The notes under the pieces are model-generated. The model saw only the letters and a list, made by a program, of their open reading frames with translations. It did not search any database and was not told the origin of the DNA. From a virus, in the IMG/VR virus record IMGVR_UViG_3300025120_009955, positions 8,357 to 72,356 of that record: DNA of 64,000 nucleotides. The stretch is one strand, 5' to 3'. Within the stretch, counting starts at the first letter, position 1, and the number at the start of each line of letters is the position of its first letter. A program made the position numbers and the translations under genes. Shown one piece after another: positions 1 through 64,000 of the stretch.

Positions 1-35
1 CCAACTATTGTACCATTGCAAAAGCTCTAGGAATA

Positions 36-260
36 ATGTATACTATATACTTTACTAGACATAGATCCACCGATGTAGAGTTACGTGTATACTATAACTA
101 TGATGACAAGGAAAGGCACGCTGTAGCGTGGTTTAAGGGTGGTGAATATATTCTTAACTACTGGCCATTTGAAATAGTAAATACAAAACAGATACAAGAA
201 AAGCAGTTGAAGTTGCTTTATCAATACACGAGTAAAGATTTAAAATTGGAAAGTTATTAA
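36..260 (+). CDS. hypothetical protein
   Basis: 74-aa ORF with AGGA RBS directly upstream of nrdA. Confidence 0.55.
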   Translation: MYTIYFTRHRSTDVELRVYYNYDDKERHAVAWFKGGEYILNYWPFEIVNTKQIQEKQLKLLYQYTSKDLKLESY

Positions 261-290
261 ACATAAACATATAGAAAATAGAGGGTTCAA

Positions 291-2636
291 GTGAGTAGTA
301 TTCAAGTTAAAAAACGTAGTGGTGATGTTGTTCCGTTAGACCTAGTCAAATGGCAAACTCAAGTAGCGAAGGTCTGTCGAGGTACTGCAGACGTTAGTCA
401 ATCAATGATAGAGATTAAGGCACAGCCTCATTTTTATGATGGTATCAGCACCAGAGAGATTGATGAGATTACTTTACGTGCTGTAGTTGATCTAATTGAT
501 ATAGAACACGAGCCAGAAGTAGGACACACCAATTACCAATTTGTAGCAGGCAAGCAACGCCTAAGTATGTTACGTAAAGATATATATGGTACCTATCTCC
601 CACCTAAACTGTATGAAATTGTTAAAAAAAATGTAGACACTGGCCTGTATACAGAAGAATTACTAAAATGGTATTCAGAAGATGAATGGAACGATATGGA
701 AAATATCATCGACCATAGTAAAGACGAAGATTATAGTTATGCGGCCATTGAACAGTTAATTGCAAAATATCTTGTTAAGAATAGATCAACAAAAGAAATT
801 TATGAGACTCCACAGATTCGTTATATAATTGCCGCGGCAACAGTATTCCATAAAGAAGAAACAAATAAAAGATTAAAGTTTATTAAAGAGTACTATACCT
901 GCGCCAGCGATGGATTGTTTACCCTAGCAACTCCCGTACTGGCTGGCCTAGGTACCCCTACAAAACAGTTTAGCTCGTGTGTATTAATTAAAGCAGACGA
1001 CAACTTAGACTCAATATTTGCATCAGGTGAAATGATGGCAAAATATGCGGCTAAACGTGCAGGCATTGGCCTAGAGGTAGGAAGATTAAGACCATTAGGT
1101 AGTCCCATTAGAGGTGGTGAAGTTATGCACACTGGTATGATTCCATTTTTAAAGAAATGGTTTGGTGACCTACGATCGTGTAGCCAAGGTGGTATACGTA
1201 ATGCTTCAGCAACAGTATTTTATCCCATATGGCATCATCAATTTGATGATCTAATAGTATTAAAAAACAACCAAGGAACAGAAGAAACTCGTGTACGTCA
1301 TATGGACTATGGTGTAGTATTGAATGCTTTCTTTTTTAGACGATTCAAGAACAAAGAAAATATTACATTCTTTGATCCAAACGAAGTTCCTGATTTGTAT
1401 GAAGCATTTTATACAGACACAAAACTATTTGAAGACTTATATATACAGTACGAAAAACAAAGAAACTTACGTAAAAAAGTAATATCAGCTGAAGAAGTAT
1501 TTAAAGCAGGCATACTTAAAGAACGTACAGATACTGGTAGAATATATCTTGCATTTACTGACAACGTAATGAAACAAGGACCATTTGATCCTGAACATCA
1601 TCCAATATATCAAAGTAATCTATGTTGTGAAATACTGTTACCAACTAAACCGTTTAAGAGATTAGATGATCCTAATGGACGTATTGCTTTATGTACTCTA
1701 GGAAGTATTAATTGGGGTAGTTTTAGAAATCCAGAAGATATGCGTAGAGCCTGTCGTATATTACAACGTTCATTATGCAACATATTAGATTATCAAGATT
1801 TCTTAAGTGTACAAAGTAAATTGTCAAATGATGAGATATCACCACTAGGTGTTGGTGTTACTAATTTAGCTTACTGGCACGCTAAACGAGGAATGAAGTA
1901 CGGAGAGAAAGAAGCATTACAAGAAGTTAAAACTTGGATGGAGCATCAAGCATTTTATCTAACTCAAGGTACTGTTGAACTAGCTAAAGAACGTGGTGCC
2001 TGTAAACATAGTGCATACACACGTTATGGACGAGGAGAATTTCCCTGGGAAAATCGTGCTAAAGGTGTTAATAAACTAACAGACTTTACTCCAACAAATG
2101 ATTTAAACTGGGAAACTCTACGTCATGATATGAGGATGTATGGTGTGCGTAATGCTACACTAATGGCTATTGCTCCAGTTGAATCAAGTTCTGTTGTAGT
2201 TAGTAGCACCAATGGTATTGAGATGCCAATGAGCTTGATATCAGTTAAAGAATCCAAAGCAGGATCGTTAATACAGGTAGTTCCGGAGTATAATAAATTA
2301 AAGAATAAATATGAACTGATGTGGGACCAAAAGGATTGTGAAGCATACCTTAAAACGGCCGCGGTACTAGCCGCTTATGTGGATCAAAGCATAAGTACAA
2401 ATACCTTTTATAATCCAGCACATTTTCCGGAACGTAAGGTACCAACAACTATAATTGCTAAGAATCTAATGCAGGCACACGCCTGGGGCATCAAAACCTT
2501 CTATTACAGTCTTATTAACAAGGCTGGTAGTAAAAACATAGATGACGTATTAGATGAAAGTAATCTTTTACCCTTGTCTGATACTGTAAGACAAGATTTT
2601 ATTGACGATGATGACTGTGAGGCGTGTAAACTATAA
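291..2636 (+). CDS. nrdA: ribonucleoside-diphosphate reductase class Ia alpha subunit
   Basis: N-terminal ATP cone (VKKRSG), SSCVL, QSNLCCEI catalytic motif, KTFYY, C-terminal CEAC; GTG start after GAGG. Confidence 0.97.
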   Translation: MSSIQVKKRSGDVVPLDLVKWQTQVAKVCRGTADVSQSMIEIKAQPHFYDGISTREIDEITLRAVVDLIDIEHEPEVGHTNYQFVAGKQRLSMLRKDIYGTYLPPKLYEIVKKNVDTGLYTEELLKWYSEDEWNDMENIIDHSKDEDYSYAAIEQLIAKYLVKNRSTKEIYETPQIRYIIAAATVFHKEETNKRLKFIKEYYTCASDGLFTLATPVLAGLGTPTKQFSSCVLIKADDNLDSIFASGEMMAKYAAKRAGIGLEVGRLRPLGSPIRGGEVMHTGMIPFLKKWFGDLRSCSQGGIRNASATVFYPIWHHQFDDLIVLKNNQGTEETRVRHMDYGVVLNAFFFRRFKNKENITFFDPNEVPDLYEAFYTDTKLFEDLYIQYEKQRNLRKKVISAEEVFKAGILKERTDTGRIYLAFTDNVMKQGPFDPEHHPIYQSNLCCEILLPTKPFKRLDDPNGRIALCTLGSINWGSFRNPEDMRRACRILQRSLCNILDYQDFLSVQSKLSNDEISPLGVGVTNLAYWHAKRGMKYGEKEALQEVKTWMEHQAFYLTQGTVELAKERGACKHSAYTRYGRGEFPWENRAKGVNKLTDFTPTNDLNWETLRHDMRMYGVRNATLMAIAPVESSSVVVSSTNGIEMPMSLISVKESKAGSLIQVVPEYNKLKNKYELMWDQKDCEAYLKTAAVLAAYVDQSISTNTFYNPAHFPERKVPTTIIAKNLMQAHAWGIKTFYYSLINKAGSKNIDDVLDESNLLPLSDTVRQDFIDDDDCEACKL

Positions 2637-3739
2637 TGAGTAAAGAACAATATAACTTAAAAACAAAAACTGATTATCTAAATAGAAAGATGTTCCTTGA
2701 CCCCCAAGGTCCTGTAACAATACAGAGATTCGAAGAAGTAAAATACAACAAGATAGTTAGTCTAGAACAGACTGCTAGAGGATTCTTTTGGATTCCTGAA
2801 GAAATTAGCTTAACAAAAGATTCAAATGATTTTAAAACTGCTAGTGATACAGTTAAACATATATTCACATCAAATCTGTTAAGGCAAACAGCGTTAGATA
2901 GTCTGCAAGGGCGTGGCCCAGCACAGGTATTTACACCAGTAGTTGGACTGCCTGAACTAGAAGCGTTGATGTTTAATTGGTCATTCTTTGAAACTAACAT
3001 TCACTCTAGAAGTTACAGTCATATTATACGTAACATCTACAATGTGCCTAAAGAAGTTTTTAATACAATTCACGACACCAATGAAATTATTGATATGGCT
3101 TCTAATATTGGTGAATACTACGACAAATTGCACGTAATTAATTGTAAGAAAGAATTAGGACACAAGATTGCCGAGCAGGACCATATCAATGCAATATGGC
3201 TAGCACTAAATGCAAGCTATGGTCTAGAAGCATTCCGATTTATGGTATCATTTGCTACAAGTCTTGCAATGGTAGAAAATAGAATCTTTATGGGTAACGG
3301 AAATATTATTAGCCTAATCCTACAAGATGAATTACTGCATAAAGAATGGACTGCTTGGATGATTAAACAGGTAGTTAAAGAGGACAAGAGATTTGCAAAA
3401 GCTAAAGAACAATGTGAAGCTGAAGTATATCAAATGTATATAGATGTTATAGCTGAAGAAAAAGCCTGGGCAGACTATCTATTCAAATTGGGCCCGGTTA
3501 TTGGTCTTAATGCAAACATACTTAAAGAGTTTGTTGACTACACAGCAGTTAGTGCCCTTAAAGATATTGGTATTAAGTATCAAGATCCAGCACCTAAGAC
3601 TACTCCGATACCGTGGTTTAATAAACACAGTGATACTAGTAAAAAACAAACAGCACTACAAGAAAACGAATCAACTAATTATGTCATTGGTGTAATGGAC
3701 GGAAGTCTTGAATACGATGAATTACCGGAGTTAGATTAA
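2636..3739 (+). CDS. nrdB: ribonucleoside-diphosphate reductase class Ia beta subunit
   Basis: FFWIPEEI, ETNIHSRSY, DELLH di-iron motifs; coupled to nrdA. Confidence 0.97.
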   Translation: MSKEQYNLKTKTDYLNRKMFLDPQGPVTIQRFEEVKYNKIVSLEQTARGFFWIPEEISLTKDSNDFKTASDTVKHIFTSNLLRQTALDSLQGRGPAQVFTPVVGLPELEALMFNWSFFETNIHSRSYSHIIRNIYNVPKEVFNTIHDTNEIIDMASNIGEYYDKLHVINCKKELGHKIAEQDHINAIWLALNASYGLEAFRFMVSFATSLAMVENRIFMGNGNIISLILQDELLHKEWTAWMIKQVVKEDKRFAKAKEQCEAEVYQMYIDVIAEEKAWADYLFKLGPVIGLNANILKEFVDYTAVSALKDIGIKYQDPAPKTTPIPWFNKHSDTSKKQTALQENESTNYVIGVMDGSLEYDELPELD

Positions 3740-3740
3740 A

Positions 3741-4004
3741 ATGCTCAAGATATACACAAGAAATACCTGTCAATATTGTAGTTCAGCAAAAGCTGTATTA
3801 ACCAATAAAGGAATTACCTACGAAGAAGTTAACGTAGATAAAGATCCAACTGCCCGTGAGTGGCTAATGGAAAAAGGTCATCGATCAGTACCTCAATTAT
3901 ACATTGGGGAAACACTGTTTGTAGAAGGTGGCTTTCAAGGACTGACTAAGTTGTCAGATGAAGAAATCAACGAAAGATTAGGAGAAACAGATGTTAGTGA
4001 ATAA
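3741..4004 (+). CDS. glutaredoxin (NrdH/NrdC-like)
   Basis: CQYC active site, SVPQ, GGF; follows nrdAB. Confidence 0.9.
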   Translation: MLKIYTRNTCQYCSSAKAVLTNKGITYEEVNVDKDPTAREWLMEKGHRSVPQLYIGETLFVEGGFQGLTKLSDEEINERLGETDVSE

Positions 4005-4305
4005 GTATGAAGCAGATCAAATAGTAAGTTTTAAATTAGTTAATGGTGACGAGATAGTTGCTAAATTAATTGAAGAAAACAATGATACCTATACAATTGA
4101 AAAACCTTGTACAGTGATGCCTAGCCAACAAGGTCTAGGATTAATTCAAAGTTTATTTACTAGCGAGTTAAATAAGAATGTAACACTAGAAAAGAAACAC
4201 GTAATGTTACATCAAGCAACGATGCAAAAAATTGTAGATCATTATATTAAAACAACTACAGGTATTGAAACAGCTGGGGCATCAAGCGAAATTTTACAAG
4301 CATAG
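3991..4305 (+). CDS. hypothetical phage protein (possible Sm-like fold)
   Basis: KLVNGDEIVAK motif typical of T4-like phage small proteins; GGAG RBS. Confidence 0.6.
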   Translation: MLVNKYEADQIVSFKLVNGDEIVAKLIEENNDTYTIEKPCTVMPSQQGLGLIQSLFTSELNKNVTLEKKHVMLHQATMQKIVDHYIKTTTGIETAGASSEILQA

Positions 4306-4317
4306 GACAAGTTAAAA

Positions 4318-5757
4318 ATGGCTGATACTACCGCCGCAGATTTAATTGTAACAAGCAAATCCGGAACAGTAGTTGCGGACAACTTGCTGTTGACATTAAG
4401 TACAGCTAGTGGTAGTTCAATTACTCCTAGTACTATTAAGGCAATGAGTGGCATTAATCAAAATTTAGCCCTTGGTGTTGCTCCTGTTGTTACAACAGCT
4501 ATTGCTAAACTACAAGTTGTAGCAGATAGCTCAAGCAGTCCAGCAAATGCCGCCGCGGCCAATCTTATTGCTAATCTAAATTCAACCAACTCAACACTTG
4601 CTCCAACTAATGCAGGGTTTGGTTCATTTATAAATCAAGCACGGGGCCACGTCTCAGATGCCAATGAGATAAAAAAAGCAACTAACTTTATGGCTAATAC
4701 TCCTAACTTTCCAGACTACGGCAGTGGCATAACTAATATGAGCTCATTAAGCTGTCAAGGACTTAATAACGAATTTGGTGATCTAAACAAAGCTGGTAGT
4801 ATAATGAGCAAGGCTGGATCTTGTTATGACACAACTGATATGTCAACATTTGGTCAAGGCACAGGATTTATTGATAAAATTAATAAAGTTAAGATGGGAA
4901 CTAGTACAGGATTAGATTCTGCACTTACAAGTAATGGAGTAGACATTACTAGCCTTAACGATCCAGTATATACTGAACAAATTCAAAAAACACTGCAACA
5001 GCAAAACGATCCACTAGTATTACAATCAATAACAGATCAACTTGGTGTTAGTCCGGTCGGCGATATTAATAATATGTCCGATTATCTCAACATAAACAAA
5101 TTAGTTGGGCCTGAAGATTTAAACGGATTCGATAGTTCATTATCTGGTATAGGTACAAAGTTTGGTGATATGGGTGCTAGCTTTAGTAATCCAGCACAGG
5201 CTGACGTAATGTTAGGAGGACTCCAGATACCAAATGTTCCTACACTAGATGCTAGTACTCCTTCACTAACTGAATTAGTTAGCAGTGAACAAGCACAACT
5301 AGATAGTATGACTGGAACCGGACAAGGCCCACTAGGAATGCCAAGTCTGACTGATTTCTTCCAAAGCATAAGTGGCGGTCCAGATATAGATGCACTAAAC
5401 AATAGTGATATTGATATGACTAGTATAGCTAATATGGAAACAGCATTAAACAAGCAAACTACTTTGTTTGGTCAAGCAGGGATAGATCTTTCAACACCAC
5501 CACCGAACAATCTTAACAGTTCGAAGACCTTTGCAACTAACCTACATAAATTTGGTACAGACGATATATCAAATCAACTGCTAGGCAATATGGCAAGTAA
5601 TAACGAATACGGAGACTCTATTAAAAGTAGTCTCGCAGAAGGCAAAAACAACGATTTATTGGGTCAATATGGTGTCAAAAGGCCTGATTTTAACCCGTTT
5701 GAAGGAGTTCCGTCATCCGGTGGTCCAGTAGCTACACAAGGATCATTTGGAACATAA
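4318..5757 (+). CDS. hypothetical, probable virion structural protein
   Basis: 479-aa S/T/N/G-rich ORF. Confidence 0.55.
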   Translation: MADTTAADLIVTSKSGTVVADNLLLTLSTASGSSITPSTIKAMSGINQNLALGVAPVVTTAIAKLQVVADSSSSPANAAAANLIANLNSTNSTLAPTNAGFGSFINQARGHVSDANEIKKATNFMANTPNFPDYGSGITNMSSLSCQGLNNEFGDLNKAGSIMSKAGSCYDTTDMSTFGQGTGFIDKINKVKMGTSTGLDSALTSNGVDITSLNDPVYTEQIQKTLQQQNDPLVLQSITDQLGVSPVGDINNMSDYLNINKLVGPEDLNGFDSSLSGIGTKFGDMGASFSNPAQADVMLGGLQIPNVPTLDASTPSLTELVSSEQAQLDSMTGTGQGPLGMPSLTDFFQSISGGPDIDALNNSDIDMTSIANMETALNKQTTLFGQAGIDLSTPPPNNLNSSKTFATNLHKFGTDDISNQLLGNMASNNEYGDSIKSSLAEGKNNDLLGQYGVKRPDFNPFEGVPSSGGPVATQGSFGT

Positions 5758-6445
5758 ACATCTACATCTTAATCCAGTAACAGAGTATGAAACTATCAAA
5801 GACTGGGTTTTTAAACTAATTGGAAAAGAAATAACTCCTCGCAATTTAGTTAAAGTTCTAGGTAAACAACTTAATAAACATCACCCTATTAGGGTAAAGC
5901 TGGCACAAACTAATGATCTTGATGAGGGAGATTGGTGCATTGGAGCAGAGTATGATCCAGGACTTGACGAAGCAGGCAAAAAACAGTTTATAATTGACTT
6001 TATAATTAATCATCTAAAAACAAAGCCTTTATTAATTACCGAACAAGTAGCCGGAAAATTAGCATTTGATTTAACAGAAGTACTAATACACGAGTATGAA
6101 CATCAAAGACAGTATAGGAATAGAAGATATAAACAGAATAAAAATTTATACAAAAGCACACATCAAAATATTAAGATAAAGCAGGATCAGGAATATCTAG
6201 GTAATCCAGATGAAATAGAAGCATATGGAATGAATATAGCGGCCAGATATTACCTGATGGAATATAAGTTAAATATTACTAACGAGAAAGAGATACACAG
6301 TCCGGACTTAGAAACATACTATAAAGCATTTGGTAAGAAACACGCAATAACTAAACAGCTACAAGAAAAGATAAGAGAAAATATAGAATATTATAAGGAG
6401 AACGACAATGGCAAAAAAAGAAAATACTTCAAAAGACCTAGGTAA
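5747..6445 (+). CDS. hypothetical protein with HExxH metallopeptidase-like motif
   Basis: LIHEYEH...EIEAY. Confidence 0.55.
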   Translation: MEHKHLHLNPVTEYETIKDWVFKLIGKEITPRNLVKVLGKQLNKHHPIRVKLAQTNDLDEGDWCIGAEYDPGLDEAGKKQFIIDFIINHLKTKPLLITEQVAGKLAFDLTEVLIHEYEHQRQYRNRRYKQNKNLYKSTHQNIKIKQDQEYLGNPDEIEAYGMNIAARYYLMEYKLNITNEKEIHSPDLETYYKAFGKKHAITKQLQEKIRENIEYYKENDNGKKRKYFKRPR

Positions 6446-6647
6446 AGATGACATTGAGTTTGAAAGTAACGATGAAGGTTTTAGTGCTGAAGATTATATA
6501 TTTGTTTGTACTCCAAACGGAGAGTTGAAAGAAGTTGTATTTCCAGTAACAGATTCAATGAGATATCCAGCTAAACTGTTAGAAGTGTTTGAACATTTTG
6601 GAATTGACGATCCTGACAGTTTGCTTGTACCAAAAGTACTACACTAG
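6408..6647 (+). CDS. hypothetical protein
   Basis: 79-aa ORF with AAGGAG RBS. Confidence 0.6.
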   Translation: MAKKENTSKDLGKDDIEFESNDEGFSAEDYIFVCTPNGELKEVVFPVTDSMRYPAKLLEVFEHFGIDDPDSLLVPKVLH

Positions 6648-7156
6648 CCAAGCATACGACGTAGCTGACGTAAAGTATCAGCTACATCATCTTTAAACAA
6701 TATAGCTTTCCCCCCAACACTTTCCCATTCTTCGATATTACTGATTCTATCATCAATTAATACATCATTTTCTTCTTTATGATGAGATTTCTTATCTACA
6801 GTATAAGGTCCTAAGAATAAAGGAATACCTGGAAAACGCTTTTTAATCCAATGTGTTTTATCCCAGAATACCCATTGCATATTATTTTCACGTGGCACTG
6901 CTGAGAGGAATGCAATATTCATTTCCTTATCGTTAGCTATTTTTTTTAATTCATTTACTAGTTTAACAGCATCAGGCATTAGTTCTAGTTTACTGTAAAT
7001 TCTTTCATCAACACAAATTTTAAACCAATCGTCAGTACTGTATCTATGCCCTCTTTTCGGCCGATGCCCAACAACTGCTTCTGCGTATCCTTCGAAGTCT
7101 GCTACTACACCATCCATATCTAAATATATTGTTGACATTGTTTTTTTATCTGACAT
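6644..7156 (-). CDS. 5'(3')-deoxyribonucleotidase, HAD superfamily
   Basis: YLDMDGVVADF motif I, LIDDR motif IV. Confidence 0.85.
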   Translation of the reverse strand: MSDKKTMSTIYLDMDGVVADFEGYAEAVVGHRPKRGHRYSTDDWFKICVDERIYSKLELMPDAVKLVNELKKIANDKEMNIAFLSAVPRENNMQWVFWDKTHWIKKRFPGIPLFLGPYTVDKKSHHKEENDVLIDDRISNIEEWESVGGKAILFKDDVADTLRQLRRMLG

Positions 7157-7164
7157 TATTTTTC

Positions 7165-8316
7165 CTAAATTTCAATTTGTTGGTTACCGCGATTGGGGAA
7201 ATAATCCTTTTGTTCACCTACTCTATTAAGGTCTGATGTGATACAATGTAACCCACCATCCCAAAAGTATCTATGACGGAAATTTATAATATGTGGAGTA
7301 ATACCATGGCGATCAAACGCTTCGAACACTTCCTTGTTATAGTTATTAACTACTACATTTTGTTCGTTTATAACCAGAACATTAACATCAAACACAGTCT
7401 CTTCTACATATCCAACCCAATGGCCCATCCATTCATTTACGTAATCTGTAAATTCATCATTAGTCTCTTCACCAGGTACCCACCATTTACCTTCGTTTTT
7501 ATCTTTAAGACCAAGAAATTCCGGGATCTTACCCCAACTCTGTTCTGGAAGATACACAACTTCCCATCCTGGAAATGTTTCACTATATGTTTGTACATCT
7601 CGTAGACTTAGAATTAAACCTGGTTTAACCGGACAAAAAATACCGTCACTGTGTCCACCTGAGTTTACAATATGATTGCGATGGTCAGGGAATAGTGCTT
7701 GTCTTTCACTCAGTATTGGTTTGAAGTCATCAGTTTTAACGTTAGTACCATGGTATAAATCTTTACCAATTCGTGTTGTGAAAGCGCCATTAACAGTATT
7801 TTTCTCTTTAACCAACTCGCATTTATCTCCAAGACTATCTAGCATACCTTTCCAACCAAAATAGTGAGACCCAGGATCACTTATACCAAATTGATTAAAA
7901 GCTTCATCGAGAATCCATTGTGGAATATCTTTTGGGGATTCTGGCCGATCTCCCCAGCTTTCGCCTTTAATGGCATCCCATTTAATCATAAGGTCATGAA
8001 AATTAAAAAAGAACCTATTACCAATCATAGCAGTATGATCTCTAGGTACCATTGGCGGAGGAACAATTTTACCATTATAATCTAGATAATTTTTATAATC
8101 AGTGCTGACATACGGTCTGTGAATTTCTATATCAAATGATTTTAATAATGCGATTACCTTCTGATAGTCTTCTTCTGTTTCTTCAGCAATACGTTCCATA
8201 ACTGTACGTGCTTTACTATTTTTAATCCACGAATAGAACTCTGGTGCATATGATTTCCCTACAGCACAGACTTTGAGTGGATCCCAATGTTGATTTACAC
8301 TATATTTTGTGATCAT
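7165..8316 (-). CDS. amidinotransferase family protein
   Basis: WDPLKVCAVG N-terminus, PRD, HSDG, C-terminal GGLHCIT catalytic Cys. Confidence 0.82.
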   Translation of the reverse strand: MITKYSVNQHWDPLKVCAVGKSYAPEFYSWIKNSKARTVMERIAEETEEDYQKVIALLKSFDIEIHRPYVSTDYKNYLDYNGKIVPPPMVPRDHTAMIGNRFFFNFHDLMIKWDAIKGESWGDRPESPKDIPQWILDEAFNQFGISDPGSHYFGWKGMLDSLGDKCELVKEKNTVNGAFTTRIGKDLYHGTNVKTDDFKPILSERQALFPDHRNHIVNSGGHSDGIFCPVKPGLILSLRDVQTYSETFPGWEVVYLPEQSWGKIPEFLGLKDKNEGKWWVPGEETNDEFTDYVNEWMGHWVGYVEETVFDVNVLVINEQNVVVNNYNKEVFEAFDRHGITPHIINFRHRYFWDGGLHCITSDLNRVGEQKDYFPNRGNQQIEI

Positions 8317-9434
8317 TTGAAATATTCCTTTTGTTTACCTTCTCTGTAAAGGTCTAATGTAATGCAGTGCAATCCGCCGTCCCAGAAATATCTATGGCGC
8401 CATGGCACATACACCGGTTCTACATTATGCTTTTTTAAAAATGTATTTACTTGTTCGTTGTTAGGGTTTGATATACAACAATGATGTTCATCTAACATTA
8501 GCACGTTAACGTCGAACACTGTTTCTTCAACATAACCAACCCAATCTTGTAACCAAGTTTCGACGAAGTGTGTAAACTCCGCATTATCTTCCTCACCAGC
8601 AAGCCACCACTTGCCAGCATTTTTCCTTTTTAGATCTAAAAAGCCTTTCACTTTGTTCCAACTTTGATCCTGCAAATAACATACGTCCCAGCCAGGAAAC
8701 ATTGTTTCATATGTCTGCACGTCATACAAACTTAATATTGCTCCAGGCTTTATAGGATGATAGTTTCCATCACTATGTCCTACCAATGGCACAAAGTTTA
8801 CATCAGTAAAAAGTCCAGTAGGATCATATGTTCTTTTAAAATCAAATGTTTTATCAGCAACAGTCTCCATACCAATGTCAATACGTTTCCCTAGAGGAAA
8901 ACTTCCTGCACTAGATAAGTCAAAAGTTTTTACATAATCCTTTTGTAGTTCTTGCCAAATGTCCGGCTGGAAAAAACTCTCGTTAGTAAAGTTGTTTTTA
9001 TAATCATCATAACTAGGATAATCTGCTCCAGCAATTAGATCATAATCAGTATCAGTGAGAAGCATTGCAACTCCTGTATCTAAATCTCCATATTTTTCTA
9101 AACATCTATGGATAGCATAATGATCAGTTTTATTTGACCAAGCACGATTCCCTAGAACTAGTTGAGAATCTCTAGGTTGTAGTGGGCCACGTGGGTATTC
9201 TTTAGGATTATCTATAAAGCGTTCAGTGTTATCCAATTCAGGTTGTATAACCTCTACACCAAAGTCTAGTAAAATATTTTTGAAACCTTCAAGGTCTTCA
9301 AGTGTTTCTTGACATATTCGTTTAAGCGGAGATTCTGCTCGAGTACCTAGCCCGTCAAAAAACTCTGGTGCATAGTTGTTTCCTAGCATACATACTTTGA
9401 GTGGATCCCATTTGTTCCATATGTTATACTTCAT
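8313..9434 (-). CDS. amidinotransferase family protein (paralogue of 7165..8316)
   Basis: WDPLKVCMLG, PRD, HSDG, GGLHCIT; C-terminal half highly similar to neighbour. Confidence 0.82.
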   Translation of the reverse strand: MKYNIWNKWDPLKVCMLGNNYAPEFFDGLGTRAESPLKRICQETLEDLEGFKNILLDFGVEVIQPELDNTERFIDNPKEYPRGPLQPRDSQLVLGNRAWSNKTDHYAIHRCLEKYGDLDTGVAMLLTDTDYDLIAGADYPSYDDYKNNFTNESFFQPDIWQELQKDYVKTFDLSSAGSFPLGKRIDIGMETVADKTFDFKRTYDPTGLFTDVNFVPLVGHSDGNYHPIKPGAILSLYDVQTYETMFPGWDVCYLQDQSWNKVKGFLDLKRKNAGKWWLAGEEDNAEFTHFVETWLQDWVGYVEETVFDVNVLMLDEHHCCISNPNNEQVNTFLKKHNVEPVYVPWRHRYFWDGGLHCITLDLYREGKQKEYFK

Positions 9435-9756
9435 CCGGGTAATCTCGGTATAAGGCGTGTTGTATCGTTGCAGTATCTACAAATCTATTAAAGCTCATAT
9501 GTTTTTCTTCTAGCTCACCTTTAAGAGGTGCAACCCTGGTGTGGGCTTTGTCTAACTGTTCCATATTTTTAAACTCCATCATGATATGCCATTCAGGTAT
9601 ATCCATACTCCTAAACCCTAGTTTCATACGCATCACACGAAACTTTTCCATTATGCCTTCGTCGACTAACTGCTGTAAGAAAGCATTCATATTATCAATC
9701 CATTGTTGATCATCTATGTTGCCTTTCTTGTCGGCCCAAATATTGTATACGTCCAC
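9424..9756 (-). CDS. hypothetical protein (possible dimeric alpha-beta barrel)
   Basis: 110-aa ORF overlapping both neighbours in the operon. Confidence 0.6.
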   Translation of the reverse strand: MDVYNIWADKKGNIDDQQWIDNMNAFLQQLVDEGIMEKFRVMRMKLGFRSMDIPEWHIMMEFKNMEQLDKAHTRVAPLKGELEEKHMSFNRFVDTATIQHALYRDYPDEV

Positions 9757-10205
9757 TATATTTCTCCTAATAATTCAAATCCATCAAACTTACTTTTATA
9801 CTTGTGTGCTTCACCTAGGTAATAATACTTGTATCCTTGGTCTTTATAATATGCACATTCATTTTCCAAACTTATACGTCCTAAACTTAGTTTAGGTTTT
9901 GCATAGTCCCAAGCAAATTGAACGGCATACACTACATCTTTATTATACTTGGTTACTACACTCCACGCAACCAATTTAGCATCATCATAATAACCAACGA
10001 CATCGTTATGATTCCACATAAACTCATTTTCCCACATTGGTTCAACACTAAGAAACTTTTTATAGTTACAATACTTCTTAAAGATTGATTGGAGTTCATC
10101 GATATCGGGATTAATAATTATCTTAAAGTCGGCTTTGGAAGTATAGTTAGTCTTAGATAGATCGATCCTAGCGTAATATAGATTCTGGTCGTTGGGTGAA
10201 AGCAT
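9756..10205 (-). CDS. aminoacyl-tRNA-protein transferase C-terminal (ATE/Bpt-like GNAT) domain protein
   Basis: YYDDAKLVAWS...VQFAWDYAKPKLSLGRISL...GYKYYYLG resembles the ATE_C signature (SLG...YxYLG). Confidence 0.65.
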   Translation of the reverse strand: MLSPNDQNLYYARIDLSKTNYTSKADFKIIINPDIDELQSIFKKYCNYKKFLSVEPMWENEFMWNHNDVVGYYDDAKLVAWSVVTKYNKDVVYAVQFAWDYAKPKLSLGRISLENECAYYKDQGYKYYYLGEAHKYKSKFDGFELLGEI

Positions 10206-10236
10206 ATGTTGAAGTTTTAAATAATAGTAATTAAAA

Positions 10237-10701
10237 CTATTTATAACGCCATGATACTACACTATCAACTTCCGATTTACTCCAATGATCATAATAACCT
10301 TTGTCTCTAATCTTGTCAGCGGCCGCATTCAATTCTTTCAGCCGTTGTACTATTAGTAATGCTGAATGTCCAAAGTTCATACTAACACCGTTTACTGTTT
10401 CGACTAATTCAGGATGATCTTCTAGTATCACAATGTCATCTGGCATATAAGAATCATTGAGATCTTGTGCTATTTGCCTAAATTCTTGTGCTGTAAATTC
10501 TTCAGTTGGATACCAAAACACATAAACTTCCTGTGTCCAGTTTATACTTTCAATATCTATTAGAGGATTAGTACCTTGCTGTATGTTAATTTGATTGTTT
10601 ATACGTGCGGCCCGTGCATACGGACAGGGTGCCCAATTACCTAATTTAGGATTAGGTTTTTCAACAAAATCTTTCATCCATTGTACAATTTTTTCTTGCA
10701 T
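10237..10701 (-). CDS. hypothetical protein (DUF1415-like CP[YF]A motif)
   Basis: W...FVE...PCPYA, DHP motifs. Confidence 0.55.
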   Translation of the reverse strand: MQEKIVQWMKDFVEKPNPKLGNWAPCPYARAARINNQINIQQGTNPLIDIESINWTQEVYVFWYPTEEFTAQEFRQIAQDLNDSYMPDDIVILEDHPELVETVNGVSMNFGHSALLIVQRLKELNAAADKIRDKGYYDHWSKSEVDSVVSWRYK

Positions 10702-10798
10702 CAGTTACCTAACAGCCATGGATTATTAATAATCCACCCTAGTGTATATAACGCTAGTACGACAAAAGTTACTACTGTGACATTTAATATATAACGTA

Positions 10799-11071
10799 TC
10801 ATGATTTTATCTCGGTAGGAGTATCGAATAATTCTAACTGTACAGGCAAGCCATAGTTCCTAACCATCTCCACTAGTGGATCGTATAGATTATCAGTTGA
10901 ATCCACAAGTTCAAAATCGTCATCATAGTAATCATACCAATCACCTATCTCACAGTCGTCTGAATCGCCACTTTGAACTCTTTTCCAAGCTTCTTTTTTT
11001 GTGTTAGCTTCGATGTAAGTAAATTCTTGATAAATTACTCTGCGTTCAAATGTGTATTGATTAATAGCCAT
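10799..11071 (-). CDS. hypothetical protein
   Basis: 90-aa acidic ORF directly behind a sigma70 promoter. Confidence 0.6.
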   Translation of the reverse strand: MAINQYTFERRVIYQEFTYIEANTKKEAWKRVQSGDSDDCEIGDWYDYYDDDFELVDSTDNLYDPLVEMVRNYGLPVQLELFDTPTEIKS

Positions 11072-11076
11072 ACGTT

Positions 11077-11105
11077 ATTATAACATTATTTGGTAAAAAT
11101 TGCAA
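11077..11105 (-). promoter_or_regulatory. sigma70-type early promoter
   Basis: TTGCAA-17nt-TATAAT on minus strand, 5 nt before the ATG at 11071. Confidence 0.7.
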
Positions 11106-11106
11106 G

Positions 11107-11352
11107 TCAAGTTGCCCATATTAATTTAAAGTAAGTTGCATCACGTGGATCTTCAAATCTATACGCAAATCCTTCGTTTGACTCGTCCTTACCAGATCGC
11201 CAGCCGTGTAAGTGATAGTGGCCATGGCCAGGAGCGGTCTCTAACCATTCTGCTATCAAAGGCGGTTTATGTGTAGGCTTCGTATTCATAGTGTCCCAAG
11301 TAATAATAACTTCGGTCCATTCCGGTGGAGGCCATTGCGAATCGTGTTTCAT
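11107..11352 (-). CDS. hypothetical protein
   Basis: 81-aa ORF ending FEDPRDATYFKLIW, a common jumbo-phage small-protein pattern. Confidence 0.6.
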   Translation of the reverse strand: MKHDSQWPPPEWTEVIITWDTMNTKPTHKPPLIAEWLETAPGHGHYHLHGWRSGKDESNEGFAYRFEDPRDATYFKLIWAT

Positions 11353-11621
11353 TTTACAGCTGAATATTTCATTTTGAAAAAAAGGTATTTCTTTTCGTCG
11401 ACTATGTCATAATTTGGTAGTATACCGATATCTACATCATAGTATATTTTTATACCATAACGTTCGGTTAGCCAAAATTGAAAGTCGACTGGATCTCCAT
11501 CGGTTTCTTTATATTCTTCCTGGCACTTTGCTATACTAGCCCACCAAACATCGCCTAGTATAGTGCCAATCCTATCTAGTTTACTATCATACAAGTAATT
11601 GTTATTAGTTCGCTTTGTCAT
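11349..11621 (-). CDS. hypothetical protein
   Basis: 90-aa ORF ending IVDEKKYLFFKMKY. Confidence 0.6.
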   Translation of the reverse strand: MTKRTNNNYLYDSKLDRIGTILGDVWWASIAKCQEEYKETDGDPVDFQFWLTERYGIKIYYDVDIGILPNYDIVDEKKYLFFKMKYSAVK

Positions 11622-12048
11622 GAAATACTATTCCGTTACAGTGATCTAATTCGTGTTGATAACATATACTACCTAGGCCTTCAAACTGTCTAATAACTTC
11701 GTTCCCTTCATGATCCCAGAATCTAGCTACTACAGTTTTTGGTCTTTCTATCTTTAAAAATTCATCTGGAAAACTTAGGCATCCTTCTTGGTGTGTTATT
11801 AGTTCTTCACTGGATGCTAGTATTTCTGGATTAAAGCAATGATACTCGTCTGCATCCACTTGCATTACAAAAACTTTACGACTAATACCTATCTGAGGCC
11901 CAGCAAGTCCGATACCACCATGGGCAGTCATAAATTCGATCATCCTCTTTGCCAGCATTAGATTTTGGCCAGGATTTTTAAATGTCATCGGCTTTCCGGA
12001 TCTATATAAAACTTTTTTAGTTAATTTGAACTTGTTGGGTAATATCAT
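11605..12048 (-). CDS. def: peptide deformylase
   Basis: GIGLAGPQIG, EGCLSFP, QHELDH motifs. Confidence 0.95.
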   Translation of the reverse strand: MILPNKFKLTKKVLYRSGKPMTFKNPGQNLMLAKRMIEFMTAHGGIGLAGPQIGISRKVFVMQVDADEYHCFNPEILASSEELITHQEGCLSFPDEFLKIERPKTVVARFWDHEGNEVIRQFEGLGSICYQHELDHCNGIVFHDKAN

Positions 12049-12292
12049 TTTTTAAAGAGTAATAAGTTATCCAGCGTTCCATTTCGTGGTAATCGTACCA
12101 CACCCATTCATCATAGCCTGTCCTACTAACTTGTGGCCGGTCTTTAAGTTCTTCAACCATGGTATCAACATAATCTTTAATTTTGTATACCTTTTTTGGA
12201 TCATCCCACACAGAAGTGCCGTCCTCGGCTATATATGATATAGTTAAAGTCATAGTCCATTTAGACTGGTTAACTTGTTTTATATTAAACAT
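12017..12292 (-). CDS. hypothetical protein
   Basis: ORF-track 12017..12349; likely start ATG at 12292 just after a TATAAT. Confidence 0.5.
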   Translation of the reverse strand: MFNIKQVNQSKWTMTLTISYIAEDGTSVWDDPKKVYKIKDYVDTMVEELKDRPQVSRTGYDEWVWYDYHEMERWITYYSLKNDITQQVQIN

Positions 12293-12375
12293 ATTTACAT
12301 TATATACTACTCGCAATAAAAGAGCAATTAAATTATAAGATAAATACATTAAACAGAAATAAGGATTTATACAAT

Positions 12376-12630
12376 ATGTCAGCTAACGGAATAGCACATT
12401 TAGTCAGTAAACAGCTAAAGCAAGTAGGTAAATTAAATATTGCTGAAGCAAAACGTCAAGGTAAAACGGTAGCCACAGACGGAACTATTAGCGGCAGTGG
12501 CAATACAGCACAACCATTCTACCGTTCATTCAACCAACTTGATATCGATCTGCTACCAACAAAGTATAGCGGTAATGCTGTTGTGGATAATGCTGGCACA
12601 TTAATTCAAGGTCGACCTTGGGAAGAGTAA
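12376..12630 (+). CDS. hypothetical protein
   Basis: 84-aa ORF with AAGGA RBS and upstream ATAAATA late-promoter-like motif. Confidence 0.6.
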   Translation: MSANGIAHLVSKQLKQVGKLNIAEAKRQGKTVATDGTISGSGNTAQPFYRSFNQLDIDLLPTKYSGNAVVDNAGTLIQGRPWEE

Positions 12631-12689
12631 CAATTAGGTTGATTTAAACTTATTGTTATGCAATCCACGTACCCAATAAATATTATACT

Positions 12690-13976
12690 ATGAATAAACT
12701 TACCTTTAGCGACAAATATCTTATACCCTGGTTAACACTATTAAGTGGACTAGCTATTTCAGCAATTGCTGTATGGTATAGTATTGCAGGACTTGTTGCT
12801 ATATTTGCCGCAAGTGCAACAGCTATTATTGCAATGGGGGTAGTACTAGAAGTAGGAAAATTAGTTACTGCTGTTTGGTTACATAGGAATTGGAACCACA
12901 CAGTTCGTTGGCTTAAAAGTTATCTAGCCTTTGCTGTATTTTTCTTAATGGTTATTACATCAATGGGAATTTTTGGATTCCTATCAAAAGCACACATTGA
13001 ACAAACATCAATGAGTGACGAACAGACAGCACAAATTGAAGTTATAGATGAAAAAATTACTCGAGGCAATGCCAAGATCGATCGTTGGAATCAAGAAATG
13101 GAACGATTACTTAAAGGATCTGGTAGTAGTTCAACTGCACTAGTAGCTGGTGACCAAGATGCACTTAGCGATATTAGAGCATTAATTAAAGATGAAAAAG
13201 AAGTTGTACGTAAAGAAGCTCAAGATAGAATTAAAGTAGCACAAGACAGACGTGACGCTGATATAAAGGCCGCGGAAAATAGTAAACAGTCAGACCTAAA
13301 AGCGGCAGAAATTAGACTGAAGGACAGTTGGGGTGGTGGCGATGAATATGATAAGATAGTAGCAGGAGCCAAGCAGGCATTCAATAATCTAGTTAGCCAG
13401 GCCAAAGATAAAGAGAACACAGAAAGTACAGAAGCTAGAAAGGTACAAAATACAAAACTAAAAGCTATTGACAAAAAGTACAAGAAAGAACTTAACGTAT
13501 TAAACAAGCGTATTAACTCAGCTAATAAAGATGGTAAGTTAAAATCTAAGCAGATTGATGTTCGTCTTAAGGAAATTGAAACAAATATTGTAACTGAACA
13601 GTCGGCACTGGATCTAGTACGTGAAGATAAAATGGTTTATGAAAAAGAATTCCGTAAACTAGAAGCTGAAGTTGGACCTGTAAAGTATATCGCTGAATTT
13701 GTTTACGGTCAACAAGCAGATAAAGAAATGCTTGAAAAAGCAGTACGTTGGGTAATTATATTAATTATATTTGTATTTGATCCGCTAGCTGTATTAATGT
13801 TAATAGCAAGTCAATACTCATTCCGTTATGCACGAGGAGACCCAACTGCAGAAACAAACGGAAAAACTAGGATCATCGAGAGAACTATCGAAGTTGATGC
13901 TGATGTAGATGGAGATACACCAAAAGATGTCAGAAAATTAGAAAAGAAAGTAAACAGTAAACTGGAGAAAAAATAA
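12690..13976 (+). CDS. membrane protein with long coiled coil
   Basis: three N-terminal TM segments, coiled coil, C-terminal TM with IFVFDPLAV. Confidence 0.75.
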   Translation: MNKLTFSDKYLIPWLTLLSGLAISAIAVWYSIAGLVAIFAASATAIIAMGVVLEVGKLVTAVWLHRNWNHTVRWLKSYLAFAVFFLMVITSMGIFGFLSKAHIEQTSMSDEQTAQIEVIDEKITRGNAKIDRWNQEMERLLKGSGSSSTALVAGDQDALSDIRALIKDEKEVVRKEAQDRIKVAQDRRDADIKAAENSKQSDLKAAEIRLKDSWGGGDEYDKIVAGAKQAFNNLVSQAKDKENTESTEARKVQNTKLKAIDKKYKKELNVLNKRINSANKDGKLKSKQIDVRLKEIETNIVTEQSALDLVREDKMVYEKEFRKLEAEVGPVKYIAEFVYGQQADKEMLEKAVRWVIILIIFVFDPLAVLMLIASQYSFRYARGDPTAETNGKTRIIERTIEVDADVDGDTPKDVRKLEKKVNSKLEKK

Positions 13977-14212
13977 TGGCCGCACCACAACAAGCAATAG
14001 ATAACATTTGGGAAAAGTACAGAACTGCTTTAAAAGCATTAGAAGATTCCCTAGATGAAAACAATGTTCTTGGTATAAAGAACAAACAGGCTCTGGATGA
14101 AAATGAGTTACTGAAGCAAAAATTAAAAGACGCTGGAATTGATTGGCAATCACCGGCCGATATTATTGAGCTTGAGAAAAGACTTGAAGCTAGACTAGCG
14201 AAGAATGGCTAA
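13976..14212 (+). CDS. hypothetical coiled-coil protein
   Basis: 78 aa; N-terminus shared with next ORF. Confidence 0.6.
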   Translation: MAAPQQAIDNIWEKYRTALKALEDSLDENNVLGIKNKQALDENELLKQKLKDAGIDWQSPADIIELEKRLEARLAKNG

Positions 14213-14711
14213 CGATCAAGACGCCCTGGATCTTATATGGAAGAAGTATAGAACTGCCCTAATTCATTTAGAGCGGGCTCTTGATGAGTTAGAATCAAAA
14301 CCAAAAGAAATAGAAGTTATCAAAGAAGTTGAAAAGATAGTTCAACGACCATTCGAATTACCATTAACAGACGACGATAGTGATAATGCCTATACTGGAC
14401 GTATTACTAAAGATGCTGTTGCAGGATTTGGTGAAAAATTTCCAGACTTCCCTGATGTCGGAGAACTATTCCTACGTGTAGACTTTAAGCCTCATAGACT
14501 TTTTAAATGGAATGGTAAACTGTGGAGCGAGCTTGCTGACTCATCAGAAACCGGCGGTTATGTGTTTAATGAGTCATATATAAAGTATATAACAAGAGAA
14601 GTTATACAAGGCAGATTACAATTAAGTAATCTAAGTATACCGGAAAAAGAAGCAGTATTAAATAACACAAATTACAATCAGCAACAGGTAATAGCTAGCC
14701 ATCAAAAATAA
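14205..14711 (+). CDS. hypothetical protein
   Basis: 168 aa; FGEKFP...RLFKWNG motif. Confidence 0.65.
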   Translation: MANDQDALDLIWKKYRTALIHLERALDELESKPKEIEVIKEVEKIVQRPFELPLTDDDSDNAYTGRITKDAVAGFGEKFPDFPDVGELFLRVDFKPHRLFKWNGKLWSELADSSETGGYVFNESYIKYITREVIQGRLQLSNLSIPEKEAVLNNTNYNQQQVIASHQK

Positions 14712-14722
14712 AGGAATACTCA

Positions 14723-14896
14723 ATGATCATAAAAGAAGCAGTTAGAATACTGTATGATATTAGTCGCGAAGTTGGTAATATCGATGGAGAACTAGCACGT
14801 CAAATACAGATTTGTGCCGAACAGTTAAGAATGAAAAAAGAGGAACGTACAAGTCTCGAATGCAATAAATATCTAAGTATTAATAAAGAGGAGTAG
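14723..14896 (+). CDS. hypothetical small protein (57 aa, not in ORF track)
   Basis: AAGGA RBS, MIIKEAVRIL...NKEE; fills the gap between genes. Confidence 0.5.
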   Translation: MIIKEAVRILYDISREVGNIDGELARQIQICAEQLRMKKEERTSLECNKYLSINKEE

Positions 14897-14900
14897 TTAA

Positions 14901-15680
14901 ATGAAGAAAGTATTATTAGCAACACTTTTAGCAATGTCAACATTGGCAGTAGCTGAAGACCAAGTAGCAGTAGAAGAAATTACTGAAGATCAAGAGTCTG
15001 GCGGTTTGTCAGCTTATGTTACAGGAACATCAGAATATCTCTGGCGTGGCCTAAAACAATCACAAGGTGATCCAGCGGCTCAAGCTGGTATTGACTATGA
15101 CTTCAATAACGGCTTTTACATTGGTACTTGGGCAAGTACAGTAAAATGGACTGAAGAAGGCTATATGAATAACAATGACTTTGAAACAAATTTCTTTGGC
15201 GGTTACGCTGATCAAATTGGTGATACAGGAGTTGGCTATGATGTAGGACTTTTACAATACTATTTCCCTGGCAATAACAAAAGTGGTGTAGCAGATACAG
15301 ATGCTACTGAAGCATACGTTGGTCTTAACAAAGACTTCGGTACTACTAACCTAGCTGTAAAATATTCACAAGTATTAAGTGATGACGCTTGGGGTATTGG
15401 CGATGCTAAAGGATCAAAATACTACGAAGCCAATTGGACAGTTCCAGTGACAAGTACAATTACTGCACTAGCACACGTAGGACGTTCGAACTTCGATGGA
15501 TCAGCTAATGGCTCTCTAGATTATACAGATTGGTCATTAGGTGCAGAATATGCGTGGAATGATCACCTAACACTAGGTGCTGGATGGTCGGACACTAATG
15601 CAAAAGATTCATTATGGACACTTGATGGTGAGAAACAAGGTGAAGGTCAAGCTATAATGTGGACAACCTGGGCATTTTAA
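14901..15680 (+). CDS. TorF/Gcw_chp family outer-membrane porin
   Basis: signal peptide, SEYLWRGLKQS, QAGIDY, GFYIGTWAS, terminal Phe. Confidence 0.85.
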   Translation: MKKVLLATLLAMSTLAVAEDQVAVEEITEDQESGGLSAYVTGTSEYLWRGLKQSQGDPAAQAGIDYDFNNGFYIGTWASTVKWTEEGYMNNNDFETNFFGGYADQIGDTGVGYDVGLLQYYFPGNNKSGVADTDATEAYVGLNKDFGTTNLAVKYSQVLSDDAWGIGDAKGSKYYEANWTVPVTSTITALAHVGRSNFDGSANGSLDYTDWSLGAEYAWNDHLTLGAGWSDTNAKDSLWTLDGEKQGEGQAIMWTTWAF

Positions 15681-16021
15681 TGAGTAGATTTATAACATAT
15701 CCAGACGTTGTAACAGTAGATCCAGAACATCACAAGATATTAGTCGTGGGTGCAACTGCCCACGAACTAGTACAAATGGAAAGATTTATGAGTACAAGTA
15801 CATTAGATTTTGATGTATATCTTTATAAAGGTGATGAACACGATCTAGAATGGTTAAGCAATATTTCAACACACGACAATAAAGTTCCTCTTACGTTAAT
15901 TAAAGAAGGTAGTGTAGTGTCAGTAACAAGTGCAACCACCTATATGGGCGAGGATCTGTTAAGTCATTTTGAGCAAATTGAAAAAGAATCACTTGACCAT
16001 ACAGTGCATTCGAGTGTATAA
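15680..16021 (+). CDS. hypothetical protein
   Basis: probable start at ATG 15680 overlapping the porin stop (TAATG). Confidence 0.55.
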   Translation: MSRFITYPDVVTVDPEHHKILVVGATAHELVQMERFMSTSTLDFDVYLYKGDEHDLEWLSNISTHDNKVPLTLIKEGSVVSVTSATTYMGEDLLSHFEQIEKESLDHTVHSSV

Positions 16022-16061
16022 TAACTAGATAGATAATAATAATGTTAACATAAGGAATCGA

Positions 16062-16304
16062 ATGGCTGTAAATAATTTTGATAATACGTTAAAAGGAAAC
16101 ACTGTCTACGTAAAAGACGGCAGAGTTGACCAAGCACTACGTAAGTTTAAAAAGAAAATCCAAGATAGTGGGTTACTACAAGAAATGCGTGACCGTGGAT
16201 TTTACGAAAAACCGACATCTGTGCGTAAACGTAAAGCATCAGCCGCTAAGAACCGTTGGCAGAAAAAATTAGCTAGTCAAGTATTACCAAAGAAGTTGTA
16301 CTAA
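16062..16304 (+). CDS. rpsU: 30S ribosomal protein bS21
   Basis: [11 protein letters not shown]...[12 protein letters not shown]. Confidence 0.9.
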
Positions 16305-16317
16305 ACAGTAAAAAAAG

Positions 16318-16325
16318 TATAAATA
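16318..16325 (+). promoter_or_regulatory. T4-type late promoter upstream of dnaK
   Basis: exact TATAAATA. Confidence 0.65.
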
Positions 16326-16332
16326 ATTGTAG

Positions 16333-16382
16333 AGAGTGCCTTAGGGGCTCTTATTTTATAGATCTTGCTTAATTAAAGGAGA
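16333..16382 (+). promoter_or_regulatory. ROSE-like two-hairpin RNA thermometer (dnaK leader)
   Basis: GAGTGCC-TTAG-GGGCTC hairpin, then TCTTGCTT pairing with the AAGGAGA SD with a bulged G. Confidence 0.65.
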
Positions 16383-16389
16383 AAAAACT

Positions 16390-18345
16390 ATGTCTAAGAT
16401 CATCGGTATTGATTTAGGAACCACAAACAGTTGCGTGTCAGTCCTAGAAAACAACAAACCCAAAGTAATAGAAAATGCAGAAGGTGCAAGAACAACACCT
16501 AGTATCGTCGCCTATGGCGGTGAAGAAGTGCTTGTAGGTGCCCCTGCTAAACGTCAAGCAGTATCAAATCCAAAGAAAACAATATATGGCTCGAAACGTC
16601 TAATTGGACGTAAGTTCGATGAAGAAGCAGTACAGAAAGACATCGACATAATGCCATACAGTATTGTAAAAAATAAGAATGGTGATGCTTGGGTTCAAGT
16701 AGATAAAGAAAAAATAGCACCACCGCAAATATCTGCAGAAGTTCTTAAGAAAATGAAACTTACAGCAGAGGACTATCTTGGAGAAACAGTAACTGAAGCA
16801 GTAATTACTGTTCCAGCATACTTTAATGATAGCCAAAGACAAGCAACAAAAGATGCAGGTAAAATTGCTGGGCTTGATGTTAAAAGAATTATCAACGAGC
16901 CTACAGCGGCCGCTTTAGCATTTGGAATGGATAAAAAAACTAAAGGCGACAGTAAAATTGCAGTCTATGACCTAGGTGGTGGTACATTTGATGTCTCTAT
17001 TATTGATATCAGTAACATCGACGGTGAGCAACAATTTGAAGTGTTATCCACAAATGGAGATACATTCCTTGGTGGTGAAGATTTCGATCAAGCATTAATG
17101 AATTATCTAGTAGATGAATTTACTAAAGATGCTGGAGTTGATCTTTCAAAAGATCCAATAGCTTTGCAAAGACTTAAAGAAGCCGCAGAAAAAGCTAAGA
17201 TTGAATTATCAAGCAACTCACAGACTGAAGTTAATTTACCGTATATTACTGCAGATGCAAATGGACCAAAACATTTAGCTGTTAAAGTTACTCGTGCTAA
17301 GTTTGAATCATTAACAGAAGATCTAGTTAAGCGTTCGATTGATCCTTGCAAGATAGCATTAAAAGACGCAGGAATTGATACCAGTGAGATCAATGACATT
17401 ATCTTAGTTGGTGGACAAACACGTATGCCTGCTGTACAAAGTGCAGTAGAAACATTGTTTGGCAAAGCACCACGTAAGGATGTTAATCCAGACGAAGCAG
17501 TAGCAGTTGGTGCCGCGATACAAGGGGCAGTACTTGGTGGTGATAAGAATGATGTATTGCTATTAGATGTTACTCCACTATCATTAGGTATTGAAACACT
17601 TGGTGGGGTATTAACCAAGCTAATTAAGAAAAATACAACAATACCAACAAAAGCTAGTCAAACATTTTCAACAGCTGATGATAATCAACCAGCAGTAACA
17701 GTTGTGATAGCACAAGGCGAGCGTGATTTTGTTAAAGATAATAAAAATCTTGGACAGTTTGTGCTAGATGGTATTGAGCCAGCACCACGTGGTATGCCAC
17801 AGATTGAAATTAGTCTTGATGTTGATGCTAACGGTATCTTAAAAGTAACAGCTCAAGATAAAAAAACTGGTAAAGAAAATAATATCACAATTAAAGCTAA
17901 CTCAGGACTAAGCGAAGACGAAATTGAGGCAATGGTCCAAGATGCTGAAGCTAATGCTGATGCAGATAAAAAAGCTAGAGAGCTTGTTGAAACTAAGAAT
18001 CAAGCAGAAGCAATGCTACATTCAGTTGATAAAGATCTTGAAGAATACGGTGATAAAATTACTGCAGACGAACGCAAGGCAGTTGAGGAATCAATTGCTA
18101 AGTTGAGAGAAGAACTTAAAGACGGTGATAATCTAGACGCTGAACAGGTCAAAGAATTAATTACCAAGTTAGCAGAACCATTGGGAGCATTAATGAAAGC
18201 TAAACAGGCGGCTGAAACTCCACCTGAAGTTAACCCAGGTGCTAAAACAGATTCAGGAAAAACAGCCGACGATGTAGTAGATGCTGAATATACTGAAGTT
18301 AAAGAAGACGATGATGCCGATAAAGGGTCATCTGATAAAAAGTAA
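16390..18345 (+). CDS. dnaK: chaperone DnaK (Hsp70)
   Basis: [26 protein letters not shown]. Confidence 0.98.
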
Positions 18346-18365
18346 TCTTGCTTATTATAAGGAGA
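18310..18365 (+). promoter_or_regulatory. ROSE-like two-hairpin RNA thermometer (hsp20 leader)
   Basis: GATGATGCC-GATAAA-GGGTCATC inside the dnaK 3' end, then TCTTGCTT...AAGGAGA. Confidence 0.7.
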
Positions 18366-18372
18366 GCAAACA

Positions 18373-18831
18373 ATGAAACAACTATATGTTAATAGCAAAC
18401 TTGTAGGTGACTTGGATATGCCAAGCATCTTACGACAAGCTGTAGGATTTGATCAAATATTTAATGAACTACATAAGAATATTGGTCCAAATACTTCTAA
18501 TAACTATCCACCATACAATATCATAAAGAAAAGTGATACTGCTTACAGTATTGAAGTAGCTGTGGCTGGATTCAATGAATCAGAATTAGACATTGAGGTC
18601 GAAAACGGTCAACTACACGTGATAGGGGACGCATCAAACAGAGCTGAATCTGATAATGAATACCTACATCAAGGTATTGCACTACGCAATTTTGATAGAA
18701 CATTTACTATAGCAGAAAATGTAGAAATTAAAGGAGCAGTAGTTAAAAATGGTCTATTAGCCATTGATATGGAACATATAATTCCAGAGTCAGCTAAGCC
18801 AAAAAAGATTGCAATTACCTTTCAGAAGTAG
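18373..18831 (+). CDS. ibpA: small heat shock protein Hsp20 (IbpA-like)
   Basis: NYPPYNI, IEVAVAGF, YLHQGIA.R.F, NGLL. Confidence 0.93.
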   Translation: MKQLYVNSKLVGDLDMPSILRQAVGFDQIFNELHKNIGPNTSNNYPPYNIIKKSDTAYSIEVAVAGFNESELDIEVENGQLHVIGDASNRAESDNEYLHQGIALRNFDRTFTIAENVEIKGAVVKNGLLAIDMEHIIPESAKPKKIAITFQK

Positions 18832-18842
18832 TATAATAACTA

Positions 18843-18868
18843 TGTTGGGGTAGTTTTCCTACCCCACA
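18843..18868 (+). terminator. hairpin after hsp20
   Basis: GGGGTAG-TTTTC-CTACCCC stem-loop. Confidence 0.45.
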
Positions 18869-18902
18869 TTAAACAATGACAATTTATAAAGAAAAGGATA
18901 AT

Positions 18903-19211
18903 ATGGGAACGAAAGTCGTAGCTAAAACAAAGCCAACCCCGAACTTTGATCTTAAAGAACCATTACAGTATAAGGTAATTTATATCAATGATGAAGTTAC
19001 CACAATGGATTTTGTCATTATGAGTCTGATAACTGTGTTTAATCACAGTCCAGAAATGGCTCAATCATTATGTGATGAAGTTCACGAGAAAGGTGCTGGT
19101 ACAGCCGCAATTATGCCATATGAAATGGCAGAACAAAAAGGTGTAGAAGTTACCCAACTTGCACGTAATGCTGGATTTCCATTACAAATCAAACTAGAAC
19201 CTACTGAGTAA
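18903..19211 (+). CDS. clpS: ATP-dependent Clp protease adaptor ClpS
   Basis: YKVIYINDEVTTMDFV, VHEKG, FPLQ; AAGGA RBS before ATG 18903. Confidence 0.92.
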   Translation: MGTKVVAKTKPTPNFDLKEPLQYKVIYINDEVTTMDFVIMSLITVFNHSPEMAQSLCDEVHEKGAGTAAIMPYEMAEQKGVEVTQLARNAGFPLQIKLEPTE

Positions 19212-19666
19212 TGATATTCAATAACATCAAAGAGTTAAAGAAAAAAGGATTAAAAATAGGAATAACATTTTCTACATTTGATCTACTACACGCAGGGCAT
19301 ATTGCTATGCTGTCAGAAGCTAAAAATCACTGCGATTATCTTATTGCTGGTTTACAAACAGATCCTACACTAGATAGGACTAATAAAAATTCACCAATAC
19401 AAACAGTTGTAGAAAGACAGATACAGTTACAGGCAACTAGATATGTAGATGAGATTGTGGTATATCAAACTGAAAAAGACCTTGAGGATATATTACTTAC
19501 TTTACCAATTGATGTTAGAATATTAGGCATAGAGTATAAAGATAAACCATTTACTGGTGATGATATCTGTGTAAAAAGAGATATTGAATTAATATTCAAC
19601 GGCAGAGATCATTCATTTAGTTCAAGTAACTTACGAAAACGAGTTGCAGAAACGGAGAACAAATAA
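19211..19666 (+). CDS. cytidylyltransferase (TagD-like)
   Basis: FDLLHAGH, SFSSSNLR. Confidence 0.85.
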   Translation: MIFNNIKELKKKGLKIGITFSTFDLLHAGHIAMLSEAKNHCDYLIAGLQTDPTLDRTNKNSPIQTVVERQIQLQATRYVDEIVVYQTEKDLEDILLTLPIDVRILGIEYKDKPFTGDDICVKRDIELIFNGRDHSFSSSNLRKRVAETENK

Positions 19667-20199
19667 TGGATATAATGCTAGACTTAGAAACTCTAAGCAC
19701 AAAACCAGATGCAACTGTTCTTACTTTTGGTGCCTGTAAGTTTAATCCCTATAAACAAGAAGACATAGACAAAGGTATATACTTCCGTATCAATGTAGAT
19801 GAACAAATTACATTAGGAAGAGATGTTGATGACAGTACTGTTGAATGGTGGGGTAAACAAGCAGAAGATGTGCGTGAAGAAGCACTAGGCGATGGCGATC
19901 GAATTACACTAGAGCAGTTTACAAAAGAATTAAATAGATTTATAGTAGGTGCAAAAAATATTTGGGCACAAGGTCCAGTATTTGATATTGTTATATTAGA
20001 AAACTTATATAGGCAATTAGGACTTCCGTGTCCATGGCAGTTTTGGCAAATTCGCGATAGTAGAACACTATTAAGTACACACGGTGATCCAAGAGAAAAG
20101 AACAAGGTAGGATTGCACAACGCCCTAGAAGATGCAGTTAGCCAAGCACAAGCAGTTCAACACGTATTCAATGCGTGTAGTATAACGGAGAAAAGATAA
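19666..20199 (+). CDS. DEDDh 3'-5' exonuclease (Rv2179c-like)
   Basis: MLDLETL, FDIVIL, RDSRT, HNALEDA. Confidence 0.85.
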   Translation: MDIMLDLETLSTKPDATVLTFGACKFNPYKQEDIDKGIYFRINVDEQITLGRDVDDSTVEWWGKQAEDVREEALGDGDRITLEQFTKELNRFIVGAKNIWAQGPVFDIVILENLYRQLGLPCPWQFWQIRDSRTLLSTHGDPREKNKVGLHNALEDAVSQAQAVQHVFNACSITEKR

Positions 20200-20516
20200 T
20201 GCAGTTAATATTTGGTAAAGATAATGCAGAAAAACTTAGAGAAAGGTATGTTGTACTGGATCTAGAAACTGTAGAAAAAGATGGAGTAAGCATTGAAGTA
20301 TACTGTCTAATACCAGGTGATAAAATAGGACTGCCAGATATGCCACAGATAGACAATTGGACAAAATTACATCACGAAATGATGGATGGATTTCACACTC
20401 AACAATACAAATATGTTCGTGATGCCATTGAACACCTAATGGGTAAGTTCGGTGGAGAAGTAGATACATTCTATACAGAAATACTTGGCCGAATCGACAA
20501 AGCCGAATCTGAATAA
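20199..20516 (+). CDS. hypothetical protein resembling the C-terminal tail of class III adenylate cyclases
   Basis: by-eye similarity to the C-terminus of 35286..37298. Confidence 0.5.
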   Translation: MQLIFGKDNAEKLRERYVVLDLETVEKDGVSIEVYCLIPGDKIGLPDMPQIDNWTKLHHEMMDGFHTQQYKYVRDAIEHLMGKFGGEVDTFYTEILGRIDKAESE

Positions 20517-20606
20517 TATTATATAACTCCTTTTAAAACCCACTTAAATTAACAACCACTATTTCTCTAACCTAAAACCACGATAAATACTCGTGGAGAC
20601 TAGACA

Positions 20607-21065
20607 ATGAGACACGTAATATTGGTGTTACTTTTCAGCTTGACATTTCTATTCAAGCCAGTAGTAGCACAACCACTTAAAGATTTTACATTTAAAAGCC
20701 CAGCCTTTAATGGTAATGGGTATTCTGCACACGTCTTAACAATAGAAAACCAAGAACATTCACGTAAAAAAGCTATCGCAGAAAAGATAGAAGCCAAACT
20801 AAAACAAGAACAAGCAGACGCAGAAAATACTAATGTTAAAAAATTCATGAGCAACTTAGAATCACGTATATATGCTCAAATATCACAGGACGTTGCCACA
20901 GCAATGTTTAACGATGATGGCTCATCACCAACATCAGGTTCACTAAACTTTGAAGGAAATATTATTACTTGGGATAAAAGCTCAGGTGACATAGTGCTAG
21001 GGGTTACAGATTTAGTAGGAACAACTACTACATTGACAATACCGTTAGGTGATTTTACATTCTAA
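20607..21065 (+). CDS. csgF: curli assembly protein CsgF-like
   Basis: signal peptide then FTFKSPAFNGNG, matching CsgF F.NP.FGG; upstream of csgG. Confidence 0.8.
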   Translation: MRHVILVLLFSLTFLFKPVVAQPLKDFTFKSPAFNGNGYSAHVLTIENQEHSRKKAIAEKIEAKLKQEQADAENTNVKKFMSNLESRIYAQISQDVATAMFNDDGSSPTSGSLNFEGNIITWDKSSGDIVLGVTDLVGTTTTLTIPLGDFTF

Positions 21066-21880
21066 TGAAAATATTATTAATTCTATTATATGCCTTGATA
21101 CTGGCAGGTTGTGCAACTGGTCAGGCAATGAAAGGTACTTATGATCAACCGGTAACAGTGGGTGCACCAACTGTTAAAGAGTTTGATACTATACCACCAC
21201 CGGCACTAGGTAAGGTAGTGGTTGCTGTTTATAACTTTACAGATAAGACAGGACAAAGACGTCCAAGTGACACACAGTCAAGTTTTAGTACAGCAGTAAC
21301 ACAAGGTGCTGATGCGTTTTTAATTAAAGCATTAAAAGACGTAGGCAACAGTGGGTGGTTTGAAGTAGTAGAACGTGGAGGACTTGCTAGTCTTACACAG
21401 GAAAGACAGATTATTAGACAGATGCGTGAAGCCTACGATGGGCCAGACGCTAAGAAACTTATGCCGATGAAGTTTGCTGGTATGTTGATTGAAGGTGGTA
21501 TTACAGGATATGACACTTCAACAAGAAGTGGTGGTATGGGTATGCGAGTATTAGGCATAGGGCCACAAACACAATTTAGTGAAGATATTATCACTGTGTC
21601 GTTGAGAGCAGTAAGCGTTAACACTGGTTCAGTATTAGCGGCTGTGAATGTACAGAAAACAGTATATTCTACAGCAGACAGTATAGCAGTATTAAAGTTC
21701 TTTGACAATGACACACAGGTTTTTGAATTTGAGTCGGGCATTACATTAAACGAACCGGCAACATTAGCAGTGAAAACTACAGTAGAGGCGGCTGTAGTTG
21801 AGCTAATAAAAGAGGGCGAACTCAAAGACGTTTGGGATTTCGCATATGAGCCTATTAATGGCAAGGAAACAAAAGAATGA
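21065..21880 (+). CDS. csgG: curli secretion channel lipoprotein CsgG
   Basis: lipobox LAGC, VAVYNFTDKTGQ, FSTAVTQG, WFEVVER, LTQERQIIR. Confidence 0.93.
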   Translation: MKILLILLYALILAGCATGQAMKGTYDQPVTVGAPTVKEFDTIPPPALGKVVVAVYNFTDKTGQRRPSDTQSSFSTAVTQGADAFLIKALKDVGNSGWFEVVERGGLASLTQERQIIRQMREAYDGPDAKKLMPMKFAGMLIEGGITGYDTSTRSGGMGMRVLGIGPQTQFSEDIITVSLRAVSVNTGSVLAAVNVQKTVYSTADSIAVLKFFDNDTQVFEFESGITLNEPATLAVKTTVEAAVVELIKEGELKDVWDFAYEPINGKETKE

Positions 21881-22650
21881 AAAAATTAGTAAAAATATTT
21901 GGGGTGTTATTACTAACAATGTCAGTAGCATTTGCCGCTGATAATAGTATCTATATTAATCAGGCTGGTAGTTCTAGTACTATTAATCTAAAACAAGACG
22001 GTAGTGCCAACAAAATATACGGTAAAGGTGATTCAGAAGGAACCGCGGCATTATTTACTGGTAGTAGTCAAACAGTTGACATACGTCAAGTTGGTGCCAG
22101 TAACTTGTTAGGAATTGATGTTAACAGTACGGTGGTCAGTGGTGTAGGTGTTAATTTAACATACTACATTACAGGTTCAAACTCTGTAGCAAGTATTGAC
22201 ATCAACGGTGATGGCTTAGGTACAGCCGCGAATAACGTATTTAATGTACAAATGACAGGTAACTACAATGATTTAGTAGCTGACATATTAGGTACAGGTA
22301 ATAGTTTAACAGCAACAGCAGTAGGAGGTAATTACAATGACTTCAACTTTACCATTGATGCTGACGACACAACTACAGGTATAGCAATCAGTGGTGGTGG
22401 TAGTAACGTTACAACATTGGTGTTAGGTACTGATGACTCAACAGTTAATTATACAGCAGTTGGTGCATCAAACACACTCAGTCTGACACAAAGTGGAGTA
22501 GGTGACGGTACTAACGGACATAACTTTGATTTAGATATTAACGGCTCATCAAACGCATTTACTGCTACACAAGCAGATACACAGTTTAATGATATTGATG
22601 TGAACATTACTGGTAACAGTAATACTTGGACAATTAATCAAACAAACTAA
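21877..22650 (+). CDS. secreted curlin-repeat-like protein
   Basis: signal peptide; N-x5-Q-x-G-x2-N/S type repeats (NSIYINQAGSSSTINLKQDGSAN). Confidence 0.7.
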   Translation: MKKLVKIFGVLLLTMSVAFAADNSIYINQAGSSSTINLKQDGSANKIYGKGDSEGTAALFTGSSQTVDIRQVGASNLLGIDVNSTVVSGVGVNLTYYITGSNSVASIDINGDGLGTAANNVFNVQMTGNYNDLVADILGTGNSLTATAVGGNYNDFNFTIDADDTTTGIAISGGGSNVTTLVLGTDDSTVNYTAVGASNTLSLTQSGVGDGTNGHNFDLDINGSSNAFTATQADTQFNDIDVNITGNSNTWTINQTN

Positions 22651-22651
22651 T

Positions 22652-22807
22652 ATGCAAACTCAAAAACAACATCTGGTGATAATGATGCAGGACCTAAATG
22701 CTCTTAGGCAAGAAGTAGCATTGTCACCAAACGGTGTAAACTCTATTTTAAAAGAAATAGATGAACGTGGTTGCGAGTTATTATATCAGTATCTAGCAAC
22801 TCCATGA
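22652..22807 (+). CDS. hypothetical small protein (51 aa, not in ORF track)
   Basis: MQTQKQHLV...YLATP; stop overlaps the next start (ATGA). Confidence 0.45.
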   Translation: MQTQKQHLVIMMQDLNALRQEVALSPNGVNSILKEIDERGCELLYQYLATP

Positions 22808-23916
22808 TCAAGTTACTCGTAGTTTTACTCATGGCTATTCCCCAAATAGCTATGGGTGCTATTGGTACTATCTCACAACAAGAACAAGATCCAGCAAGAA
22901 TTACTCGTAAAGATATAACTCTCAAAGGTGTTAAAGGTGTGGGTGTAGAAATGAAAGATAGTCTACGCACAGGAGCCGGCACACTTGAAATTACATTTGA
23001 AGATGACACACAGGTACAGATGACAGAGTCAGCTAAGTTAACCATTGATGACTTTATATACGACCCCAACAACAAGGACGCAGGCAAACTAGCAATTAAG
23101 ATAGGCCGAGGCACAGCCCGTTATGCGTCAGGCCAGATAGCAAAGGATCGTCCACAAGCAGTTAAAATTAGAACACCAAGTGCAACAGTAGCAGTTAGAG
23201 GTACTGACTTTACGGCTACAGTAGATGAAATAGGTGCTACCACAGTTATTCTATTACCTAGTTGTCCTCAAGGTTGGATAGATATTCAACAAGATTGTAA
23301 GACTGGTGCTATTGAAGTTATAAGTTTAGGTGGAAGTGTTTATATGGATAAACCATTTGAAGCAACTCGTGTACCTAATCTAGAATCAAAACCAAGTCCG
23401 CCAGTTATAGTTGATCTGACTGAAGAAATGATCCGTGCGATTATTATAGTGGGTACACCACGAGAAGTTAAAGAAGAAGAACGTAAACAACTTGCAAAGA
23501 ATGCCTTAGACCAAAATGCCTTGGACCAAGAACAATTAGAAAACGAATTAGATAAACAAGCACAAGAACTAGAGCAATACAATGCCAGCTCAAGACTAAG
23601 TCGTAATCTATTAGACAGAGATTTTTTAGCCAACATATTAGACATACTTAATTTGCAATTAATGAATGCACAGGCTCGTGTGTTAAGCAGTACACAAAAA
23701 AATTCAATACTACCAGACTATATTCCAGACCAAGGTGTAGAAGCTTATGTGGATAGTATGCACGTGGAACTATGTATAGACACCATTGGTAGTGACATTG
23801 CCTGTGTTAAAACACCAACCACACAAGAAAGTACTATACGTCAGATACAGGGCACTGTAGATATAACTAACAGAGTTAATAGTGAAGGTACAACTGTTAT
23901 TACTACGAGACAATAA
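22804..23916 (+). CDS. FecR-domain secreted protein
   Basis: signal peptide; D.LRTG, ITFEDDT, IRTPSATVAVRGTDF. Confidence 0.85.
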   Translation: MIKLLVVLLMAIPQIAMGAIGTISQQEQDPARITRKDITLKGVKGVGVEMKDSLRTGAGTLEITFEDDTQVQMTESAKLTIDDFIYDPNNKDAGKLAIKIGRGTARYASGQIAKDRPQAVKIRTPSATVAVRGTDFTATVDEIGATTVILLPSCPQGWIDIQQDCKTGAIEVISLGGSVYMDKPFEATRVPNLESKPSPPVIVDLTEEMIRAIIIVGTPREVKEEERKQLAKNALDQNALDQEQLENELDKQAQELEQYNASSRLSRNLLDRDFLANILDILNLQLMNAQARVLSSTQKNSILPDYIPDQGVEAYVDSMHVELCIDTIGSDIACVKTPTTQESTIRQIQGTVDITNRVNSEGTTVITTRQ

Positions 23917-25430
23917 TGAGAGCCAGCATACTATTATTTTTGTTGTTAATTTTCCAGCATTTATTCGCAACAAAAGCACAAGCCTTAGATATCCTAATCT
24001 ATCACAGCAACTATGTCTATACTGATTCAAAGACAGGACTTGAAGCAAAAGGTTATACAGTATCGGGTTCAACATCAACCACAGTTGCTTCAGCATCTAC
24101 TCTGGCAAACTATGATATAGTATTTGATCAACTATACAACAACAACTGTGGATCTACTTGTCGTGCTAACTATGACACCTATGTCAAGGACGGTGGCACT
24201 CTAGTTATTGTAGGAGAGAACTCAAATTTTTCTAGTAGAAACAATACTGTTATAAGTCTCATTGAGAACAAGTTTGGTGGCACATTGGATCTAGGTTCAA
24301 ATGTTTCTGGTGGTGCTACTTACTCTACAGCAGATAACACAGTCAATACATCAATCAGTGGCACTGACGATGGCGGACAATACATCTATGGTTCCAGTAT
24401 AGCAAATACATCTGACGGCGTCTGGGTAGCAAAGACTGGTGGTGGTGCTGTCATTTGGATGATGTGGCGTGGCAGTAGTTTACCAAGTGGCTATACAGGT
24501 TCTGTTATAGTTACGTTTGACATCAATCAGTTCGACGATATGTATGACACCTCTGAGACTTGGGAATTCGTTGATGATGTGATCTACTATGGTATCAACG
24601 GTGAAATGGAATCAAGTGGCACAACAACTACTACAACAACAGGAACAAGCTCAGGTATATCAGGCGGACAGAGTACACAAGTTACTACTGATCGTGCAAG
24701 AGCGGCAACTATTAAAAGTACTTCTGGTGCTAGTGATAACTCAGTTTATATAGAACAAGCTGGTGACAGTAATACTGTGGAGATTCTACAAGATGGTTCA
24801 TCAGGTAATCATATAAGAGGTATTGGACAAAATATGGCTGATATAACAGGTGATTCAAATGATCTTGAAATAAAGCAAGGTGCTGGTACATCAGGTGATG
24901 GAGTTAATTTAATTGAATTAATGATTGATGGTGACACTAATGACCTAAAACTATATCAAGATAGATATGATGATGGAACAGCAGATGCAGATCCGACTGG
25001 TGACCATATTATTAAACTCAATGTCGATGGTAATTTAAATGACATTGAAGTAATTCAACGATCAAATGGCACAGATGGTCATTATGCAGATATAGATGTG
25101 ACTGGCAATTCTAGTAATTTTGATATTCTACAAAAAGGTCAACACGAAAAACAATTGTTTATAGATGTAACAGGCAATAGCAATATAATAGATGTTGAAC
25201 AAAGAGATAGCACATCTAAATTTGCGGATATAAAATTAATTGGAAATGGTCATGATGTGACTGTACTACAAAAAGGAACAGGTGCTCATAACGCAACAAT
25301 TGATTTAACTTTTGGTTCTGGAGCAAGCACTGTAGATTTAACACAACAAGGTACTTCAAATCAATCATATTCGCTAGAACAAATTTGTTACAATGTATCC
25401 GGGTGTTCAACTACAGTAACACAAGAATAA
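23916..25430 (+). CDS. secreted protein: N-terminal globular domain plus C-terminal curlin-like repeats
   Basis: signal peptide; Thr-rich linker; repeats such as NSVYIEQAGDSNTVEILQDG. Confidence 0.7.
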   Translation: MRASILLFLLLIFQHLFATKAQALDILIYHSNYVYTDSKTGLEAKGYTVSGSTSTTVASASTLANYDIVFDQLYNNNCGSTCRANYDTYVKDGGTLVIVGENSNFSSRNNTVISLIENKFGGTLDLGSNVSGGATYSTADNTVNTSISGTDDGGQYIYGSSIANTSDGVWVAKTGGGAVIWMMWRGSSLPSGYTGSVIVTFDINQFDDMYDTSETWEFVDDVIYYGINGEMESSGTTTTTTTGTSSGISGGQSTQVTTDRARAATIKSTSGASDNSVYIEQAGDSNTVEILQDGSSGNHIRGIGQNMADITGDSNDLEIKQGAGTSGDGVNLIELMIDGDTNDLKLYQDRYDDGTADADPTGDHIIKLNVDGNLNDIEVIQRSNGTDGHYADIDVTGNSSNFDILQKGQHEKQLFIDVTGNSNIIDVEQRDSTSKFADIKLIGNGHDVTVLQKGTGAHNATIDLTFGSGASTVDLTQQGTSNQSYSLEQICYNVSGCSTTVTQE

Positions 25431-25455
25431 TTCTACCAAAAAAGCATAATTTGTC

Positions 25456-25529
25456 TTGACTCTATTAATAAAATCCCATATAATTAATATTACAATTTTG
25501 TAACACTCTTGTTACATCTTGTATAAATA
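25456..25529 (+). promoter_or_regulatory. xoxF promoter region: sigma70 promoter, inverted repeat and late promoter
   Basis: TTGACT(25456)-17-TATAAT(25479); TGTAAC-N6-GTTACA (25499-25516); TATAAATA (25522-25529). Confidence 0.7.
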
Positions 25530-25632
25530 AAAGTGTAGCAGTTCTAACTGTTATATTTAGAGTGGACGCGGTTTCCAATATTCATGAAACAACCGGCACG
25601 TTTAATCAACTTTTCTCTAAAGGAAAAAATCA

Positions 25633-27507
25633 ATGCAATTAAATAAAATTAAACTAGCTCTTGGTTTTATCACTGTAGCGACCCTAGCTTCATCAGGTGC
25701 GTTTGCGGCGGCAGATCAAGAGAAAGCAATGGCAAATGCTAACAACTGGGCACACCCTAGAGGTCAGCACGATAACCAGGCTTATTCTAAGTTGACTCAA
25801 ATCAACAAAGGTAATATTAAAAATCTTAAAGCGGCTTGGACATTAAGTACAGGCGTAAATAGAGGACACGAAGGTGCCCCTCTAGTTATTGGTAATATGC
25901 TATATGTACATACAGCATTTCCAAATAACGTATATGCTTTAGATTTAAACAACAACCAAAAAGTTGTATGGTCTTACTTCCCTAAACAAGATCCTAGCGT
26001 TCAAGCAGTTCTATGTTGCGATAACGTTAACCGTGGTCTTGGTTTTGGTAACGGTAAAATCTTCTTACAACAAAACGATGGTATGTTAGTAGCATTAGAT
26101 GCAAAAACAGGTGCTAAAGTTTGGGACGTAAGTAATACAGATCCTAAAGTTGGTGCTACAAATACTAACGCTCCTCACGTAATTAAAGACAAAGTTCTTA
26201 CTGGTTGTTCTGGTGCAGAATTTGGTGTTCGTTGCTTTATAGCGGCATATAACATTGAAGACGGTTCTTTAGCTTGGAAAGCTATGAGTACAGGTCCTGA
26301 CGAAGAAGTATTAATTGGTAAAGATTTCAACAAAGAAAATCCACTTTATTCAGCTCTATCAGTTTACGAAGATGTAAACGGTGGTAACGTTGAAGGCGGT
26401 TCTTTCAAAAGAATTCCAACTGATCAACTTGAAGCTCCAGTAGCAGACCTAGGTCTTAAGACTTGGTTGAAACCACAAGCTGTTAAAGATGGTTGGCAAC
26501 ACGGTGGTGGTTCTGTATGGGGTTGGTGGCCATATGATGCTAAGACTAACTTAGTATACTACGGTACAGGTAATCCTTCAGTATGGAATCCAGATGTACG
26601 TCCAGGTGACAACAAATGGTCTATGACAGTGTTCGCACGTGATCTAGATACAGGTATGGCACGTTGGGGTATGCAAATGACACCACACGATGAATGGGAT
26701 TATGACGGTATTAACGAAGTTATCCTATTTGACAAAGGTGGAAAAACATACGCTTGGCACCATGACAGAAACGGTTTTGCATACACTTGGGTAGCTAGTA
26801 ACGGTACTTTAGTTTCAGCTGAAAAAGTGCATCCATTCGTTAACTGGTCAACTGGTATTGATCTTAAAACTGGTGTGCCACAAAAAGAAGCGGCACATTC
26901 AACACACCAAGATTACAACACTAAAGGCACTTGTCCTGCGGCACTTGGTACTAAAGACCAACAGCCTGCGGCATATTCACCTAAGACAGGTTTAATATAC
27001 TCACCACTTAACCACGTATGTATGACATACGAACCAGTTGAGTCTAAGTATGTTGCTGGTCAACCTTGGGTTGGTGCTACTTTAACTATGTTTGCTGGTC
27101 CTGATGGCGTAATGGGTGGCTTTGCCGCTTATGATCCAATGACTAACAAAAAAGTATGGTACAACAAAGAGAAATTCTCAGCTTGGGGCGGTGCATTAAC
27201 AACAGCTTCAGACTTAGTTTTCTATGGTACTTTAGATCGTTGGTTTAAAGCGTTAGATGCAAAATCAGGTAAAGAACTTTGGAAATTCCAAGTTGGTTCT
27301 GGCGTGATTGGTAATGCGTTTACGTACTCACACAAAGGCAAACAGCACGTTGGCGTACTATCAGGTATTGGTGGTTGGGCTGGTGTTGCTATGAACCTTG
27401 GTCTAACAAATGACACAGATGCACTTGGTGCGGCTGGTGGTTATAAAGAGTTAACAAAGTATAATGCGGCTCCAGGTGGCGGTGCATTAACAGTGTTCTC
27501 ACTATAA
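25633..27507 (+). CDS. xoxF: lanthanide-dependent PQQ methanol dehydrogenase XoxF (Methylophilaceae XoxF4-like)
   Basis: signal peptide, vicinal CCD, GAEFGVR, GNPS.WN, DEWDYDG with the extra lanthanide-binding Asp (MxaF has DYAG). Confidence 0.95.
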   Translation: MQLNKIKLALGFITVATLASSGAFAAADQEKAMANANNWAHPRGQHDNQAYSKLTQINKGNIKNLKAAWTLSTGVNRGHEGAPLVIGNMLYVHTAFPNNVYALDLNNNQKVVWSYFPKQDPSVQAVLCCDNVNRGLGFGNGKIFLQQNDGMLVALDAKTGAKVWDVSNTDPKVGATNTNAPHVIKDKVLTGCSGAEFGVRCFIAAYNIEDGSLAWKAMSTGPDEEVLIGKDFNKENPLYSALSVYEDVNGGNVEGGSFKRIPTDQLEAPVADLGLKTWLKPQAVKDGWQHGGGSVWGWWPYDAKTNLVYYGTGNPSVWNPDVRPGDNKWSMTVFARDLDTGMARWGMQMTPHDEWDYDGINEVILFDKGGKTYAWHHDRNGFAYTWVASNGTLVSAEKVHPFVNWSTGIDLKTGVPQKEAAHSTHQDYNTKGTCPAALGTKDQQPAAYSPKTGLIYSPLNHVCMTYEPVESKYVAGQPWVGATLTMFAGPDGVMGGFAAYDPMTNKKVWYNKEKFSAWGGALTTASDLVFYGTLDRWFKALDAKSGKELWKFQVGSGVIGNAFTYSHKGKQHVGVLSGIGGWAGVAMNLGLTNDTDALGAAGGYKELTKYNAAPGGGALTVFSL

Positions 27508-27533
27508 TCTAGTTAGTTAGATTGTATTACTTT

Positions 27534-27561
27534 AAAAAGGCTCTTTCGGGGGCCTTTTTTT
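27534..27561 (+). terminator. rho-independent terminator after xoxF
   Basis: AAAAAGGCTCT-TTCG-GGGGCCTTTTTTT. Confidence 0.8.
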
Positions 27562-27586
27562 ATCAATTAAACTATAAACAATAAAT

Positions 27587-30427
27587 ATGACTATGAGCTT
27601 AACTAAACCAGTTGATTACGGCACACCATTAAAAACCACAAAACCCACTATTACCCTCGAAATTGACGGTGTTGAAACTACTGTGCCTGAAGGTACAAGT
27701 ATTATGGCGGCCGCAAAAATTAACGATACTAGTATTCCAAAACTCTGCGCCACGGATAGTCTAGAACCATTTGGTAGCTGTAGACTTTGTTTGGTTGAAA
27801 TAGAAGGTAGAAAGGGTTATCCTGCAAGCTGTACCACACCTGTAAGCGAGAATATGAAGGTACGCACCCAAACACCAAAACTAGAAGAACTAAGACGTGG
27901 AGTAATGGAATTATATATTTCCGATCACCCATTAGACTGCCTAACCTGTGCAACGAATGGTGACTGTGAATTACAAGATATGGCAGGTGCTGTTGGCCTA
28001 AGAGATGTTCGTTACGGCTTCGATGGTGAAAATCATTTAGCCCAAGAGAAAGATAAAACAAATCCGTACTTTACATTTGACCCTAGCAAGTGTATTGTGT
28101 GTTCACGATGCGTTAGAGCGTGTGAAGAAGTACAAGGTACATTTGCCTTGACTATAGAAGGTAGAGGATTTGATTCAAAGGTATCAGCAGGTAATAAAGA
28201 CTTTATGGATTCAGAATGTGTTAGCTGTGGAGCCTGTGTTCAGGCCTGTCCAACAGCAACACTGATAGAAAAAACAGTAGAAGAACACGGAGTACCTGAT
28301 CGTAGTGAAACAACAACCTGTGCTTATTGTGGTGTTGGGTGTAGTTTCAACGCTGAAATGAAAGGTGATCAATTGATACGTATGGTGCCAAACAAAGACG
28401 GTGGTGCTAATCACGGACACAGTTGTGTCAAAGGACGTTTTGCCTGGGGATATGCTACACACAAAGATAGAATAACAACTCCAATGATACGTAAGTCTAT
28501 CAACGATCCATGGAAAGAAGTAACCATGGAAGAAGCTATTGATTATGCCGCTACAGAAATAAAAAGATTACAGAAAGAACACGGCCGTAATTCAGTAGGT
28601 GGTATAACATCAAGTCGTTGTACCAATGAAGAAACATATGTTGTACAAAAATTAGTACGTGCGGCACTTGGAAATAATAATGTAGACACCTGTGCTAGAG
28701 TTTGCCATTCACCAACAGGATATGGATTAAAAAGCACCTTAGGTGAAAGCTCTGGAACACAAGACTTTGACAGTATCAGAGAAACAGATGTAGCAGTTAT
28801 AATAGGTGCTAATCCTACAGACGGACATCCAGTGTTTGCTAGTCATATGAAACGTAGACTACGTGATGGAATGAAATTAATAGTAATTGATCCACGTGAG
28901 ATTGACATATTACATACCATACACGGCAATGGTGGGTTACACCTACAGCTTAAACCAGGCACTAATGTAGCAATGATAACCAGCATAGCACACGTCATAG
29001 TAACAGAAGGGCTTTGTCAAGAACAATACATAAACGATCGTTGTGAATTAGACAGCTACGAAATGTGGAAAGAATTTGTTAGTAAAAAAGAAAACAGTCC
29101 AGAAGTATTAGGACTAGAAACAGGAGTTGATCCTGAATTAATACGTGAAGCCGCGAGAATATATGCTGAACCTGGTAATTCAGCATTTTACTATGGACTA
29201 GGAGTAACAGAACATAGCCAAGGAACAACAATGGTTATGGGAATAGCTAACTTGGCAATGGCTACTGGTAACCTAGGTAAAAATGGAGCAGGAGTAAATC
29301 CATTACGTGGACAGAACAATGTCCAAGGTGCTTGTGATATGGGTAGTTTCCCACACGAGTTTCCAGGTTATAGGCACGTCAGCGAACAATCAACTAGAGA
29401 TCTTTTTGGTAACCATTGGGGAGTTGAATTAGATCACGAGCCAGGCCTACGTATTCCTAATATGTTAGACTTTGCTATAGGTGGAAAGTTTAAAGGAATC
29501 TATATCGAAGGTGAAGACATAGCACAAAGTGATCCAAATACTAAACACGTGACACGGGCCTTAGAAGAAATGGAATGTGTCATAGTACAGGATTTATTCT
29601 TAAATGAAACAGCTATGTATGCACACGTATTTTTACCTGGATCAAGTTTCTTAGAGAAGTCAGGTACCTTTACTAATGCCGAAAGAAGAATAAGTCCAGT
29701 AAGAAGAGTAATGGCTCCTAAGAATGGATATGAAGATTGGGAAATAACACAGATGCTATCTAATGCACTTGGTTACAAAATGAACTATGCAAGTGCTTCA
29801 GAAATACTTGATGAAATAGCAGAACTAACTCCAACCTTTAAAGGAGTAAGTTGGGCTAAATTAAGAGAACTAGGCAGTATACAATGGCCTTGCAATGATG
29901 AGCATCCTACAGGCACTCCTATTATGCACGTCAATGAGTTTGTGCGAGGTAAAGGAAAATTTTGGATTACAGAATACATTCCAACTGATGAGAAAGTTAA
30001 TCAACGCTTTCCGTTAATACTAACAACTGGGCGTATACTAAGTCATTACAATGTAGGTGCTCAGACTAGAAGAACTAAAAACTCAGAATGGCATCAAGAA
30101 GATCTATTAGAAATACATCCAACAGATGCAGAAGCACGTGGAATCAATGATGGTGATCCAGTTAACATTAAGAGTCGTGCAGGGCATACATCTTTAACCT
30201 GTCGTGTTACGGAACGTGTACAGCCAGGCGTAGTATATACAACATTCCATCATCCGTGGAGTGGAGCAAATGTTATCACAACTGATAACTCAGACTGGGC
30301 TACTAACTGTCCAGAGTTTAAAGTAACAGCAGTAGAAATTAGTCTAGCAGTAGAAAACAGTGAGTGGCAGAAACAGTATGAAAAATTCAGTGACACACAA
30401 AAAACTTTAGCAGAAGTACGTGACTAA
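27587..30427 (+). CDS. fdsA: NAD-linked molybdopterin formate dehydrogenase alpha subunit (FdsA-type)
   Basis: N-terminal 2Fe-2S and 4Fe-4S Cys motifs, CAYCGVGC, active-site CARVCH (Cys, not Sec), RGQNNVQG, molybdopterin-binding C-terminus. Confidence 0.93.
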   Translation: MTMSLTKPVDYGTPLKTTKPTITLEIDGVETTVPEGTSIMAAAKINDTSIPKLCATDSLEPFGSCRLCLVEIEGRKGYPASCTTPVSENMKVRTQTPKLEELRRGVMELYISDHPLDCLTCATNGDCELQDMAGAVGLRDVRYGFDGENHLAQEKDKTNPYFTFDPSKCIVCSRCVRACEEVQGTFALTIEGRGFDSKVSAGNKDFMDSECVSCGACVQACPTATLIEKTVEEHGVPDRSETTTCAYCGVGCSFNAEMKGDQLIRMVPNKDGGANHGHSCVKGRFAWGYATHKDRITTPMIRKSINDPWKEVTMEEAIDYAATEIKRLQKEHGRNSVGGITSSRCTNEETYVVQKLVRAALGNNNVDTCARVCHSPTGYGLKSTLGESSGTQDFDSIRETDVAVIIGANPTDGHPVFASHMKRRLRDGMKLIVIDPREIDILHTIHGNGGLHLQLKPGTNVAMITSIAHVIVTEGLCQEQYINDRCELDSYEMWKEFVSKKENSPEVLGLETGVDPELIREAARIYAEPGNSAFYYGLGVTEHSQGTTMVMGIANLAMATGNLGKNGAGVNPLRGQNNVQGACDMGSFPHEFPGYRHVSEQSTRDLFGNHWGVELDHEPGLRIPNMLDFAIGGKFKGIYIEGEDIAQSDPNTKHVTRALEEMECVIVQDLFLNETAMYAHVFLPGSSFLEKSGTFTNAERRISPVRRVMAPKNGYEDWEITQMLSNALGYKMNYASASEILDEIAELTPTFKGVSWAKLRELGSIQWPCNDEHPTGTPIMHVNEFVRGKGKFWITEYIPTDEKVNQRFPLILTTGRILSHYNVGAQTRRTKNSEWHQEDLLEIHPTDAEARGINDGDPVNIKSRAGHTSLTCRVTERVQPGVVYTTFHHPWSGANVITTDNSDWATNCPEFKVTAVEISLAVENSEWQKQYEKFSDTQKTLAEVRD

Positions 30428-30514
30428 AGATTACAGTTAGATTACAAAAATGCAATTAGTGCTTGCTTTTTCTTATAATCCTAGTAAAATATAGTTTTAA
30501 ATAATTAAATACAA

Positions 30515-30790
30515 TTGATGGAAACATTCAAATACTATTTCAACAAAACTATTATCACACTTTGCATTCTCTTCTTTTTCGTATTATGGTATCAAATACT
30601 TTCTAAAATCTTGTGTAGTGTGTTTTGTGAAGTTGAGACTGCAGAAGTTGTTATAGCATATGAGGATATGACTCCTGAACAACGTCGAGCAGAATTTGAA
30701 AAACTAAAAGCACAAAGGACAGCAGAAAATGAAGAAAATAGTAGTACTCCTGACACTACTGACAGTGTCAACATTAGCTCTAGCAGATAA
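30515..30790 (+). CDS. hypothetical membrane protein
   Basis: N-terminal hydrophobic segment; overlaps next gene by 62 nt. Confidence 0.45.
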   Translation: MMETFKYYFNKTIITLCILFFFVLWYQILSKILCSVFCEVETAEVVIAYEDMTPEQRRAEFEKLKAQRTAENEENSSTPDTTDSVNISSSR

Positions 30791-31295
30791 GAAAGGATAT
30801 TTTTACGGAGTTAAATTTGACCATAAAAATAGCATAGGCGGTACTGATGCTAACACCTTTGGTGTAGAGTTTGGCAAACACGTATATGATTGGTTAGATG
30901 TAAAAGTAGCAACTAACTACACCGACAAAGAAGGTAGAAGCAAAGGCAATAGCTACCGTCTTGAAGCAGGCCCAAAATTCAAACATAAACTAAATCAAGA
31001 TTGGTCAACTAGTTTGTTCCTAGCAACAGGACAAAAGTTTGTCAAAGATGATGACTATGGATATTGGGTAGTAACACCAGGAGTCAAATATAAAATTAAT
31101 CAAGACTGGAGTGTAGGCACTAGTGTTAGATTCCGTAACAGTTACGATACTAGTCACAATCAAAGTGATAGGACTTACGCTGTTAAACTAGGATATAAAA
31201 TTACACCAGATGTCTCAGTAAGTACTCGCTATAGAATGAAACGAGGTGACAGTGAATATAACGCTATTGGCGTTGGTTTCAAGTTCGAATTTTAA
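30729..31295 (+). CDS. small outer-membrane beta-barrel protein (KdgM-like porin)
   Basis: signal peptide, alternating amphipathic strands, terminal GVGFKFEF. Confidence 0.7.
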   Translation: MKKIVVLLTLLTVSTLALADKKGYFYGVKFDHKNSIGGTDANTFGVEFGKHVYDWLDVKVATNYTDKEGRSKGNSYRLEAGPKFKHKLNQDWSTSLFLATGQKFVKDDDYGYWVVTPGVKYKINQDWSVGTSVRFRNSYDTSHNQSDRTYAVKLGYKITPDVSVSTRYRMKRGDSEYNAIGVGFKFEF

Positions 31296-31340
31296 TAATA
31301 TTGTATAATGGTAGTCATTGAGTACTAAATATTAATGTAC

Positions 31341-31388
31341 TCGTTCATCCCATCAGGGACGGAAGTAGGCATAAGCTGAAGGAACGCT
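31341..31388 (+). ncRNA. glutamine riboswitch (glnA/Downstream-peptide class)
   Basis: CGTTC...TCCC-ATCA-GGGA-CGGAAGTAG-GC-ATAA-GC-TGAAG-GAACGC three-way junction with E-loop motif. Confidence 0.8.
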
Positions 31389-31409
31389 TCTTTTTAAAAG
31401 GAGATAGCT

Positions 31410-31601
31410 ATGTATACTGAAGAATATACATCCACCATATTAGAAATTGCAACACTATTAGATCTCGAAGTTAAAGAAGTAACTAACTTCCTTGAGCTAA
31501 TGCTAGATGGTTACGGTTTTACTGATGCTCTTCACGGAACGCATTTAACCAGAGATGACTGTGAACTAGTGTTAGCAGAACTTAAGAAAAGAAAAAAATA
31601 A
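31410..31601 (+). CDS. hypothetical small protein downstream of the glutamine riboswitch
   Basis: 63 aa, AAGGAG RBS. Confidence 0.7.
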   Translation: MYTEEYTSTILEIATLLDLEVKEVTNFLELMLDGYGFTDALHGTHLTRDDCELVLAELKKRKK

Positions 31602-31602
31602 T

Positions 31603-31962
31603 ATGATAGACATCTTATTCTTGTTAATGGTCAAACACTGTATCTGTGATTTAGGATTACAGAGTCAACTGCTATGGGGCAAGACCATTAACAAGCAATA
31701 TTACTTTGGCTGTCATAGTCATTATTTACATCACGCTGTTGGTACGTTCCTAGTTATACTGTTATTTTTTAATCCTTTATTGGCATTAAAAATAGCTGTC
31801 ATTGACTACATAGCACATTGGCATATTGATTATACAAAACATCGGGTGCAACTCTATTGGAATCTTGGACGAAAGGACAAGGCGTTTTGGTGGGTAACAG
31901 TAGTCGATCAATTATTACATTTCTTAACATACTATATCTTTGTTGTTTACCTAGTTAATTAA
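31603..31962 (+). CDS. DUF3307-like membrane protein
   Basis: KH.I.D...Q, H...H, HWHIDY.K, DQLLH. Confidence 0.75.
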   Translation: MIDILFLLMVKHCICDLGLQSQLLWGKTINKQYYFGCHSHYLHHAVGTFLVILLFFNPLLALKIAVIDYIAHWHIDYTKHRVQLYWNLGRKDKAFWWVTVVDQLLHFLTYYIFVVYLVN

Positions 31963-32009
31963 TATTAACGTAGCACATAAGTTATCTACGCATATTTTTA
32001 AATACTAAT

Positions 32010-32375
32010 ATGAAAGTAAACGAATTTTTTAAACACAATTTTGTTCTGATTCCAGTTATAGCATCAGTCATTTTTGGTACTGTAACAGGTATCAAGTATG
32101 TTATTGATCTTACAAACACTATTGATGCCAACAACCAACGTGTTGAAAAACTATTAGGTGACCTAGAAGGCATCGACGACAAATATCGAGACAAGATTGA
32201 CACTCTTAAAGACGATTTGAATGAAGCTGAAAACTTGAACTCACAAGAAATAGCTGAACTAAAAGCAGAAGTTGCTAAACTAGATTCAGCATTACGTATG
32301 GGTGAAGATCTTTATCGAGTGTTAGCAGATCAGGTTAGAGAACAATCATATGATATTAAAGACCTTAATCGCTAG
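32010..32375 (+). CDS. membrane-anchored coiled-coil protein
   Basis: one TM helix then heptad repeats. Confidence 0.65.
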   Translation: MKVNEFFKHNFVLIPVIASVIFGTVTGIKYVIDLTNTIDANNQRVEKLLGDLEGIDDKYRDKIDTLKDDLNEAENLNSQEIAELKAEVAKLDSALRMGEDLYRVLADQVREQSYDIKDLNR

Positions 32376-33051
32376 TATAATCCTACTTACTATAAGTCAA
32401 TCAGTACTTGCTCGTAACGACTACCTAAACGGACAATCCTGGCAACAGTGTAATAAAGGAACTATTTCAACCTACGGTAGTTACAATCAACAAGACAACA
32501 CTAACTACAATGGGCAAAATTATCCTGGTAGGTTGAGTGATAACTCCAGTAACTTTGGTGGCAGTCAAGGGGACAGTCAACAAATTGGCATAAACTTTAC
32601 CTGGTTTTTAGGTAGTAACTGTACAGACGAAGTACAAGACTTTATGTTTGACTCAATGAAGATCAACAGACAACTTGAACTAGCTAAAATGTGTCAACGC
32701 TACAAGCATAAAGAACTACCAGATAACTTTGCTGAACTTAGATCAGTGTGTGCAGGCTTTCCAGATGATATTGAGAATGAGCATAGACCACCAGAAGGTA
32801 GTGGTAGTTACTATGATGAACTCTTGCAAGAAATTAAAGACGGCAAACATCCTGACAAGAATCCTAAAAAATATCATTCAGACGATGTTAAGGTACCTTT
32901 CCAAGATAGTTTAAAACTAAAGTATGATGGTAAGGATACTAAAACACATAAATTAAAAGTTCCTAAGGGAATGGATAAACCTCGTCTGACAGACGAGTAT
33001 GGTCTTCCATTGCCCTACACAATACCTGAACCTAAAGTAGTGTTCGAATAA
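32350..33051 (+). CDS. secreted hypothetical protein
   Basis: signal peptide, four Cys. Confidence 0.65.
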   Translation: MILKTLIASIILLTISQSVLARNDYLNGQSWQQCNKGTISTYGSYNQQDNTNYNGQNYPGRLSDNSSNFGGSQGDSQQIGINFTWFLGSNCTDEVQDFMFDSMKINRQLELAKMCQRYKHKELPDNFAELRSVCAGFPDDIENEHRPPEGSGSYYDELLQEIKDGKHPDKNPKKYHSDDVKVPFQDSLKLKYDGKDTKTHKLKVPKGMDKPRLTDEYGLPLPYTIPEPKVVFE

Positions 33052-33110
33052 GTTCTAGTAAAATCTCATTTTTGATAGTATAATATAATTAATTTATATA
33101 GGAGTTATCT

Positions 33111-33356
33111 ATGAAAGTATTACGATTTACAGCAGTCTGGTGTGAACCGTGCAAGATGTTAGCAAAGAATTTAGACAATGTTACAACACAAGTGCCTATC
33201 CAGGTACTCGATATTGACAAAGAAGAAGATTTAGCTAGACACTTTAATGTGCGTTCAGTACCAACATTAGTTATGATTAATGAGGACAAGAAAGAAGTAA
33301 AACGTGTAGTTGGAGTGCAATCAGTAAAACAACTTAACCAGTTTATCAATGAATAG
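33111..33356 (+). CDS. thioredoxin
   Basis: WCEPC, SVPT. Confidence 0.9.
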   Translation: MKVLRFTAVWCEPCKMLAKNLDNVTTQVPIQVLDIDKEEDLARHFNVRSVPTLVMINEDKKEVKRVVGVQSVKQLNQFINE

Positions 33357-33530
33357 AAACTAATGGTTTTCAGTATGCTTTTTATATAAAAGTATCATAT
33401 AATTAACATAAGTAATAACAGTAACACGTTGTTACTCAAAGAAGCGAATCATCAAATTGGACCTGTGGTAACACTCTCCAATGATTTGGCTAGCCGACAT
33501 ATTATTAATTTTTTAAAAAGGAATACTATT

Positions 33531-33602
33531 ATGTGGACTACACCTCAAGCAACTGAAATGCGTTTCGGTTTTGAAGTAACTATGTACGTAATGAACAAGT
33601 AA
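33531..33602 (+). CDS. pqqA: pyrroloquinoline quinone precursor peptide PqqA (23 aa, not in ORF track)
   Basis: MWTTPQATEMRFGFEVTMYVMNK with E-x-x-x-Y; AAGGA RBS; own terminator. Confidence 0.95.
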   Translation: MWTTPQATEMRFGFEVTMYVMNK

Positions 33603-33625
33603 TACCTGTTTATACAATACAGATT

Positions 33626-33655
33626 AAAAAAGCACTCTTCGGAGTGCTTTTTTTT
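33626..33655 (+). terminator. rho-independent terminator after pqqA
   Basis: AAAAAGCACTC-TTCG-GAGTGCTTTTTTTT. Confidence 0.85.
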
Positions 33656-33713
33656 GACTTATTATTCAGACTATGTTATAATAACAATTAACTCTTAACA
33701 GATAAATACTAGT

Positions 33714-34433
33714 ATGAGATACTTGTTTGCTGTAGCGTTATTAGTACTTTCATTCGTGGCTTCATCTGCACCGAATCCAGACTTATGGCCGTATGTGCAA
33801 GAAAGATTATTCAATGACCGTATAGCAGTAGAAGCAGATCCTCTAGAGCTATCTATAGATGGACCAAAAAGAGCGGCAAGTGGTGCTCAAGTTCCTATTA
33901 CTATCAAAGTAAATTCAAAAAAATTCAAAAAACTATATCTTATAATAGATGCTAATCCTACACAGCACGCCGCCACATTTACGTTAACTGAAAGCACTCA
34001 AACAACTGAGATAATGACACGTATTAGGATGGAAACAGATAGTTTTGTCCGTGTAATCGCTGAAGATGAAAATGGGCATTTATCAATGAGTGCAAAAGCT
34101 ATTAGAGCATCAGGTGGTTGTAGTGGATATATGGATTCAAGCGATCCTGAATTAACCAAAGCCTTAGGTAAAATCCTTTACAAAGCTAAAAACGGGTACC
34201 AGACGACTAGAATTAAACATCCTATGTTTACTGGACTACAAAAAGATTCAATTAACGGATGGTATGTACCAGAATGGATTATTAACCGTGTAGAATGGTA
34301 TGACGGTGCTTTACTAGTAATGTCAGTAGACACTAATATTTCAATGTCACAAGATCCATATTTTAAATTTAAATATTCAAGTCCTGTTACAATCATAGCA
34401 ACAGATACTAAAGACAATAAATGGTCTAAGTAG
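33714..34433 (+). CDS. quinoprotein dehydrogenase-associated SoxYZ-like carrier
   Basis: signal peptide; SoxY-like half (LIIDANP, TRIRMETDS.VR, ASGGC) fused to SoxZ-like half (IKHPMFTGLQKD, ISMSQDPY). Confidence 0.85.
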   Translation: MRYLFAVALLVLSFVASSAPNPDLWPYVQERLFNDRIAVEADPLELSIDGPKRAASGAQVPITIKVNSKKFKKLYLIIDANPTQHAATFTLTESTQTTEIMTRIRMETDSFVRVIAEDENGHLSMSAKAIRASGGCSGYMDSSDPELTKALGKILYKAKNGYQTTRIKHPMFTGLQKDSINGWYVPEWIINRVEWYDGALLVMSVDTNISMSQDPYFKFKYSSPVTIIATDTKDNKWSK

Positions 34434-34505
34434 TATTCTTTTCTTGCATTTTATCCAAAAAGAATGTATAATATTGTATTATTAACGTTAACTCGGAGAA
34501 GCCAC

Positions 34506-34766
34506 GTGGAAAATGAATTAGAAACAGTAATTACTAGTGAAAGTTTAGATGTCGAACAAGCATCACAGAACATAGGCGGAAGTCGATTTGATCTAATATT
34601 AATTGCGTCACATCGGGCACGTGATATAGCAAATACACGTAAAATTGCAGAGAGAGGTAACCCTGATAAGAAATGGTCTTGTAGACCTACTACAGAAGCA
34701 TTGCACGAAATTGAAACAGGAAGTATTGGTAGAGAACTTTTAGACCAAATAGCAAAGGAAAAATAG
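34506..34766 (+). CDS. rpoZ: RNA polymerase omega subunit-like protein
   Basis: SRFDLILIASHRARDI...PTTEALHEIETG; GTG start after GGAG. Confidence 0.8.
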   Translation: MENELETVITSESLDVEQASQNIGGSRFDLILIASHRARDIANTRKIAERGNPDKKWSCRPTTEALHEIETGSIGRELLDQIAKEK

Positions 34767-34769
34767 TTT

Positions 34770-35015
34770 ATGGCAGAAGATAAAAAAGCAAAGAAGGAAG
34801 AATTACCTTTTCACGATGTAAGTCTTATAGCTAAGGCAAGGAAAGCTGAGAAAGAAAAGGAACAAAAAGAACACGAAGAAGCATTAGAAAGATTCTTTGC
34901 GGCTGGTGGTAAAGTACAGTACGTTACTGAAGGAGACGGTAACAGCGATAAAAGTACAGCGTCATCAGTATGGGGACGAAGAAAGAAAAAAGAGCCTGAA
35001 GTTAAGAAGAAGTAG
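34770..35015 (+). CDS. hypothetical basic protein
   Basis: FFAAGGKVQ motif; Lys/Glu rich. Confidence 0.6.
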   Translation: MAEDKKAKKEELPFHDVSLIAKARKAEKEKEQKEHEEALERFFAAGGKVQYVTEGDGNSDKSTASSVWGRRKKKEPEVKKK

Positions 35016-35020
35016 GTTAT

Positions 35021-35095
35021 GCACCCATCGTCTATCGGTTAGGACACCGGGTTTTCATCCCGGCAAGGGGAGTTCGATTCTCCCTGGGTGTACCA
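35021..35095 (+). tRNA. tRNA-Glu(TTC)
   Basis: cloverleaf; anticodon arm CCGGG-TT-TTC-AT-CCCGG; encoded CCA. Confidence 0.93.
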
Positions 35096-35100
35096 ATTTT

Positions 35101-35176
35101 GCCCTCTTAGCTCAGTTGGTAGAGCAACGCACTTGTAATGCGTAGGTCGTCAGTTCGAATCCGACAGAGGGCACCA
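35101..35176 (+). tRNA. tRNA-Thr(TGT)
   Basis: cloverleaf; ACGCA-CT-TGT-AA-TGCGT; encoded CCA. Confidence 0.95.
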
Positions 35177-35182
35177 AGATAA

Positions 35183-35272
35183 GGAAGTGTGGCTGAGTGG
35201 CTTAAAGCTCTGGTTTACTAAACCAGTGATCGGGAAACTGGTCCGTGGGTTCGAATCCTACCACTTCCGCCA
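35183..35272 (+). tRNA. tRNA-Ser(ACT)
   Basis: type II tRNA with long variable arm, G73 discriminator, CTGGT-TT-ACT-AA-ACCAG. Confidence 0.88.
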
Positions 35273-35285
35273 ATAAATACAGTAT

Positions 35286-37298
35286 ATGATTAAAAAGATA
35301 TTATTAAGTCCGTGGACAGCAGTTGTTACGCTGTCCATAATTGTTTATATAGCACTAAGTAGTCCTATATTTTTAGAATCGGTTAAGTTAAGATACTTCG
35401 ACCAACTAATTACCTCACAGCCTGAACAACAAACAACAATAGCAACGGTTAACATAGATGAAGCAAGTCTAGACAAGTATGGGCAGTGGCCATTCAGTCG
35501 TGATGTATATGGTGACATAATCAAAGACCTATATGATCGTGGTGCCGGTTTAGTAGTATGGAACATATTAATGTCTGAAGAAGACCGATTGGGTATGGAT
35601 CATAAGCTACAAGAAGTATTACGAGAACACCCTGTTGTTTTACCGTTAGTGGGTGCAGAAGAAACTAAAAATTCACCACGCAATCCTGGTGCAGTTATGA
35701 TAGGTGATCCTACAAACAAAGTAGTAGAGTATCCAGGTATACTATCAAGTATTGATCATCACGAAAGTCTGGCATATGGTAGTGGTATAAGTTCAGTATT
35801 TCCAGAAGTAGATGGTGTAACTCGTAGGATGCCGTTAGTAATTAAAAGTGGAGATACACTGTACCCAAGTTTAGGTTTAGAAGTCCTACGCATATTAGCA
35901 GGTGATCCAAGTTTCCAAATTAAATTTTCAGACATAGGCATTGACAAACTACGTGTACCACAGTTTGGTATTGTTTCAACAGATCCTGTAGGGCGTATAT
36001 GGATTGATCATCAACAGCGTCCTCAGAGTTATAGTCTAACAGAATTACCAGAAACATTTGATAGTGGTATAGTTATAGTAGGAACATCAGCCGCGGGCAT
36101 TGCAAATCCGATAGCAACTAGTCGTGGTGAAGTATGGCCGCAAGACTTACAAGCGAGTGTGATAGCAACATTAGCAAGTGGTATCAATATTCAACGTCCA
36201 GACTGGGCAAGAGGTGCTGAATTATTAACACTAATTACCTTAAGTATTTTACTGCTACTACTGTCTAGATGGATATATGTAGGGCTAGGTGTAAGCATTG
36301 TTGTACTAGGTAGCCTAGTGCCAGTTACAGAATACGTATACGCAGAATATTTAATGTTGTTTGATGCTACTCTAGTACTAGGTGGCGGAATACTTGTGTT
36401 ATTGCACGCATATGGTATTAAGTTTGTAAGTGAATACCTGCAGAAACAACAGATCAAGAAACAGTTTGGAACATACCTATCACCGGCTATGGTTGAGAAA
36501 CTACAGAAAAATCCAGAGCTATTGAAGTTAGGTGGAGAAACAAGACAGTTAAGCATAATGTTTACAGATGTACGTGGATTTACAACTATATCAGAACACT
36601 ATGGCGATGATGTACAAGGACTTACTAGTATCATGAATCGTTATATGACTGCTATGACTGAGAAGATTATTGAAAACGGTGGCACAATAGACAAATATAT
36701 TGGAGATGCCCAGATGGCTTTCTGGAATGCTCCTATAGACGACCCCGATCACGCAGAGAACGCTGTAAGAACAGCATTAAAGATGATAGGGAGTTTGAAT
36801 GAGTTTAATGAAGAAATTAAAAAAGAAGGTATACCACCTTTTGCAATGGGATTGGGGATTAATTCCGGTTCTTGTGTCGTTGGGAATTTTGGTAGTGTTC
36901 AACGTTTCGATTATACTTGCCTCGGGGATACTGTCAACTTGGCCGCAAGGTTAGAAGGACAGAGTAAAAACTACGGAGTTGATATTATATTAGGTCAAGG
37001 CACTGTGGAATATATAAAACACAAGATTGATGTAGGATTAATTGAACTAGATAATATCGCAGTTAAAGGAAAAACACAAGGAGTTAAAATATATACAATT
37101 GGTAATGTTGAAGTGAGTAAACATCAAGAATTCCTTGACAACTACTACGCAGGCAATTGGGAAGATGCTCTTTACATAGCTAGAAGATTTGCAAACGATG
37201 ACAATGTTATCTCTGGCTATTATCAAAAAATGGTCGAAAGACTTATACAAGGGTGCCCAGACGATTGGGACGGAACATTTCGAGCAAAAACTAAATAA
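35286..37298 (+). CDS. CHASE2-domain class III adenylate/guanylate cyclase
   Basis: IDEASL..YGQWPFSR, DGVTRR (CHASE2); TM helices; FTDVRGFT, DKYIGDA, GDTVNLAARLEG. Confidence 0.93.
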   Translation: MIKKILLSPWTAVVTLSIIVYIALSSPIFLESVKLRYFDQLITSQPEQQTTIATVNIDEASLDKYGQWPFSRDVYGDIIKDLYDRGAGLVVWNILMSEEDRLGMDHKLQEVLREHPVVLPLVGAEETKNSPRNPGAVMIGDPTNKVVEYPGILSSIDHHESLAYGSGISSVFPEVDGVTRRMPLVIKSGDTLYPSLGLEVLRILAGDPSFQIKFSDIGIDKLRVPQFGIVSTDPVGRIWIDHQQRPQSYSLTELPETFDSGIVIVGTSAAGIANPIATSRGEVWPQDLQASVIATLASGINIQRPDWARGAELLTLITLSILLLLLSRWIYVGLGVSIVVLGSLVPVTEYVYAEYLMLFDATLVLGGGILVLLHAYGIKFVSEYLQKQQIKKQFGTYLSPAMVEKLQKNPELLKLGGETRQLSIMFTDVRGFTTISEHYGDDVQGLTSIMNRYMTAMTEKIIENGGTIDKYIGDAQMAFWNAPIDDPDHAENAVRTALKMIGSLNEFNEEIKKEGIPPFAMGLGINSGSCVVGNFGSVQRFDYTCLGDTVNLAARLEGQSKNYGVDIILGQGTVEYIKHKIDVGLIELDNIAVKGKTQGVKIYTIGNVEVSKHQEFLDNYYAGNWEDALYIARRFANDDNVISGYYQKMVERLIQGCPDDWDGTFRAKTK

Positions 37299-37362
37299 TT
37301 CTTCAATCATACTTACATATTAGTAACATATATAATGGTAAGTATATATGAGAGGGATTACT

Positions 37363-37713
37363 ATGAAAGGACTTATAGCAGTAACCATGGTGGGTATATT
37401 TGCAACTTCTACACTATTTGCAAATTCTCATCCTGACGAACTTTACTTACGTAATTCAGCTGGTGGAGTTATTGCATTAACTCATGAGCCTTGCTCTTCA
37501 CAAAAACACAAAGAACTATATCCTTACAGAGCTTATGCCACCGAAGCTAGTGGTAAAGTACACGAAGGATGCTTTACTATTCCTAGTATATCTCAAGCAC
37601 CAGCAATGCCTGGTATGACTCCGATGCCTTTAGTAAATTACATAGATATCGAAAGCGATATTCCACTCGTTTGGCCAGCTGAATGGTTTGATGAGTTTGA
37701 CGAGACTATTTAA
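37363..37713 (+). CDS. secreted hypothetical protein
   Basis: signal peptide; C...GC motif; GAGG RBS before ATG 37363. Confidence 0.6.
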   Translation: MKGLIAVTMVGIFATSTLFANSHPDELYLRNSAGGVIALTHEPCSSQKHKELYPYRAYATEASGKVHEGCFTIPSISQAPAMPGMTPMPLVNYIDIESDIPLVWPAEWFDEFDETI

Positions 37714-37714
37714 T

Positions 37715-38005
37715 ATGCGTAATCTTTTCATCACACTACTATTATTCTGGCCAACGTTGGCGTTATCTGAAACATTTCTTGTTAATCAACTGTTTGAAAA
37801 TGTAAGAGTTGTATTGTCAACTACTGAATCTTGTGATAGCGGACAAGGACTTAAAGCATCAGCACAACGTATAGATAAACTATACATACCTGGCTGTTGG
37901 AATCCAGAACCTGGGAATGAACTAGTTCGTATCGATTGGCATAACGGTGATTTTAGTGTGTTACCAGCGGATGATTTCGTTCCTACAGAAATGGAACAGA
38001 ATTAA
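37715..38005 (+). CDS. secreted hypothetical protein (possible paralogue of previous)
   Basis: MRNLFITLLLF signal peptide; C...GCW motif. Confidence 0.6.
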   Translation: MRNLFITLLLFWPTLALSETFLVNQLFENVRVVLSTTESCDSGQGLKASAQRIDKLYIPGCWNPEPGNELVRIDWHNGDFSVLPADDFVPTEMEQN

Positions 38006-38355
38006 GATTTATTACGTTTACGTAATTTTTTTGGTTTTTCGTCCATCTCAGCGGCTTTATCTAATTGCTCAGCGGCTTTCTTAAGAACTTTTGATTCATG
38101 AAGTACACGATCACCTTCAATAACTTTACCACGCAATTGTAATACAGTGTTTACTTTTTGATTTAGTCTGATCAGATCATTATCTAACGTTCGTATACGG
38201 TCTATTAATGCTATAAGAGTTTTACTAGTATCTCCAATCATAGGCTTAACTTCTTTAGTTGCCCATACCCAAACGTAGTATACTAGATATCCAGCACCAA
38301 CTGCGGCTACTACAGGGAATCCGTACTTAGAAATTAATTCAGCTACGTCTAACAT
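38002..38355 (-). CDS. single-TM coiled-coil protein (YvrJ/holin-like)
   Basis: ISKYGFPVVAA TM segment; RIRTLDNDLIRL. Confidence 0.6.
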   Translation of the reverse strand: MLDVAELISKYGFPVVAAVGAGYLVYYVWVWATKEVKPMIGDTSKTLIALIDRIRTLDNDLIRLNQKVNTVLQLRGKVIEGDRVLHESKVLKKAAEQLDKAAEMDEKPKKLRKRNKS

Positions 38356-38451
38356 TTATCTTCCCAAGTTTCTGTAAAAAAGATAATAAACATTGCAAAA
38401 AGCACGAGAACTATTGGCCATCCTAATATTATCCAAAGTTCCCAATGCATC

Positions 38452-38919
38452 TTACTTGTCTGCCTCTGTTGGTGCTACTGATGATTTACCAAACCAATTA
38501 ACTGCTTGATAACATAACCATTTCTTCCAACCTGACACTGGTGGCTCAGCATCATCCATAGCGTGTTTAAATACTAGGTCAGCAACTTTCTTTGCTTTAA
38601 ATGCTATTTTATCGTCATTGTGATGATAGCGGAATTTTCTAATCGCGGCATATAATACATCGTGAATAACAGCGGCTCTAGCAACATCAAATGGAGCAAT
38701 TAACCACCAGCAAGCTCTCGGTACTGAAGCCATATCTGTTTTTAGTCCAGCTGGTGCAGTAATTTTGCCACTACGTTTATCTATTGGTGCACCTACTAGT
38801 TTAAGATCTTCCATTTGTTGATCTGTTAGATTATCATCTTCATACACTAGCTTTTGATCTAGTACCCAAGATCTTGGTGGATGGTATGTTGATTTTAAAT
38901 ACCCGTTAAACTTACTCAT
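38452..38919 (-). CDS. DUF1353 family protein
   Basis: TDMASVPR, AAVIHDVLY, ADLVF...M; likely start MSKFNG. Confidence 0.8.
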   Translation of the reverse strand: MSKFNGYLKSTYHPPRSWVLDQKLVYEDDNLTDQQMEDLKLVGAPIDKRSGKITAPAGLKTDMASVPRACWWLIAPFDVARAAVIHDVLYAAIRKFRYHHNDDKIAFKAKKVADLVFKHAMDDAEPPVSGWKKWLCYQAVNWFGKSSVAPTEADK

Positions 38920-38944
38920 ATCTCTTTCCTTTTTAAGTTGTTCA

Positions 38945-39226
38945 TTAGTCTCTCCTCGCATCTTTCTTACCGTCGGCACGAGCAATACGATCAACATCTG
39001 GCTTTAATCCTAGTGCTGTTGATACCACAGTGTCGATTCGAATAACATCATGATTCATTGTTTCAACTCGATTATCTAGAGCTTTGATTATATTTTGCAT
39101 TCCTCTAATAGATCCAGTTACCCCTGCTAGGATAAATTTCATTGTAAGAAACACAAAGTAACCACCGGCCATTGCCGCGGCTATTGGAAAACCTACTTCC
39201 ATTATAAGGTGAAAAATTCCTTCCAT
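38945..39226 (-). CDS. single-TM coiled-coil protein, paralogue of 38002..38355
   Basis: IMEVGFPIAAA TM segment; RVETMNHDVIRI. Confidence 0.6.
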   Translation of the reverse strand: MEGIFHLIMEVGFPIAAAMAGGYFVFLTMKFILAGVTGSIRGMQNIIKALDNRVETMNHDVIRIDTVVSTALGLKPDVDRIARADGKKDARRD

Positions 39227-39275
39227 TAGGTTGTCTACTCCTGTTATAGTAGTATTTATTGAATCAATTGAAAAA

Positions 39276-40484
39276 TTAAGACGTTAGTAGTTGGTGTATA
39301 GATTGCCAATCAACTTGGCTAGTATAGTTGATATCGTTGAATAAGGACTTAGTGTTAGTTATTAATTCTTTGGCGATAATATGCCTAAATTCACCATAAA
39401 AGTGGTTAAAATTATGTTCGATAATAGGTTTTAGATGCTCCTGAACGTCGGTTTTGTCACTAGGTGATAGATTAGCGTACCAGTGTAGCTGACTAACTAC
39501 TTTGTTGATTCTTTCTTGATTGTCTTGACAGATATCATAATCTTCGTCGATAACGCTATCAAATGTTTTAAATCCATAACTCTTAAGATAGGCAAGATTA
39601 TCTGGAGCGGCCAATAACATAAATGGTTGCTTATTAACAATAGGCTTAAATATCTTTTCTGTTAGGTGCATTTTAGAATGATAAAATACTGTTTCAGTAA
39701 CTACGTGCCAAAACGCATCCTGTTCACGTGGAATATCTGCACTAGCACTTCCTAGAACGCTAGCATTGTCTATTGTTAGTCTGGTAATATCTGTTAGATT
39801 ACGTTCTATACTATCTTTTTGTTGTTCACTTAATCTAGTCTTTGGATCACTTACTTCATCTCGCCAATCGCTAATAGCATCAGTTACACCAAAGCTAACA
39901 AAACCTTTATCTAATAGATCATATTCTTTCAAAAGACTAACAAGGTAAATCCTGTAGCTACGGTCTTGTTTAATTAATCTATTATAGGTAATAAAATCTT
40001 TATCGTATTCTCGTACTATTTCTTTATCGTGATTTAATGCTTGATATCCGCGAAACCAATCAAGTGCCGCAAATCCGTGATAAAAATAATATAAGTTTTC
40101 GAATCCATATTTTTCACTCATTTGTTTTTGAATTATACTTTTTTCGCTAGTAACTAATACAAAAGGCTTTTTAACAAATTTGGTATACCAAGCGATATAA
40201 TCATCGAGCTCGTTACCCTCGAGTATATTGTTATATAACTCAGGGTACTGTTTTCTATTTGTTGCTATATCAGTATAAGGAATATTAAAATAATCTAGGT
40301 ATGGTTCTGACAATTTGTCCAAAATAGGCTCTTGATCATAGAATAAAATCTTACGGGGTGAGACAGTTTTGTTAAATATTATATATGAACTTTCCGTAGG
40401 CACTCCCTTATCAAATGCGTGCAGTTCAAAGTCTTTAAAGACTGAGTTATGTAAAAACTCGTAGATGTGATCAATTTGGAGCAT
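39276..40484 (-). CDS. hypothetical protein, putative glycosyltransferase-like
   Basis: VVTET...LTEKIFKPI...GFKTFDSVIDEDYD; paralogue of 47089..48064. Confidence 0.55.
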   Translation of the reverse strand: MLQIDHIYEFLHNSVFKDFELHAFDKGVPTESSYIIFNKTVSPRKILFYDQEPILDKLSEPYLDYFNIPYTDIATNRKQYPELYNNILEGNELDDYIAWYTKFVKKPFVLVTSEKSIIQKQMSEKYGFENLYYFYHGFAALDWFRGYQALNHDKEIVREYDKDFITYNRLIKQDRSYRIYLVSLLKEYDLLDKGFVSFGVTDAISDWRDEVSDPKTRLSEQQKDSIERNLTDITRLTIDNASVLGSASADIPREQDAFWHVVTETVFYHSKMHLTEKIFKPIVNKQPFMLLAAPDNLAYLKSYGFKTFDSVIDEDYDICQDNQERINKVVSQLHWYANLSPSDKTDVQEHLKPIIEHNFNHFYGEFRHIIAKELITNTKSLFNDINYTSQVDWQSIHQLLTS

Positions 40485-40486
40485 AT

Positions 40487-41743
40487 ATGTCAACTAAAAC
40501 ATTGACTGATTTTATAAAAACAGTCGGATTTATCGGTATAGGCAAGTTAGGTATGCCTTGTGCAGAAGTAATGGCACAGGAATATAAAGTAACTGGCTAT
40601 GATATTTATAGCAAGACCAGTGAGAAGATTACTATATCTGACACACTAGAAGGTGCAGTTAAGGGTAACGATATTATATTTGTAGCTGTGCAAACACCAC
40701 ACGATCAAGAGTATGATGGTAGAACACCTAGCACGCATCTGGCAAATAAAGATTTTGACTACACAATAGTTAATAAAACACTAAAAGATATTAATCAATA
40801 CGTAACAAAAGATCAATTGGTAGTACTAATTTCCACAGTTCTACCTGGTACAACCCGTAGAGAACTAAAGCAAAACATTACTAATGCACGTTTCATTTAT
40901 AATCCATATCTAATTGCTATGGGATCAGTTGAATGGGATATGGTTAATCCAGAGATGGTTATCATAGGTACAGAAGATGGAAGTTTAACTGGTGATGCAA
41001 AATTACTGCAAGACTTTTATGCTCCCTTAATGGAAAACAACCCACGCTATTCTATAGGGACTTGGGACGAAGCAGAAGCTATAAAAATATTTTACAATAC
41101 ATTTATCTCAACAAAAATTGCATTAGTTAATATGATACAAGATGTTGCAATGAAGAACGGTAATATAAATGTTGATATTGTTACTGATGCACTAGCAAAC
41201 TCAACTACACGTATTATGAGTCCTAAGTATATGACAGCAGGTATGGGTGATGCTGGTCCTTGCCATCCTAGAGATAATATAGCACTACGTTATCTAGCAG
41301 AAAGTTTAGATCTAGGATATGATATGTTTGACACTATAATGCACGCAAGAGAAAAACAAGCAGAAAACATAGCTAGTTTTTTAACTGACCTACAGCAAAA
41401 AGAAAATCTTCCTATCATAATACACGGTAAATCATATAAGCCAGACGTAGATATGGTCGATGGTAGTTATAGTCTTTTGATAGGAAGTTACTTAGAACAA
41501 CAAGAAGCACATTTCTTTTACTCGGATCCACTGACTAACGACAGAGTTGCTGACGATTCTATAGGTATCATATTCTTAGCACACAACAGAGACATAACCT
41601 ATGGGTATACTGGAAAACATCCAGCACAACCTTTATACTTTATACCTGCTCCGGGAAGTATCGTGGTAGATCCTTGGCGTAAATTTAAAACTAAAAATCC
41701 TTTAATTTCAATTATACAATATGGTAACACTAGAAAAACTTAA
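40487..41743 (+). CDS. UDP-glucose/GDP-mannose dehydrogenase family protein
   Basis: GIGKLG Rossmann motif, AVQTP, STVLPGT, K.FYN, G.AGPCHPRD, YKPD. Confidence 0.88.
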   Translation: MSTKTLTDFIKTVGFIGIGKLGMPCAEVMAQEYKVTGYDIYSKTSEKITISDTLEGAVKGNDIIFVAVQTPHDQEYDGRTPSTHLANKDFDYTIVNKTLKDINQYVTKDQLVVLISTVLPGTTRRELKQNITNARFIYNPYLIAMGSVEWDMVNPEMVIIGTEDGSLTGDAKLLQDFYAPLMENNPRYSIGTWDEAEAIKIFYNTFISTKIALVNMIQDVAMKNGNINVDIVTDALANSTTRIMSPKYMTAGMGDAGPCHPRDNIALRYLAESLDLGYDMFDTIMHAREKQAENIASFLTDLQQKENLPIIIHGKSYKPDVDMVDGSYSLLIGSYLEQQEAHFFYSDPLTNDRVADDSIGIIFLAHNRDITYGYTGKHPAQPLYFIPAPGSIVVDPWRKFKTKNPLISIIQYGNTRKT

Positions 41744-42230
41744 TCCTTTTTGGGATAGAGAGTACACAGTCTTAGACTATTCCAACGAACCTTTCAATGA
41801 TTCTCACTCTGTTGATTGGTGGCTTAATGCTGGGTATCATGATAAGTTTACCGGTGATATGTGCGATATGAGAAAACCACAGCCAAGTTGGAATGATCAA
41901 ATTATTAGACATTTTAGTGAACTAGGATGGCAAGACATTGGCACTAGTTATTATAGAATGGCAACAGGAACAGTATTGCCTGAACACGTTGATACATATG
42001 AAAGATACATAAATCTATTTAATCTCAAAGATAAAGAAGATACTATCAGACGTGCTGTTGTATTCTTAGAAGATTGGAAACCAGGACACTATCTAGAAGT
42101 AGATGAAAAGCCTATACTAGAATGGAGTGCAGGTGATTATGTTGTATGGAGTAAGAAAACTCCGCATATGGCGGCCAACATAGGACTAGAGTATCGATAC
42201 ACTTTACAGATAACAGGACATCAATGCTAG
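41721..42230 (+). CDS. Fe(II)/2-oxoglutarate-type cupin dioxygenase
   Basis: PEHVD...PHMAAN...RYTLQITG (HxD...H triad). Confidence 0.7.
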   Translation: MVTLEKLNPFWDREYTVLDYSNEPFNDSHSVDWWLNAGYHDKFTGDMCDMRKPQPSWNDQIIRHFSELGWQDIGTSYYRMATGTVLPEHVDTYERYINLFNLKDKEDTIRRAVVFLEDWKPGHYLEVDEKPILEWSAGDYVVWSKKTPHMAANIGLEYRYTLQITGHQC

Positions 42231-43135
42231 TTAATAGCCATAATGAATGGGACAAGCTCAAGAGTGTTGTAGTTGGAACAGCTACAAATGCAAATTGGCC
42301 TATCAATGATCCAGTATTTTCACAAGAAAGTTCTAAAACTACTTGGACTGAAACACCAGTTCCGAGTGGAGCAGTTTCCCAAACGATAATAGATGAGACA
42401 AATGAAGACCTTGAATTACTAGCCAACGCTCTGTTTGGTCTCGGAGTAGAGGTGCATCGTCCTAGCGATATAGACTTTGTAGCTCAAGATGGTATGTATA
42501 ACTATTGTCCTAGGGATAGGTTAATTATAGCAGGTGACCGTGTTATAGATCCTGCTATGATGTATCCTTGTAGAGATCAAGAAATTTCTGCATACGATTT
42601 TATTACACAGGATAATCAAGTATTCAAGATGCCACGTGATCAAGGTATGACACTAGATGCCGCAAATGTATGTAGACTAGGTGACACTTGGTTAGTACTA
42701 GAAAGTGAAAGTGGTAATCGTAAAGCAATTGAATGGCTACGTGAACAAGTACCAGATATTAAAATTGAGATCTGTAACTTCTATTCAGGAGTGCATATAG
42801 ATTCAACTATTTGTCCTTTACGTGAAGGATTGGTAATGTTAAACGCATCCAGAGTTACTACAGGCAATTGTCCGAAAGTATTTGACGGTTGGGAAAAGTA
42901 TTGGATAAATGATTGCGTGCCAAAACCATTCCATGAATACCCATACGCATCTAAGTGGGTAGGTATGAATTGTCTAAGTGTTGATCCAAATACTGTTATT
43001 ATGGATTCAGCACAAACTACTATTATTAAAGATCTAGAGGCACTAGATATTACAGTGATACCATTAAACTTACGCCATAGCCGTACACTAGGCGGGTCAT
43101 TTCATTGTGTGACATTAGATTTAATAAGACAATAA
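42224..43135 (+). CDS. amidinotransferase (glycine/inosamine-phosphate amidinotransferase-like)
   Basis: VNSHNEWDKLKSVVVG, CPRD, DAAN, HIDST, GGSFHCVTLD. Confidence 0.9.
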   Translation: MLVNSHNEWDKLKSVVVGTATNANWPINDPVFSQESSKTTWTETPVPSGAVSQTIIDETNEDLELLANALFGLGVEVHRPSDIDFVAQDGMYNYCPRDRLIIAGDRVIDPAMMYPCRDQEISAYDFITQDNQVFKMPRDQGMTLDAANVCRLGDTWLVLESESGNRKAIEWLREQVPDIKIEICNFYSGVHIDSTICPLREGLVMLNASRVTTGNCPKVFDGWEKYWINDCVPKPFHEYPYASKWVGMNCLSVDPNTVIMDSAQTTIIKDLEALDITVIPLNLRHSRTLGGSFHCVTLDLIRQ

Positions 43136-43172
43136 GGTAAATAGTTACATAACACAAATACAAGGTTCCTTA

Positions 43173-43904
43173 ATGTCAGAGAAGTTCTCGTCGTATACTG
43201 AAATATCAGTAAACGCATTACAGTTTAATCCCAAAGGGCAAGAAGTTTTAGATCGAAAAAAAGAAATTTTGCGATCTATTTCCGAGCGTCACGGTAGCTC
43301 ACCTGCAAGTATTCTATTCTATGGATTCAGTCCATTACTACTAATTTGTGATGCTGAGACTATAGCAGTAACAGAAATTAGCGATAAGATAAAAAAATAC
43401 CTAGATGACAAAGGCATTAAATACACATATATTGAAGAAGACAAATTAAAAGATCATGATAAGAAGTTTGATTGGGTAGTAGCAGTAGATGAATACTTTA
43501 CATTTGCTAACAGTGAAGATCATCAACAGGGTAAGATTGCACGATTGTGTGCTTTAGCTAAAAAGCTAGTAGTAACAACACTTAAAGATTATAAGAATCA
43601 AGACTTCCGTGATAAAGAATTTAGTTCTCCGTTAGCTGTAAGGAATAACAAAGACAGTAAGGTATTTTTAGAACATCACAATTATGATTACCAAGATAGA
43701 AATAGTTGGAAGACAGTGGTATATGAGTTACTAGGCAATGAAGCAAATACAGCAGGACCATACAATCGACGTAGTATGTTTTTTAAACAGATGGCTAAGT
43801 TTAGTATAGATGCTGGTGCAAAAGAGTTTTACGTACATAAAAATTTAATGTACAAAAGTCTCATAAAAAAGAATTATGAGCACGTAATATCAATTAGTTT
43901 TTAA
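43173..43904 (+). CDS. hypothetical protein (possible degenerate methyltransferase fold)
   Basis: 243-aa ORF; KKFDWVVA motif. Confidence 0.55.
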   Translation: MSEKFSSYTEISVNALQFNPKGQEVLDRKKEILRSISERHGSSPASILFYGFSPLLLICDAETIAVTEISDKIKKYLDDKGIKYTYIEEDKLKDHDKKFDWVVAVDEYFTFANSEDHQQGKIARLCALAKKLVVTTLKDYKNQDFRDKEFSSPLAVRNNKDSKVFLEHHNYDYQDRNSWKTVVYELLGNEANTAGPYNRRSMFFKQMAKFSIDAGAKEFYVHKNLMYKSLIKKNYEHVISISF

Positions 43905-43925
43905 TATTAGTTTTTCGAGAAAAAT

Positions 43926-45188
43926 ATGGATATCAATGAATCGCTACAACCGGTAGTTGCGGGGATAATTCAAAATCTTAAGGGTGACCTTGAATCAGAA
44001 CTCCGTGAACAAATAAGTCAAGAAGTTGTTAAAGCCATTGCTGGTACTGAGGTACAAGCTATAGCTGAACGTATTATCACAGGTCGTCTCAATGAGCGTA
44101 TTGCAGAATTTAATATTGAAACTAAAACAAAAGATAAATTAGATCAAGCACTAGCAAAGATTATATCTAACCTAACAGCAAACCTAACAAAGACAGCAAA
44201 CGAACAAGTTAAAACAGAAATTGATGCTAGAGTAGCAACAATGGATCTTCAATCAGTTCTAGGTGCAATGGTAGAAAGCAAGATAGGTAATCTGGTACAA
44301 ACTGGAGCATTTGGAAAAGAATCTATTAACCACACAGCTATAGATTTTAAAGGATTTAATTTTACAGGTGATCAAGTTAAAGGTGGTATCATTCAAGAAT
44401 TTGGTAGTACTGGTATCGAGGATCGCTCTACCAAAATACAAATGACTGTAATGGATACTGCTGTAGCATTTGAACAAGCAATGTGGGCTCCAAAAGCTAC
44501 GATTAAAGGTGACCTAATAGTTGATGGTACACTTAAACTTACTGGAGATATAGATCCTAGTGGCCCAGCTGTTAACACTCTAGCTGAACTAACAGTAGAA
44601 AAAATTGCAGAAGATTCAACGCTACTTAGCTTGCATAGTGAAACTATATTAAAAGATATAGGCAATCGAGGACTTGACCTAGATCGCATAACACAACAAG
44701 GTAGAGAAATAGTAGCAGGTAATCAGCTAGGATATCATATTACTGATAGTAACCTGCAGAGAGTTGGTACATTACGTGATCTACAAACCACCGGTGAATC
44801 AGTATTAAGTGATACCTTATATACTACAGGAAAACGTGTTGGAATTAATACTATAGAACCTAGTGCTACGTTATCGATTTGGGATGAAGAAATTGAAATA
44901 TCAATTGGTAAAAAATCTAAAGACAGTGGATTTATTGGAATGGATAGATCACAATCTCTAGTAATAGGTAGTGCTGGAAATAGTAATTTAATTGTGCAAC
45001 CAGATGGAAGTGTAGAAATAGAAAATTTACGTGTAGGTAATACTCCAATGAGTTCAGAGGCAGTATGTCCTAACTACAGTGCTATCACTGGAACAATAGT
45101 TTGGAATGAAGCACCAGGCCTGGGAGGCCCAGCTGGGTGGATAAACCTAGGTGGTACAGCTTGGGGAAAATTTGGGATTATCGAATAA
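43926..45188 (+). CDS. hypothetical, probable virion structural protein
   Basis: helical N-terminus, beta-rich C-terminus with RVGINT and GTIVWN..P..GGPAGW. Confidence 0.6.
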   Translation: MDINESLQPVVAGIIQNLKGDLESELREQISQEVVKAIAGTEVQAIAERIITGRLNERIAEFNIETKTKDKLDQALAKIISNLTANLTKTANEQVKTEIDARVATMDLQSVLGAMVESKIGNLVQTGAFGKESINHTAIDFKGFNFTGDQVKGGIIQEFGSTGIEDRSTKIQMTVMDTAVAFEQAMWAPKATIKGDLIVDGTLKLTGDIDPSGPAVNTLAELTVEKIAEDSTLLSLHSETILKDIGNRGLDLDRITQQGREIVAGNQLGYHITDSNLQRVGTLRDLQTTGESVLSDTLYTTGKRVGINTIEPSATLSIWDEEIEISIGKKSKDSGFIGMDRSQSLVIGSAGNSNLIVQPDGSVEIENLRVGNTPMSSEAVCPNYSAITGTIVWNEAPGLGGPAGWINLGGTAWGKFGIIE

Positions 45189-45598
45189 TGCCAGGATACA
45201 ATTCAAGTGGCACAGAGGCATTACAAGCATTAGCTAAAGAAACTAAAGTCAAAAAAGAATTAATCGATTGGCTAAAAACAGCTAATGTGTGCCCATATAA
45301 CACTACAGCAAAAATAAAAAAGAAATCAGATCTACGTGTAGGGACCGATCCTTATACAGATTGCCTAACAGCAATAATGCACGACTGGAAGAAAAAAGAA
45401 GTAATAATATTTTGGTACGCTTCTATTTCTATTAATAAAGGTGAACTCGTTGATGCAGTTGCTCGTGCAAATAAAAAACTATTACCTCGAAATATACAGG
45501 CTATACTGAATACATCATTCCAATGGTTTAATGGTCAAGGAACTACATTAATATTACTACAACAAAACGATAAGTCTAGCCCAAATTGGTTTTCATAA
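45188..45598 (+). CDS. hypothetical protein
   Basis: likely start ATG 45188 overlapping the previous stop. Confidence 0.55.
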   Translation: MPGYNSSGTEALQALAKETKVKKELIDWLKTANVCPYNTTAKIKKKSDLRVGTDPYTDCLTAIMHDWKKKEVIIFWYASISINKGELVDAVARANKKLLPRNIQAILNTSFQWFNGQGTTLILLQQNDKSSPNWFS

Positions 45599-45637
45599 CG
45601 TCTTGACAAACTAGTAAATCGATAGTATAATACTATT

Positions 45638-46087
45638 ATGTTTAGACCACTTGCAGATCAACTAATGGTACAACAACAGGTTTCCAATAGCTGGGAACAC
45701 TTCGTTGGAGTTATTATGCTTAATCTGACAAATCGTAAACAGGTCAAGCAAACACTACCAGAATTCCTTTACTGGTTCCCACAACCTTATAATTTACTTA
45801 AAGCAGATCCAGAATTTGTTAAAACTATCCTTAGACCTTTAGGTATGGTTAATGTGCGTTATACTAGATTAATAGGTATGACTACAGACTATCTAGACTG
45901 GGATGGTCACGATGCTCGAGAGCTTTACGGTATTGGTAAGTATGGTAGTGACTCATATGAAATCTTCTTTCGAGATAATCATAACTGTAATCCAACAGAC
46001 AAAGAACTTAAAAGATATATTAACGAAAACAATCCGATTGACATTTTGGTGAAAGGTGTGTATAATACTGATTATGAATACAACTAA
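45638..46087 (+). CDS. HhH-GPD DNA glycosylase (MBD4-like)
   Basis: IMLNLT...ILRPLG...ELYGIGKYGSDSYEIF. Confidence 0.8.
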   Translation: MFRPLADQLMVQQQVSNSWEHFVGVIMLNLTNRKQVKQTLPEFLYWFPQPYNLLKADPEFVKTILRPLGMVNVRYTRLIGMTTDYLDWDGHDARELYGIGKYGSDSYEIFFRDNHNCNPTDKELKRYINENNPIDILVKGVYNTDYEYN

Positions 46088-47111
46088 AAAGATAGGTTTT
46101 GCTTGCAAGTGGATCGATTATCCATCTCAAGTTGATGGTATCAAGCCCAAGGACAACGCTAAAGAATACAACACACGCTCAACAACAGTGCGTTGGCTAA
46201 ACAATCAAACTAAAGAAGTAGCAGAACAACGACTATGGGACCTTATGGTTCACAACATAGAATCGTCTCGTAAACTAGTAGAACGTATAGGAGGATTAGA
46301 TGAACATCTCAGAATGGTTAGACTCTCAAGTGACATATTACCTGTTTATACTCAGCACGAGTGGAGTTACTTTTGGCGCCGCAGTGACGTTGTGGCTTAC
46401 GCAGAGCGGGCGTTTGGTGAGGTGGGCGAGCTTGCTCGTAGCCGCGGTGTCCGTTTATCTTTTCATCCAGGCCAGTTCACAGTTTTGGCAAGTGCTAACC
46501 CAGGCATTGTCGACCGCAGTATTGAAGAATTCGAGTATCATACTGATATGATCCGATGGATGGGCTATGGTAAGACATTCCAAGACTTCAAGTGTAACGT
46601 ACACATATCAGGTAAGCTAGGTCCTCGAGGCATAATGATGGCTCTTAGAAGACTAAGCCCCGAAGCAAGAAATACACTTACAATAGAAAACGACGAAATG
46701 ACTTGGGGCCTAGATGCTAGTCTAGAACTAATCAAGGACTGTGCCCTAGTGCTAGATATACATCATCATTACATTAAGACAGGCGAATATATTGAACCCA
46801 CAGATGATAGATTCAAAGGCGTAGTAGATAGCTGGCGAGGTGTACGTCCTGTTATACACTATTCATACAGTAGAGACGAATGGTTGCCCGAAGGCTTTGA
46901 TCACAGTGAACTACCTAACTTAAACTTATTACTTGAGAGTGGACACAAGAAACAGAAGTTGCGAGCTCACAGTGATTTTTACCCTAACAGATTAGCCAAT
47001 GACTGGGCATTGAAGTTTTTAGATTATTCAGATATTATGTGCGAAGCAAAAGGTAAGAACTTGGCTAGTTTCCAAGTTGCTGATAGAGCTAAAGAGCTTG
47101 GATTACTTTAG
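46074..47111 (+). CDS. uvsE: UV damage endonuclease UvsE
   Basis: IGFACK, RLSSD, RLSFHPGQF, IENDE, LDIHHH, AHSD, DIMCEAK. Confidence 0.93.
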   Translation: MNTTKKIGFACKWIDYPSQVDGIKPKDNAKEYNTRSTTVRWLNNQTKEVAEQRLWDLMVHNIESSRKLVERIGGLDEHLRMVRLSSDILPVYTQHEWSYFWRRSDVVAYAERAFGEVGELARSRGVRLSFHPGQFTVLASANPGIVDRSIEEFEYHTDMIRWMGYGKTFQDFKCNVHISGKLGPRGIMMALRRLSPEARNTLTIENDEMTWGLDASLELIKDCALVLDIHHHYIKTGEYIEPTDDRFKGVVDSWRGVRPVIHYSYSRDEWLPEGFDHSELPNLNLLLESGHKKQKLRAHSDFYPNRLANDWALKFLDYSDIMCEAKGKNLASFQVADRAKELGLL

Positions 47112-48064
47112 ACAACTCTTCTGCCCAGTTTGTTTCTAACATTACCTTTTTATTATGTTCTGTTATAGGCTGTATCTCTTTTAGTATTTTACCCTGCGGA
47201 ACTTCTTCTATTAACCTTTTCATTTCACGACCAGCCATATAGAATCGATTGTTGTCATTTTCACAATTATCATAACTTTCGTCTATTATTCCATCAAAAG
47301 TTTTAAATCCAAATGAACGTAGATTACGTAACCAGTGTTGACCACAAAAAGCTATAAACAGTCTTTCTGCTAGAATAGGTTTTACTGTCTTTTCTGTATA
47401 AAAATTAAAACGATTATCAGCATTAGTTTCTGCAATTACCGAGTATGCTGTTTCATTATATATATCCGGGTGTATAATTTGACTTAGGGTACAATTTACT
47501 CCATTATAGCTAACCTGGGTAATAGTATTGTAGATGTTGTCTGGAATGTCGACTGGCCACACACCTTGTTGTTTTACTGGAAGCCATGAATGAAGATATG
47601 TCATCATGACCTTGTTGATAAGTTTATTTTGATTGACGTAATTATATATGTAGTCTCTATGAGGTTTAGGTCTACCTAGTAGTATATCAAAATACTTGTC
47701 TTTTACCTGATAGGGAGTCAACTGATCTAAGATCTTAACTGATTTATTCTTATAAAAATTAACAGTATGCTGGAACCAATCTAACCATGGATGTGTATCA
47801 ATATCAGCAATTGATCCGCATATAAAATATTTAATCCTAGGGTTCTGGTTTTGTTCTATAAAGCTAACAATCTTTGTATTAAGCTCCGATGATAGTATAA
47901 TCACAGGCTTATCAATTGAATTTATTTTAGATTCCAGCTGGGCGTTATCGTCGAATGAAGTTTGGAATACTGCGAGATTGCAATGGTCCAAATCAGTGAA
48001 TTGATCAAATCCTAGTTCTTTTAGTTGATATTCGCAAACACTATTATCTGCATATATTTTCATA
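47089..48064 (-). CDS. hypothetical protein, putative glycosyltransferase-like
   Basis: VIAET...TEKTVKPI...GFKTFDGIIDESYD; likely start MKIYADN. Confidence 0.55.
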
Positions 48065-48099
48065 TTTTGGTTGACTTTTTGGTAAAATGACTCTATAAT
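48062..48099 (+). promoter_or_regulatory. sigma70-type early promoter, copy 1 of a 25-bp repeat
   Basis: TTGACT-17-TATAAT within ATATTTTGGTTGACTTTTTGGTAAA. Confidence 0.8.
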
Positions 48100-48127
48100 T
48101 GTATTTAACAACTTAGGAGAGTAGACA

Positions 48128-48436
48128 ATGGAAACTAACAGATCAGTATTAGATTTAACTGTAACTGAAACAATAACACAACAACTTGTTAACAACGCAG
48201 AACAATTTACTCCGCAAGATCTTAAAAAGATACAAGACGCAGTAAAATATGCTAGAGAAATTGTTGGTAATAATCAAAAGCGTTCTTTAAATGTTGGTGA
48301 TCGAGTTGAGTTTACTAGTAAGAATGGTCAAGTGACTCAAGGTACTGTTAGAAAAATAGCTATCAAGTATGTAACAGTTGATACTGATCAGAATGGTTCA
48401 TGGAGAGTTCCAGCTATAATGTTAACAGCAATATAG
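48128..48436 (+). CDS. hypothetical protein (SH3-like C-terminus)
   Basis: LNVGDRVEF...GTVRKI...WRVP. Confidence 0.65.
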   Translation: METNRSVLDLTVTETITQQLVNNAEQFTPQDLKKIQDAVKYAREIVGNNQKRSLNVGDRVEFTSKNGQVTQGTVRKIAIKYVTVDTDQNGSWRVPAIMLTAI

Positions 48437-48479
48437 TTTGTTGTTAATAATTACCGAAAAATTAACAACAAATAAATGT

Positions 48480-48517
48480 ATATTTTGGTTGACTTTTTGG
48501 TAAATCGGTGCTATAAT
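48480..48517 (+). promoter_or_regulatory. sigma70-type early promoter, copy 2 of the 25-bp repeat
   Basis: identical ATATTTTGGTTGACTTTTTGGTAAA followed by TATAAT. Confidence 0.8.
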
Positions 48518-48548
48518 TATTATAACAAATAAGGAAAAGGAGATTTAT

Positions 48549-48680
48549 ATGTTATTCGAAGCTACTGTATTACAAAATAAAGTACCAGTTGTTATGCAAA
48601 CACAAGCACAGAATGCTACAGTTGCATTACAGTATTTTAGTAACTTTGGTCGTGTAGTATCTGGACCAAACTTTAAGTAA
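48549..48680 (+). CDS. hypothetical small protein (43 aa, not in ORF track)
   Basis: AAGGAG RBS; MLFEATVLQNK...PNFK. Confidence 0.55.
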   Translation: MLFEATVLQNKVPVVMQTQAQNATVALQYFSNFGRVVSGPNFK

Positions 48681-48696
48681 CTTTAAGGAGCAGACA

Positions 48697-49053
48697 ATGG
48701 GATTAGATATGACAGCGTATGCAATAGATCCAACAGCAGATCCAAAGCAAGAACCTAAGAATCTTGCAGAGTGGAGAAAGCATCCTAACTTACACGGGTG
48801 GATGACAAAGCTATGGGTAGAAAAAACTGGCAACAAAGATGATGATTTCAATTGTCAAGAGCTTGAATTAACTGAAGCTGACCTTGATCGTCTGTTTGAA
48901 GCTGTTGTTCTAAACAGACTTCCTGATACTACAGGCTTCTTTTACGGCAGTGATGCTGATGACTTTTACAAGCAGAACGACAAGTTCTTTGTACAAGATG
49001 CTAAAAAAGCATTAGCTGATGGTATGCGTGTTTTTTATAACTCATGGTGGTAG
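48697..49053 (+). CDS. conserved phage hypothetical protein
   Basis: MGLDM...WRKHPNLHGWM...YNSWW. Confidence 0.7.
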   Translation: MGLDMTAYAIDPTADPKQEPKNLAEWRKHPNLHGWMTKLWVEKTGNKDDDFNCQELELTEADLDRLFEAVVLNRLPDTTGFFYGSDADDFYKQNDKFFVQDAKKALADGMRVFYNSWW

Positions 49054-49334
49054 GAGAAACTTATGAACTTTAATGAATTTGCAATTATTAGTATTAGCGT
49101 ATATACAATGATATCTTTAGGTATTATTTAAAAGGAGATAATATGTTATTTAATTTTTGGACTGGATTAATTATTGGTGCAACTATTATGGACTTTCTCT
49201 GGGCTTGGAAGATCGGTCTTGTATCAAAGTTCATAGAAACACTTAAAATAAAATGGAAACTGATTAAAGCTAGAACACTTTAATTTCGTAAGTAAATCAT
49301 TGACAGCAAAATAAAAAGGCTGTATAATAATCAT

Positions 49335-49601
49335 ATGGAAAATAAAAATAATGATTTACCCGACTTTGTTTATAACAACGAAGAAGAATCGGAAATGGGG
49401 CAAGTACAGGCAATTCATAATAATATGAATGCCATTGCTGAAGTACAGAGAAAGTTACAGGCACAGTCAAAACTACCTAGTAATATGTTCTGCGATGAAT
49501 GTGGAGATGAAATTCCTAAGGCACGTAGAAAACTAGTACCAGGAGTTAAACTATGTATAACTTGTCAAACAAACCAAGAAACATTTTACAAAGGAAAATA
49601 A
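49335..49601 (+). CDS. TraR/DksA C4-type zinc finger protein
   Basis: [26 protein letters not shown]. Confidence 0.88.
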
Positions 49602-49602
49602 G

Positions 49603-50193
49603 ATGCCAAATTTAGTACCAATGGTTTTAGAAAAAACTAGTGATGGTGAGCGTAGTTATGATTTATACTCAAGACTATTAAAAGATCGTATTGTTATACT
49701 AGATACTGATGTTAATGAACACACTGCTAGCTTATTAGTAGCTCAACTGTTATTTCTAGAATCAGAAGACAGCGAAAAAGATATCTTATTTTATGTTAAC
49801 TCACCAGGTGGATCGGTAACAGCAGGTATGTCAATTTATGATACTATGCAATTCGTTAGCCCAGATATTTCAACAATAGTTATGGGGCAGGCTTGTTCAA
49901 TGGGATCATTGTTAGCCCAAGCAGGTGCACCAGGTAAGAGATTAATGTTACCACACGCAAGACATATGATACATCAACCAAGTGGTGGTGCTGGTGGGCA
50001 AGCAACTGATATGCAAATACAGGTTGATGAAATAATGAAAATGAAACAATATCTTACGCAGATATATGTTGATCACAATTCAAAAGATAAAGCATATGAT
50101 ACACTAGCGGCAGATATGGAACGTGATAATTTTATGTCGGCTCAAGAAGCAGTTGACTACGGATTAGTAGATGAAATTATTACTAAAAGATAA
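49603..50193 (+). CDS. clpP: ATP-dependent Clp protease proteolytic subunit
   Basis: [33 protein letters not shown]. Confidence 0.96.
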
Positions 50194-50297
50194 TTGGTTG
50201 ACAGTTTGATAAAAAAACTGTATAATGTAATTTGTAATGGCAACATTACGATAGGGGACTGCGATTTGCAGTATAGATATATTAAAGGGGAAGTAAA

Positions 50298-50687
50298 ATG
50301 TCAGTATTCAAAGTAGTAGGAGTATCTACACTTAACGGTGTAACTAAAGTTCGATTTGCAAACGATTTTGTAAGTCGTGTTAAGATTCTGAACAAGCAAG
50401 GCCATACAGATATTAATTTATTTGAAATGCCAGAAGCACTAACTAAAGCTGAATGTGTTAAGCATTTAAAAACAACTGATCTTTATGAAAGTCATAAAGA
50501 AGCTATTGATAATAGTGATGTAAAGTATAATTACAAATCACTATCACAATATAATAGTACTGTTAAAGTTTCAGCACCAAGTTTAGACGAGTTAAGAGCT
50601 CGTGCAATTGCAGAAACTGAAGATGTTGTTACTGAGCAAGATTTAGTCGACGAAGGATTAACAATAGTCGAAGCTGACAAAGTCTAG
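50298..50687 (+). CDS. hypothetical protein
   Basis: 129 aa, promoter upstream, hairpin downstream. Confidence 0.65.
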   Translation: MSVFKVVGVSTLNGVTKVRFANDFVSRVKILNKQGHTDINLFEMPEALTKAECVKHLKTTDLYESHKEAIDNSDVKYNYKSLSQYNSTVKVSAPSLDELRARAIAETEDVVTEQDLVDEGLTIVEADKV

Positions 50688-50905
50688 TCGCAGGGGGATA
50701 TGCTGAAAGGTCCTGCGGGGCCTTTTTGTATGATAAGTATTAGTATGAGTGACTCTTATACTAAATGGTCAAAAAATAATACCCTAGGATTAGTTCCAAT
50801 TGAACCGACTAAACTTCAATTCGCAACTACACCATGGGAAGGTGAACTTGGGTATAATAATATTGGACAGATACAACAGTACCAAAATGGTAAATGGAGA
50901 TTAAA

Positions 50906-51085
50906 ATGAGATATATAAATTGCTTTACAAAAAGCCCTACAACTAAACAGATAGTGAAACATTCACCTGGACTAGTCGCAGGAATTGCACTAATATTAAT
51001 AATGAACCCATACCTAGCAATTGCAGGTATAGCATTAATTGTCGGTGAATTTGTAGGAATTGCAGACGAATTAGAATTGTTGTAA
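50906..51085 (+). CDS. hypothetical small membrane protein
   Basis: GGAG RBS; hydrophobic; ends just before tmRNA. Confidence 0.5.
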   Translation: MRYINCFTKSPTTKQIVKHSPGLVAGIALILIMNPYLAIAGIALIVGEFVGIADELELL

Positions 51086-51086
51086 T

Positions 51087-51418
51087 CCCTTCGAAGTGAA
51101 GGCGTTGCGGACAGGGGTTCGATTCCCCTCATCTCCACCAAAGTGTTTTTGAAACAGAGTATTTTAGGGGGATGACCAGGTTTCGACGTGGCGAGATAGC
51201 AGAGACGGCAACACGGTAGGCGATGACCGTAAATCAAGCAAAACTTATAGATGCAGAAAAAACATCTAAATTCGAAACTGTAAAAGTAAGTATGGGCAAA
51301 GGCTTCCGCTTTGGCTCTGCTGACCGTGCAGTTGCGTTAGCGTAAAAACTAACATCGACGGGGTAGTTATACCTTGTTACCAAAAATAGCAGAAGCCCAC
51401 TTCGGTGGGTTTCTTTTT
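51087..51418 (+). ncRNA. ssrA: circularly permuted (two-piece) tmRNA
   Basis: T-arm plus CATCTCC-ACCA (ends 51140) precedes GGGGATG (51168) giving G3.U70; tag ORF 51253-51345; terminator 51391-51418; 5' boundary approximate. Confidence 0.88.
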
Positions 51419-51478
51419 GGTTACAAAAAGGTTGTATAAATATTTTGACTAGTGTATAATATATTACAAGTATACTAG

Positions 51479-51526
51479 GTTTCGTGCCTATTATAGGGCG
51501 AAGCAAAAACTTGCTTAATTAAGGAG
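51479..51526 (+). promoter_or_regulatory. ROSE-like two-hairpin RNA thermometer (groES leader)
   Basis: TTCGTGCCTA-TTA-TAGGGCGAA, then CTTGCTT-AATT-AAGGAG; TATAAATA at 51435-51442. Confidence 0.65.
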
Positions 51527-51528
51527 AA

Positions 51529-53477
<1,949 letters not shown>

Positions 53478-53506
53478 ACAAATGCCTTGGCAAGGTAACA
53501 TTTAAA

Positions 53507-53533
53507 AGAGCACCTTAAGGGTGCTTTTTTTTT
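53507..53533 (+). terminator. rho-independent terminator after groEL
   Basis: AGCACC stem / GGTGCT followed by a long T run. Confidence 0.8.
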
Positions 53534-53637
53534 ATGGTCGTAAATGTTTTTTCCAGATTCGATAAATATTGTAAACAATAAAAGAGAGCACAAGGCATTC
53601 TTTTTGTTATAATAAATTTTATGGGGAATATGGAACC

Positions 53638-54540
53638 ATGGCAAATCAGAATTTCGTAGTGCATAATGGACTTTCAGTAGGGCCATTAACAATTGATGCT
53701 TCGACAGGAAGTATTGACACACCAGGTGCAATATCGATTGGCGGTAACATTGGTGTTAGTGCAATCTTTAAAGGTGACTCAAGTATTAGTATTGATGATA
53801 CTGGTAGTGGTAGTTTTATAGCTACTACACTTGATGGCACAGTTAGACAAATACAAAATGCAACAGTAGCAACTTTCACAAGTAACGTAATGTCCAGTGG
53901 TAATGTAACAGCACCATATTACTTTGGTAATGGTAGTCAATTGATTGGAGTTACATCAGGATCAATCTTTACTGGTAATGTTATGGGTGGGCTGGCTCAG
54001 TTTGCTTCAATTAACGGAACGTTAATTGGTAATGCGACTCCGGTTGCTGGTGCATTTACAACAGTAACAGCGTCAAGTGTTACTAAATCAGGTACAAGTA
54101 ACGTTGGTAATATTGGACAAACAGATAATAGATATCACACTCTTCACGCTAAAGCGTCATCAGCACAATACGCTGATTTGGCCGAAGTTTATGAATCAGA
54201 TGCCTCATATGAAGCAGGTACAGTTGTACACTTTGGTGGGGAAAAAGAAGTATCACAATGTGATATAGATCATTGTAGAAAAGTTGCTGGCGTTGTTTCA
54301 ACAAATCCAGCATATTTAATGAATGGTGGTTTTACTGCTGAAAATATTGCTGTTGTAGCACTTACAGGACGTGTTCCAACTAAGGTAACAGGAACAGTTG
54401 CTAAAGGTGATATGATGGTATCCGATGGAACTGGTAGAGCAAGAGCAGAAGCAGATCCAAAAGTAGGTGCAGTAATTGGTAAAGCACTTGAAGCATCAGA
54501 AGGCGATGCAGTAATTGAAGTCGTAGTAGGTAAGCACTAA
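53638..54540 (+). CDS. virion/tail-fibre-like protein with C-terminal ADLAE domain
   Basis: SAQYADLAE.Y, GVVSTNPA, ALTGRVPTKV, IGKALE. Confidence 0.7.
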   Translation: MANQNFVVHNGLSVGPLTIDASTGSIDTPGAISIGGNIGVSAIFKGDSSISIDDTGSGSFIATTLDGTVRQIQNATVATFTSNVMSSGNVTAPYYFGNGSQLIGVTSGSIFTGNVMGGLAQFASINGTLIGNATPVAGAFTTVTASSVTKSGTSNVGNIGQTDNRYHTLHAKASSAQYADLAEVYESDASYEAGTVVHFGGEKEVSQCDIDHCRKVAGVVSTNPAYLMNGGFTAENIAVVALTGRVPTKVTGTVAKGDMMVSDGTGRARAEADPKVGAVIGKALEASEGDAVIEVVVGKH

Positions 54541-54561
54541 AAGAACAGGAATGGAAAGGCT

Positions 54562-54590
54562 AAAATAGGATCTTCGGATCCTATTTTTTT
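54562..54590 (+). terminator. rho-independent terminator
   Basis: AAAATAGGATC-TTCG-GATCCTATTTTTTT. Confidence 0.8.
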
Positions 54591-54648
54591 GGATAAAATA
54601 TTATTCTCTTTGCAGATAAATACTACTAAATTATAAAACGAGAAAAAA

Positions 54649-56397
54649 ATGCCATTAACCAGGCCTACCGTCGAGAACGTTAATACAACCATTACTGAGT
54701 TAACTGATCCAGTTTCAGTGCTGAATAAAGATGGTGTTTCAGCGAGACAAGATGTTGGATTTGTTATTAATCGCGATGGCGGTGGTACTGCTAATGTTGC
54801 TATATATTGGGATGAAACTAACGATCGTTTCAATCTCGTAAACACAACTAGTTCAGGTGCTACTAACTCTAATGTTGCAATTAGCTCATATGCTAATTTA
54901 AATATACATACCCTGGATGCACTCGGATCCGTTGATACTGCAAAAGTTAACATCACTAATACATCATTAGATGATAGTATACGAATTACTACAACAGAAG
55001 CTTCAAGCACTGCGGGTCCTGTGGTTTCACTGAAGCGTAATAGTGCATCACCATCTGACTCAGACTACATTGGACAGTTAAAATTTATTGGCGAAAATGA
55101 TGCAGATCAATCTATTGTATATGCTAAAATGACTGCAAAGATATTAGATGCAAGTGATGGTACAGAAGATGGTATACTAGAATTTGCCTTTATGAAAGCT
55201 GGCTCGCAAAATATTTCTGCAAGATTTAGATCTGATTCTTTACAGTTAATAAATGGTACTTCACTAACAGTAAATGGTTTAATAAGTACTGATTCAACAA
55301 TAACAGCGACATCAGATATTGAAACAACTGGCGGAGATGTTAATATTAAAGCTAGAGGAGAAACTAGATTTTATGACTCAGACAGTTCAAACTATGTAGC
55401 ATTAAGAGCAGGATCTACAGTAGCAAGTGATGTAACATTTACGTTACCAACAGAAGATGGAGATGCTGACCAAGTCTTAAGTACAGATGGTTCCGGAACA
55501 TTATCTTTTGTTGCACCGGGTGGCTCTTCTGCATATGGTAATACTCAAGTAGGAACATTTCTTGAAACATACAATGGTGTGTTACTAGCAGTAACGACTG
55601 CCAACATTGGTCAGATAGGTTATACTGACAACAAAGTTACAACTGCTAATATTGGGCAAATAGGGTACACAGATAACAAAGTTACAACAGCTAATATCGG
55701 GCAAATAGGGTACACAGATAACAAAGTTACAACAGCTAATATTGGGCAAATAGGATTTACTAATGAAACAGTAACACAAGCCAATGTAGGATTAAAGGGT
55801 TATACAGATTCACAGTTGGGTAGCAAGGCACCTCTAGCAAGTCCATCGTTTACTACTAAGATCACTACACCTGATATTGATAAGTCAGGCACAAACGGTT
55901 CTGGTGACATTGGACAAACAGATAATAGATTTGGCACTATCTATGGTTTAGCGACGTCAGCACAATACGCTGATTTGGCAGAAGCATACGTAGCAGATGC
56001 CTCATACGAACCAGGAACTGTTTTAGCATTTGGTGGAGAAAACGAAGTTACTTTAGCTAACGCAAATGATACTCGAATAGCAGGAGTAGTATCAACATCA
56101 CCAGCATTTACAATGAATGATAGTTTACAAGCAGAAAACGTGGCCATGATAGCACTTACAGGAAGAGTACCAACTAAAGTTGTTGGACCAATAAGTAAAG
56201 GTGATATGATAGTATGCGGGTTTGACCCAATCTGGAAGTATCATATAGACACCGCCGGATACAACGGAGTAGGTAAGGCGATGAAAGACTATATCCCTGG
56301 TAGTGTAATAGGAAAATCATTAGAAGAAGTAGCTGATCCCGGTGACACAGAAACACCGCCAATTCACATTATTGAAGTAGTAGTAGGACGCCTCTAA
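54649..56397 (+). CDS. tail-fibre-like protein with internal repeats and C-terminal ADLAE domain
   Basis: TFTLPTEDG..QVLSTDGSGTLSF motif; C-terminus paralogous to 53638..54540. Confidence 0.72.
   Translation: MPLTRPTVENVNTTITELTDPVSVLNKDGVSARQDVGFVINRDGGGTANVAIYWDETNDRFNLVNTTSSGATNSNVAISSYANLNIHTLDALGSVDTAKVNITNTSLDDSIRITTTEASSTAGPVVSLKRNSASPSDSDYIGQLKFIGENDADQSIVYAKMTAKILDASDGTEDGILEFAFMKAGSQNISARFRSDSLQLINGTSLTVNGLISTDSTITATSDIETTGGDVNIKARGETRFYDSDSSNYVALRAGSTVASDVTFTLPTEDGDADQVLSTDGSGTLSFVAPGGSSAYGNTQVGTFLETYNGVLLAVTTANIGQIGYTDNKVTTANIGQIGYTDNKVTTANIGQIGYTDNKVTTANIGQIGFTNETVTQANVGLKGYTDSQLGSKAPLASPSFTTKITTPDIDKSGTNGSGDIGQTDNRFGTIYGLATSAQYADLAEAYVADASYEPGTVLAFGGENEVTLANANDTRIAGVVSTSPAFTMNDSLQAENVAMIALTGRVPTKVVGPISKGDMIVCGFDPIWKYHIDTAGYNGVGKAMKDYIPGSVIGKSLEEVADPGDTETPPIHIIEVVVGRL
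55591..55810 (+). repeat. 45-bp in-frame tandem repeat (about 4.8 copies)
   Basis: encodes VTTANIGQIGYTDNK three times plus two degenerate copies. Confidence 0.9.
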
Positions 56398-56459
56398 AAA
56401 CGGTTGACTTCTTAACCAAATCACTGTATAATATACTTAAAAATTAAGAAAGGTATATT

Positions 56460-56837
56460 TTGGATACAGTAATCGTAGAAACTAGACACAAACAACATTA
56501 CTACAAAAGCACAGAGCCTTTTGTATATAATACCATTATCGGTGAGATACTTACAGACAAACATTGGTTACAGCCTAATGAAATTGCAGTATCTAATCCA
56601 AACCATCCAAACGGTTTTTCAGTAATTGCAGAAAAAAATATAGTAAAAATTACAAATGCCGAAGGTATTAAAGTAACTATACCAAAAAAACAAGCAGATA
56701 AAGAGTGGAAAGTCACTGGTTCAAAAGGTGATATCTATCTTGTAAAAAGAACCAATGGTCATTATACTTGTCAATGTCCAGGATTCCAATACCGAGGTAA
56801 ATGTCGTCATATCACGGAGTGTGCTGAAAATGACTAA
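56460..56837 (+). CDS. SWIM zinc-finger protein
   Basis: GSKG..Y.V...CQCPGFQYRGKCRHI; promoter TTGACT-17-TATAAT upstream. Confidence 0.8.
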   Translation: MDTVIVETRHKQHYYKSTEPFVYNTIIGEILTDKHWLQPNEIAVSNPNHPNGFSVIAEKNIVKITNAEGIKVTIPKKQADKEWKVTGSKGDIYLVKRTNGHYTCQCPGFQYRGKCRHITECAEND

Positions 56838-58149
56838 ACCACAACATATTATTATATCACTTGAAGCAGATAACAGTCGCCTTGCTAAAGAAGCAATTAT
56901 TAAGAAGGAGGCTGAAGAAAACAATATAGAGTTCTTTAACGGAGTCCGTCTAGCCCTTGATCCCCTAATTACATTTGGAATTAAGAAGGTAGCAGAACAA
57001 CAAGGTCCTGGTGGACCTGGGTTAGATTGGACCACTTTTAAACTAGCAGTCGATGGTTTTACTTCTAGAGAAGTAACAGGAAAATTAGCACAATATGTTC
57101 TACAAGAGCTCATGACATCGGCTACACAGGAGCAATGGAACCATTGGTATCGTAGGATATTAATTAAAGATCTACGTTGTGGCACTAGTGAAAAAACTAT
57201 CAATACCAGTGTTAAGAAAACACGTCCAGAGTTTATAATACCAACATTTACTTGCCAATTGGCACACGATTCAGCTAATCACGAAAAGAAAGTAACAGGA
57301 AAAAAACAACTAGAAGTTAAGCTAGATGGTGTTAGGGTAATTGTTATTGCTCGTAAAAACGGTCAAGTTGAAACATTTAGTCGTAATGGTAAACAGTTTC
57401 ATAACTTTGAACATATCTGTAATGAGATATCTACTGTAGTTAAACAACACGGTATAGCTAACGATATGGTCTATGATGGAGAAGTAATGTCAAGCTCATT
57501 CCAAGACCTAATGAAACAGGTACACCGTAAAGACGGAAAATCAGCAACAGATGCTGTACTACACCTGTTCGATATGATGACGTTAGATGAATTTCAATCA
57601 GGTGCAAGTATTGTTCCGCAATATGTTCGTTCAGGGCTAATGAAAGATTTTGTTGATAATAATCATATGATACTAGAGCACGTTCAAGCACTTGATTGGA
57701 TTGATGTTGATCTAGACACTGATGAAGGTCAACAGAAATTTAAAGAAGTAAACAAACAGGCAATAGACGGTGGCTATGAGGGTGTTATGATTAAAGATCC
57801 TAAAGCAGGATATGAATGTAAGCGTAGTCATAGTTGGTTAAAAATGAAACCGTTTATTGAAGTTACACTAGAAGTAGTAGACGTAGAAGAGGGGACTGGC
57901 CGTAACGCTGGTCGATTAGGTGCACTTATTTGTAAAGGAGAAGATGATGGACTTATTATTAGCGTTAATTGCGGCAGTGGCTTTACTGATAGCGATCGGG
58001 ATAATTTCTGGATTGATAGGACAGAGCTCATTGGCAGACTGGTGGAGGTCAGAGCAGACGCAGTCACGCAAAACCAAGACCAAACGTACTCGCTAAGGTT
58101 TCCTAGATTTAAAGGATTCCGTGGCTTTGAACCAGGTGAAAAGTTATAA
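56830..58149 (+). CDS. ATP-dependent DNA ligase
   Basis: KLDGVR, SRNG, YDGEV, EGVMIKD, WLKMKP, SLRFPRF. Confidence 0.95.
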   Translation: MTKPQHIIISLEADNSRLAKEAIIKKEAEENNIEFFNGVRLALDPLITFGIKKVAEQQGPGGPGLDWTTFKLAVDGFTSREVTGKLAQYVLQELMTSATQEQWNHWYRRILIKDLRCGTSEKTINTSVKKTRPEFIIPTFTCQLAHDSANHEKKVTGKKQLEVKLDGVRVIVIARKNGQVETFSRNGKQFHNFEHICNEISTVVKQHGIANDMVYDGEVMSSSFQDLMKQVHRKDGKSATDAVLHLFDMMTLDEFQSGASIVPQYVRSGLMKDFVDNNHMILEHVQALDWIDVDLDTDEGQQKFKEVNKQAIDGGYEGVMIKDPKAGYECKRSHSWLKMKPFIEVTLEVVDVEEGTGRNAGRLGALICKGEDDGLIISVNCGSGFTDSDRDNFWIDRTELIGRLVEVRADAVTQNQDQTYSLRFPRFKGFRGFEPGEKL

Positions 58150-58163
58150 TACAAGAATTTTTA

Positions 58164-58364
58164 ATGGAACTAATCACAGTTGCTCGTGCTAGTGAAATGC
58201 CTGAGTATACTGAATATTGGATATGGCTAGGATTTGTTATAGGAAATTTTGTAACGTTTATTCCTACTTTTAGATGGCCTGAAGTTCCTAAAGAAACAGG
58301 TGAAGAATGGTATGCGAGAATGTGCAAACAAAGAGATGAACAAAAATGGTGGAGTTGGTCATGA
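58164..58364 (+). CDS. hypothetical membrane protein
   Basis: 66 aa with one TM segment. Confidence 0.45.
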   Translation: MELITVARASEMPEYTEYWIWLGFVIGNFVTFIPTFRWPEVPKETGEEWYARMCKQRDEQKWWSWS

Positions 58365-58388
58365 GTATACCACAAAAGCCTAAACCTT

Positions 58389-58685
58389 ATGGACAAAAAA
58401 GAAAAAAAAGGAAAGATAATGATCCACGAACTTAAAGAGCTGTCACAAAAAGAAGTTATGCTAATGATCGAGGGGGCTCTCGAGGTCATAGTTAAGAATG
58501 AAGATTATTTTTATCAAAGCGGAGTAGACAAGAAGTTTAGCAAATTAACACCAATGGGACTAGAGATGGTAGGTAAATCAATGACTGCTTTATTACCTTT
58601 GCTAGCTGTTGCACACGAACAAGATTTAATAGAAAAAGCAAAAAAAATAACATTTGATACACTATCTAAGGAGGATGTACAATGA
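58389..58685 (+). CDS. hypothetical protein
   Basis: ORF coupled to next gene (ATGA). Confidence 0.55.
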   Translation: MDKKEKKGKIMIHELKELSQKEVMLMIEGALEVIVKNEDYFYQSGVDKKFSKLTPMGLEMVGKSMTALLPLLAVAHEQDLIEKAKKITFDTLSKEDVQ

Positions 58686-58984
58686 TATATGAATTAGTAT
58701 TAATAACAGCAGTTGGATTAAGTAATCCGTTAGTAACATTTGATAATCGAGAGCAATGTATATTTGAGGCCGCACAGATCAAACAACAAGATCGTCAAAT
58801 TAAAGCTATCTGTGTACCAGCAGAAAGAGTTAGTATGGAAGAACAAAATATGAAAGCTCAAATAGGAGCTCAAAATATGATAGATATGTTCTTAGATATG
58901 AAAGAACAGATGATGGAGAGAAATAGAGACCTAGAAGAGGAATATCAAGCGTGGGATCGAAACGGAAATAGGATCGAGTACTAA
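58682..58984 (+). CDS. hypothetical protein
   Basis: AGGAGG RBS; F...EQC...AICVP motif. Confidence 0.6.
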   Translation: MIYELVLITAVGLSNPLVTFDNREQCIFEAAQIKQQDRQIKAICVPAERVSMEEQNMKAQIGAQNMIDMFLDMKEQMMERNRDLEEEYQAWDRNGNRIEY

Positions 58985-59099
58985 ATTTTGGTAAAATAAT
59001 AGCTTGCTTATTTTTTAAACAGGTTGTATAATGTAATGATGCTGATGGGTTGTCAGCACTTAGTTTTTATTTTATAAAATAATATTTGGAGAATTACAA

Positions 59100-59369
59100 A
59101 TGGCTAAAACAGCTAAAAGAACTACTAACTTAAACAAAGTTAAGAACCAAAAAGCATTCTTAGAATCATATCTACGTGGTACTGGTCGTACAATTTCTGC
59201 GGCACAGGCTAAAGCAAACTATGGTATTGCACAATTACCAGCTAGAATGTTTGAACTTAAAAAAGCAGGTATGGTAGTTAAAACTGTAACTAACACATCA
59301 GGTAATACAGCATATAAAGTTGTTGCACGTGATGTAACTGGTTCTAGAGCTACAATTTTTGCTGTTTAA
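59100..59369 (+). CDS. winged helix-turn-helix DNA-binding protein
   Basis: ISAAQAKANYGIAQLPARMFELKKAG; basic; own promoter and terminator. Confidence 0.7.
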   Translation: MAKTAKRTTNLNKVKNQKAFLESYLRGTGRTISAAQAKANYGIAQLPARMFELKKAGMVVKTVTNTSGNTAYKVVARDVTGSRATIFAV

Positions 59370-59392
59370 TTTTTAAATTACAGTAATAAAAT

Positions 59393-59417
59393 AAAAAGCA
59401 CCTTCGGGTGCTTTTTT
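59393..59417 (+). terminator. rho-independent terminator
   Basis: AAAAAGCACC-TTCG-GGTGCTTTTTT. Confidence 0.85.
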
Positions 59418-59430
59418 ATTAAATAATACT

Positions 59431-59976
59431 ATGACAACATTCTTTACAGCAGATACACACTTTGGCGATCAAAAAGCACTTGAGTATACCTTCGAGGGAG
59501 TTAACCCTAGGGCAAGGTGGACTACACTACAAGAACAAGAAAATGATATCTGTGACCTTTGGAATAAAACTGTAGGACCAGACGATGTTGTGTATCATAT
59601 TGGTGATGTTTATAATGTTCAAGAACCAACTAGCAGTAACATTGTTGAACAATTAAATGGACATAAAATACTAATTAGGGGCAACTTGGACACCGATTCT
59701 AAAGAGAACTACCTAAGATACTTTGATGAAGTACATAACAAACGCCACGTGGTTGATAATATGCTGTTAACACATTATTACACCACACACGAGCAGATTA
59801 AAAAATACGACTGCACCATAAACATACACGGTCACTTGCACGCCGATTGTGTGCAAGATCCTAGATATTTTAATGTTAGTCTCGAGAGAACTGACTTTAT
59901 TCCAATTAGCCTAGAAGATCTTAAGGTACAGGTCAAAGAGAATCAATTAAAATATATCAAGAACATTAAATTTTAA
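59431..59976 (+). CDS. calcineurin-like metallophosphoesterase
   Basis: DTHFG, HIGD, RGN, HGHLH. Confidence 0.85.
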   Translation: MTTFFTADTHFGDQKALEYTFEGVNPRARWTTLQEQENDICDLWNKTVGPDDVVYHIGDVYNVQEPTSSNIVEQLNGHKILIRGNLDTDSKENYLRYFDEVHNKRHVVDNMLLTHYYTTHEQIKKYDCTINIHGHLHADCVQDPRYFNVSLERTDFIPISLEDLKVQVKENQLKYIKNIKF

Positions 59977-59979
59977 GAC

Positions 59980-60007
59980 AAAAAAAGCACTCCGAAGAGT
60001 GCTTTTT
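59980..60007. terminator. bidirectional terminator between convergent genes
   Basis: reverse complement of the pqqA terminator sequence. Confidence 0.8.
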
Positions 60008-60023
60008 ACATTCAACTAGTAAA

Positions 60024-60629
60024 CTAACTAAGATCAAACATTTCAACATTTGAAAAAGCACTAATGTTCTGCCAGGTTGAACCATCATCAGTAGAAACAG
60101 TTTCTACTATTGTTTGACTGTTATTAGTTAACCACGTAGCTAGATCCGCTTTATCGGTTGTAGCTGTTGCCCATTTACCTTTTCTATACTGTGCCCAAGT
60201 TTCCAAATTTGCTTGTGTGTTAAACGTAACTAGTACAGTATGTGTTAGTGATGTTGCATTATATCCAAACCAACCATATCTAGTATCGCCTGGTTGTCCA
60301 CCTGATTGCGTTGTTGGTGTAAGAGTAACATAATCAAGTCTGGTTGCTAATGTTGCCCACGGAAGATCTGGTTGCCCGTTATCCTCAACTAGTTGTTCGC
60401 AATATGCCTGACAAGCCGCATCAGTACCGGCATCGTGTTCCTCGTAGTCCCATTCTACAAAACCAGTTGCCTGTCCAAATTCGTACCAATTTTCCATTGG
60501 TATTTGTAAAGGAGTATATTGGTCATTGTCTGCCGCATAGTCACTTCTTAGTGAATCATAAAAATGTGAGAATGGGAACTGATCATCTGTACTATCTCTG
60601 GTAAATTTTACTTTATATATAATTGCCAT
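60024..60629 (-). CDS. hypothetical protein
   Basis: 201-aa ORF with upstream ATAAATA late-promoter-like motif. Confidence 0.6.
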   Translation of the reverse strand: MAIIYKVKFTRDSTDDQFPFSHFYDSLRSDYAADNDQYTPLQIPMENWYEFGQATGFVEWDYEEHDAGTDAACQAYCEQLVEDNGQPDLPWATLATRLDYVTLTPTTQSGGQPGDTRYGWFGYNATSLTHTVLVTFNTQANLETWAQYRKGKWATATTDKADLATWLTNNSQTIVETVSTDDGSTWQNISAFSNVEMFDLS

Positions 60630-60753
60630 CGTGTTTTCCGTATTATAATTTTAAACTAGTTTGTTAGTAATATTTATCAATATATTGAATCGATTGACTT
60701 TTTGGTTATAAGACTGTATAATATATGTATATTTTAATTAAGGACTATCATAT

Positions 60754-61353
60754 ATGATCAAACCTTTAATTTTAGGTACTATGTTAGCTTGGGGTGGGTA
60801 CGAATATGTAACTTATTCAATTGATAAAACAACTGAGCTTGAGTCTCAAGTTGATAAATTACAAGAAACTATAAGCGATCTAAGAGAAAGGAATGATGCT
60901 GGTACACCGCAGGAACTAGTGATGTTTAATGAAAAAACAAAATTCAAATATAATTCGAAAGACGTTGAATGCCTTGCACGTAACATATTCTTTGAAGCTG
61001 GAGTTGAAGGAACAATGGGCAAATATGCAGTGGCTCAAATAACTATAAACCGCTTACAAACAGGATACTGGGGTAATACTATATGTGATGTAGTATACAG
61101 TCCAGAACAGTTTTCTTGGACCGTTAATACAGATCTTAAGACTGTAAAATTAAAATCTAAAAATTGGTATGACAGTCGTCGTGTAGCACAAACAGTATTA
61201 AGACAAGGACTAAGGATTAAAATTCTAAGTAAAGCATTGTTCTATCACGCAGACTATGTGAATCCTGAATGGAAAGACAATGATTATAAAGTTGCAAAGA
61301 TTGGTAGACACATTTTCTATGACAAAGCTAAAGGGACGTGGTGGCAATTATGA
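60754..61353 (+). CDS. cell wall hydrolase (SleB/Hydrolase_2)
   Basis: CLARNIFFEA, AVAQITINR, ICDVVY, QFSW, FYHADYV.P.W, IGRHIFY. Confidence 0.92.
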   Translation: MIKPLILGTMLAWGGYEYVTYSIDKTTELESQVDKLQETISDLRERNDAGTPQELVMFNEKTKFKYNSKDVECLARNIFFEAGVEGTMGKYAVAQITINRLQTGYWGNTICDVVYSPEQFSWTVNTDLKTVKLKSKNWYDSRRVAQTVLRQGLRIKILSKALFYHADYVNPEWKDNDYKVAKIGRHIFYDKAKGTWWQL

Positions 61354-61832
61354 TATCTAGAGAAATTAAACAGTTGTTATTAGTAACTGGATTACTTTTA
61401 CTTAAAATAGCATTACTAATTGCTTTTTTTGTTTGGCTTACAGGGTGTGCAAATACACAATATGCTGAACAAATTAAACGTGATATGGCCAAACCAAAGG
61501 AAGATAAGACAGTGATCGAGGAAACAACAGTATCCAAAGAACAGCGAGAATGGTCAGAGAATAATACCTACTACAAAGAGGTCATGGTATGTACGAAATT
61601 TGAGAAAGAAGTTTCAAAAGATGGTGTAGAGTATGGGCCGGATTGCCGTTTAAAAACGGTTCAAATGTTAAAATCTAGACCGTACGAGATGCCTAAAGAA
61701 TGGATAGATATGTGGTCCGAAGAAGCCGTAGCCAAACGTGAAGAGGCTAAGGCTGAAGAAGAAGAGCAGTATCAGGAGAGAAATAAACAGCTTTCAAATT
61801 GCGATAGTTGGAATATGATGGATTGTTTATGA
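61350..61832 (+). CDS. putative lipoprotein
   Basis: hydrophobic N-terminus with LTGC lipobox. Confidence 0.6.
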   Translation: MISREIKQLLLVTGLLLLKIALLIAFFVWLTGCANTQYAEQIKRDMAKPKEDKTVIEETTVSKEQREWSENNTYYKEVMVCTKFEKEVSKDGVEYGPDCRLKTVQMLKSRPYEMPKEWIDMWSEEAVAKREEAKAEEEEQYQERNKQLSNCDSWNMMDCL

Positions 61833-61906
61833 TTGACAAATGGTAACAAAGAGTCTATAATGTAGTTTAAGTGATGGATTAAGTCACATTTTACGGGGGT
61901 AATAGT

Positions 61907-62602
61907 ATGAATATTAAGAAACTTAGTTTAGTAGTAGCAGGTGCATTAGCAATACAAGGGTGTAGTATGTTTCAAGACACTGTAAAAAATGCAGAGCTAA
62001 CACCGGAGACAGATAGTATTAAGCCGAAACCAGTTAGTGTTGTGTTTCACAGACCAGACACTATGATGGAATTAGAGTTTGATGATAATGGATCATTTGT
62101 TGCTATTAAGTCTACAGGTACAGCACCAATACACGGTAATAATGCTCCTTCAATTGAAGAAGCCGCTAAAGTTGCTACGAATAGAAGTTATTCAGGTATG
62201 GCTGTGTTTATTAAACAGGATGTTACATCAACAAGATCTACTAAGGTATTATCTACAGCAGTTCAAAAGAGCTTAGAAGATACTACTAATGGTATGAGTC
62301 AGCAAGATTTTTCAAGAACACTTGATGACAGAGACTTTGATGCAGATGGTAATCCATTGATTAATAGTGATTCAGATGCAGATGTAACAACTATTCCATA
62401 TGGTAATCCGAATACTAATTCACAAAAGATTGCTGAAATTAATCGTGAAAACATATCAATTATTAGTCAATCATTCTTAAAAGGTGTTGCTTGTAATGGT
62501 GGTGAGATTGATCACGAAGCAAGAACTATTATAGTAACTTGTGAAACTGGTGTTAAAAACATTCAAGCCGCAGAAAGATTAGCGGAAATGACGGGGAACT
62601 AA
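61907..62602 (+). CDS. putative lipoprotein (LPP20-like)
   Basis: IQGC lipobox; I.STG.A...A...A pattern. Confidence 0.6.
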   Translation: MNIKKLSLVVAGALAIQGCSMFQDTVKNAELTPETDSIKPKPVSVVFHRPDTMMELEFDDNGSFVAIKSTGTAPIHGNNAPSIEEAAKVATNRSYSGMAVFIKQDVTSTRSTKVLSTAVQKSLEDTTNGMSQQDFSRTLDDRDFDADGNPLINSDSDADVTTIPYGNPNTNSQKIAEINRENISIISQSFLKGVACNGGEIDHEARTIIVTCETGVKNIQAAERLAEMTGN

Positions 62603-62730
62603 TATGAAATCATTTATCTTAGGAGTTATCGTAGGTGTGGCATTTGCTACTGTTGGTATCGACGGTATGTCGAATATGTTAAACAAAGGGGTAAACTATG
62701 TACAAGAAACTAGTCAAAGTTGGGCAAAAG

Positions 62731-62883
62731 ATGTTGAGTAATCCAGCAACAATGTTAATTGGACTGTTAATTGCATTAACTTTCTGTTTACAAGGCTGTG
62801 GTACTATTGCAGGTGCAGGACAGGATATTCAAGACGGTGCAGAATATGTTAAGGAAAAAATGAGCGATAATGATGAAGATTAA
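62731..62883 (+). CDS. entericidin EcnA/B-like lipoprotein
   Basis: LQGCGTIAGAGQDIQ. Confidence 0.7.
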   Translation: MLSNPATMLIGLLIALTFCLQGCGTIAGAGQDIQDGAEYVKEKMSDNDED

Positions 62884-63997
62884 GTCTTGGCTAGCCCTAG
62901 GCTTATTCTCATTGAGTACACCTCTTCAAGCAGATCTTATTAAGACAGCTGGAGGAAATCATAATCCTAATTTTACAATTGCAGTTACCTGTGAAGGTTC
63001 TACAGTTGAAAATGCCAAGAAGGAATGCCTGCAGATAGCAATTGAACGTGCAGTAGGAACTTTGATAGTTACTGATATTGAGTCAAGCGATGACAGACTC
63101 ACTAGTGAAAATATAGTTAGATATTCAGCAGGATATATAAATGACTATAAGATCACTAAGCACTATCAAAATGAAGTAGGTTGGTGGAATTTAGAAATGG
63201 ATGTAGAAGTAGCCAGTAGTAAGATAGGTAAGCGGAATACATCACGTGGGAAAGACACTAACTTAATTCGAGGAGATGTTGAATCTACTGTTTTACAAAG
63301 TAAACTAGATCAAAGGCAATCAGGTGATGATCTAATAGCTAGATTGTTAATGAGTTATCCACAATCAGCATACACACTTAATTCAGGTCAAACAGAGTTT
63401 TCAATTGGCAATTCAAGGCGAAGTTATATTGATATTCCTTATAAGATAGTTATGAGTGAAGATTGGGTTGCGGCCTTAGATGAAGCGTTCAAATTGGTAT
63501 CAGTGGACAGTAATAAATGTAATAACTTTACTAAAGCAGTATTTAATGATAGCGATTTTAAATCGCAAACAGGGCAAGGAGTCCAGAAGATTGTTGGCAA
63601 GATATGTGGCAGTGAACCAGATGTTACTGTTGCAAGTAGAGGTATGTTTAGCAATACTCGATCATATTATTTTGCTGATTCACAGACATTACAAATGATT
63701 AATTCACAGATAAGAACAAACGGAAGGCAACACATAGCACTCCAAGTGGACCTATTGGACCATAGTGGTAATATTATTGATCAAAGATGCACCCCGATTG
63801 ATAATAAAAATATGATAAGTTATGAACGTCCACGTGGTACATATAATGTCAGAGACAAGTACACATCAGGTCGTCCAACTTTCCATAGTGGTAATGATGC
63901 GTATGGTACAGTAAGAATAAATTTACACAAGCCTGTGAAAAAGTGGTATGGAGATCTTGCTAAGGTTTCTTTAAGTATACAAAAAAGTTGTTATTAA
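62870..63997 (+). CDS. secreted hypothetical protein
   Basis: signal peptide; G.T...AK...L..AIERAVG N-terminal domain. Confidence 0.6.
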   Translation: MMKIKSWLALGLFSLSTPLQADLIKTAGGNHNPNFTIAVTCEGSTVENAKKECLQIAIERAVGTLIVTDIESSDDRLTSENIVRYSAGYINDYKITKHYQNEVGWWNLEMDVEVASSKIGKRNTSRGKDTNLIRGDVESTVLQSKLDQRQSGDDLIARLLMSYPQSAYTLNSGQTEFSIGNSRRSYIDIPYKIVMSEDWVAALDEAFKLVSVDSNKCNNFTKAVFNDSDFKSQTGQGVQKIVGKICGSEPDVTVASRGMFSNTRSYYFADSQTLQMINSQIRTNGRQHIALQVDLLDHSGNIIDQRCTPIDNKNMISYERPRGTYNVRDKYTSGRPTFHSGNDAYGTVRINLHKPVKKWYGDLAKVSLSIQKSCY

Positions 63998-64000
63998 AAA

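What the first reader, a model, noticed from the sequence alone, without database searches (positions are those of the whole stretch)
33421..33655. Stand-alone pqqA transcription unit missed by ORF calling, with a structured leader
Seen: 23-aa MWTTPQATEMRFGFEVTMYVMNK with its own RBS and terminator and no pqqB-E nearby. The leader has GTAAC-N5-GTTAC (33421-33435) and a long imperfect hairpin AATCA..TTGGA..GTG-GTAA-CAC..TCCAA-TGATT (about 33447-33486) with a GNRA loop. Inference: the phage carries only the consumable substrate of PQQ synthesis, and the leader is a candidate cis-regulatory RNA.
Basis: partly seen in the sequence, partly recalled or inferred. Interest (0 to 1): 0.75.

Follow-up and report, generated by a model that had tools for sequence, protein, structure and literature searches.

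The report
Conserved folded RNA leader before phage pqqA
A marine phage of methanol-eating bacteria carries the tiny gene for the PQQ cofactor precursor together with a folded RNA leader copied from its host's own pqqA gene; this leader is absent from the RNA family catalogue and probably controls how much of the peptide is made.

Summary
Window 33531-33602 encodes a genuine 23-aa PqqA (Pfam 41.6 bits, cut-off 21.1; NCBIfam equivalog). It has an RBS and a UUCG-loop terminator, and no pqqB/C/D/E lies in the 72-kb viral record. Viral pqqA itself is already published (Lake Baikal phages, 2020).

The new part is the leader. Taken alone, the 33447-33486 hairpin is no more stable than shuffled sequence. 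It nevertheless belongs to a conserved RNA motif, three stacked helices P0-P1-P2 with two internal loops. I found 66 instances (53 distinct). Of these, 53 lie in phage contigs and 13 in small-genome Methylophilaceae. All lie just upstream of a pqqA reading frame, which is broken in one phage contig.

P1 occurs in 19 sequence versions, 15 of them fully paired, and ten loop nucleotides are invariant. A model built without the window still finds the window copy (33.3 bits, E 6.5e-6). In the host genus, 33 of 42 genomes carry exactly one copy. Rfam 15 has no match.

The GTAAC-N5-GTTAC element is a separate stem-loop near the predicted 5' end, seen mostly in the phage copies.

Function is inferred: a cis-regulatory switch on pqqA translation that binds an unknown factor. 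A PQQ riboswitch is possible but untested. This scan had already noted the same leader on other DNA (e1-6044773, e1-5379892).

The parts
33361..33377 (+). Box upstream of the promoter (TAATGGTTTTCAGTATG), immediately before the -35 position; possibly a UP-like or activator site.
   Evidence: This is the only perfect match in the 64-kb window. A loose form of the box occurs in 76 of 125 phage pqqA upstream regions and in the host loci. It aligns with L331.
33375..33403 (+). Inferred promoter: weak -35-like ATGCTT (33375-80), 17-nt spacer, perfect -10 TATAAT (33398-403).
   Evidence: Direct reading. Over 33361-33415 it is 82% identical to the stretch before the motif in L331, where the aligned -35 reads TTGATT. 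It fell below the scan tool's threshold. No start-site data.
33411..33436 (+). Hairpin 1, a stem-loop near the predicted 5' end of the transcript. The MFE stem pairs 33411-19 with 33428-36.
   Evidence: Fold gives -8.2 kcal/mol, z -3.4. The equivalent position in L331 and L104 holds a different complementary stem, GTAAGA/TCTTAC. 33 of 44 distinct phage copies fold at -5 kcal/mol or lower here, against 5 of 13 host copies.
33441..33496 (+). pqqA-leader RNA motif (extent of the model hit). P1 pairs 33456-61 with 33477-82. P2 pairs 33465-67 with 33472-74, with loop GUAA at 33468-71. P0 in the window's own register pairs 33447-51 with 33482-86. Invariant loop letters: UCAA 33452-55, U33464, UC 33475-76, GA 33483-84, U33487. 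C33462 is 98% conserved.
   Evidence: Model R2, built without the window, scores it 33.3 bits, E 6.5e-6; the next best hit in the window is 16 bits. Covariation. Invariant letters.
33518..33523 (+). Ribosome-binding site AAGGAA, 7 nt before the ATG.
   Evidence: Direct reading. AAGGAG sits at the same place in most of the 54 aligned leaders.
33531..33602 (+). pqqA, 23 codons plus stop, with Glu16 and Tyr20.
   Evidence: PF08042 41.6 bits; TIGR02107 38.1 bits. The peptide is identical to the first PqqA of host locus L257.
33626..33655 (+). Intrinsic terminator: A-run, GCACTC-TTCG-GAGTGC, eight T. The palindrome could act in both directions.
   Evidence: A terminator-like hairpin follows pqqA in 59 of 125 phage loci.
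33654..33682 (+). Strong sigma-70-type promoter of the next gene (SoxYZ-like carrier), abutting the terminator. It marks the downstream edge of the pqqA cassette.
   Evidence: TTGACT, 17 nt, TATAAT: 11 of 12 matches, with TG before the -10.

Best explanation
The stretch is a small self-contained gene cassette in a large phage of OM43-type Methylophilaceae: promoter, 5' stem-loop, structured leader, pqqA, terminator.

The phage supplies only PqqA, the peptide consumed one molecule per PQQ made. It relies on the host's PqqB-E. This fits the PQQ-dependent XoxF-type methanol dehydrogenase that it encodes 6 kb upstream.

The leader hairpin at 33447-33486 is a copy of the regulatory RNA that precedes the first of the two tandem pqqA genes in the host genus. 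The RNA has three stacked helices (P0, P1, P2) separated by two internal loops whose letters never change.

I infer that it acts in cis on the pqqA mRNA as a factor-dependent switch. A small molecule or a protein would bind the invariant loops and stabilise P0. In many copies P0 competes with a stronger hairpin just before the Shine-Dalgarno sequence, and with pairing between CU-rich loop letters and the Shine-Dalgarno sequence itself. Binding would thereby set translation.

Shown: the gene, the motif, its covariation, and its exclusive link to pqqA in phages and hosts. Inferred: transcription start, switching, and the identity of the factor.
For: Gene and context
- PqqA HMM matches. XoxF-type dehydrogenase TIGR03075 at 607.9 bits against 480, and a quinoprotein-associated SoxYZ-like carrier.
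- No pqqB-E in the record, with a positive host control.

Motif and covariation
- A search on conserved flanks only picked 16 of 125 phage leaders. In 13 of them the 5-nt arms were fully complementary, and in 1 they were 4 of 5.
- On a sequence-only MAFFT alignment of 15 copies, 90.1% of cells pair. Shuffles give 64.0% (0 of 500 reach the observed value) and slid partners give 34-49%. 12 of 13 pairs show double changes.
- With 13 host copies added: 93.7% against 70.2%. RNAalifold predicts P0 and P1 by itself.
- 38 further phage hits gave 85.3% against 67.8%, with P1 at 97.7%.
- 19 versions of P1 occur; 15 pair 6 of 6 and 4 pair 5 of 6. Many close with G-U, which only works on the sense RNA strand.
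- Ten unpaired letters are invariant in 53 distinct sequences, and the window keeps all ten.

Specificity
- In 1.12 Mb of phage loci there were no hits other than the pqqA leaders.
- In 0.84 Mb of host loci there were 3 hits, all before pqqA.
- Genome scans gave one hit per genome: 11 of 151 family genomes, 33 of 42 genus genomes, and 1 of 151 order genomes, that one being the centre genome itself.
- 37 of the 38 new hits are followed by an intact pqqA 24-49 nt later.

Membership and switch
- A model built without the window finds the window copy at E 6.5e-6.
- Switch hints: forcing P0 costs about 4.7 kcal/mol on average. In 22 of 54 leaders P0 is complementary while its 3' strand pairs downstream in the MFE fold.

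Not coding: 47 of 54 leaders have an in-frame stop.
Against: - No ligand, protein or expression data exist. The leader at 33368-33481 had no cover in the four RNA runs laid, and the deep pqqA contigs there are of host type.
- The window hairpin alone is not unusually stable.
- The window's P0 is out of the family register: 2 of 4 pairs in register, with an alternative 5-bp register instead.
- The competing hairpin is found in only 22 of 54 leaders, and 13 of 54 form P0 in their MFE fold.
- Predicted Shine-Dalgarno accessibility shifts only from 0.42 to 0.53.
- The motif is small and confined to one host genus and its phages. That pattern is more typical of protein-binding leaders than of classical riboswitches.
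- A2 and A3 are alignments fitted to the model. Many copies are related. Three A3 rows repeat training rows.
- Model E-values are rough because of the short calibration.
Confidence: 0.55

Rival explanations
1. The leader is a passive structure. It would be a stable 5' fold that protects the very abundant pqqA mRNA from 5'-end-dependent decay, or that organises the ribosome landing site, without sensing anything.
For: - In hosts the motif begins about 12-14 nt after a -10-like TATAAT, which puts it at the predicted 5' end of the mRNA.
- Phage copies add another 5' stem-loop.
- Host-type pqqA contigs reach word depths of 1311-2038 in one metatranscriptome, where neighbouring stretches are near 10.
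- 13 of 54 leaders form P0 by default, and some have no competing hairpin.
- That 5' stem-loops stabilise mRNAs such as ompA is recalled knowledge, not tested here.
Against: - A protective hairpin needs pairing, not ten invariant unpaired letters in two internal loops beside freely varying stems.
- P0 covaries although it is thermodynamically disfavoured against a neighbouring hairpin.
- Only the first of the two tandem host pqqA genes carries the motif.
Confidence: 0.3
2. It is specifically a metabolite-sensing riboswitch, for PQQ, a PQQ intermediate, a lanthanide or a second messenger, that turns pqqA translation on or off.
For: This is a sub-case of the best explanation.
- The architecture (covarying stems, invariant internal loops, variable terminal hairpin) and the exclusive link to one cofactor gene resemble single-hairpin riboswitch classes found before cofactor genes. 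Examples are the nadA and folE motifs, of which I saw only the abstracts in the listings.
- P0 competes with a downstream hairpin in 22 of 54 leaders.
- A c-di-GMP riboswitch is listed next to a pqqA gene in Methylophaga (PMC12530212, Table 4 passage).
- Streamlined OM43 genomes are said to rely on riboswitches (PMC9004378 passages).
Against: - No binding data.
- Narrow taxonomic range.
- The expression platform is not universal.
- No resemblance to any Rfam family, the c-di-GMP classes included.
Confidence: 0.25
3. The inverted repeats act at the DNA level, as an operator for a dimeric transcription factor.
For: The element lies close to the promoter, and a conserved box sits just upstream of the -35 position.
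Against: - The arms change sequence freely while staying complementary: 19 versions of P1 and 21 of P0. An operator would do the opposite.
- The closing pair is G-U in most copies, and P0 uses U-G pairs. These are mismatches in duplex DNA and on the opposite strand.
- The inner hairpin varies in length from a few to about 30 nt.
Confidence: 0.03
4. The hairpin is a chance fold in AT-rich spacer, or the leader is the coding N-terminal extension of the 57-aa TTG reading frame 33429-33602.
For: - Single-sequence z-scores are -1.4 and -1.8.
- The TTG frame is open through the leader in the window.
Against: - Conservation and covariation across 66 copies.
- A window-blind model hits the window at E 6.5e-6.
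- 47 of 54 homologous leaders have in-frame stops, and motif lengths fall in all three classes modulo 3.
Confidence: 0.02

Closest known systems
Viral PqqA and methanol dehydrogenase of Lake Baikal phages predicted to infect Methylophilaceae (Coutinho et al. 2020, PMC7678222; passages read)
   Same: A phage genome encodes the PQQ precursor peptide, and a methanol dehydrogenase, as auxiliary metabolic genes while relying on host PQQ enzymes.
   Different: The passages I read do not mention a leader RNA. The present phage is marine. Its pqqA sits behind a host-derived structured leader, next to a SoxYZ-like carrier gene.
Single-hairpin riboswitch classes upstream of cofactor genes, for example the nadA motif (NAD+, PMC6859854) and the folE motif (THF-II, PMC11317127); only their abstracts in search listings were seen
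   Same: A short RNA found exclusively in front of one cofactor-biosynthesis gene. Conserved letters sit in internal loops, stems covary, and the element lies next to the ribosome-binding site.
   Different: No sequence or structure match to any Rfam 15 family. The ligand is unknown and binding untested. The range is one bacterial genus plus its phages.
c-di-GMP riboswitch listed beside a pqqA gene in Methylophaga nitratireducenticrescens (PMC12530212, Table 4 passage)
   Same: A precedent for riboswitch-type control next to pqqA in a marine methylotroph.
   Different: A different, catalogued RNA class. The present motif does not match the c-di-GMP families at E up to 10.
Glutamine riboswitch carried by Melnitz-like OM43 phages (Buchholz et al. 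2022, PMC9004378; passages read)
   Same: A phage of streamlined marine methylotrophs carrying a cis-regulatory RNA. This window also has such a glutamine riboswitch at 31340-31390.
   Different: According to that paper the host lacks the glutamine element. The pqqA leader, by contrast, is nearly universal and single-copy in the host genus and was evidently copied from it.
PeSL cassettes of T4-type phages (Arbiol et al. 2010, PMC2839356; abstract read)
   Same: [quoted passage not shown] Here the terminator at 33626-55 abuts the promoter at 33654-82, and pqqA is an exchangeable cassette found in unrelated phage backbones.
   Different: PeSL mobility and mini-circles were not tested here. The pqqA leader motif is host-derived and is not a generic phage cassette element: no other copy occurs in 64 kb.

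Membership tests
PqqA precursor peptide (PF08042 / TIGR02107) | Profile match above the curated cut-off | tested here: met
   PF08042: 41.6 bits against 21.1. TIGR02107 equivalog: 38.1 bits against 20.
PqqA precursor peptide (PF08042 / TIGR02107) | Glu-X3-Tyr pair that is cross-linked to build PQQ (the definition is recalled), in a peptide of about 20-40 residues | tested here: met
   E16-V-T-M-Y20 in a 23-aa peptide.
PqqA precursor peptide (PF08042 / TIGR02107) | Partner enzymes PqqB, C, D and E available | tested here: not met
   None of the four is in the 72-kb record. They are present in host G142 at 329,989-333,019. The peptide would depend on the host, as inferred.
pqqA-leader RNA motif (uncatalogued; defined here) | Scores with a covariance model that was not trained on it | tested here: met
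   R2 was built from 38 other phage copies. It scores window 33441-33496 at 33.3 bits, E 6.5e-6, filters off over 64 kb; the next hit is 16 bits.
pqqA-leader RNA motif (uncatalogued; defined here) | Six-pair P1 and the ten invariant loop letters (UCAA; U; UC; GA; U) | tested here: met
   P1 pairs 33456-61 with 33477-82, 6 of 6. All ten letters are present.
pqqA-leader RNA motif (uncatalogued; defined here) | P0 helix in the family register | tested here: not met
   Only 2 of 4 pairs are standard in register. The window instead pairs 33447-51 with 33482-86, five positions closer to P1.
pqqA-leader RNA motif (uncatalogued; defined here) | Lies a few tens of nt upstream of a pqqA start codon | tested here: met
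   The motif ends at 33496 and the ATG is at 33531. The gap is 24-49 nt in 37 of 38 other hits.
Riboswitch (generic) | Conserved aptamer-like fold with covariation, tied to genes of one pathway | tested here: met
Riboswitch (generic) | Expression platform: mutually exclusive pairing that changes access to the RBS or forms a terminator | tested here: inconclusive
   P0 competes with a downstream hairpin in 22 of 54 leaders. Mean predicted RBS accessibility rises from 0.42 to 0.53 when P0 is forced.
Riboswitch (generic) | Direct, selective binding of a small molecule | not testable with these tools
   Needs in-line probing or calorimetry.
Any Rfam 15 family (c-di-GMP-I/II and glutamine included) | Covariance-model match | tested here: not met
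   Nothing at gathering score. Nothing over the hairpin at E up to 10 in the window, or at E up to 1 in six other copies.
PeSL-type promoter/stem-loop cassette | Strong sigma-70-like promoter joined to a stem-loop terminator beside small accessory genes | tested here: met
   Terminator 33626-55 plus an 11-of-12 promoter at 33654-82. Only the abstract of the defining paper was read. Recombination and mobility were not tested.

The most novel reading that the evidence does not exclude
The motif is the aptamer of a new riboswitch class that senses PQQ or a PQQ-pathway signal: an intermediate, a lanthanide, or a second messenger. That would be the first natural RNA sensor for a quinone cofactor. 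Phages would have captured it together with pqqA, so that the viral supply of precursor peptide stays coupled to the infected cell's cofactor demand.
Probability: 0.22. Interest if true: 0.85.

Novelty: new variant of a known kind. Interest (0 to 1): 0.62.

Why it matters
PQQ is the cofactor of the methanol dehydrogenases that drive marine and freshwater C1 turnover. PqqA is consumed stoichiometrically, so control of its supply matters. No RNA-level control of pqqA in Methylophilaceae turned up in the papers I searched or in Rfam 15.

The element is a compact, well-supported orphan regulatory RNA with a clear genetic context, so ligand or partner hunting is directly testable. Its capture by many phages shows that viruses can copy host regulatory RNA along with an auxiliary metabolic gene.

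It also exposes an annotation gap. pqqA is unannotated in four, and overlapped by a wrong-strand ORF in one, of the five cultured Methylophilaceae phage loci inspected.

Tried and rejected
Approaches that led nowhere, and readings I rejected:

- Single-sequence folding gave no signal.
- BLAST of the leader against 125 phage pqqA upstream regions found nothing; the best hit was 13 nt at E 0.058. An exact hairpin pattern found 0 viral contigs. The family only appeared when the leaders were read side by side.
- Synteny through the SoxYZ-like gene gave 8 viral relatives, none with pqqA.
- Rfam gave nothing.
- Thermodynamic switch modelling was inconclusive.
- RNA runs: the leader at 33368-33481 had no cover in four RNA runs. 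The deep contigs over the pqqA coding part carry the host-type leader in their loose ends. Contigs cannot show a start or an end, so no transcript boundaries were obtained.
- The coding extension (57-aa TTG frame) is rejected: 47 of 54 homologues have in-frame stops.
- The DNA-operator reading is rejected on G-U pairs and freely varying arms.
- I considered kink-turn, loop E and UAA/GAN-type internal loops from memory only. None fitted cleanly and none is claimed.

What was left unsearched or unseen:

- Nine loci of the second viral scan (L373-L381) were not searched with the model.
- Literature: searches found no paper describing a pqqA leader RNA. One search was too loose to be informative.
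- Supplementary files were not opened. Gene tables of the OM43-phage and Baikal papers may list pqqA or the leaders.
- The P19250A paper was not in the library search results.
Full report
**What is in the window.** Reading 33000-34100 shows ATG 33531 to TAA 33600-33602, encoding MWTTPQATEMRFGFEVTMYVMNK. An AAGGAA ribosome-binding site lies at 33518-23. A terminator follows: GCACTC-TTCG-GAGTGC at 33632-47, then eight T. The peptide matches Pfam PqqA (E 1.1e-10, 41.6 bits, cut-off 21.1) and the NCBIfam equivalog TIGR02107 (38.1 bits, cut-off 20). The mechanical ORF list shows it only as the tail of a 57-aa TTG frame, 33429-33602.

**The source record and its neighbours.** The window is part of an IMG/VR virus record of 72,356 b that CheckV rates 20% complete. 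Neighbouring genes include:
- ribonucleotide reductase, GroEL and an ATP-dependent ligase, and DnaK;
- a PQQ-dependent methanol/ethanol-family dehydrogenase at 25633-27507 (TIGR03075, 607.9 bits against 480);
- a formate dehydrogenase alpha subunit, and at 33714-34433 a quinoprotein-associated SoxYZ-like carrier;
- three tRNAs, a tmRNA and a glutamine riboswitch.

**No other pqq genes.** None of pqqB, C, D or E is found in the record. All four score above cut-off in host genome G142 at 329,989-333,019, which serves as the positive control.

**Phage pqqA is common and mostly unannotated, but already published.**
- blastn against 50,697 phage records matched the pqqA coding part in nine Methylophilales/Methylophilaceae phage records: MEP301, Venkman, P19250A, MEP401, MEP402 and four Melnitz isolates.
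- In the five loci I opened, the peptide is intact. It is unannotated in four of them, and in Melnitz a wrong-strand ORF overlaps it.
All 125 genes examined (119 contigs, 5 isolates, the window) are intact 23-25-codon frames.
- The five complete isolate genomes have no pqqC and no pqqE (0 of 5 each).
- The four OM43-phage papers in the library listing do not contain the word pqqA. However, Coutinho et al. 2020 (PMC7678222, passages read) report PqqA and methanol dehydrogenase in Lake Baikal phages of methylotrophs. The 'substrate-only' auxiliary gene is therefore known.

**The hairpin judged on its own.** The z-score is -1.41 for 33440-95 (15 of 200 shuffles fold as well) and -1.80 for 33400-535. 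GTAAC-N5-GTTAC occurs once where 2.59 matches are expected. BLAST found no similar leader, and an exact pattern found none in viral contigs.

**The hairpin judged comparatively.**
- Listing the 100 nt before each of the 125 phage pqqA genes revealed a shared architecture in a subset. It reads: UCAA(R), a 5-6-nt arm, C-Y-U, a variable inner hairpin, U-C, the complementary arm, then GA-N-Y-U.
- A search anchored only on the flanks, ignoring the arms, picked 16 of 125 leaders. In 13 the arms were complementary at 5 of 5 positions, in 1 at 4 of 5, and in 2 at 2 or fewer. One more copy, L061, was added by eye.
- On the sequence-only MAFFT alignment of these 15 (A1), a three-helix structure pairs in 90.1% of cells. 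Column shuffles give 64.0% (0 of 500 reach the observed value) and slid partners give 34-49%. 12 of 13 pairs show changes on both sides, and P1 is 98.9% paired.

**Specificity of the motif.**
- Model R1 found only those 15 copies in 1,122,471 b of phage loci, the whole window included.
- In 843,161 b around pqqA genes of bacterial assemblies it found three new copies, each just before a pqqA gene.
- Whole-genome scans gave exactly one hit per positive genome. The counts were 3 of 5 chosen genomes; 11 of 151 genomes of the family, all 1.2-1.4 Mb; 1 of 151 of the order, which was the centre genome itself; and 33 of 42 of the genus, where the nine negatives are 0.8-1.1 Mb assemblies.
- That genus also contains a single-cell genome titled 'uncultured OM43 clade bacterium' (L245 = G004).
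- In 12 of the 13 host loci inspected, the motif directly precedes the first of two tandem pqqA genes. The thirteenth contig ends inside the first gene.
- The window's peptide is identical to the first PqqA of L257.
- In G142 the pair lies about 103 kb from pqqBCDE and 1.4 kb from a SoxYZ-fusion gene. The unlinked pqqA and the SoxYZ neighbour in the phage therefore mirror the host.

**An additional, partly independent set of phage copies.**
- A second viral scan used the ribosome-site-to-start pattern and gave 109 new loci. R1 hit 38 of the 100 I searched. 37 of these 38 are followed by an intact pqqA 24-49 nt later, and one has a broken frame.
- On this set the structure pairs in 85.3% of cells against 67.8% shuffled (0 of 500), with P1 at 97.7%. 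Two measures that count pairs or pair types did not exceed shuffles (72 and 459 of 500). P0 is weaker here, at 75.9%. Three rows duplicate training rows.
- Model R2, built from these 38 only, finds window 33441-33496 at 33.3 bits, E 6.5e-6. The next best hit in 64 kb is 16 bits. R2 also finds the host copies at E 1.9e-10 to 6.0e-6.
- Over all 66 copies (53 distinct), P1 occurs in 19 versions: 15 pair 6 of 6 and 4 pair 5 of 6. P0 occurs in 21 versions.
- Ten unpaired letters are invariant: UCAA, U, UC, GA and U. The window has all of them.
- Frequent G-U and U-G pairs place the structure on the sense RNA strand.
- 47 of 54 distinct leaders have in-frame stops, so the leader is not coding.
- Rfam 15 has no match, either at gathering score or at E up to 10 over the window copy, or at E up to 1 over six other copies.

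**Anatomy of the window copy.**
- P1 pairs 33456-61 with 33477-82.
- P2 pairs 33465-67 with 33472-74, capped by GUAA.
- The internal loops are CCU/UC and UCAA/GA-UUU.
- P0 is not in the family register, where only 2 of 4 pairs are standard.
- GNRA loops are frequent on P2 (GAAA, GCAA, GUAA) but not universal, and P2 length varies widely.

**The GTAAC element and the promoter.**
- The stretch 33361-33415 is 82% identical to the stretch before the motif in L331. The alignment shows a shared upstream box, a -35 (TTGATT in L331, ATGCTT here), a 17-nt spacer and a -10 (TATAAT here). A stem-loop follows whose arms differ but stay complementary: GTAAC/GTTAC here, GTAAGA/TCTTAC in L331 and L104.
- The 45 nt before the motif folds at -5 kcal/mol or lower in 33 of 44 distinct phage copies (26 with z at or below -2). 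Among host copies the figures are 5 of 13 and 0 of 13.
- No transcription start is shown. The scan tool did not call this promoter.
- Downstream, the terminator abuts an 11-of-12 promoter for the SoxYZ-like gene. This layout resembles the PeSL cassettes of T4-type phages, of which I read only the abstract. A terminator-like hairpin follows pqqA in 59 of 125 phage loci.

**How it most likely works (inference).**
- Invariant internal loops beside covarying stems point to a specific binding surface, not to mere stability.
- In the folded leaders, the 3' strand of P0 often doubles as the 5' strand of a stronger hairpin that ends right before AAGGAG. CU-rich loop letters can also pair with the ribosome site.
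- Forcing P0 and P1 costs about 4.7 kcal/mol on average (-16.6 against -21.3) and raises the mean unpaired probability of the ribosome site from 0.42 to 0.53.
- P0 is complementary in 42 of 54 leaders, its 3' strand pairs downstream in 24, both conditions hold in 22, and P0 forms by default in 13.
- This fits a factor-stabilised switch on translation, but it is not universal, so I hold it at moderate confidence. A passive stabiliser is the main rival.

**Expression data.** The phage stretch is held nearly complete, at 94% or more of sampled words, in 15 DNA runs of 10 studies. In four RNA runs, contigs over the pqqA coding part reach word depths of 1311-2038. Their loose ends read the host-type leader, so they report host pqqA. 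The window's leader was not covered.

**Comparison with what is known, and novelty.** Phage pqqA is already known. The leader RNA is absent from Rfam 15 and from the papers found by searches. The nearest precedent is a c-di-GMP riboswitch listed beside a Methylophaga pqqA. Earlier notes of this scan, on other DNA, describe the same folded leader before phage pqqA (e1-6044773, e1-5379892). I read them after building and testing the motif here, and they agree with it.

**Verdict.** The leader is a real, host-derived, uncatalogued cis-acting RNA. Its mechanism and its binding partner remain to be tested.

Noticed in passing
window 31340-31390 (+), ORF 31410-31601: A glutamine riboswitch (RF01739, 61.9 bits against 35) sits directly before a 63-aa ORF with no family match. 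This is the kind of element reported for Melnitz-like OM43 phages.
   Followed up: partly
window 25633-30427: The phage encodes a PQQ-dependent methanol/ethanol-family dehydrogenase (TIGR03075, 607.9 bits) and a formate dehydrogenase alpha subunit (TIGR01591, 884.8 bits). Together with pqqA and the SoxYZ-like carrier they form a C1-oxidation gene set.
   Followed up: partly
window 51031-51436; 35021-35272: The tmRNA matches both the permuted and the beta-proteobacterial models. ARAGORN reads an unusually long tag peptide from it. Three tRNAs are present (Glu-UUC, Thr-UGU, and a Ser read with anticodon ACU).
   Followed up: no
host loci L254-L265, between the two tandem pqqA genes (for example L255:1665-1793): A conserved hairpin of about 48 nt, followed by a U-rich tract and the second gene's ribosome site. 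RNAalifold predicts 22 pairs, 5 of them with compensatory changes, in 9 genomes. It may be a partial terminator or a processing site separating pqqA1 from pqqA2.
   Followed up: partly
window 33361-33377; many loci, for example L058, L023, L255: A box of the form TAATG-R-TTTTC lies just upstream of the -35 position. It occurs in 76 of 125 phage pqqA loci and also in host loci, but only once, as a perfect match, in the 64-kb window. Its function is unknown; it may be a UP-like or activator site.
   Followed up: partly
L002-L006 (cultured phages MEP301, Venkman, P19250A, MEP401, Melnitz-1): pqqA is intact but unannotated in four records. In Melnitz-1 it is overlapped by an annotated hypothetical ORF on the opposite strand. 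None of these five loci carries the leader motif.
   Followed up: yes
L004 and L002, next to pqqA; window 35286-37298: Signalling-nucleotide enzymes lie near phage pqqA genes: a GGDEF/EAL protein in P19250A, a putative phosphodiesterase in MEP301, and a CHASE2 adenylate/guanylate cyclase 1.7 kb downstream in the window. This is possibly coincidence. A c-di-GMP riboswitch is listed beside a pqqA gene in Methylophaga.
   Followed up: no
L363:12313-12369 and downstream: One phage contig keeps the leader motif, but its pqqA frame is cut short after the RFG motif. This is either a decaying copy or an assembly error.
   Followed up: no
window 32000-35000: This phage stretch is held nearly complete (94-99% of sampled words) in 15 seawater, marine and brine metagenome runs of 10 studies. 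The phage is therefore widespread.
   Followed up: no
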